From a virus (taxonomy: Duplodnaviria > Heunggongvirae > Uroviricota > Caudoviricetes), in IMG/VR virus record IMGVR_UViG_2713896791_000006: a stretch of 4,480 bases of DNA, one strand, 5' to 3'. Every line of letters begins with the position of its first letter. Positions within the stretch are counted from its first letter, which is position 1. Both the position numbers and the translations under genes were made by a program. Below, in pieces: positions 1 through 4,480 of this stretch. The notes beneath the pieces were generated by a model. That model searched no databases. It was not told the DNA's origin and saw nothing but the letters and a program-made list of their open reading frames with translations.

Positions 1-31
1 AATTACCAACCTTAGCTTCGTTGGTTAGCTA

Positions 32-250
32 TTAACGCGGGTATGTAATCATTCTGGCAATGGTTAATGCCGCTGCTTTTTCCAGATTGGTGATATCCTG
101 CTCCAGAGAGGACAGATTTTCAGCCTGCTTAGCCCTGACTTCATTAGCCCATTTCAGATCCTGCGCTGCATTAATTTTCTGGTGCATCCACTCATAAAGT
201 TCATCATTGGTATAGTCTGGCGCGATGATGACGGGTTCTCGTTTCTGCAT
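32..250 (-). CDS. Small hypothetical prophage protein (72 aa), distal gene of the leftward early operon
   Basis: ATG at 250-248 on the minus strand, preceded by GAGGA (RC of 257-261) with a 6-nt spacer; stop TAA at 34-32. It sits directly downstream of the 42-aa ORF in the same orientation. No motif I can recognise. Confidence 0.5.
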   Translation of the reverse strand: MQKREPVIIAPDYTNDELYEWMHQKINAAQDLKWANEVRAKQAENLSSLEQDITNLEKAAALTIARMITYPR

Positions 251-279
251 ACTGATTCCTCGCGGTGCTGTTTCGCTTA

Positions 280-408
280 TCAGCCATTAGATTTTGCCGA
301 ACTGGAAAGCACCTGTTTAAATTCGTTGAAGCTGTGAGCTTCTTCGCCTTCGGCAAGGCCTTCGAAGTATTCTTCGTAAGCCTTTTCCATGATTGTGTCG
401 AAATCCAT
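280..408 (-). CDS. Very small acidic protein (42 aa, MDFDTIMEKAYEEYFEGLAEGEEAHSFNEFKQVLSSSAKSNG); absent from the supplied ORF track
   Basis: Own translation of the minus strand: ATG at 408-406, stop TGA at 282-280. An AGGTGG Shine-Dalgarno-like motif (RC of 414-419) lies 5 nt upstream of the ATG. The upstream ORF's stop and this start are arranged TGAtATG (412-406), suggesting translational coupling. The plus-strand ORF 265-462 is its Phe-rich antisense shadow. Confidence 0.4.
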   Translation of the reverse strand: MDFDTIMEKAYEEYFEGLAEGEEAHSFNEFKQVLSSSAKSNG

Positions 409-409
409 A

Positions 410-658
410 TCACCCACCTGAATTTCTTTCCAGCCAGCGACGCGCTCCAGATTCGGTTTTAAACGTTTTGCTTTTGGTATACGTCATTGCGGTGAACGTA
501 CCGTACTGGTTGGGGAACACGCCACATACCAGAGATTCGCTGTTGCCAAGATCGATAGTATCCATGCTGACCTCATTNNNNNNNNNNNNNNNNNNNNNNN
601 NNNNNNNNNNNNNNNNNNNNNNNNNNNCATAGTTATTAAAGTTGAACCCTGCCGTCAT
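410..658 (-). CDS. First gene of the leftward operon, interrupted by the assembly gap; true length and frame continuity unknown
   Basis: ATG at 658-656 (MTAGFNFNNY...) about 94 nt downstream of the predicted leftward promoter, with GAGG 9 nt upstream. The reading frame enters the 50-N gap (578-627); because the gap length is arbitrary, the N-terminal and C-terminal parts are only artificially joined in the ORF track. The C-terminal part ends at TGA 412-410. Confidence 0.4.
   Translation of the reverse strand: MTAGFNFNNYXXXXXXXXXXXXXXXXXNEVSMDTIDLGNSESLVCGVFPNQYGTFTAMTYTKSKTFKTESGARRWLERNSGG
578..627. other. Assembly/scaffold gap (50 N)
   Basis: Run of exactly 50 N; the flanking sequences are not duplicated, so this is probably a true gap of unknown size. 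Confidence 0.95.
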
Positions 659-758
659 GTTCTTACGCCTCGGGCTGGCTACTTAACCCGTGACCACTGC
701 CTGGTAACTCGAGGTATTGCCCTGTATTGTGTGGGACGGGATGGGTTGGTATGGGAAA

Positions 759-787
759 ACTATAGGAAATGCCTAATTACTTGTCAA
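759..787 (-). promoter_or_regulatory. Leftward sigma70-type promoter (PL analogue): TTGACA, 17-nt spacer, TATAGT
   Basis: On the minus strand: -35 TTGACA (RC of 782-787), 17-nt spacer (781-765), -10 TATAGT (RC of 759-764). Predicted transcription start near 752, reading toward the ATG at 658. Confidence 0.5.
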
Positions 788-824
788 TAGGCTATGCCTA
801 ATAATTTGGGCGCAACCTAATAGG
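763..824. promoter_or_regulatory. Operator-like palindromes left of racR (OL analogue)
   Basis: Perfect palindrome TAGGC-TAT-GCCTA at 788-800, abutting the -35 hexamer. Imperfect copy TAGGA-AAT-GCCTA at 763-775 inside the promoter spacer (centres 25 bp apart). A CCTA-A-TAGG element at 816-824. Confidence 0.45.
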
Positions 825-895
825 TGATGGTTTGTGGAAGAGGTAGTAGGAGTTAACTAACGGGAACTAGGAATTTCCCGTCGGACCATATAAGT

Positions 896-1372
896 TTAAG
901 TTCCTGTCTTGGTGATGTTCTGGCTTTTCCGTTTTGATTCTTGATTTTTCAGATAGTTAGCTACCTTCATTTCCATTGCGGCAATGTAGGCGCGAACGTC
1001 ATGATCAACCCAACTAGGCTCCGTAGCATTTCCAGATAAGATGAAAGCCACAATTGCTCTTTTTTCATCAGAGGCGGCTTGATAAAGGCTGTTTATGTCT
1101 AAAAGTTCACTTTTTGTATCTGAAGTGGATGGGGTTGGTATGGGGTATTCGTTAAGCCCCCAATGCTCTGGACCAACCACATCAGAAAAGAAACGCCATA
1201 GTTCTGGAAGTTTGTCTTTACTTATCGAACCTTTCTTAATCCAGTCATGGATTGATGGTGGTTGGACTTTGAAATGACGTGCGATTTCCGCCTTTGATTT
1301 GACGGCTCCTGATGCAATTTTTTTGTTAATGGCCTGCTCTATCGCTCGGCCTAAGTCTTTACCACTAAGCAT
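896..1372 (-). CDS. racR: CI-like helix-turn-helix repressor of a Rac-type prophage (RacR-like, 158 aa)
   Basis: 158-aa ORF with an N-terminal HTH-like segment (KSKAEIARHFKVQPPSIHDWIKKG). ATG at 1372-1370 with AGGAG (RC of 1384-1388) upstream; stop TAA at 898-896. Divergent from a Cro-like gene and followed by ydaT/ydaU/ydaV-like genes, matching the Rac prophage gene order as I recall it; the 158-aa length matches RacR. Confidence 0.8.
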   Translation of the reverse strand: MLSGKDLGRAIEQAINKKIASGAVKSKAEIARHFKVQPPSIHDWIKKGSISKDKLPELWRFFSDVVGPEHWGLNEYPIPTPSTSDTKSELLDINSLYQAASDEKRAIVAFILSGNATEPSWVDHDVRAYIAAMEMKVANYLKNQESKRKSQNITKTGT

Positions 1373-1401
1373 TGCTTAATAGTCTCCTATGCGCATCGCG
1401 T

Positions 1402-1467
1402 TAGGCAATCCCTACTCTCGATGTATTAGGCATAGCCTATTGACAATTTCATTAGGCTAAGCCTAAT
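1402..1467. promoter_or_regulatory. Three operator-like palindromes in the racR-ydaS divergent region (OR analogue)
   Basis: Site 1 TAGGC-AAT-CCCTA at 1402-1414 (one mismatch). Site 2 TAGGC-ATA-GCCTA at 1427-1439 (perfect). Site 3 ATTAGGCT-A-AGCCTAAT at 1451-1467 (perfect 17-bp palindrome). Centres at 1408, 1433 and 1459, i.e. 25-26 bp apart. Sites 2 and 3 flank or overlap the rightward promoter. Confidence 0.5.
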
Positions 1468-1469
1468 AT
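1440..1469 (+). promoter_or_regulatory. Rightward sigma70-type promoter (PR analogue) for the ydaS operon
   Basis: -35 TTGACA at 1440-1445, 18-nt spacer, -10 TAATAT at 1464-1469. GGAG at 1484-1487 then ATG at 1497. Confidence 0.5.
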
Positions 1470-1496
1470 TGTTGCGTGTTTTTTGGAGTTCATTCG

Positions 1497-1820
1497 ATGA
1501 AAAAAGATAACTATTCATTCAAACGAGCTTGTGCTGTTGTCGGTGGGCAATCAGCAATGGCTAGGCTTTTAGGTGTATCTCCTCCAAGCGTAAATCAATG
1601 GATCAAAGGTGTACGTCAGTTACCTGCTGAGAGATGTCCTGCGATTGAACGAGCAACAAAAGGTGGTGTTCTGTGTGAAGAACTTCGTCCTGATGTTGAT
1701 TGGACATACTTACGACGCTCGTCATGTTATTCGCAGAATATGTCGATGAAGCAACCAAATGACGAAAACGATCATACCCGAAGCATCAAGAGGCAAATGA
1801 TTCATGAAAATCAAACATGA
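1497..1820 (+). CDS. ydaS: Cro-like HTH protein (YdaS-like)
   Basis: ATG at 1497 (MKKDNYSF...) with GGAG 9 nt upstream. HTH-like segment QSAMARLLGVSPPSVNQWIKG. The ORF-track start at 1476 is a GTG extension lying inside the predicted promoter/leader, so I prefer 1497. Position is divergent from the repressor gene. Confidence 0.75.
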   Translation: MKKDNYSFKRACAVVGGQSAMARLLGVSPPSVNQWIKGVRQLPAERCPAIERATKGGVLCEELRPDVDWTYLRRSSCYSQNMSMKQPNDENDHTRSIKRQMIHENQT

Positions 1821-2229
1821 GCACATCCGCATGGCGATGAATGCCTGGGCATACCCTGATGGTGAGAAAGTTCCTGCAGCTGAAATAGCCCGGACTTATT
1901 TCGAACTGGGGATGACGTTCCCTGAACTGTACGACGACAGCCATCCGGAAGCCCTGGCCCGTAATACCCAGAAAATTTTCCGTTGGCTGGATAAAGACAC
2001 CCCTGATGCTGTTGAAAAAATGCAGGCTCTGTTACCGGCGATCGAAAAGGCGATGCCGCCTTTGCTGGTGGCCCGTATGCGCAGCCACAGTTCTGAATAT
2101 TACCGTGAGATCGTCGAACGGAGGGATCGGCTGGTGAAGGATGTCGATGATTTTGTTGCGTCAGCGGTTGTTTTGTATGACCAGATGAATCGCGGCGGCC
2201 CGGCAGGGAATGCTGTGGTGATGCACTAA
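1804..2229 (+). CDS. ydaT: YdaT-like protein (140 aa; reported CII-like / toxic when derepressed)
   Basis: ATG at 1804 with AAGAGG (1788-1793) upstream. Overlaps the 3' end of ydaS by 17 nt in a different frame. Length and position match YdaT in the Rac gene order. Confidence 0.75.
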   Translation: MKIKHEHIRMAMNAWAYPDGEKVPAAEIARTYFELGMTFPELYDDSHPEALARNTQKIFRWLDKDTPDAVEKMQALLPAIEKAMPPLLVARMRSHSSEYYREIVERRDRLVKDVDDFVASAVVLYDQMNRGGPAGNAVVMH

Positions 2230-2251
2230 AAGCACGGTGTTCGGGGGTTTT

Positions 2252-3214
2252 ATGAGCAGCAAGCTTCATGGTCTTGTCTGGGAAGGGTGCGCCTTCACCG
2301 GCATGATCTTATCCAGGGTGGCGGTTATGGCCCGTCTTGCAGACTACAGCAATGACGAGGGCGTGTCATGGCCTGCCATTGAAACTATCCGGCGTCAGAT
2401 CGGTGCAAGAAGTGAATCCACAGTGAAATCGGCTATTGCAGAACTGGCGAAAGAGGGCTGGCTGACGAAGGAAGAGCGTAAGGTCGGTGGGCGTAATGTA
2501 AGCAATATCTATCGGCTTAATGTGGAAAAACTCGAAGCAGCTGCGGCGGCGGCGCGTGAGTCATATAAACCGAAAAGAAAAATTAGCCCGGCAAAAAATG
2601 ACCCGTTAACAGTTGACCCGTCAAATATTGACCCCTCAACGGTTGACCCGTCAAATTTTGATGGATCAACTGTTGATAAAAAACTGCCGATTAGGGGGGC
2701 GATGATTGACCCCGATCCGTCAGTATTAAAACCTGATCCGTCAGATAAAAGATCTTCTTGTCCGGACGCTTCGCAACCGGACCCGCAGACGGCTGAACAG
2801 GATTTTTTAACCCGACACCCTGACGCGGTTGTGTTCAGTGCGAAAAAACGCCAGTGGGGAAGTCAGGAAGATTTGGTGTGCGCACAGTGGATCTGGGGAC
2901 GAATCGTGAGTCTTTACGAGCAGGCGGCCAGCGATGATGGCGAGATCACTAGACCGAAAGAACCCAACTGGACAGCATGGGCCAATGACGTTCGCACAAT
3001 GCGGATGCTGGATGGCAGAACTCACAGACAAATTTGTGAAATGTTTGGGCGTCTCCAGCGGGATTCGTTCTGGGTAAAAAACATCATGAGTCCGGCAAAA
3101 CTCCGGGAAAAATGGGATGAACTGGTTATCCGCCTGGGGCGTTCGCCTGCGCAGCGTTGCGTGAATCACATTTCTGAACCGGACACTGAAATACCGCCGG
3201 GATTCAGGGGGTGA
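2252..3214 (+). CDS. ydaU: Replication initiator-like protein (YdaU-like): N-terminal winged-HTH, pentapeptide-repeat linker, DnaT-like C-terminal tail
   Basis: ATG at 2252 preceded by GGGGG (2243-2247); the track start at 2237 is GTG. N-terminal segment RLADYSNDEGVSWPAIETIRRQIGARSESTVKSAIAELAKEGWL resembles a winged-helix DNA-binding domain. The C-terminus ...VNHISEPDTEIPPGFRG closely resembles the C-terminus of E. coli DnaT as I recall it (...VNTVSEPDSQIPPGFRG). Sits immediately upstream of the DnaC-like gene. Confidence 0.8.
   Translation: MSSKLHGLVWEGCAFTGMILSRVAVMARLADYSNDEGVSWPAIETIRRQIGARSESTVKSAIAELAKEGWLTKEERKVGGRNVSNIYRLNVEKLEAAAAAARESYKPKRKISPAKNDPLTVDPSNIDPSTVDPSNFDGSTVDKKLPIRGAMIDPDPSVLKPDPSDKRSSCPDASQPDPQTAEQDFLTRHPDAVVFSAKKRQWGSQEDLVCAQWIWGRIVSLYEQAASDDGEITRPKEPNWTAWANDVRTMRMLDGRTHRQICEMFGRLQRDSFWVKNIMSPAKLREKWDELVIRLGRSPAQRCVNHISEPDTEIPPGFRG
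2598..2687. repeat. Tandem 15-bp iteron-like repeats (core TTGAC-CC-GTCAA) inside ydaU
   Basis: Units at 2598, 2613, 2628, 2643, 2658 and 2673: atgacccgttaacag, ttgacccgtcaaata, ttgacccctcaacgg, ttgacccgtcaaatt, ttgatggatcaactg, ttgataaaaaactgc. Each good unit has the inverted arms TTGAC/GTCAA. They encode pentapeptide repeats VDPSN/IDPST. Confidence 0.55.
2706..2754. repeat. Second repeat pair (GATCCGTCAG followed by A/T-rich tract) with clustered GATC sites
   Basis: GATCCGTCAG at 2714-2723 and 2736-2745, each followed by tattaaaa / ataaaag. GATC at 2664, 2714, 2736 and 2751, i.e. four sites in about 90 bp. Confidence 0.4.
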
Positions 3215-3220
3215 CGTGTC

Positions 3221-3961
3221 ATGAAAAACATTGCGGCAGTTGGGGTTCTTGAACGTATTCGCAGACTTGCACCACAGGGGGCGGTTCCACCGTACCGGAC
3301 GGTGGAGGAGTGGCGGGAATGGCAACTTGCTGAAGGACGAAAACGCAGCGAGGAGATTAACCGCCTGAATCATCAGGTGCGGGTTGAAAAAATCCTGAAC
3401 CGTGCGGGCATCCAGCCGCTTCACAGGAAGTGCTCATTCGGGAACTACCGGGTGCAGAACGACGGTCAGCGCCATGCTCTGAGCCAGGCGAAATCCATTG
3501 CCGATGAATTGATGACCGGATGTACAAACTTCGTGTTCAGCGGTAAACCTGGTACCGGTAAAAATCACCTGGCAGCAGCGATTGGCAATCGGCTGATGGC
3601 GAAGGGGAGAAGCGTGATTATCGTCACCGTGTCCGATGTCATGAGCGTGTTGCATGACGGCTACGACAACGGCCAGTCCGGGGAAAAATTTTTACAGGAG
3701 CTTTGTGGAGTTGACCTTCTGGTCCTTGATGAAATTGGCATGCAGCGGGATACGCGCAACGAGCAGGTCACGCTGAACCAGATAGTCGACCGCAGAACGG
3801 CTTCGATGCGTAGTGTCGGAATGCTGACGAACCTGAATCACGCAGCGATGAGCACACTCCTCGGAGATCGGGTGATGGACCGTATGACCATGAATGGTGG
3901 TCGTTGGGTGAATTTTAACTGGGAGAGCTGGCGGTCAAACGTTGGACGTCAGGGTATGTGA
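3221..3961 (+). CDS. ydaV: DnaC-like AAA+ helicase loader (YdaV-like, 246 aa)
   Basis: ATG at 3221 with AGGGGG (3206-3211) upstream. DnaC-type Walker A FSGKPGTGKNHLAAAIG (DNA 3542-3565 covers GKPGTGKN) and Walker B DLLVLDEIG. Similar along its whole length to E. coli DnaC as I recall it (e.g. CSFxNYRV, MLTNxN, VMDRM, NW[ED]S[WY]RS). Confidence 0.85.
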   Translation: MKNIAAVGVLERIRRLAPQGAVPPYRTVEEWREWQLAEGRKRSEEINRLNHQVRVEKILNRAGIQPLHRKCSFGNYRVQNDGQRHALSQAKSIADELMTGCTNFVFSGKPGTGKNHLAAAIGNRLMAKGRSVIIVTVSDVMSVLHDGYDNGQSGEKFLQELCGVDLLVLDEIGMQRDTRNEQVTLNQIVDRRTASMRSVGMLTNLNHAAMSTLLGDRVMDRMTMNGGRWVNFNWESWRSNVGRQGM

Positions 3962-3985
3962 GAATTTTTGACGAGGTAAATTTTC

Positions 3986-4480
3986 GATGGAAACTGTATT
4001 GCATGCACTGAAAGCGATGGGAAAAGCCAATTCTGTTGAACTGGCGGCGCGGCTTGATATCAGCCGTGAAGAAGTTCTTAACGAACTGTGGGAACTCAAA
4101 AAAAATGGCGTTGTTGATAAAACGGGTCACACCTGGTTTCTGGCTGTCGAAGGTGANNNNNNNNNNNNNNNNNNNNNNNNNNNNNNNNNNNNNNNNNNNN
4201 NNNNNNTCAAAAAAAATGGCGTTGTTGATAAAACGGGTCACACCTGGTTTCTGGCTGTCGAAGGTGAAGCCGGGGTAACCGAAGGGCAGGCACTACAACC
4301 TGAAGCGCCGGATGTGGTAACCGAAGAGGTCGCTCCAAAAGTTACCGCAGACATGATGGTTGAGTTTATCGGTCAGGATGGTGCTAAAACGTGTGAGGAA
4401 CTGGCGGGTAAGTTCGGCGTCAGTACTCGCAAGGTTGCTTCCACGCTGGCGGTGGTAACCGCAACGGGGCGGCTGGCACG
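3986..4480 (+). CDS. Hypothetical protein with two winged-helix-like segments; partial (runs off the window) and interrupted by an artefactual gap
   Basis: ATG at 3986 with GAGGTAAA (3973-3980) upstream: [57 protein letters not shown]... The frame resumes after the gap at 4209 ([28 protein letters not shown]...[35 protein letters not shown]...) and is open to 4480. Could be a YdaW-like gene, but I cannot confirm this. Confidence 0.5.
4096..4267. repeat. 61-bp exact direct duplication (4096-4156 = 4207-4267) across the N gap; probable mis-joined overlapping contig ends
   Basis: Both copies read tcaaaaaaaatggcgttgttgataaaacgggtcacacctggtttctggctgtcgaaggtga. Removing the gap and one copy restores a continuous in-frame ORF. 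Confidence 0.85.
4157..4206. other. Assembly/scaffold gap (50 N) flanked by duplicated contig ends
   Basis: Run of exactly 50 N; the 61 bp before and after are identical. Confidence 0.95.

Follow-up and report, generated by a model that had tools for sequence, protein, structure and literature searches.

YdfB, a conserved acidic micro-protein encoded in the early-left operon of Rac/Qin-type lambdoid prophages, and a candidate pseudoknot in the operon leader

Introduction

The dicBF operon of Qin, a cryptic prophage of Escherichia coli K-12, has the gene order ydfA-ydfB-ydfC-dicF-dicB-ydfD, with a repressor-controlled promoter before ydfA (PMC5069750, PMC10448788). The promoter-proximal genes of this operon, ydfA, ydfB and ydfC, specify small proteins without known function (PMC5069750), and as of 2023 only DicF, DicB and YdfD had been characterised (PMC10448788). 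When the K-12 operon was expressed from Plac with dicF and dicB deleted and ydfA, ydfB, ydfC and ydfD present, cells grew normally and had normal viability and morphology (PMC5069750). The ydfB gene is missing from some E. coli strains, such as ATCC 8739 (PMC5069750), so it is dispensable for the prophage in the lysogen. A second described arrangement is found in the K-12 prophage Rac, where ydaG and ydaF are the first early-left genes behind racR, YdaF being a DUF1391 paralogue of YdfA and YdaG a 44-residue protein of unrelated sequence.

Here we analyse a 4,480-nucleotide stretch of viral DNA (record IMGVR_UViG_2713896791_000006; hereafter the window) whose early-left region resembles each of these systems in part. 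We followed up a preliminary description that had been made from the letters of the window and that had singled out a group of small minus-strand genes, one of them encoding a 42-residue acidic peptide.

Results

Identity of the operon

The first 900 bases of the window matched over their whole length in 77 complete E. coli genomes, many of them at 100% identity, and E. coli O103:H2 12009 (NC_013353.1), in which the coding sequences are annotated, was 100% identical to the window. RefSeq places racR, a DUF1391 protein gene, a 129-bp "hypothetical protein" gene (WP_000344934.1) and ydfC in this order on the window's minus strand, and beyond ydfC it annotates dicB, a DUF1482 protein gene, an exonuclease, an excisionase and an integrase. 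To the right of racR the same annotation lists a YdaS-like HTH gene, a YdaT-family gene and replication genes. This gene content on both sides of racR marks the window as the immunity region of a lambdoid prophage of the Rac/Qin type.

Outside the window, the parent genome carries a DicF RNA after ydfC (Rfam RF00039; 76.7 bits against a cut-off of 48), and dicB is annotated further downstream of ydfC on the same strand. Since DicF and dicB follow ydfC in this genome, the locus is a dicBF-type operon behind a Rac-type immunity module, and we regard it as virtually certain that ydfA, ydfB and ydfC occupy minus-strand positions 32-565 as the genes nearest the promoter in the dicBF-type early-left operon of a Rac/Qin-hybrid lambdoid prophage. 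The preliminary description had proposed an early-left operon of small genes at this place, and the repressor-controlled leftward promoter, racR and the downstream DicF and dicB bear this out. It had also invoked the early-left region as a location of small host-interference genes and had named cell-division factors as candidates, which holds in that the division inhibitors DicF RNA and DicB belong to the operon, although they are encoded further downstream, outside the window.

The lengths of ydfA (156 bp), ydfB (129 bp) and ydfC (219 bp) in K-12 Qin, as well as the 1-nt and 29-nt spacers that separate them, are the same in the window. Unlike Qin, which encodes DicA and DicC, the window has its operon behind a RacR-type repressor with YdaS and YdaT; its leader is of the long form (about 190 nt) seen in K-12 Rac, whereas that of Qin is short (about 70 nt); and its parent prophage, in contrast with Qin, retains the exonuclease, xis and int. 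K-12 Rac shares with the window the repressor type, the leader motif described below and the position of the operon, but it has YdaG and is without YdfB and YdfC.

Of 5426 complete E. coli genomes, 4025 contained some part of the ydfABC block and 2311 contained 80% or more of it; ydfA with ydfB, ydfC only and ydfA only also occur as sub-blocks on their own among these genomes. The three genes are already named, still uncharacterised prophage genes and are not new. The 42-codon open reading frame had been called unannotated, which is correct for the list of open reading frames supplied with the window but not beyond it, as RefSeq annotates it (WP_000344934.1) and K-12 has it as ydfB.

Promoter and operators

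The CI-like repressor gene that precedes the operon, racR, lies at 896-1372 on the minus strand as a 158-codon open reading frame, and RefSeq names its product "DNA-binding transcriptional repressor RacR" on the identical sequence. Between racR and the small genes, a promoter scan and an analysis of repeat families (D1-D4) delimited a minus-strand regulatory region (759-822) that contains the strong leftward early promoter and three operator repeats. The leftward promoter that had been predicted upstream of the small genes is indeed present among these repeats as TTGACA-17-TATAGT at 787-759, with 11 of 12 matches, its -35 element at 787-782 and its -10 element at 764-759. The three repeats, TTAGGC-N4-GCCTAA, occupy 762-775, 787-800 and 806-822 with a spacing of 25 bp. 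Three repeats at the rightward promoter are their mirror image, and this symmetry includes a 23-nt perfect inverted repeat, shared with the rightward promoter at 1424-1446, in which the -35 hexamer lies. This arrangement is the classical OL/OR layout. Because the sigma-70 promoter overlaps three RacR-type operators, the operon is silent in the lysogen. Derepression yields a single transcript that, in the parent genome, runs through ydfA, ydfB, ydfC, DicF RNA, dicB, the DUF1482 (ydfD-like) gene, the exonuclease, xis and int.

The first gene and the leader RNA

The first gene of the operon is a ydfA homologue at 410-565 on the minus strand that encodes a 51-residue DUF1391 protein and has the same ends as the RefSeq coding sequence. 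Its product matched Pfam PF07151 (DUF1391) at 90.8 bits, against a cut-off of 27.3, with residues 2-49 covering positions 1-48 of the 48-position profile. The protein is 90% identical to K-12 YdfA, and the gene has its own GAGG Shine-Dalgarno sequence. The preliminary description had taken the first gene to be interrupted by a gap; the run of 50 N at 578-627 instead lies in the 5' leader, where it stands for 38 real bases that we filled in from the identical genome.

We rejected an extended first gene at 410-658 (82 residues with the N run, 78 in the real sequence). Its ATG at 658 is in frame in the allele of the window, but K-12 Qin has no upstream ATG and that of K-12 Rac is out of frame and meets a stop inside the leader motif; in addition, the Pfam model spans the 51-residue form only, and the extension overlaps a conserved RNA motif. 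YdfA also resembled the lambda head decoration protein weakly (E = 0.59); we put this down to chance and take it to be the probable source of the odd label "head-DNA stabilization protein D" that some phage records bear.

The 5' leader of the operon extends over about 190 nt (566-758, minus strand), and the bases hidden by the N run include a conserved motif. With the gap filled from the identical genome, the motif reads GTTC-CGCT-A-CCCC-GGCG-TTAA-GGGG and lies just 5' of the ydfA Shine-Dalgarno sequence.

The motif was also found before ydfA in Qin, before ydaG in K-12 Rac and before the ydfB-like gene in prophages of Citrobacter, Enterobacter and Klebsiella. A pattern scan of viral contigs placed it 7-19 nt upstream of many unrelated first open reading frames, and nearly all of these matches were in early-left operons of Rac/Qin-like prophages. 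Two helices of the motif, NGCY/GGCN' and CCCC/GGGG, overlap so as to form an H-type pseudoknot of about 26 nt with a loop that always ends in AA. Across 17 distinct variants, 89.7% of the cells pair, a figure to be read with the fact that the structure was derived from the same sequences as the covariation test, although the search patterns left the covarying positions unconstrained. Both sides of a pair had changed in 14 cells, compared with 3.6 +/- 1.5 in shuffled alignments (none of 500 shuffles reached 14), and the covariation score was 0.364 as against 0.154 for shuffles and at most 0.138 when the partners were slid. Pair 5-17 was seen as C-G, A-U, G-C and U-A and pair 11-24 as C-G and G-C, with no mismatch in either.

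An Rfam search of the leader returned no match. The idea that the leader is a homologue of HK022 put was dropped for want of sequence support (local alignment score 17, compared with a shuffle mean of 14.3 and a maximum of 22), whereas a true putL homologue, found at one locus with a ydfB-like gene, scores 80 and sits with a terminator in the same place as the leader motif.

Coding status and conservation of ydfB and ydfC

Two of the open reading frames reported in the preliminary description, one of 72 codons at 32-250 and one of 42 codons at 280-408, both on the minus strand, are present as claimed. The former is a ydfC homologue preceded by the Shine-Dalgarno sequence GAGGA (RefSeq "protein YdfC"; phrog_1744, E = 1.7e-38), and its product is 93% identical to K-12 YdfC. 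The latter is a ydfB homologue that starts with ATG (WP_000344934.1; phrog_2061, E = 2.5e-26), and database matches to the peptide carry the name "protein YdfB". K-12 YdfB (b1572) likewise has 42 residues and is encoded between ydfA and ydfC behind the same TGAtATG junction; it is 93% identical to the window peptide over 42 of 42 residues, with the substitutions L25H, S28N and A33V. The peptide is as acidic as had been stated, with 10 aspartate and glutamate residues compared with 3 lysine and arginine residues, a pI of 4.2 and a net charge of about -7.

The stop/start junction TGA-t-ATG noted in the preliminary description was read at 412-406, with the ydfA stop codon at 412-410 and the ydfB start codon at 408-406, and the Shine-Dalgarno sequence AGGTGG of ydfB lies at 419-414. 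The gap of 1 nt between stop and start, together with the presence of ydfB's own Shine-Dalgarno sequence, suggests that translation of ydfB is coupled to that of ydfA. A GTG start at 417, which the ORF tool had listed and which would give 45 residues, was set aside because the ATG at 408 is served by AGGTGG and is the start used by RefSeq and in K-12.

A word-index search with ydfB recovered close Escherichia relatives only, while an exhaustive HMMER search with the peptide returned 38 representatives, and scans of genomes and viral contigs yielded 42 distinct core sequences from Escherichia (including E. albertii), Citrobacter, Enterobacter, Klebsiella and Pantoea. The preliminary description had said that a lack of homologues with conserved frames would refute its proposal; such homologues are in fact found in many prophages of several genera. 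Some relatives are short, with 29-40 residues, and start at Met7 of the E. coli form. The shared core of 29 residues reads M-[ED]-K-A-Y-E-E-Y-F-x-x-L-A-E-G-E-E-A-L-S-F-x-E-F-x-x-A-L-S, with ten residues invariant across genera. In a set of 13 diverged sequences from at least 5 genera, pN was 0.13 and pS 0.77 over the core (pN/pS 0.165, with synonymous sites saturated); third codon positions varied in 28 of 29 codons, first positions in 12 of 29 and second positions in 11 of 29. Each of the 13 homologues in this set is preceded by a Shine-Dalgarno sequence. Taken together, this pattern of substitution identifies ydfB as a real protein-coding gene under purifying selection. The longer PHROG profile phrog_35040 and longer database proteins that include the YdfB sequence were judged to be over-extended or frameshifted gene calls and not domain fusions. 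Our literature search found no papers for the YdfB peptide sequence.

Genomic context of ydfB

The gene order was the same in nearly all of the 154 distinct contexts: a cro-like gene on the opposite strand, a DicA/RacR-type repressor, ydfA where present, and ydfB, followed by optional ydfC and dicB and then by a ydfD-like DUF1482 gene, kilR, ydaE and the exonuclease. In loci that lack ydfA, the repressor gene is followed first by the ydfB-like gene. The gene co-occurs with RacR-, DicA- and other CI-type repressors, and its core is 64-76% identical between loci, while the adjoining repressors are only about 19-43% identical to DicA. We also considered whether ydfB might be a gene of plasmid leading regions and rejected this, as only 5 plasmid records carried it, all of them large, non-mobilizable E. 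coli records.

Predicted fold and family searches

With the family alignment as input, AlphaFold2 modelled YdfB as a helix (residues 3-16), a loop of about 10 residues and a second helix (residues 27-40) at a mean pLDDT of 85; YdfB is thus predicted to be an acidic, aromatic-rich helix-loop-helix micro-protein. A peptide of 29-42 residues may require a partner or dimerisation for any folding. Searches of YdfB against Pfam, NCBIfam, PADLOC, PDB sequences and, with Foldseek, PDB structures gave no anti-defence, defence or other functional family; the Foldseek search of the predicted model against the PDB returned no match at all, and PHROGs lists phrog_2061 as of unknown function. None of the three peptides showed similarity to Kil, KilR, SieB, Gam or CIII (Pfam at E <= 1; NCBIfam; PADLOC).

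A profile search of PDB sequences did return seven weak matches to YdfB, all of them EF-hand proteins (best E = 0.016), which align EGEEALSFAEF of YdfB with DGDSAISFTEF, the second half of an EF-hand loop and its exiting helix. An hhalign comparison with calmodulin chose the same segment at a probability of only 4%, and no Pfam EF-hand model reached threshold on the YdfB family (best E = 0.12, in 1 of 16 members). The loop of YdfB also departs from the canonical one: position 1 is Leu or Ala where Asp is expected, position 6 is Glu where Gly is expected, and Glu takes the place of Asp or Asn among the acidic ligands. Since thresholds failed and both Asp-1 and Gly-6 are missing, we treat this as a resemblance and not as membership of the EF-hand family.

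The C-terminal tail of SSB ends in ...MDFDDDIPF, and we considered mimicry of this tail by the YdfB N-terminus, MDFD. This idea was dropped because the residues are absent or different outside Escherichia: the Citrobacter N-terminus is MDTNDY, and the 29-residue forms begin at Met7.

Discussion

We tentatively favour, as a possibility that falls short of being probable, a role for YdfB as an early, non-toxic binder that inhibits a conserved host or defence protein or serves as its decoy. What leads us to a binder of a host or defence protein is that YdfB appears to be made first, is tiny, acidic, aromatic-rich and harmless, and is better conserved than the neighbouring regulators; since the core is kept while the adjacent repressors diverge, its partner is more likely to be a conserved host-side protein than a variable phage regulator. 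YdfB would be produced within the first minutes after derepression or infection and would bind a protein that is conserved across Enterobacterales, blocking or decoying a basic surface of it. Either a host factor or a defence enzyme that binds nucleic acids would be this putative target, and the action of YdfB would leave the cell unharmed. Small, acidic, helical phage inhibitors that appear very early and are harmless to the host include T7 Ocr, T7 gp5.9 and lambda Gam. The likeness of YdfB to these proteins is a functional analogy only, as there is no sequence or fold match and YdfB is much smaller; likewise, YdfB would fit among DNA mimics (Ocr, ArdA, gp5.9 and Gam) by composition only (charge about -7, pI 4.2). 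A defence-modulating role for the small genes, as suggested in the preliminary description, is possible. The sole phenotype on record, a match in an ASKA overexpression screen for resistance to H2O2 and HOCl (PMC8228696), is irrelevant to a binder mechanism.

We also considered whether YdfB could act in the phage's own switch, either by a CIII-like protection of the CII-like YdaT against proteolysis or by binding the repressor to lock derepression. YdfB would be the first product of the early-left promoter and is encoded beside an immunity region in which YdaS and YdaT occupy the cro and cII positions, and lambda CIII, too, is a small helical peptide of the early-left region. However, YdfB has no similarity to Lambda_CIII or to any other Pfam family, its core is far better conserved than the adjacent repressors (about 19-43% identical to DicA), and the finding of RacR-, DicA- and other CI-type repressors all beside ydfB argues against a repressor-specific partner, so we consider a switch role improbable. 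A role in which the peptide itself is inert, and translation of a short open reading frame retains ribosomes on the transcript, prevents Rho-dependent termination or mRNA decay and couples downstream expression, would suit the short reading frames, the 1-nt ydfA/ydfB stop-start gap and the long untranslated stretch with dicF after ydfC; it is contradicted by purifying selection on the amino acid sequence (pN/pS 0.165) and by the ten residues that are invariant across genera, and we judge it very improbable.

Still less credence can be given to the suggestion that the three peptides are kil-like host-killing factors or cell-division inhibitors, the main idea of the preliminary description, which had mentioned kil, sieB and gam analogues as genes of this region. 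Early-left operons do hold such genes, DicF and DicB are encoded downstream here, and KilR and Lambda_Kil genes follow the ydfB-like gene in related loci, but we found no Kil, KilR or SieB family match, and the K-12 operon without dicF and dicB was harmless, being like wild type in growth, viable counts and morphology (PMC5069750), which makes a kil-like role unlikely and largely refutes it for K-12. We hold it to be just as doubtful that YdfB binds metal as a single EF-hand-like peptide and dimerises when calcium is bound. The seven PDB matches were all to EF-hand proteins, hhalign chose the same calmodulin segment and the predicted loop length fits; against this stand the hhalign probability of 4%, the Pfam scores below threshold and the non-canonical loop positions 1 and 6 and ligand types.

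The covariation in the leader points to an RNA structure that could bring about antitermination by RNA only, serve as a translational operator or stabilise the mRNA. By analogy with HK022, where the same place is held by putL, the pseudoknot could provide put-like antitermination or translation control. A more ambitious reading would make the YdfB core a new class of phage micro-protein, an Ocr-like early decoy of a host enzyme of defence or DNA processing, whose conserved gene would open the early-left operons of N-less Rac/Qin-type prophages throughout Enterobacterales, and the leader pseudoknot a new cis-acting RNA; we think this unlikely as a whole.

About three in four complete E. coli genomes carry ydfA, ydfB and ydfC, often as multiple copies, and the genes have been named for decades, and the findings on YdfB leave the picture of lambdoid early-left operons unchanged. 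What is added here is that YdfB has a selected core of 29 residues that is shared by prophages of several enterobacterial genera and that its gene stands at or near the start of the early-left operon in nearly all contexts. This makes YdfB a well-defined and cheap target for a binding-partner or anti-defence screen. The 29-residue core and the leader pseudoknot under the N run are most worth following up; if functional, the pseudoknot could help to explain read-through of the dicF terminator or control of first-gene translation in prophages that have no N.

A conserved motif in the early-left leader fits an RNA pseudoknot

The minus-strand leader of the early-left operon contains a conserved motif of ~26 nt, GTTC-NGCY-N-CCCC-GGCN'-WYAA-GGGG, which sits immediately 5' of the first early-left gene. 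The motif falls in an N-masked part of the window (578-627), and its real sequence was read from positions 6579-6603 (minus strand) of L001, a gap-free stretch of genome identical to the window. The N-runs at 578-627 and 4157-4206 are both assembly gaps whose N counts do not equal their true lengths: the first has 50 Ns in place of 38 real bases, while a stretch of ~51 bp is duplicated on the flanks of the second and the real sequence is therefore continuous there.

Judged by its sequence, the motif fits a candidate H-type pseudoknot. Covariation was observed in both helices, with 14 double-sided changes compared to 3.6 ± 1.5 in shuffled alignments (0/500), and the motif was found upstream of many unrelated first ORFs of Rac/Qin-like prophages. 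Comparison with Rfam gave no match, and no similarity was found to putL, the antiterminator RNA of phage HK022.

In its long form, the leader has an additional conserved module on the minus strand, ~80 nt in length (CAGGGCAATACCTCGAGTTACC...GTAAGAACATGACGGCAG; window 628-740), which is possibly a structured RNA. This module is common to the window, the K-12 Rac prophage and a Citrobacter-type locus; two other comparison loci (L006 and L018) have a differing version, and the short Qin leader is without it.

Annotation of ydfA and ydfB

Phage records ON470583.1, ON470580.1 and PV340562.1 annotate their ydfA homologue as "head-DNA stabilization protein D". This label is probably wrong, because the sole basis that we found for it was a resemblance, at chance level (E = 0.59), between the YdfA sequence and the head decoration protein of lambda.

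In some E. coli prophages without ydfA, the leader is fused straight to ydfB (proteins P0004, P0008 and P0019; compare window 566-658), and at these junctions gene callers give products of 68-73 aa (MTAGFNFN...NEVN-MDFDTIM...). Both ydfA and ydfB start with ATGGAT, each directly after a similar ribosome-binding sequence, and these shared features may favour ydfA deletions. Within ydfB, a terminator scan returned a GC-rich inverted repeat on the plus strand, opposite the gene (CTTCGGCAAGGCCTTCGAAG; window 348-367). The region codes for the FEGLAEGE segment of YdfB, and the repeat is probably a by-product of repetitive codons.

Putative RacR operators at the early promoters

Operator-like repeats, TTAGGC-N4-GCCTAA, occur three per early promoter at 762-822 and 1401-1468 with a spacing of 25-26 bp, and a 23-nt perfect inverted repeat (781-803 / 1424-1446) takes in both -35 hexamers. 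The two repeat sets are likely the OL and OR of RacR.

Separately, an exact 13-nt direct repeat, GGGTTGGTATGGG, is present in two copies, one a short way 3' of the -10 hexamer of the leftward promoter, near where transcription is expected to begin (743-755), and the other within the racR coding sequence (1132-1144). By our estimate, the chance expectation for such an exact repeat is ~0.006 in 881 bp.

A putL homologue upstream of a ydfB-like gene

A clear homologue of HK022 putL was identified at ~2870-2990 of L104, a locus on viral contig IMGVR_UViG_2811995239_000002, with an alignment score of 80 compared to a shuffle maximum of 32. In this locus, the putL homologue and, after it, a terminator-like hairpin immediately precede a ydfB-like gene, which takes the place that nun has in HK022.

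Follow-up and report, generated by a model that had tools for sequence, protein, structure and literature searches.

Genes flanking racR

The window, i.e., the whole 4,480-nucleotide stretch of viral DNA analyzed here, carries racR between a leftward and a rightward group of genes (Table 1). Its segment from 640 to 1500 matches a prophage of Escherichia coli 2011C-4251 with 100% identity and the Rac prophage of K-12 with ~87% identity, and the encoded RacR protein shares 91% identity with that of K-12. At least 1,086 complete E. coli genomes contain the whole 640-1500 segment, as does one induced phage. Two runs of N in the window are scaffold gaps; in the complete genome, 38 bases replace the first, and a 61-bp repeat around the second is present as a single copy.

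Pfam matches, with which the annotation agrees, give the right operon the order of a Cro-like gene, a CII analogue, and replication genes, the last comprising a gene for an O-like helix-turn-helix protein that contains iterons (HTH_36/DnaD_N) and then one for a DnaC/IstB-like ATPase. Leftward, beyond the window, the complete genome continues with the DicF RNA (Rfam, 76.7 bits), dicB, an exonuclease, an excisionase, and an integrase, and all genes of this early operon through to the integrase lie on one strand. The left operon is therefore of the Qin dicBF type, as opposed to the ydaG-ydaF-kilR type of K-12 Rac, and the gene content on both sides identifies the window as part of a lambdoid prophage that joins RacR immunity to a Qin-type (dicBF) left arm. 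The predicted leftward leader (566-752) has no significant fold (z = +0.92) and no Rfam match; the Rfam search gave only DicF and a subthreshold STnc100 match further left.

RacR acts like lambda CI yet is outside the CI/LexA family, because it matches no Pfam family at E ≤ 0.01 in a Pfam search, has no S24 peptidase domain, and is reported to have a C-terminal fold different from that of CI (PMC11014345). The same study found RacR to be an octamer in solution, linked the octamer to the four sites in the racR-ydaS intergenic region, and described the RacR regulon, including the ydaFG operon, as uncharacterized (PMC11014345).

Table 1. Positions of genes, promoters, operators, and other elements in the window
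Feature	Position	Strand	Description
ydfC	32-250	-	Third gene in leftward operon
42-aa ORF	280-408	-	Second in leftward operon
DUF1391 protein gene (YdfA/YdaF-like)	410-565	-	First leftward gene, 51 aa; PF07151, E = 4e-26; annotation
Predicted leftward leader	566-752	-	175 nt; C-rich 5' end; scaffold gap 578-627 stands for 38 real bases
PL-like leftward promoter	759-787	-	-35 TTGACA 787-782, 17-nt spacer, -10 TATAGT 764-759; 11/12 consensus; start predicted at ~752
OL1 (putative operator)	763-775		TAGGAAATGCCTA, 1 mismatch; 25 bp from OL2; over spacer and -10 of leftward promoter, centered at ~-17
Left repeat arm	781-803		Operator OL2 and -35 hexamer of leftward promoter
OL2 (putative operator)	788-800		TAGGCTATGCCTA, 0 mismatches, RacR type; abuts -35; centered at ~-42 of predicted leftward start
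Possible weak third left site (doubtful)	807-819		TGGGCGCAACCTA, 2 mismatches; 19 bp from OL2
Small hairpin just past racR stop (uncertain)	863-886	-	8-bp stem, 8-nt loop, -10.9 kcal/mol; z = -1.0, not significant
racR (repressor)	896-1372	-	158 aa; annotated RacR, 100% identity in E. coli 2011C-4251
Fourth right site	1366-1378		TAAGCATTGCTTA, 2 mismatches; racR start codon in spacer; published operator 3 (PMC9638921)
Third right operator	1402-1414		TAGGCAATCCCTA, 1 mismatch; homologue of -35-adjacent site in more distant relatives
Right repeat arm	1424-1446		OR operator and -35 hexamer of ydaS promoter
Right operator abutting ydaS -35	1427-1439		TAGGCATAGCCTA, perfect; mirror partner of OL2
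PR-like ydaS promoter	1440-1469	+	-35 TTGACA 1440-1445, 18-nt spacer, -10 TAATAT 1464-1469; 10/12 consensus
Right operator over spacer and -10 of ydaS promoter	1453-1465		TAGGCTAAGCCTA, perfect; published O1 (PMC9638921)
ydaS-like gene (Cro analogue)	1497-1820	+	First rightward gene; YdaS_toxin PF15943, E = 4e-30; P22_Cro, E = 1e-8
YdaT-family gene (CII analogue)	1804-2229	rightward	Pfam YdaT_toxin and annotation

Operator-promoter units on the two sides of racR

Among the exact inverted repeats of the window, the longest is a 23-nt pair: as the original prediction had claimed, segments 781-803 (TTGTCAATAGGCTATGCCTAATA) and 1424-1446 are exact reverse complements of each other, with 100% complementarity. 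In 200 first-order Markov random sequences the longest inverted repeat measured 10 to 15 nt (mean, 11.3); analytically, ~1e-7 exact inverted pairs of 23 nt would be expected. Palindromes of the form TAGGC-N3-GCCTA with ≤2 mismatches number 8 in the window versus 0.94 expected, a count reached in none of 200 shuffles (0/200), and seven of the eight flank racR.

Each 23-mer contains one TAGGC-N3-GCCTA palindrome that abuts an outward-pointing TTGACA hexamer (787-782 leftward and 1440-1445 rightward), and motif and promoter scans verified these previously claimed coordinates. A consensus scan of positions 600 to 1600 found exactly two promoter-like sites, both facing away from racR, and the leftward start that had been placed near 752 agrees with the start predicted by the promoter scan. 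A second palindrome lies beyond the one in the 23-mer, at 25 bp on the left and 26 bp on the right, and its final TA forms the first two bases of the -10 box (left, CCTATAGT; right, CCTAATAT). Because this second palindrome overlaps the -10 box on each side, both sides represent the same ~45-bp unit (operator, -35 hexamer, and operator/-10 box). Operator centers fall near -42 and -17 at both promoters, relative to predicted starts at ~752 and ~1476. Each 23-mer is thus only half of a two-operator unit, a point absent from the original prediction. Since the palindrome of the 23-mer is centered at about -42, the operator expected to occlude the promoter is its neighbor (763-775 for the leftward promoter and 1453-1465 for the rightward one) and not the one within the 23-mer. 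Two good sites lie to the left of racR, against four sites to its right.

The right half of this arrangement is the published racR-ydaS system of K-12 Rac, with the same consensus, the same hexamers, the same site at the racR start, and the same four inverted repeats. The K-12 ydaS promoter (TTGACA/TAATAT) has been mapped by primer extension and is abolished by mutation of TAATAT (PMC9638921). RacR footprints in K-12 cover the racR-ydaS region, with the ydaS promoter occupied first, at the lowest protein concentration (PMC9638921; PMC5700373), and define an operator consensus, (T/A)TAGGC-n3-GCCTA(T/A), that includes the site over the racR ATG (PMC9638921; PMC5700373). On the left, positions 788-800 (aTAGGCTATGCCTAa) fit this published consensus perfectly, and positions 763-775 are one mismatch off.

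The left unit is also present in K-12 but is not mentioned in three studies (PMC9638921, PMC5700373, and PMC11014345) that treat the racR-ydaS intergenic region only, and a search for RacR motifs by one group covered phi80 only (PMC6715736). Full-text searches and the main papers on RacR, YdaS, and YdaT gave no account of RacR sites or of a promoter downstream of racR, although an early report, from before 2000, is possible. The right half is already known, and the left half is an expected but apparently undescribed element of the Rac switch.

Conservation of the left unit and the mosaic joint

Loci collected with the RacR protein as the query, and hence independently of the operator motif, provided the comparison across genera. 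In five of them (K-12, E. ruysiae, Mixta mediterraneensis, a Pseudomonadota metagenome bin, and Proteus mirabilis; RacR identity, 57 to 91%) the left unit lies ~90 to 130 bp past the racR stop codon and consists of a perfect palindrome, TTGAC, and a second palindrome 25 bp on. The core that is invariant among these five loci reads ATTAGGCA(T/A)AGCCTATTGAC, a short variable spacer, and ATTAGGC...CCTA, and the DNA around it is unalignable outside Escherichia. OL2 is unchanged in K-12, E. ruysiae, the metagenome bin, and Proteus and has one spacer change in Mixta; its 25-bp partner, OL1, was found at every full-length racR locus examined, and alignment shows that the leftward TTGAC and the position of the -10 box are kept across homologues. 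The doubtful third site at 807-819 is alignable only within Escherichia, where the K-12 copy has 3 mismatches. The K-12 left unit (chromosomal positions ~1,419,626-1,419,667) has its pair of operator sites at positions 3631-3668 of the extracted locus (L002) and the -10 box just beyond; the predicted leftward start corresponds to ~1,419,619 on the minus strand of the chromosome. At five further protein-seeded relatives, which are partial or have a divergent C terminus (L009 and L011 to L014), no left pair was found within the 1.5-kb flank.

Perfect 23-bp identity between the two sides is specific to a lineage, and K-12 shows one mismatch. Such lineage specificity would suit a left copy that is a nonfunctional by-product of recombination or gene conversion across racR, as would the appearance of the extra operator unit in the right operator of E. 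coli, which looks copied from OL. We nevertheless regard this origin, together with that of a chance match, as scarcely credible. Chance is excluded by the palindrome counts and the repeat expectation, the left unit is better conserved than the right across genera even though its flanks have diverged beyond alignment, and it coincides with a module boundary.

That boundary is visible in comparisons with other prophages. At positions 640-753, the window shares 90 to 95% identity with thousands of E. coli genomes and with several phages without racR, and homology to prophages with a different repressor stops at ~754, a short way past the left -10 box on its downstream side. One racR-less genome has a different repressor gene attached to the common leader and left operon at the point equivalent to ~754; palindromes of the form TACCCATrGGTA, at 25-bp spacing, lie to the left of that gene, and related ones lie to its right. 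The immunity cassette thus extends from one early promoter to the other, the left and the right, and is swapped as a unit.

Viral contigs were surveyed with the motif TTAGGC-N3-GCCTATTGAC as the seed. A relative of RacR is encoded by 108 of the 120 contigs recovered, and nearly all of these 108 have a 25-bp-spaced pair downstream of the racR relative and three or four sites upstream. Because the motif itself was the seed, this survey shows the position of the motif relative to racR and not its frequency, and the per-position information content of the operator units was discarded as evidence, since the units were selected by motif. The distance from the racR relative to the left pair ranges from ~0.1 to 1.4 kb. 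It reaches 0.75 to 1.4 kb in classes with ~48 to 62% identity and in relatives that share the N-terminal domain alone; the 56% class has an open reading frame of 389 aa with an HSDR_N domain in this gap. The spacing between OL and OR is not conserved, and site coordinates showed no conservation among genera in the helical phasing of OL relative to OR.

Control of the leftward genes and comparison with related systems

In K-12, others have shown that RacR binds and represses the right promoter and that the leftward genes depend on RacR. Expression of ydaF, ydaG, kilR, ydaE, and racC rises 40- to 70-fold when the C protein represses racR (PMC6765115), and in published RNA-seq data depletion of RacR, including by CRISPRi, raises leftward Rac genes 40- to over 100-fold (PMC6765115; bioRxiv 2026.09.06.749655). 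This derepression could be partly indirect, via YdaS, YdaT, or prophage excision.

The leftward genes might lack a promoter of their own and be transcribed by read-through from racR, held off by Rho termination inside racR, with the left palindromes acting as a roadblock or auxiliary element. A Rho-dependent terminator (trac) within racR has indeed been credited with silencing kil (PMC4150792), and racR and the left operon share a strand. The leftward rise, however, cannot be read-through from the racR promoter, because the C protein and CRISPRi both lower racR transcription, and under either treatment the leftward genes go up 40- to over 100-fold. In addition, a promoter matching 11 of 12 consensus positions lies exactly between the left sites, and its -35 and -10 elements are kept across genera. 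We therefore consider read-through unlikely as the source of leftward transcription, although Rho termination and control at a left promoter could coexist.

The best explanation, and in our judgment a highly probable one, is a lambda-like immunity region (OL/PL and OR/PR), in which racR lies between two divergent early promoters built into one type of ~45-bp unit and in which RacR is predicted to bind on the left as well as on the right. Several features support the lambda-like layout that was originally proposed, at the level of sequence: the paired outward promoters, the operators shared between them, and the order of genes on both sides. The anatomy and its conservation are observed; RacR binding at the left sites, a start near 752, cooperativity, and any looping between OL and OR are inferred. 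RacR dimers at the promoter-proximal sites (763-775 and 1453-1465) would occlude RNA polymerase, and the neighboring sites at 788-800 and 1427-1439 would probably provide cooperative binding. RacR would thereby silence the rightward operon of ydaS (cro), ydaT (cII), and replication genes and likewise the leftward operon of DUF1391, ydfC, dicF, dicB, exonuclease, xis, and int, and both promoters would fire when RacR falls. YdaS, which is reported to compete with RacR for its operators (PMC11014345), would be expected to act at the left sites too. Among the observations that count against the lambda-like reading are the one mismatch that the promoter-proximal left operator carries in the window and the five protein-seeded relatives in which no left pair was found within the 1.5-kb flank.

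The left sites could also be genuine RacR sites whose main role is that of a distal anchor for looping to OR, tightening repression of ydaS and autoregulation of racR, with the embedded promoter of minor importance. The octameric state of RacR in solution (PMC11014345), the use that lambda CI makes of OL, and the position of the perfect left site at -42, off the core promoter, are all consistent with such a role. An anchor alone would not need the conserved TTGAC hexamer, however, and in every homologue the second site lies over the -10 box; the distance between racR and the left pair varies (~0.1 to 1.4 kb), and loss of RacR derepresses the leftward genes. A primary role as an anchor is thus very unlikely, but looping as such is compatible with the lambda-like immunity region and not exclusive of it.

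The likeness to lambda extends beyond the position of the repressor gene between divergent early promoters. One operator consensus serves both sides, with multiple sites ~24 to 26 bp apart; the left operon holds recombination, excision, and integration genes, and the right operon holds a Cro analogue, a CII analogue, and replication genes; the repressor is octameric; and some RacR relatives have a slot for cargo between the repressor gene and PL, as lambda has for rexAB. The differences lie mainly in the repressor and its sites. Unlike CI, RacR has no S24 peptidase domain and has a C-terminal fold reported to be unrelated; its operators are 13-bp TAGGC-N3-GCCTA palindromes, with two good sites on the left and four on the right compared to three and three in lambda; its upstream operator abuts the -35 hexamer, whereas that of lambda overlaps it; and OL and OR are ~640 bp apart, compared to 2.3 to 2.4 kb in lambda. 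Neither N nor a nut antitermination element was seen.

Two other prophages offer parallels for the left side. The dicA-dicC region of Qin precedes the same kind of left operon (DUF1391/ydfA-like, ydfC, DicF RNA, and dicB), and its PL-like promoter, dicBp, is repressed through the adjacent DicA, with operators on both sides of dicA, an arrangement that has experimental support. The repressor and operators of the window are of the RacR type rather than the DicA type, and in the window the leader and operon meet a different immunity cassette at a mosaic joint near 754. In CP-933P, the non-CI octameric repressor PaaR2 has YdaS- and YdaT-type partners, the -35 and -10 elements and the operator repeats of PL are identical to those of PR, and the cargo paaA2-parE2 sits between the repressor gene and PL (PMC8630535). 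Its operator repeats are GTTTAGTAA and its repressor belongs to another family (PMC8630535). The left promoter of CP-933P, PL933P, has been cloned upstream of gfp and assayed (PMC8630535), whereas the RacR left promoter is predicted from its sequence.

If RacR controls it as predicted, the left unit would supply the half of the Rac genetic switch that has been missing and would give the RacR octamer a second DNA partner. A defined RacR-controlled left promoter would account directly for the joint induction of kilR, recET, ralR, xis, and int with ydaST upon loss of RacR, and it would provide a specific 45-bp element to mutate in studies of Rac excision, of the classical rac/sbcA activation of RecET, and of KilR or DicB toxicity. 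The RacR cassette, from left to right promoter, moves as one module, which can attach to different left arms and accommodate cargo in the interval from racR to the left promoter. The general view of lambdoid regulation is unchanged by this, and the left unit is useful rather than surprising.

The right operator differs between Escherichia and more distant relatives. The latter have three right-operator sites, of which the -35-adjacent one reads TAGGCAATTCCTA-TTGAC. In Escherichia, the equivalent right site has lost TTGAC, and the interval from it to the promoter contains a 25-bp unit that matches the left -42 operator/-35 unit exactly, which brings the number of sites to four. Covariation of left and right flanking bases within lineages, as an indicator of gene conversion, followed a pattern that was inconsistent across loci. 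The perfect 23-bp mirror may record the copying of the left unit into the right operator. A wider proposal, tentative and in our view possible rather than probable, is that an octamer of RacR bridges the two left sites and a pair of the right ones in a ~640-bp loop, forming a CI-like switch with an unrelated oligomerization domain, and that the four-site OR of Escherichia Rac arose by copying from the left -42 operator/-35 unit, which would explain the 23-bp mirror.

A scan for intrinsic terminators found no terminator-like site after racR; the small hairpin just past the racR stop codon (863-886) is possibly a weak racR terminator. The sequence of its stem differs between the window and K-12, and the pairing is kept in both.

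The leftward operon and its leader

The operon that follows the left promoter (787-759, minus strand), as traced in L001, a compared locus that extends to the left of the window, includes the DicF sRNA and dicB. As judged from this gene order, the two cell division inhibitors DicF and DicB would be under the control of RacR, rather than DicA, in this strain.

The leader of the leftward transcript (640-753) occurs with 90 to 95% identity in >2,000 E. coli genomes and several phages, all of which lack racR, and this homology stops at ∼754, immediately downstream of the −10 box of the left promoter. Strain F2_407_2_2 has the matching leader fused to another repressor, flanked on either side by palindromes of its own (TACCCATrGGTA). 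The 5′ end of the leader is C rich and folding of the whole leader gave no significant structure, features that would make it rut-like. An exact 13-bp direct repeat, GGGTTGGTATGGG, is present at 743-755 (the predicted leftward start and mosaic joint) and at 1132-1144 (within racR); its sequence is not preserved in the K-12 locus, and the repeat is probably due to chance.

Operators and sequences around racR

On the right-hand side, as compared between 1402-1446 of the window and L007 to L013, there are four operator sites in Escherichia RacR loci and three in distant relatives. The extra 25-bp unit of the Escherichia loci matches the left −42 operator/−35 unit exactly, and this sequence identity suggests copying from left to right. 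Further to the right, the sequence ATGATTCATGAAAATCAA at 1797-1814, covering the end of ydaS and the start codon of ydaT, is identical to the YdaT-box of K-12, an activating site for a PRE-like, reverse promoter of racR (PMC11879457).

In L016 and other viral contigs, whose RacR has ∼56% identity, a 389-amino-acid open reading frame (ORF) separates racR from the left operator-promoter unit. The equivalent slot in lambda is occupied by rexAB, and by this analogy the ORF may be defense cargo that is cotranscribed with the repressor gene. In the window, racR is followed by a small hairpin, the stem of which differs in sequence between the window and K-12 but retains pairing in both. The hairpin lacks a T-run and was not significant against shuffled sequences (z = −1.0), and it is therefore a weak terminator at best.

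Features of the window and compared loci
Feature	Coordinates	Strand	Remarks
N run 1	578-627		Scaffold gap; 38 real bases there in the complete genome (E. coli 2011C-4251)
N run 2	4157-4206		Scaffold gap, flanked by 61-bp direct repeat
Small hairpin	863-886	−	Directly past the racR stop codon
DicF sRNA	L001 5011-5062	−	Rfam RF00039, 76.7 bits; left of window
389-aa ORF	L016 5535-6704	−	Type I restriction HsdR N-terminal (nuclease-like) domain

Repeats in the right part of the window

A repeat search of the window found a perfect 61-bp direct repeat (4096-4156 and 4207-4267) bracketing the second N run. The sequence is present as a single copy in the complete genome, and the repeat was therefore rejected as a biological feature and attributed to overlapping contig ends. 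The search for direct and inverted families also found at least four copies of a partly palindromic, TTGACCCGTCAAAT-like repeat, recurring with a period of 15 bp, at 2593-2674, within the O-like gene (2252-3214). These look like origin iterons embedded in the gene for the replication initiator, the arrangement seen in lambda O.

Follow-up and report, generated by a model that had tools for sequence, protein, structure and literature searches.

The window (the whole stretch of viral DNA analyzed, 4,480 nt) carries the repressor gene racR and, divergent from it, a ydaS-like gene and an open reading frame of the YdaT type:

896..1372, minus strand: racR, 158 aa, with an N-terminal helix-turn-helix domain and a C-terminal oligomerization domain
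1497..1820, plus strand: ydaS-like gene, the Cro analogue, 107 aa
1804..2229: open reading frame that matches Pfam YdaT_toxin

The racR product scores 246 bits against the NCBIfam RacR equivalog NF049929 (cutoff 200) and is 91% identical to K-12 RacR across all 158 aa. It matched no Pfam family, hence no S24 peptidase domain was detected, and a sequence search of the PDB found no relative or solved structure. The product of 1497..1820 matches the Pfam families YdaS_toxin (3.8e-30) and P22_Cro (1e-8) and is 85% identical to K-12 YdaS. Both gene names used in an earlier note on this DNA, racR and ydaS, are therefore correct. The helix-turn-helix sequences of RacR (PPSIHDWIK) and YdaS (PPSVNQWIK) are alike (pairwise E = 2e-6), which makes shared use of half-sites plausible. 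RacR was described as having a CI-like N-terminal domain with a recognition helix at residues 38-47 and a C-terminal oligomerization domain of unrelated fold (PMC11014345). Codon 43 (1244-1246), within this helix, encodes histidine here and tyrosine in K-12; the operator arms are the same in both prophages despite this difference.

Positions 700-1900 are 100% identical to a chromosomal lambdoid prophage of E. coli 2011C-4251, a human isolate. Identity is ~98% for prophages of O157:H7 and strains related to it, and 87% for K-12-type Rac. Most of this interval is present in 1085 of 5426 complete E. coli genomes. The annotated order in 2011C-4251 is integrase, excisionase, exonuclease, dicB, ydfC, DUF1391, and racR, and divergent from racR are a helix-turn-helix gene, a YdaT-family gene, a replication-initiator-like helix-turn-helix gene, and a DnaC-like ATPase gene. 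The prophage is a mosaic of Rac-type immunity and Qin-like leftward early genes (window 1-660 compared with 1-1400 of locus L001), and the homology breakpoint falls within the leader of the leftward transcript.

Two runs of N, at 578-627 and 4157-4206, are scaffold joins. The first stands where the identical genome has 38 bp. A 61-bp duplication (4096-4156 = 4207-4267) borders the second, so the two contigs overlap at their ends and no true gap exists there. Open reading frames across the N-runs (e.g. 410..658) are artefacts, and DUF1391 really occupies 410..565 on the minus strand. The replication-initiator-like gene (2237..3214) contains five to six tandem 15-bp repeats (2578-2676, consensus approximately TGACCCGTCAAATAT) that look like origin iterons, comparable to the lambda origin within gene O.

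Operator sites between racR and ydaS

A motif scan of the window for TAGGCNNNGCCTA, with at most one mismatch allowed, gave five matches compared with 0.04 expected, a count reached by none of 200 dinucleotide-preserving shuffles. Three lie between racR and ydaS, and the remaining two are at 763-775 and 788-800. The sites and promoters between the two genes, including a weaker palindrome on the racR start codon, are:

1366-1378: fourth right-operator (OR) site, TAAGCATTGCTTA, centered on the A of the racR ATG (1372), two symmetric mismatches
1381..1408, minus strand: predicted leaderless racR promoter (PracR3 analogue), -35 TTGCCT at 1408..1403, 16-nt spacer, -10 GAGACT at 1386..1381
1402-1414: site 1, TAGGCAATCCCTA, center 1408, one mismatch
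1427-1439: site 2, TAGGCATAGCCTA, center 1433, perfect, in a position analogous to lambda OR2
1440..1469, plus strand: ydaS promoter from the promoter scan (PydaS or PydaST, the PR analogue), TTGACA, 18-nt spacer, TAATAT
1453-1465: core of site 3, TAGGCTAAGCCTA, center 1459, perfect, in a position analogous to lambda OR1

The interval between centers is 25 bp for sites 1 and 2 and 26 bp for sites 2 and 3. Relative to the racR ATG, in racR orientation, the OR centers are at -87, -61, -36, and 0. Site 3 extends into a perfect 17-mer, ATTAGGC-TAA-GCCTAAT (1451-1467), and region 1381-1500 contains the sequence gcgTTAGGCAATCCCTActctcgatgtaTTAGGCATAGCCTATTGACAAtttcaTTAGGCTAAGCCTAATATTgttgcg. The 3′ end of site 2 is one base upstream of the PydaS -35, and site 3 is inside the PydaS spacer with a 2-bp overlap with the -10. 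With the ydaS start assumed ~7 nt past the -10 (1464-1469), site 3 is centered at ~-17 and site 2 at ~-43. The earlier note had placed three TAGGC-N3-GCCTA palindromes, one of them imperfect, at 1408, 1433, and 1459, with the last two around the -35 and over the spacer and -10 of a rightward promoter. All of its coordinates and spacings are exact, and the promoter scan agrees with the geometry.

On the racR strand, site 1 reads TAGGGATTGCCTA and includes TTGCCT, the -35 of the predicted racR promoter. The same scan of K-12 gives TTGCCT-16-GAGAAT, so the racR -10 is one base weaker here (GAGACT). The -10 of K-12 PracR2 falls within a linker that is not conserved here. The assignment of the racR promoter in the window is a prediction that rests on primer extension in K-12. 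The fourth site is identical to its K-12 counterpart, operator O3, which was reported on the racR ATG with its sequence given as ACTAAGCATTGCTTAAT (PMC9638921). The restriction-modification regulator C.Csp231I also has its off-target box, CTAAG-N5-CTTAA, on this palindrome.

The operators are a rediscovery of real and functional elements, known from the literature since 2017 and footprinted in 2022. Krishnamurthi et al. (2017) described three palindromes in K-12 and likened the operators to those of lambda (PMC5700373). The 123-bp racR-ydaS region gave three RacR complexes by EMSA as well as ChIP enrichment, a 49-bp fragment with one repeat gave a single complex, and RacR represses the ydaS promoter (PMC5700373). 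Primer extension found one ydaS start and three racR starts, with -10 boxes confirmed by mutagenesis, and the racR mRNA is leaderless (PMC9638921). The TTGACA-18-TAATAT ydaS promoter was mapped by primer extension and -10 mutagenesis (PMC9638921, PMC11879457). In the DNase I footprint the ydaS promoter is covered at the lowest RacR dose and the racR promoter region at higher doses; the consensus was given as (T/A)TAGGC-N3-GCCTA(T/A), with ATTAGGC as the motif of a RacR monomer (PMC9638921). Later papers in NAR by the same group (2023, 2025) describe four inverted repeats or operators (PMC11014345, PMC11879457).

The window and K-12 Rac have in common the consensus, the four positions from the racR ATG, the TTGACA-18-TAATAT promoter, and every arm base. 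They differ in the linkers and in N3 (TAA here and GTC in K-12 for site 3, ATA here and ACA in K-12 for site 2), and the perfect 17-mer of site 3 occurs in the window and not in K-12. The leftward operon also differs, being Qin-like here (DUF1391, ydfC, dicB) and composed of ydaG, ydaF, sieB, and kilR in K-12. The window shows these features of a RacR operator set: the consensus repeat, divergent racR and ydaS, overlap with PydaS, an orthologous repressor, and positional orthology.

The three palindromes and the ATG palindrome very probably make up the OR of this immunity region, bound by RacR. We predict physical binding of RacR to these sites from the EMSA, ChIP, and DNase I footprint in K-12, and site 3 is the predicted highest-affinity site. 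The behavior of K-12 RacR is expected of this allele as well, by transfer from orthology and the identical arms. Repression of ydaS and autoregulation of racR, both proposed in the earlier note, are supported by the experiments on the K-12 orthologue, whose operator arms are base-for-base identical. RacR is not the sole control of the ydaS promoter in K-12. This promoter is reported to have almost no activity in vivo even when RacR is missing, and it is also subject to OxyR, YdaT, and a reverse promoter (PMC11879457).

Predicted left operator pair and leftward promoter

The two other matches to the operator motif accompany a predicted leftward promoter:

759..787, minus strand: PL analogue, TTGACA, 17-nt spacer, TATAGT, 11 of 12 consensus positions
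763-775: OL-like site B, TAGGAAATGCCTA, one mismatch, in the leftward spacer and overlapping the -10
788-800: OL-like site A, TAGGCTATGCCTA, perfect, abutting the leftward -35

The PL analogue is the best promoter of the region in the promoter scan. It is directed toward DUF1391, ydfC, and dicB. Sites A and B lie ~100 bp past the racR stop codon, are 25 bp apart, and have the same geometry relative to the promoter as sites 2 and 3 at PydaS. The 23 nt at 781-803, TTGTCAATAGGCTATGCCTAATA, recur perfectly in inverted orientation at 1424-1446, a segment that comprises the site 2 module and the -35 hexamer. An OL/PL module would be expected in a lambdoid phage, and we predict that this one is functional.

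The OL pair, its spacing, and the adjoining TTGACA are kept in K-12, E. ruysiae, Mixta, Proteus, an unclassified Pseudomonadota metagenome-assembled genome (L008), and Klebsiella phage KpF5. Every locus that has the pair keeps the 25-bp spacing. In KpF5 it is 1.9 kb from the repressor start, past an inserted DUF450 gene. The N3 triplet is nearly fixed at OL site A, as at site 2, and varies freely at site 3.

Leftward Rac genes of K-12 rise 40- to 100-fold on RacR depletion (PMC6765115, PMC11014345, and a 2026 bioRxiv preprint). The derepressed genes in the published transcriptomes are ydaG, ydaF, ydaE, kilR, racC, recET, xisR, and intR. A RacR-controlled PL predicts exactly such a rise, and the conserved OL/PL pair offers a direct account of the derepression of kilR, recET, xisR, and intR upon loss of RacR. 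The searchable literature (older subscription work on sbcA/recE was outside reach) yielded no description of a Rac OL/PL, the evidence there being from transcriptomes. An OL/PL equivalent was described for prophage CP-933P (PMC8630535). The predicted fold of the 125-nt leftward leader is no better than that of shuffled sequences (z = 0.44). A search of Rfam at E <= 1 gave two sub-threshold matches, both elsewhere in the window.

Conservation of the operator sites

Genomes in IMG/VR and GTDB gave a set of 40 distinct OR sequences of the E. coli type. Variation occurs in 3 of 40 arm columns, each time as a rare variant, compared with 33 of 66 columns of N3 and linkers (Fisher p = 5e-6, which is descriptive and no strict test because the 40 sequences are related). 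The arms appear to be under strong purifying selection, with everything between them free to vary. At position 5 of site 1 nearly all 40 variants have G, T, or A and hardly any has C; homologues from other genera have A or T there. The mismatch is thus itself conserved, which suggests a tuned lower affinity. The linkers at 1415-1426 and 1446-1452 are hypervariable among otherwise 98-100% identical prophages (e.g. ATGAAAT, ATGCAAT, ATACAAT, ATGCGAT, ATATTAT).

Distances from the racR ATG are conserved in Escherichia, Mixta, Klebsiella, Proteus, Achromobacter, Nitrosomonas, and Klebsiella phage KpF5. The genera other than Escherichia, and KpF5, have three OR sites, at ~-60, -35, and 0 (within 1-2 bp). 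The -35 site of these loci adjoins the TTGACA of the divergent promoter, and the non-E. coli homologues have no equivalent at the distance of site 3 from racR. Their ATG site is TAGGCAATGCTTA, with one mismatch. Repressors of Pseudomonas phages resemble RacR in the N-terminal domain only (52-55% identity), and in these phages TAGGCAATGCTTA is retained at the ATG and AAGCCATTGCCTA at -36.

The E. coli-type OR has an additional 25-bp unit (site 2 and a linker) that is absent from loci L007-L013 and L095. The layout with three sites appears to be ancestral and is widespread across Proteobacteria. A 25-bp unit matching the OL module seems to have been inserted in the E. coli lineage, bringing OR there to four sites. 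The 23-nt inverted copy points to a duplication, or a gene conversion, that involved OL and OR. If true, one site that served both promoters was replaced by separate sites for the lytic and repressor promoters.

One locus (L005, JARKOR010000130.1) is a 5.2-kb contig binned as 'Candidatus Nanosynbacter' with a K-12-type racR region. In both its 91% match to the query and its operator sites it equals the two E. coli loci, and it is almost certainly E. coli contamination of the metagenome bin.

Repression model and comparison with known systems

We propose that each TAGGC-N3-GCCTA dyad would be occupied by a RacR dimer through the N-terminal helix-turn-helix. The closest consensus matches, sites 3 and 2, are placed on the spacer/-10 and the -35, so they would be filled first and would block RNA polymerase at the strong promoter of ydaS-ydaT. 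Site 1, which holds the predicted racR -35, and the ATG site, which would cover the leaderless start point, would be occupied at a higher repressor dose and limit racR transcription (negative autoregulation). Since both are at repressing positions, they fit negative autoregulation better than an activation of the kind that lambda OR2 exerts on PRM. The OL pair, the counterpart of sites 2 and 3, would silence the leftward early operon through the same repressor.

Adjacent sites are 2.4-2.5 helical turns apart, which puts them 137-171 degrees out of phase. For such neighbors to cooperate, the repressor would have to be flexible between its domains, like lambda CI, and the published RacR model includes a flexible interdomain linker (PMC9638921). 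Cooperative filling of neighboring sites is likely, judging from the lambda-like spacing and the reported oligomerization of RacR, which is an octamer on size exclusion (PMC11014345). The octamer may also bridge OL and OR around racR, unlike the published model of four OR sites being filled. We regard it as rather doubtful that the whole of this extended proposal holds, namely a working OL pair, an octamer that loops OL to OR, and an OR site gained by a 25-bp insertion.

The right operator alone adds little. It identifies again, outside K-12, the RacR operators that silence a Rac-type prophage, including its toxic genes ydaS-ydaT. Possible additions are the conserved OL/PL pair, octamer looping across 0.64 kb, and the evolution of OR from three to four sites.

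The locus has much in common with lambda: divergent genes for a repressor and a Cro-like protein, dyad operators ~2.4 helical turns apart, two sites at ~-17/-43 of each early promoter, a leaderless repressor mRNA, a predicted left operator set on a leftward early promoter, and an octameric repressor. It differs in having four OR sites and two strong OL sites with 13-bp cores and 5-bp arms, in autoregulatory sites on the -35 and the start codon rather than at -42 and -18, and in a repressor whose C-terminal fold is distinct and has no S24 peptidase signature. Operators in lambda OR are spaced 23-24 bp, and lambda CI loops OL to OR over 2.4 kb; the OL-OR distance here is ~0.64 kb.

The comparison with OR1-OR2-OR3 made in the earlier note stands for the geometry at PydaS and gives way in the number of sites and the role of YdaS. 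We consider it unlikely that the region is a strict copy of lambda, in which exactly three operators are present, the middle one activates racR, the third shuts it off, and YdaS binds in the reverse order. Two operators ~24 bp apart (centers 1459 and 1433) do lie at ~-17/-42 of the lytic promoter, where lambda PR has OR1 and OR2, the 25-26 bp spacing is close, the K-12 racR mRNA is leaderless like that of cI, and the helix-turn-helix motifs of RacR and YdaS are similar. However, E. coli has four sites, the racR-proximal one on the ATG, and the other genera have three with the third on the start codon. Site 1, at -36 with the -35 hexamer, is in a repressing and not a -42 activating position. 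No LexA/CI-type S24 peptidase C-terminal domain, the kind that cleaves itself under RecA stimulation, was found for the repressor in Pfam, the PDB, or the literature. K-12 YdaS reportedly does not repress racR (PMC9638921), unlike Cro, which leaves the lambda analogy incomplete.

It is very improbable that the palindromes are bound chiefly by YdaT (the CII analogue) or YdaS instead of RacR. K-12 YdaT does footprint over the ydaS -35 and -10 (PMC11879457), the YdaS helix-turn-helix is like that of RacR, and the footprints of YdaS and the repressor overlap in CP-933P (PMC8630535). However, the YdaT box, TTGATT-N6-AATCAA, is unrelated to TAGGC-N3-GCCTA, and the K-12 authors found no palindrome in the intergenic part that YdaT protects (PMC11879457). 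For RacR, binding to these repeats was shown directly in K-12 by footprints and EMSA (PMC9638921, PMC5700373), and across genera the sites follow the RacR-type N-terminal domain even where the divergent gene is different. Use of the operators by YdaS as well would be compatible with binding by RacR and does not compete with it. There is hardly any probability left for chance matches or for dead relics that a local duplication left behind as the prophage decayed. Duplication does seem to have shaped the region, given the 23-nt perfect OL copy of the site 2 module and the extra 25-bp E. coli unit that is missing from other genera. The shuffles (0/200), the near-invariant arms set against hypervariable linkers, the fixed positions across distant genera and a sequenced phage, and the direct binding in K-12 all argue against chance or relics, and the conservation pattern and the published footprints already refute that reading.

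The sole YdaT-box-like match in the window is outside the operator region, at 1797-1814, and YdaT was rejected as the binder. This match, ATGATTCATGAAAATCAA, has one mismatch and lies over the ydaT start codon and the end of ydaS. Its position is that of the K-12 box that activates the reverse racR promoter, and its occurrence is not above chance (67/200 shuffles).

Prophage CP-933P of E. coli O157:H7 has the same ydaS-ydaT right arm, with four equally spaced palindromes that separate the repressor gene from ydaS and an octameric repressor (mBio 2021, PMC8630535). It differs in the specificity of its repressor PaaR2, which is unrelated (half-site GTTTAGTAA in 18-bp palindromes), in having a toxin-antitoxin pair in the repressor operon, and in the activation by PaaR2 of its own promoter at low dose (PMC8630535).

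Follow-up and report, generated by a model that had tools for sequence, protein, structure and literature searches.

Genes and control sites of the locus

Two overlapping rightward genes, ydaS and ydaT, lie beside the divergent repressor gene racR in the DNA analyzed here, a stretch of 4,480 nucleotides from a virus of the Caudoviricetes (IMG/VR record IMGVR_UViG_2713896791_000006), hereafter the window. The DNA of the window was 100% identical to annotated E. coli chromosomes, for example that of O103:H2 12009. The divergent gene bears the name racR in these genomes, and RefSeq lists the same two CDSs with the same 17-nt overlap in the 100% identical chromosome NC_013353.1. In the identical genome the left flank holds integrase, excisionase, exonuclease, and dicB, and the right flank RusA.

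The first gene of the rightward operon is ydaS (1497-1820, plus strand; ATG at 1497, stop TGA at 1818-1820), which encodes a Cro-like HTH regulator of 107 aa, is preceded by GGAG at 1485-1488, and shares its operator/promoter region with the divergent repressor gene. Residues 9-71 of the protein matched the Pfam family YdaS_toxin (PF15943; E = 3.8e-30, 103.9 bits, cut-off 30), and the protein also matched P22_Cro (PF14549; E = 1e-8, 35.3 bits against a cut-off of 30.2), the solved Cro protein PDB 3BD1 (E = 2.8e-10), and the transcriptional repressors of PHROG 35 (E = 6.1e-34). Its identity to YdaS of E. coli K-12 was 85%. ydaT (1804-2229, plus strand; ATG at 1804, stop at 2227-2229) encodes a CII-like transcriptional activator of 141 aa. 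This protein matched Pfam YdaT_toxin (PF06254; E = 2.8e-10, 40.9 bits, cut-off 21), the CII-like activators of PHROG 163 (E = 2e-47), and the structure of CP-933P YdaT, PDB 8BT1 (E = 3.3e-89; 134/140 residues, 96% identity). It was only 31% identical to K-12 YdaT and is thus of the CP-933P type. Phage records label its homologues "activator protein cII" and place them between a cro-type gene and gene O. In the recognition helix, the K-12 residues HRW (H56, R57, W58), which are required for DNA binding, align with FRW in the window, so that R60 and W61 are conserved and His is replaced by Phe. CP-933P YdaT, which also carries FRW, binds DNA (PMC9986795). The earlier note on this DNA had named the two genes from the letters alone, and the matches to both Pfam families, above cut-off, bear the names out. 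Its reading of a 17-nt out-of-frame overlap (1804-1820) and of a Shine-Dalgarno-like AAGAGG (1788-1793, plus strand) within the end of ydaS was likewise recovered from the sequence; the motif stands 10 nt before the ydaT ATG and is identical in K-12, where it is intergenic.

racR (896-1372, minus strand) encodes a CI-analogous prophage repressor of 158 aa with 91% identity to K-12 RacR. The protein had no match in Pfam or PHROGs; the NCBIfam RacR equivalog model did match (246.3 bits, cut-off 200). Downstream of ydaT and co-directional with it (2252-3961, plus strand) are an O-like replication gene (2252-3214), assigned from Pfam HTH_36 and the genome annotation with DnaD_N below threshold (17.4 bits, cut-off 27), and a DnaC/P-like replication gene (3221-3961), assigned from the Pfam IstB_IS21 / Bac_DnaA ATPase matches and the genome annotation. 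An iteron-like array (2578-2676) lies within the O-like gene. The stretch 650-2300 yielded no intrinsic terminator, and there is thus no sequence barrier to transcription across ydaS, ydaT, and the replication genes.

Operators of the RacR type were sought over the whole window with the pattern WTAGGC-N3-GCCTAW, allowing at most two mismatches; the consensus was taken from PMC9638921. Six matches were obtained against 0.46 expected (none of 200 shuffles gave six), and they cluster at two promoters. The right-hand region (1401-1466) holds three sites, at 1401-1415, 1426-1440, and 1452-1466, and these overlap a consensus rightward promoter, the equivalent of PydaST or PR (1440-1469, plus strand; 10/12 matches in the promoter scan), with -35 TTGACA at 1440-1445, an 18-nt spacer, and -10 TAATAT at 1464-1469. 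Both hexamers and their spacing are those of the mapped K-12 PydaST (PMC11879457). The left-hand region (759-820) holds sites at 762-776, 787-801, and 806-820 together with a leftward promoter (minus strand; TTGACA at 787-782, TATAGT at 764-759). The 23 nt at 781-803 repeat the right-hand operator and -35 region (1424-1446) perfectly in inverted orientation. These two promoters were the only strong sigma-70 matches in 650-2300. A further inverted repeat, CTAAGC-ATT-GCTTAA (1365-1379), was read over the racR start codon and is the counterpart of K-12 operator 3, ACTAAGCATTGCTTAAT (PMC9638921). The operators (1365-1466) and the rightward promoter all belong to the region shared by the divergent, adjacent racR and ydaS genes. 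That the pair is controlled by the adjacent repressor, as the earlier note proposed, is supported by this overlap of RacR-type operators with the promoter.

At the ydaS/ydaT junction we read a second kind of control site, the YdaT-box (1797-1814; ATGATTCATGAAAATCAA), an inverted repeat ATGATT-N6-AATCAA whose spacer includes the ydaT start codon. It is letter for letter the DNaseI-footprinted YdaT-box of K-12 (PMC11879457) and differs by one mismatch from TTGATT-N6-AATCAA, the OM site of CP-933P (PMC9986795); the cognate repeat at the cro-type/ydaT junction can thus be written (T/A)TGATT-N6-AATCAA. The 17-nt overlap coincides with this YdaT operator. The box was absent from the earlier note's account of the overlap.

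In K-12, binding of YdaT to the box increases the activity of a reverse promoter by as much as 29-fold and also increases racR expression (PMC11879457). A putative counterpart of that promoter, PracR4, was read on the minus strand inside ydaS (1587-1619; CTGACG at 1619-1614, TACGCT at 1592-1587) from the hexamers named in PMC11879457. The -35 hexamer is TTGACG in K-12 and CTGACG in the window. The hexamers stand 21 nt apart in both, a non-canonical spacing, for which reason a search for a reverse promoter with the canonical 17-nt spacer found nothing. Because of the altered -35 and this spacing it is uncertain which leftward promoter YdaT would activate here, the PracR4 counterpart or another near the box. 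In CP-933P the YdaT-dependent promoter PRE933P has been placed near the box itself (PMC9986795, PMC8630535). An alternative -10 candidate, TATGAT (1776-1771, minus strand), adjoins the YdaT-box and was seen by eye only.

Origin and frequency of the 17-nt overlap

The two genes overlap in different frames (1497 mod 3 = 0, 1804 mod 3 = 1). The overlap results from a sense codon, CGA at 1779-1781, in the place of the stop TGA with which it aligns in K-12 ydaS, so that translation continues to the next in-frame stop; the final 13 codons of ydaS (1779-1817) are thus a read-through extension relative to K-12. The conserved joint formed by the YdaT-box and the 5' end of ydaT contains three TGA stops, one per frame, at 1798, 1805, and 1818. 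RNA structure at the junction (1760-1850) was considered as a basis for coupling and rejected, the fold being no better than that of shuffled sequence (z = 0.14).

We then surveyed gene pairs sharing the joint. A scan of DNA for the joint pattern was chosen for the sake of diversity, since a search with YdaS gave four loci, all of K-12 type, from genome contigs and mostly identical copies from viral contigs. Among 107 distinct gene pairs the overlap was 17 nt in 52 and 4 nt in 44, and 11 had a gap, raw counts that are biased towards the 17-nt class because an exact 22-nt joint pattern was required and 80 loci were included by way of the window's own YdaS. The stop in the third frame, which would leave a 3-nt gap, was used by a single pair. 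The cro-type genes fell into 16 groups at 70% identity and are paired with two YdaT types. Three of these groups (five at 90% identity) contained both 17-nt and 4-nt members, four others at 70% identity mixed overlap with gap, and in one group the overlap state is switched by a one-base change in a G run. The YdaT-box is conserved across diverse phages with unrelated DNA upstream, and upstream homology stops at the left half-site of the box; a G-rich Shine-Dalgarno-like motif precedes the box in all variants.

The overlap is therefore neither unusual nor specific to ydaS: a conserved junction commonly takes two states, and 17 nt is one of them. The joint marks the left edge of a ydaT module that can be exchanged; in the window, ydaT is of the CP-933P type and stands behind a racR-ydaS of the Rac type. 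This hybrid was present in about 10% of complete E. coli genomes (529/5426, at coverage of at least 80%).

The earlier note had taken the overlap and the embedded ribosome-binding site to imply coupled expression from the rightward promoter. Co-expression from that promoter stands, since K-12 produces a bicistronic ydaS-ydaT transcript and ydaT has no promoter of its own there (PMC11879457), but the overlap as the device of coupling does not: its position is that of the YdaT operator and of a mosaic joint common to many cro-type genes, and K-12, in which the phenotype was defined, lacks the overlap. A stronger form of the idea holds that the overlap was selected because it enforces translational coupling and keeps YdaT proportional to YdaS, the extended YdaS tail RSIKRQMIHENQT being functional. 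It can point to the 96 of 107 distinct pairs that overlap by 17 or 4 nt, to the use of the third-frame stop by one pair only, and to the constant G-rich motif before the box. We nevertheless consider such selection quite improbable. K-12 has the same Shine-Dalgarno motif, box, and ATG behind a 22-nt gap and still makes YdaT from its bicistronic mRNA; overlap states are mixed within cro-type groups, three holding 17 and 4 nt and four holding overlap and gap; and few independent lineages underlie the counts. The shared tail, ...IHENQ[A/T], is simply what the box and the first ydaT codons encode when read out of frame, and it lies beyond the Pfam YdaS domain, and the ydaT start is not occluded by RNA structure. 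The length of the overlap at this junction should accordingly not be taken as regulatory design.

A broader suggestion concerns the conserved joint of about 30 nt as a whole, with its G-rich Shine-Dalgarno motif, its YdaT-box carrying the ATG in the spacer, and its TGA in all frames. This joint may be a selected "universal adaptor" of lambdoid phages rather than a mere by-product: any cro-type gene brought in by recombination at the box would terminate within 23 nt, ribosomes would pass on to ydaT, and the box would supply the homology for exchange. We offer this as a tentative and rather doubtful idea. If true, it would explain how at least 16 cro-type groups and two YdaT types occur in nearly free combination. 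Apart from this, the survey illustrates clearly how lambdoid phages exchange modules at a regulatory site, a principle that is already known.

Regulatory and toxic readings of the module

The layout found here is that of a lambdoid immunity and early-right region, with repressor, cro-type gene, cII-type gene, initiator, and helicase-loader in order and operator sets at the rightward and leftward promoters. We conclude that the window very probably contains the immunity and early-right region of an E. coli lambdoid prophage of the Rac type, with racR as the analogue of CI, ydaS of Cro, and ydaT of CII, and that the pair very probably works as a switch and not as a toxin cassette. The ydaS-ydaT pair is an already described regulatory gene pair, and the earlier note was right that the module is not new, racR-ydaS-ydaT having been published. 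In that literature YdaS and YdaT are Cro and CII analogues of an immunity switch that are toxic only if mis-expressed (PMC5917428, PMC8630535, PMC9986795, PMC11879457).

In a lysogen, RacR bound to the WTAGGC-N3-GCCTAW operators would silence the near-consensus rightward promoter (1440-1469) and probably also the leftward promoter (787-759); this shut-off is deduced from the sequence and from K-12 experiments. Upon infection or derepression, a single transcript would carry ydaS, ydaT, and probably the replication genes. YdaS would then repress the rightward promoter. K-12 YdaS represses its rightward promoter with a 16-fold effect (PMC11879457), and operator binding and promoter repression are known for CP-933P YdaS; by homology, the YdaS of the window is predicted to bind the operators and to repress the rightward (and leftward) promoters. 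A YdaT tetramer would bind the inverted repeat 1797-1814 across its own start codon and turn on a leftward promoter reading back through ydaS into racR. K-12 YdaT is reported to activate a leftward promoter towards the repressor gene, as is CP-933P YdaT when it acts on the Rac box (PMC11879457). The resulting racR transcription would re-establish repression, as lambda CII does at PRE. The CP-933P locus is bistable, and its YdaS and YdaT play the parts of Cro and CII (PMC8630535 among others). Gene identities, operators, promoter hexamers, box, mosaic structure, and the frequency of overlap states were established in our analysis; for DNA binding, activation, and toxicity we rely on published work on close homologues, and these properties presumably apply to the present hybrid. 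The mechanism is thus modelled on homologues, the exact combination of Rac-type RacR/YdaS and CP-933P-type YdaT being known here from its sequence.

According to the earlier note, the module is a growth-inhibitory cassette held silent by its repressor. Repressor control stood, as described above, but the growth-inhibitory role is contested: the literature favours Cro/CII roles, and the YdaT of the window is of the CP-933P type, which reportedly is not toxic. The fullest form of the proposal is that killing or arresting the host on loss of RacR is the selected role of the pair, stabilizing the prophage in an addiction-like manner. The literature account behind it proved accurate, as racR is essential in K-12 unless ydaS-ydaT is deleted, through derepression of these genes, and cells die when ydaS or ydaS-T is induced (PMC5700373). 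Cells producing K-12 YdaT, which is lethal even without Rac, become filamentous, and their colony-forming units fall 10^4-fold; racR silencing is reported to cause membrane stress and filaments. K-12 YdaS, to which the YdaS of the window is so similar, is lethal even in a strain lacking Rac (PMC5700373). The lethality of both K-12 proteins without Rac means that the view of them as regulators only leaves room for a selected host-directed effect. We still judge a selected killing role unlikely. CP-933P YdaT showed no toxicity (PMC8630535). Nor is the host rcsA promoter activated by it; rcsA is activated by K-12 YdaT, and the authors associate it with the host effects of that protein. K-12 YdaT toxicity is therefore not simply transferable to the window, and the toxic part of the argument would carry over at best to YdaS, given its similarity to the K-12 protein. 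Overexpression of lambda CII and of PaaR2 is also detrimental, yet both are regulators (PMC5917428, PMC8630535). Gene order, operators, and box agree with a switch, as does the naming of homologues as cII in phage records. In the identical genome, the same repressor probably controls the leftward operon reaching dicB, so that lethality upon derepression need not stem from ydaS-ydaT. In the switch reading, growth inhibition on RacR loss would be a side effect of uncontrolled regulators and other early genes, not a designed toxin output.

A type II toxin-antitoxin pair, in which one protein neutralizes the other by direct binding, is suggested only by the Pfam names "YdaS_toxin" and "YdaT_toxin" and by the RefSeq product "toxin YdaT family protein", and these names derive from computational prediction (PMC5917428, PMC9986795). 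It is exceedingly improbable. Co-expression of K-12 ydaS-T was as lethal as ydaS alone (PMC5700373), experiments found no such behaviour (see also Jobling's letter and its citations, PMC5917428), and each of the two proteins binds DNA through an HTH and has defined operators. A YdaT identical to that of CP-933P was found behind at least four different cro-type genes, which is unexpected for a co-evolving pair, and the 16 cro-type groups are combined with two YdaT types.

The result matters mainly as a correction of annotation and inference. The "toxin" labels of Pfam and RefSeq and the phenotype in K-12 make it tempting to see a toxic cassette here, but the evidence favours the Cro/CII arm of a prophage switch. 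The effects on the host that depend on YdaT in K-12 may have been lost in the hybrid, and racR essentiality may therefore differ between strains. For strains carrying the hybrid, neither racR essentiality nor "toxin" content should be predicted from K-12.

Relation to Rac, CP-933P, and lambda

Among the closest known systems is racR-ydaS-ydaT of the cryptic K-12 prophage Rac. It shares with the window the gene order and orientation, the PydaST hexamers and spacing, the Shine-Dalgarno motif, the YdaT-box, and the type of RacR operator; RacR, YdaS, and the DnaC-like gene are 91%, 85%, and 79% identical. The two loci differ in YdaT (31% identity), in the O-like gene, which is unrelated save for the last ~19 residues, and at the junction, where K-12 has a ydaS of 98 aa followed by a 22-nt gap and the window a ydaS of 107 aa with the 17-nt overlap.

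The ydaS-ydaT locus of the cryptic prophage CP-933P (Sp12, E. coli O157:H7) resembles the window in the other half of the module. Its YdaT, for which a CII-like role has been demonstrated (PMC9986795, PMC8630535), is identical at 134/140 residues, an O-type replication gene follows downstream, and the inverted repeat at the ydaS/ydaT junction has the same right half-site, with TTGATT in place of ATGATT on the left. The repressor in CP-933P is PaaR2, with the paaA2-parE2 toxin-antitoxin pair, and not RacR; the operators differ, and YdaS is of a different Cro type, reported to be 26% identical to K-12 YdaS. In a CP-933P-like locus (with PaaR2, PaaA2, and ParE2-like ORFs) the overlap was 4 nt (ATGA) against 17 nt in the window.

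The same logic governs cI-cro-cII of lambda, with a divergent repressor/cro pair, several operators across the promoters, another operator set at the leftward promoter, and a cII-type activator followed by the replication genes O and P. As proposed for the YdaT site, an activator site at the cro/cII junction of lambda drives a leftward promoter towards the repressor gene. Lambda CI and CII have no detectable sequence similarity to RacR and YdaT. The lambda CII site is a TTGC-N6-TTGC direct repeat, whereas YdaT binds an inverted repeat as a POU-like tetramer, and lambda Cro acts on cI, whereas K-12 YdaS is reported not to repress racR (PMC9638921).

Immunity and early-right region

The divergent gene racR (896-1372, minus strand, 158 aa) scored 246 bits with the NCBIfam RacR equivalog (cut-off 200). 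On the plus strand, a ydaS-like reading frame runs from ATG 1497 to TGA 1818-1820 (107 aa) with GGAG upstream at 1485-1488. Its product matched Pfam YdaS_toxin (3.8e-30) and P22_Cro (1e-8) as well as PHROG 35 ('transcriptional repressor'), and resembled solved Cro proteins (3BD1, 2.8e-10). The ydaT-like frame (plus strand, ATG 1804 to a stop at 2227-2229, 141 aa) matched Pfam YdaT_toxin (2.8e-10) and PHROG 163 ('CII-like transcriptional activator', 2e-47). The family names given in the earlier note were thus borne out by homology. The out-of-frame overlap that it described, 17 nt at 1804-1820 shared by the two frames, was read directly from the sequence, together with the AAGAGG Shine-Dalgarno sequence of ydaT (1788-1793, plus strand; the ATG follows 10 nt further on). 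RefSeq has the same overlap on an identical chromosome, annotated there as racR, a helix-turn-helix protein and a 'toxin YdaT family protein'.

Downstream of ydaT lie an O-like initiator gene (2252-3214) and, by Pfam, a DnaC/IstB-like ATPase gene (3221-3961). An iteron-like array within the O-like gene (2578-2676; a 15-nt unit repeated about five to six times, with a consensus near CCCGTCAAATATTGA) looks like the iteron origin within gene O of phage lambda. Positions 880-2260 have 100% identical counterparts in many complete E. coli chromosomes, e.g. O103:H2 12009, and query coverage of at least 80% was found in 529 of 5426 complete E. coli genomes. In the identical genome the left flank holds integrase, excisionase, exonuclease and dicB, and the right flank RusA and others. 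Together these genes identify the locus as a lambdoid prophage's immunity and early-right region. Two runs of N interrupt the window: 578-627 (50 N) stands in for 38 nt of the identical genome, and 4147-4206 (60 N) has one 51-nt stretch present on each side. Both are unmerged contig ends, which marks the window as part of a scaffolded draft assembly.

The published RacR operator consensus, (T/A)TAGGC-N3-GCCTA(T/A) (PMC9638921), was searched with up to two mismatches and gave six matches in the window against 0.46 expected; none of 200 shuffles reached six. Three right-hand sites (1401-1466) overlie the rightward promoter (plus strand; perfect -35 TTGACA 1440-1445, -10 TAATAT 1464-1469, 18-nt spacer), and three left-hand sites (762-820) overlie a strong leftward promoter (minus strand; TTGACA 787-782, TATAGT 764-759, 11/12 matches). 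No other strong sigma-70 match was found in 650-2300. On the right-hand side, a fourth operator site (1365-1379) spans the racR start codon, as in E. coli K-12. [quoted passage not shown] The minus-strand stretch 759-820 also repeats, inverted and without a mismatch over 23 nt, the right-hand operator together with its -35 region. Downstream of the leftward promoter, on the same strand, the leftward genes of the identical genome include ydfC and dicB, which encodes a division inhibitor; this offers another route to lethality once RacR is lost.

The YdaT-box and the reverse promoter

Positions 1797-1814, ATGATTCATGAAAATCAA, agree in every letter with the 'YdaT-box' footprinted by YdaT in K-12, an inverted repeat whose spacer ATG is the ydaT start codon (PMC11879457). 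The homologue from CP-933P, a cryptic prophage of E. coli O157:H7, protects TTGATT-N6-AATCAA in the same place (PMC9986795). The overlap region is thus a predicted YdaT operator, a point absent from the earlier note. In K-12, box-bound YdaT boosts a reverse promoter within ydaS up to 29-fold and racR expression rises, an analogue of lambda CII acting at PRE. The published hexamers correspond on the minus strand of the window to CTGACG (1619-1614) and TACGCT (1592-1587); the 21-nt spacer is shared with K-12, and the -35 hexamer differs by one change. The leftward promoter used by the window allele may be this one or another. A second element, TATGAT (1776-1771, minus strand), was seen by eye; it matches the -10 hexamer at five of six positions, sits 20 nt downstream of the YdaT-box on that strand and is kept in K-12. 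If the box covers its -35 position, the arrangement would resemble a CII/PRE-type activator-dependent promoter.

A hybrid locus and the question of toxicity

Identities to K-12 Rac were 91% for RacR, 85% for YdaS and 79% for the DnaC-like protein, but only 31% for YdaT. The window YdaT is instead of the CP-933P type, identical at 134 of 140 residues to the crystallised protein (8BT1), and with its Rac-like neighbours this makes the locus a natural hybrid of two experimentally studied systems. DNA identity to K-12 extends over the Shine-Dalgarno sequence and the box as far as the eighth ydaT codon, beyond which it drops sharply. Relative to the K-12 Rac locus (L002), ydaT and the O-like gene form a replaced cassette (1828-3155) between flanks that are 79-91% identical. 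The O-like protein of K-12 (YdaU) is unrelated to that of the window except for the last ~19 residues, where the match persists; this placement suggests that the right-hand joint coincides with the region of O turned towards its DnaC-like partner. A K-12-type ydaS-ydaT pair was also seen on a 5.2-kb contig (L006, JARKOR010000130.1) assigned by its label to a metagenome-assembled genome of Candidatus Nanosynbacter; it is most likely a piece of E. coli prophage that was binned wrongly.

The earlier note regarded ydaS-ydaT as a growth-inhibitory cassette, given that derepression of the two genes makes racR essential in K-12. This background is correct: induced K-12 YdaS is lethal (PMC5700373), and K-12 YdaT causes filamentation and death. 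The extension to this locus is not supported, as CP-933P YdaT showed no toxicity (PMC8630535) and, unlike K-12 YdaT, fails to activate the host rcsA promoter; both proteins activate the Rac box-dependent promoter equally well. Some growth inhibition by the window YdaS is still plausible because of its 85% identity to K-12 YdaS. The family names might suggest a type II toxin-antitoxin system, but published work contradicts this, and so does the free re-assortment of cro-type genes and ydaT.

Origin of the overlap at a mosaic joint

The K-12 ydaS stop codon, TGA, aligns with CGA at 1779-1781 of the window, so that K-12 YdaS has 98 aa and a 22-nt gap separates the two genes, with Shine-Dalgarno sequence, box and ATG unchanged. 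The window frame passes this CGA and ends at the next in-frame stop. Only three stops, all TGA and one per frame (1798, 1805, 1818), occur within 1780-1830. We surveyed loci with the conserved joint GATTCATGAAAATCARRCATGA, reducing 197 joints to 107 distinct pairs of upstream gene and ydaT, a sample conditioned on the joint pattern and enriched for the window's own YdaS type. A 17-nt overlap was present in 52 pairs and a 4-nt overlap (ATGA) in 44; eight had the 22-nt gap and three another gap. The upstream genes fell into 16 groups at 70% identity (four super-clusters at 35%), taking in YdaS-like, DicC-like and further Cro types. Endings in '...IHENQ(A/T)', which mark the 17-nt state, were present among members of 10 of the 16 groups, and both overlap lengths occurred together in three groups at 70% identity and in five at 90%. 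In the DicC-like group, a single G more or less in a run of G separates the 17-nt from the 4-nt members. DNA homology among the surveyed loci starts precisely at the box's left half-site. At least four different cro-type genes preceded a ydaT that encodes exactly the CP-933P protein, and one CP-933P-like locus, which has PaaR2, PaaA2 and ParE2-like reading frames, showed the 4-nt state. The spread of these states across many cro-type groups argues that the overlap is a generic reading-frame outcome at a mosaic joint and not specific to this pair, and the significance once attached to it falls away.

Coupled expression, which had been read from the overlap, stands in part. Co-transcription of ydaS and ydaT has been shown in K-12; translational coupling is plausible because 96 of the 107 pairs overlap, and it is dispensable in K-12. 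No RNA structure hiding the ydaT start was found (z = 0.14).

This is a module of the RacR-YdaS-YdaT family, the functional equivalent of CI-Cro-CII; as the earlier note recognised, it is not undescribed, and its genetics, biochemistry and structure have been published. The joint with a stop in each of three frames is a small addition inside the known concept of lambdoid mosaicism.

Follow-up and report, generated by a model that had tools for sequence, protein, structure and literature searches.

The closest described system to the locus reported here is the origin of phage lambda, which we used as the paradigm for comparison (PMC7466680); lambda carries four iteron copies, where the Stx phages carry six, adding 13 aa to the initiator (PMC7466680). 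The lambda iterons lie in the middle of gene O (nt 349–433 of 900) as dyad-symmetric units of 18–19 bp, 20–24 bp apart, and encode the inter-domain linker of the initiator. Iteron specificity resides in the N-terminal part of the protein, and the C-terminal part is exchangeable.

Iteron plasmids (RepA of pPS10, pi of R6K, RepE of F, and RepA of P1) rely on winged-helix initiators, which attach to arrays of short repeats and bring in DnaB via a loader. The plasmid iterons are direct repeats of 17–22 bp, about two helical turns (~22 bp) apart and outside the rep gene, and the Rep proteins possess two winged-helix (WH) domains and bind as monomers. Origin repeats within the initiator's own gene, with a handover to a helicase loader, are known from G38P/oriL of Bacillus phage SPP1 and from the DnaD-like "replisome organizer" initiators.

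An active origin, oriJ, was reported for the Rac prophage (PMC3945230). No mapped oriJ coordinates were found in the searchable literature, and searches on the repeat sequences described below, on ydaU in combination with iterons, and on the origins of SfII and SfIV returned nothing relevant. Here, we analyzed a 4480-bp stretch of Caudoviricetes DNA (IMG/VR record IMGVR_UViG_2713896791_000006, hereafter the window), for which an earlier note, based on the letters alone, had proposed a prophage replication origin embedded in the initiator gene. We conclude that positions 2557–2760 are probably the replication origin of a Rac-like lambdoid prophage, located within the part of its own initiator gene that encodes the linker.

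Results

The initiator-like gene and its surroundings

The initiator-like gene occupies positions 2252–3214 on the plus strand and, from the list of open reading frames, encodes 320 aa starting at an ATG at 2252, with an alternative GTG start at 2237. RefSeq labels the identical gene "helix-turn-helix domain-containing protein". Unlike lambda O, the protein carries an N-terminal domain of the Pfam family HTH_36 (aa 25–71, 27.9 bits), and the Pfam search gave no match to Phage_rep_O. PHROG 391, "replication initiation O-like", matched over the full length (E = 2e-115), a name that is a functional label only.

AlphaFold2 predicted a single winged helix-turn-helix (wHTH) domain followed by a disordered linker. 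The N-terminal DNA-binding domain (aa 1–105, positions 2252–2566, plus strand) was modeled with a pLDDT of 81–93 and an H-H-H-H-beta-beta-H topology, and its top Foldseek matches were dimeric wHTH regulators of the MarR/ArsR/PadR type. The model thus confidently predicts a winged helix, of the type found in dimeric proteins that bind palindromes. The predicted disordered linker (aa 113–175, positions 2588–2776, plus strand; pLDDT below 50) is encoded by the repeat array and the GATC elements described below. The remainder of the gene (2777–3214, plus strand) codes for an exchangeable C-terminal domain, which is found behind a different N-domain in another locus (L085). This domain matched both the "O-like" and the "DnaD-like helicase loader" families of PHROG, and its match to Pfam DnaD_N was weak (17.4 bits, below the cut-off of 27 bits). 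Its tail (window 3155–3211, RCVNHISEPDTEIPPGFRG) is nearly identical to the C-terminus of the host DnaT, and this DnaT-like tail was the only part matched when the PDB sequences were searched with the initiator.

A ydaV-like gene for a DnaC/IstB-like AAA+ helicase loader (3221–3961, plus strand) starts 6 bp downstream. It matched Pfam IstB_IS21 (1.5e-19), PHROG 50 "DnaC-like helicase loader", and the NCBIfam models NF009043 (500 bits) and NF005931, DnaC (E = 1.8e-92), the loader partner here being IstB/DnaC-like and not lambda P. From the annotations and the Pfam matches (YdaS_toxin, YdaT_toxin, and IstB), the gene order is racR, ydaS-like, ydaT-like, initiator, and DnaC-like ydaV, as in the Rac prophage of K-12. 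The K-12 ydaU gene likewise contains mid-gene repeats (CAGATGTTCAAACA units) and, after them, A-rich DNA that includes GATC sites, and the two proteins share the end ...IPPGFRG. However, YdaU carries another N-domain, DUF1376 according to RefSeq, where the window gene has HTH_36. The earlier note had called the window gene ydaU; this orthology was rejected, as the BLASTP alignment is confined to the final 19 aa, and the window gene is therefore a positional analogue and not an orthologue.

A 15-bp iteron array in the middle of the gene

The array, delimited by repeat finding, a shuffle test, and the comparison of homologues, consists of six in-frame 15-bp units at 2597–2686. In the codon register, these are AATGACCCGTTAACA (2597), GTTGACCCGTCAAAT (2612), ATTGACCCCTCAACG (2627), GTTGACCCGTCAAAT again (2642), TTTGATGGATCAACT (2657), and the degenerate GTTGATAAAAAACTG (2672). 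Tandem Repeats Finder reported a period-15 array of ~5 copies at 2578–2661 and a period-30 reading at 2587–2676. The tandem units with a dyad-symmetric core that had been described earlier are thus present, four of the six being strict palindromes with the core TTGA-N4-TCAA; the first unit has ATGA...TTAA instead. The units abut without spacers, and the half-sites alternate in orientation every 7–8 bp, their centers being ~7.5 bp apart, an arrangement that is unusual for MarR-like dimers. An inverted repeat of 33 nt extends across the array.

The core TGA-N4-TCAA occurs nine times in the window with both strands counted, and the four palindromic units account for eight of these occurrences. 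The shuffle expectation was 0.89, and a count of nine was reached in none of 200 shuffles. No occurrence of the array motif was found outside the array in 13 kb of the prophage, and in 387 kb, 201 motif matches fell within arrays against two outside. The array is therefore real and non-random.

Within the 963-nt initiator gene, the array occupies nt 345–435, a relative position like that of the lambda iterons, and, as in lambda, dyad-symmetric units encode an inter-domain linker (NDPLT VDPSN IDPST VDPSN FDGST VDKKL). Here, in contrast to the separated iterons of lambda, the units are contiguous and exactly five codons long, so that a change in unit number would keep the reading frame intact. 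The lambdoid in-gene pattern recognized by the earlier note holds up on this comparison, the array being mid-gene, linker-encoding, and linked to the N-domain, as does its remark that the period equals five codons of a pentapeptide-repeat linker, with the units in codon register and the segment predicted to be disordered.

The array is conserved as DNA

As an N-domain protein search gave mostly truncated entries, we used genomic loci instead and collected 80 homologous loci through the N-domain alone (53–74% aa identity, many Enterobacterales genera). In all of them, a 15-bp array follows the N-domain directly and in the same reading frame, and in 78 of the 80 it is kept at the DNA level. The variation in copy number between prophages that had been anticipated is seen among loci, which carry three to nine units, but hardly within E. 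coli, where the number is nearly invariant and one lineage has one 15-bp unit fewer.

Repeats of this kind could be a mere slippage-generated, low-complexity pentapeptide linker rich in D/E, P/A/G, and S, with any selection acting on the protein, for instance as an acidic flexible tether, and with no cis role for the DNA. The predicted disorder of the encoded segment, the period of exactly five codons, and the variable copy number are all in line with this explanation, and the acidic linker of DnaT binds PriB (PMC13377028), hence acidic linkers can be functional. Codon usage points the other way. At conserved N-domain columns, four-fold synonymous sites are near-random (information content of 0.07–0.6 bits), whereas in the repeat zone, TCA is used in 325 of 371 cases for a Ser located two positions after D/E (88%, compared to 24% for the other Ser residues of the genes) and AAA in 250 of 252 cases for a Lys that follows Ser (99%, compared to 61% elsewhere). 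These codons are thus fixed next to synonymous sites that are saturated, and fixed and variable third positions adjoin inside one and the same unit. The peptide, in turn, changes freely among loci (DPS, EGS, DPP, EGL, NPS, DAS, DGS, and also NPP and DGL) while the palindromic DNA core is kept, even in reverse-complement units: the same arrays contain the unit TTGACCCCTCAA and its reverse complement TTGAGGGGTCAA. A linker without any role for the DNA is largely refuted by these patterns, and we regard it as extremely improbable. The earlier note had held that conservation of the peptide alone would speak against an origin; we found the opposite, and the patterns indicate that selection acts on the nucleotides of the array, which is conserved as DNA and not as peptide. 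The units are therefore most likely binding sites of the gene's own product, used to start phage DNA replication.

The self-complementarity of the array might suggest a different role, in which it acts not as duplex sites but as a single-stranded hairpin, either in the mRNA, controlling translation pausing or decay between the domains, or in unwound DNA, where it would signal priming or loading. Positions 2590–2760 indeed fold at −50.1 kcal/mol (z = −4.25), and for both array classes, the fold is better than that of shuffled sequences in ~90% of the loci. However, such self-complementarity is the automatic result of alternating inverted half-sites, unit order and number (3–9) vary freely so that no one defined stem is preserved, and conservation falls on the half-sites and not on compensatory pairs. 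A search of Rfam matched no family. We consider a hairpin function very unlikely, and the candidate duplex sites of an origin are retained as the preferred reading.

The array varies and travels with the N-domain

Which variant of the unit is present goes with the subtype of the N-domain, as read from the recognition helix and the wing, and not with the C-domain or the immunity region. N-domains with TV(S/K)xAI and GGRN are accompanied by units of the form xTTGA..TCAA, those with ST(V/I)RTA and GNRN by TCTGAC..TCAAAA, and those with STVITA and GQRN by TCTGAA..TTCAGAA. This co-variation rests on two large clades and a few singletons, and thus on few independent events. The N-domain and its array occur with at least three C-domain types, and the array follows the N-domain across immunity modules (RacR/YdaS here, cI/Cro in SfIV); the sister version is found in functional temperate phages, among them SfIV and SfII. 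Conversely, L085 combines the same C-domain with another N-domain and has five GGTCAAAATG units with a 23-bp period mid-gene. This modular behavior resembles that of lambda, with iteron specificity in the N-terminal part and an exchangeable C-terminal part.

In Megablast, the alignments to genes that have another N half begin at query position 511, that is, window position 2747, which places a recombination joint to the exchangeable C-module at ~2747, directly after the GATC pair described below. Because the linker is also a recombination joint, part of the DNA conservation could stem from phage–phage exchange. The joint might even point to a cis-acting element other than an origin, such as a "linker" for modular recombination, with the true unwinding or start site elsewhere, or an array bound by the initiator or another factor to control copy number or incompatibility, to autoregulate, or to exclude related phages. 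The lack of a strong A/T-rich unwinding element would agree with this, as would the reported inhibition of related phages by cloned lambda iterons (PMC3349717). Recombination alone, however, leaves the position-specific conservation inside each 15-bp unit unexplained, and the position, architecture, and modular behavior match the lambda origin exactly. No further iteron copies were found near promoters, and the region itself is without a promoter-like site, neither an internal promoter nor a terminator having been found in 2200–3300. A cis-acting element of this other kind is quite unlikely in our view, and an origin remains the favored reading of the array.

GATC pair and A/T-richer flanks

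Downstream of the array, we recovered the second repeat pair of the earlier note, as CCCGATCCGTCAG at 2711–2723 and CCTGATCCGTCAG at 2732–2744, 21 bp apart. The first GATCCGTCAG element (GATC at 2714) is fused to an iteron-like TTGACCCC, together spanning 2706–2723, and the second (2733–2744, GATC at 2735) includes TGATCCGTCAG, which fits the core TGA-N4-TCA. The four GATC sites counted earlier in about 90 bp were likewise found, in 91 bp (2664, 2714, 2735, and 2751); they make up 4 of the 17 sites of the window, whose GATC total equals the expected number. Almost all of 79 homologues, whatever their C-domain type, have a GATC pair with a spacing of 18, 21, or 24 bp, and some two thirds have GATCC[GA]TCA at both sites. 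A conserved pair of this kind after the array is a difference from lambda.

As in oriC with its Dam–SeqA sequestration system, the GATC cluster adjoins putative initiator sites. On the bottom strand, GATCTTTTATCTG matches the oriC M 13-mer consensus (GATCTnTTnTTTT) at 10 of 13 positions; this likeness is confined to the subclass of the window and was rejected as a family feature. The AGATCT site is also present in this subclass only and absent from TCTGAC-type loci. A DnaA-dependent origin was rejected as well: the perfect box TTTTCCACA at 2521–2529 on the minus strand is absent there in the other 78 homologues and is hence a chance match, and no conserved DnaA box was found among the homologues. 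The IHF consensus WATCARNNNNTTR was not matched anywhere in the window.

When the gene is ranked by stability in 30-bp stretches, the lowest three all fall within 2557–2753, in or beside the array, at 2.4–2.7 SD from the gene mean. The A-rich left flank (2557–2596), with degenerate 15-bp units of a repeat family that reaches 2578, contains the least stable of them (dG30 −33.2, gene mean −41.9). On the right, a low-stability, A/T-richer stretch (TATTAAAACC...GATAAAAGATCTTCTT, 2724–2760, dG30 −34.2) includes the fourth GATC and is a candidate unwinding region. The lowest 40-bp GC content, 0.325, is found at 2560–2599 and 2720–2759. The A/T-rich tract of the earlier note corresponds to these low-stability flanks of the array; it is short (~67% A+T, the A-rich sequence being limited to the short run GATAAAAAACTG) and much weaker than the A/T-rich region of lambda (3.3 SD).

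Two database records were considered separately. NZ_CP148542.1 is a 16-kb circular record that contains only a prophage early region with this initiator; it was rejected as proof of autonomous replication, as two homopolymer frameshifts interrupt the initiator there and the circle may have arisen in assembly. OR902858.1 was rejected as evidence of a natural plasmid, being the excised e14 element.

Discussion

The available computational tests agree with an iteron-type origin inside the initiator gene, with the weak A/T-rich tract as a caveat, and support the lambda-like reading. In the mechanism that we propose, dimers of the winged-helix N-domain would bind the contiguous 15-bp units as a lattice of alternately oriented TTGA/TCAA half-sites, and probably also the two downstream GATC-containing, iteron-like sites, to form a nucleoprotein complex. 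This complex would destabilize the adjoining low-stability DNA at 2557–2596 and/or 2724–2760, and the exchangeable C-domain with its DnaT-like tail would bring in the host DnaB via the DnaC-like loader encoded downstream. More speculatively, the conserved GATC pair may couple firing to Dam methylation and SeqA. Since this prophage is possibly defective, its origin could be inactive in the strain.

Compared to iteron plasmids, the initiator has one WH domain instead of two, and the units are contiguous 15-bp palindromes inside the gene. SPP1 G38P/oriL differs in host lineage, repeat sequences, and loader type. One could go further and see a distinct, undescribed class of enterobacterial phage origins, in which a single-winged-helix initiator polymerizes on a spacer-less lattice of alternating half-sites, 7–8 bp apart and encoded in exact five-codon units, instead of forming a lambda-type O-some, the nearly universal Dam-site pair gates firing via methylation state or SeqA, and a tail copied from the host DnaT recruits DnaC–DnaB. 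This extension is doubtful; if it were true, it would point to the DnaT tail as the so far missing element by which the restart primosome recruits DnaB/DnaC.

The array and its initiator are an uncharacterized example of an in-gene origin with an initiator family different from that of lambda, and the accepted picture of lambdoid replication is unchanged by the finding. The region was found in 1516 of 5426 complete E. coli genomes (~28%), including O157:H7 and other STEC, and sister versions are present in the inducible Shigella serotype-converting phages SfII and SfIV and across Enterobacterales. The use of iterons as five-codon units is a coding solution that lets copy number drift without frameshifts, and the naturally co-varying initiator/iteron pairs offer material for studying DNA recognition by winged helices. 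Knowing the specificity between origin and initiator would explain the mosaic joints of replication modules and would help to predict the in situ replication of "cryptic" prophages, and thereby the dosage and mobilization of their cargo genes.

A repeat array within the initiator gene of a Rac-like prophage

The window corresponds to the module for immunity and replication in a Rac-like lambdoid prophage. From the ORF list and Pfam, it carries racR (896-1372, minus strand), a ydaS-like gene (1497-1820), a ydaT-like gene (1804-2229), an initiator-like ORF of 320 aa (2252-3214, plus strand) and, adjoining it, a DnaC/IstB-like ATPase gene (3221-3961, plus strand). E. coli 2011C-4251 carries a copy that is 100% identical, with exonuclease and dicB genes on one side and hokD, rusA and antiterminator genes on the other. 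A perfect 23-bp inverted repeat (TTGTCAATAGGCTATGCCTAATA, 781-803 and 1424-1446) and more palindromes of the TAGGCnnnGCCTAA type (759-808 and 1401-1468) flank racR on both sides and probably serve as two sets of operators for the RacR/YdaS switch. Two runs of 50 Ns (578-627 and 4157-4206) are assembly gaps: the first stands for 38 bp present in the identical complete genome, and the second is bordered by a duplicated 60-bp overlap (4097-4156 = 4207-4266). As this overlap is single-copy in the complete genome, the apparent repeat at 4097-4266 is an artefact.

Tandem Repeats Finder detected a period-15 array at 2578-2661, also read with period 30 at 2587-2676; in codon register, the array consists of six units from 2597 to 2686. 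Four of them contain the palindromic core TTGA-N4-TCAA, while unit 1 reads ATGA...TTAA and unit 6 is degenerate. The core pattern occurs nine times in the window, counting both strands, against a shuffle expectation of 0.89; no shuffle reached nine, and eight of the occurrences are the four palindromic units. The tandem 15-bp units with a dyad-symmetric core described in the earlier note are thus real. The motif is exclusive to the array, with no other occurrence in 13 kb of the prophage, and that of the sister class (TCTGAC..TCAAAA) gave 201 matches within the array zone versus 2 outside (387 kb).

Among 5426 complete E. coli genomes, 1516 contain the initiator-array region, mostly at ≥99% identity and unchanged length, and a diverged E. 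coli lineage has an array shorter by one unit. Copy number, which the earlier note suggested could differ among prophages, is stable in the common E. coli type and differs among lineages and genera (3-9 units).

In single-stranded form, the array would fold into a hairpin of ~73 nt (2605-2677, centre near 2641) with 33-nt arms that are 79% complementary. Action as a hairpin is not needed to explain the array, even if the 171-nt stretch that includes it (2590-2760) folds well (z=-4.25) and arrays of both unit classes share this cruciform or hairpin potential, since inverted half-sites are bound to be self-complementary, and the number and order of units vary among loci.

The array is conserved as DNA rather than as peptide

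To compare homologues, 80 loci were collected, one genome per species, using conserved N-domain peptides only as the probe; they include Erwinia, Edwardsiella, Morganella, Yersinia, Providencia, Proteus, Rahnella, Pantoea and others, and their N-domains are 53-74% identical to that of the window. In 78 of the 80, a 15-bp array of 3-9 units directly follows the N-domain, invariably in the same frame. The encoded peptide is not conserved (DPS, EGS, DPP, EGL, NPS, DAS, DGS or DTS, depending on the unit), whereas the DNA half-sites are. Individual arrays contain both TTGACCCCTCAA units and their exact reverse complement, TTGAGGGGTCAA, for which protein-level selection cannot account.

A codon test, defined at the peptide level only, bears on the alternative that the repeats are just a peptide-level linker. 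Four-fold third positions in conserved N-domain columns are near random (0.07-0.6 bits), which means that synonymous change has reached saturation among these loci. Within the repeat zone, however, the serine two residues past D/E is encoded by TCA in 325 of 371 cases (24% TCA for serine elsewhere in the genes), and the lysine following serine by AAA in 250 of 252 (61% elsewhere), which essentially excludes a linker kept for its peptide. Unit positions 6-9 are variable, while positions 3-5 and 10-14, adjoining within the same 15 bp, are near-invariant, which counts against a simple recent transfer of the entire segment. Judged from these alignments, the array is under nucleotide-level selection, the opposite of the repeats being kept only as peptide, which the earlier note had named as grounds for refutation.

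The array moves together with the N-domain

The N-domain and array precede at least three kinds of C-terminal domain, and their immunity neighbours also differ: RacR/YdaS/YdaT in the window, cI/Cro-type in SfIV and vB_EcoM-689R6. The C-domain of the window (from ~2747) is found elsewhere behind a different N-domain, at 86-92% DNA identity. That gene, in E. coli 29A20CPO013 (L085, 1332-1502), has five GGTCAAAATG units with a 23-bp period followed by an A/T-rich 12-bp ACAGAGAATACA triplet, which makes it a third kind of candidate in-gene origin. The K-12 ydaU gene also has mid-gene repeats, four direct copies of CAGATGTTCAAACA plus inverted copies (4470-4660 in the K-12 locus L001; about 1421470-1421660 in NC_000913.3), followed by A-rich AATAAAGATACAGATAAAGATCTAAAAACAGATCC with two GATC sites; this region is plausibly the site of the classical oriJ.

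Among members of the HTH_36 family, the type of unit tracks the recognition helix and wing: TV(S/K)xAI with RKxGGRN corresponds to xTTGA..TCAA(A/C), ST(V/I)RTA with RRxGNRN to TCTGAC..TCAAAA, and STVITA with GQRN to TCTGAA..TTCAGAA. In sequence terms, the array behaves as a module that co-varies with the N-domain.

GATC sites and low-stability DNA

As previously described, a second repeat pair (GATCCGTCAG) lies at 2714 and 2735, and four GATC sites fall within 2664-2754. In nearly all 79 full-length homologues, a GATC pair lies 18, 21 or 24 bp apart, 3′ of the array, and in about two thirds both sites read GATCC[GA]TCA. This pattern holds in both unit classes and with every C-domain type, and GATC density reaches 11.6 per kb in the linker zone versus 2.9 per kb elsewhere in these genes. 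As the second copy, TGATCCGTCAG, matches the TGA-N4-TCA core, the pair may represent two extra initiator sites, each with a Dam site; a tie to Dam or SeqA is speculation.

The proposed A/T-rich tract was recovered in part. All three of the gene's least stable 30-bp stretches fall within 2557-2753, but the effect is modest (2.4-2.7 SD from the gene mean, compared with 3.3 SD for the lambda A/T-rich region). The low-stability DNA that flanks the array is weak as an unwinding site, and the recombination joint to the C-module lies directly 3′ of the GATC pair. Both observations would suit a cis element that serves some other purpose (controlling copy number, excluding related phages or acting as a linker for recombination), a reading we consider unlikely. 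DNA-level conservation, co-variation with the N-domain and the lambda-like position support a candidate replication origin within the initiator gene, as the earlier note had proposed.

The initiator and its loader

Pfam places an HTH_36 helix-turn-helix at aa 25-71 of the initiator and no other domain above threshold, and the full-length protein matches phrog_391, 'replication initiation O-like' (PHROGs, E=2e-115). An AlphaFold2 model built from a 34-sequence alignment confidently predicted a winged helix over aa 1-105, with pLDDT <50 for aa 113-175, which coincide exactly with the part encoded by the repeats and GATC elements; the array is thus predicted to encode a disordered linker. The closest solved folds to the N-domain are dimeric, palindrome-binding wHTH regulators. 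Winged-helix dimers would occupy contiguous units, and probably both GATC-containing sites; the complex would strain the adjoining low-stability DNA, and the C-terminal domain would bring DnaB via the loader encoded downstream, which is DnaC-like.

The gene had been named ydaU, which does not hold: YdaU is a DUF1376 protein, the two proteins align over their last 19 residues only, and the initiator is not an orthologue of K-12 YdaU/oriJ. Its C-terminal ~19 residues, RCVNHISEPDTEIPPGFRG (3149-3211; aa 300-320), are near-identical to the extreme C-terminus of host DnaT, RDVNTVSEPDSQIPPGFRG (DnaT structures PDB 2ru8, 6aep and 9zbt). K-12 YdaU and the L085 initiator, with unrelated N-domains, end in the same tail, SfIV gp41 ends in a weaker version (QIPAGFRG), and the order of initiator and DnaC-like gene mirrors the host dnaT-dnaC operon. 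According to PMC13377028, it is not known how DnaT recruits DnaB/DnaC, which makes the shared tail a candidate recruitment motif.

Two circular records carry related initiators. NZ_CP148542.1, a 15,977-bp 'plasmid', comprises nothing but a lambdoid prophage's early region (repressor, cro, this initiator and the DnaC-like gene through Q and lysis genes), and its annotation lists no further replication gene. Its initiator N-domain is 100% identical to that of the window, and two compensating homopolymer frameshifts within the GATC element look like read errors. This record could be a natural lambda-dv-like replicon run by this origin, or an assembly artefact. OR902858.1, listed as a 'plasmid' of 15.2 kb, is e14 excised as a circle (icd fragment, mcrA, pin/hin, tfaE) and has a TCTGAC-class initiator homologue.

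Comparison with lambda

In lambda, the iterons and A/T-rich tract lie mid O gene, and the iterons are 19-bp imperfect inverted repeats, numbering four versus six (+13 residues) in Stx phages (PMC7466680). The positions are alike (nt 349-433 of the 900-nt O gene; nt 345-435 of the 963-nt gene here), as is the division of labour, with the N-terminal part of the initiator setting origin specificity and the C-terminal part exchangeable. This anatomy supports a region that would work like the lambda origin. Unlike in lambda, the units are 15 bp, spacer-less and exactly five codons long, the A/T-rich tract at the array is weak, the loader is DnaC-like, and half-sites alternate every 7-8 bp, so that adjoining dimers would occupy nearly opposite helix faces. 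Because of its HTH_36 N-domain and DnaC-like loader, the initiator does not belong to the lambda O/P protein families.

The initiator is already labelled 'O-like' in databases; we found no published description of the repeats in the literature. An origin at this place is what a specialist would expect; new here are the clear signature of DNA conserved over peptide, the view across the whole family and the design in five-codon units. The DnaT-like tail may be a more surprising lead than the origin itself.
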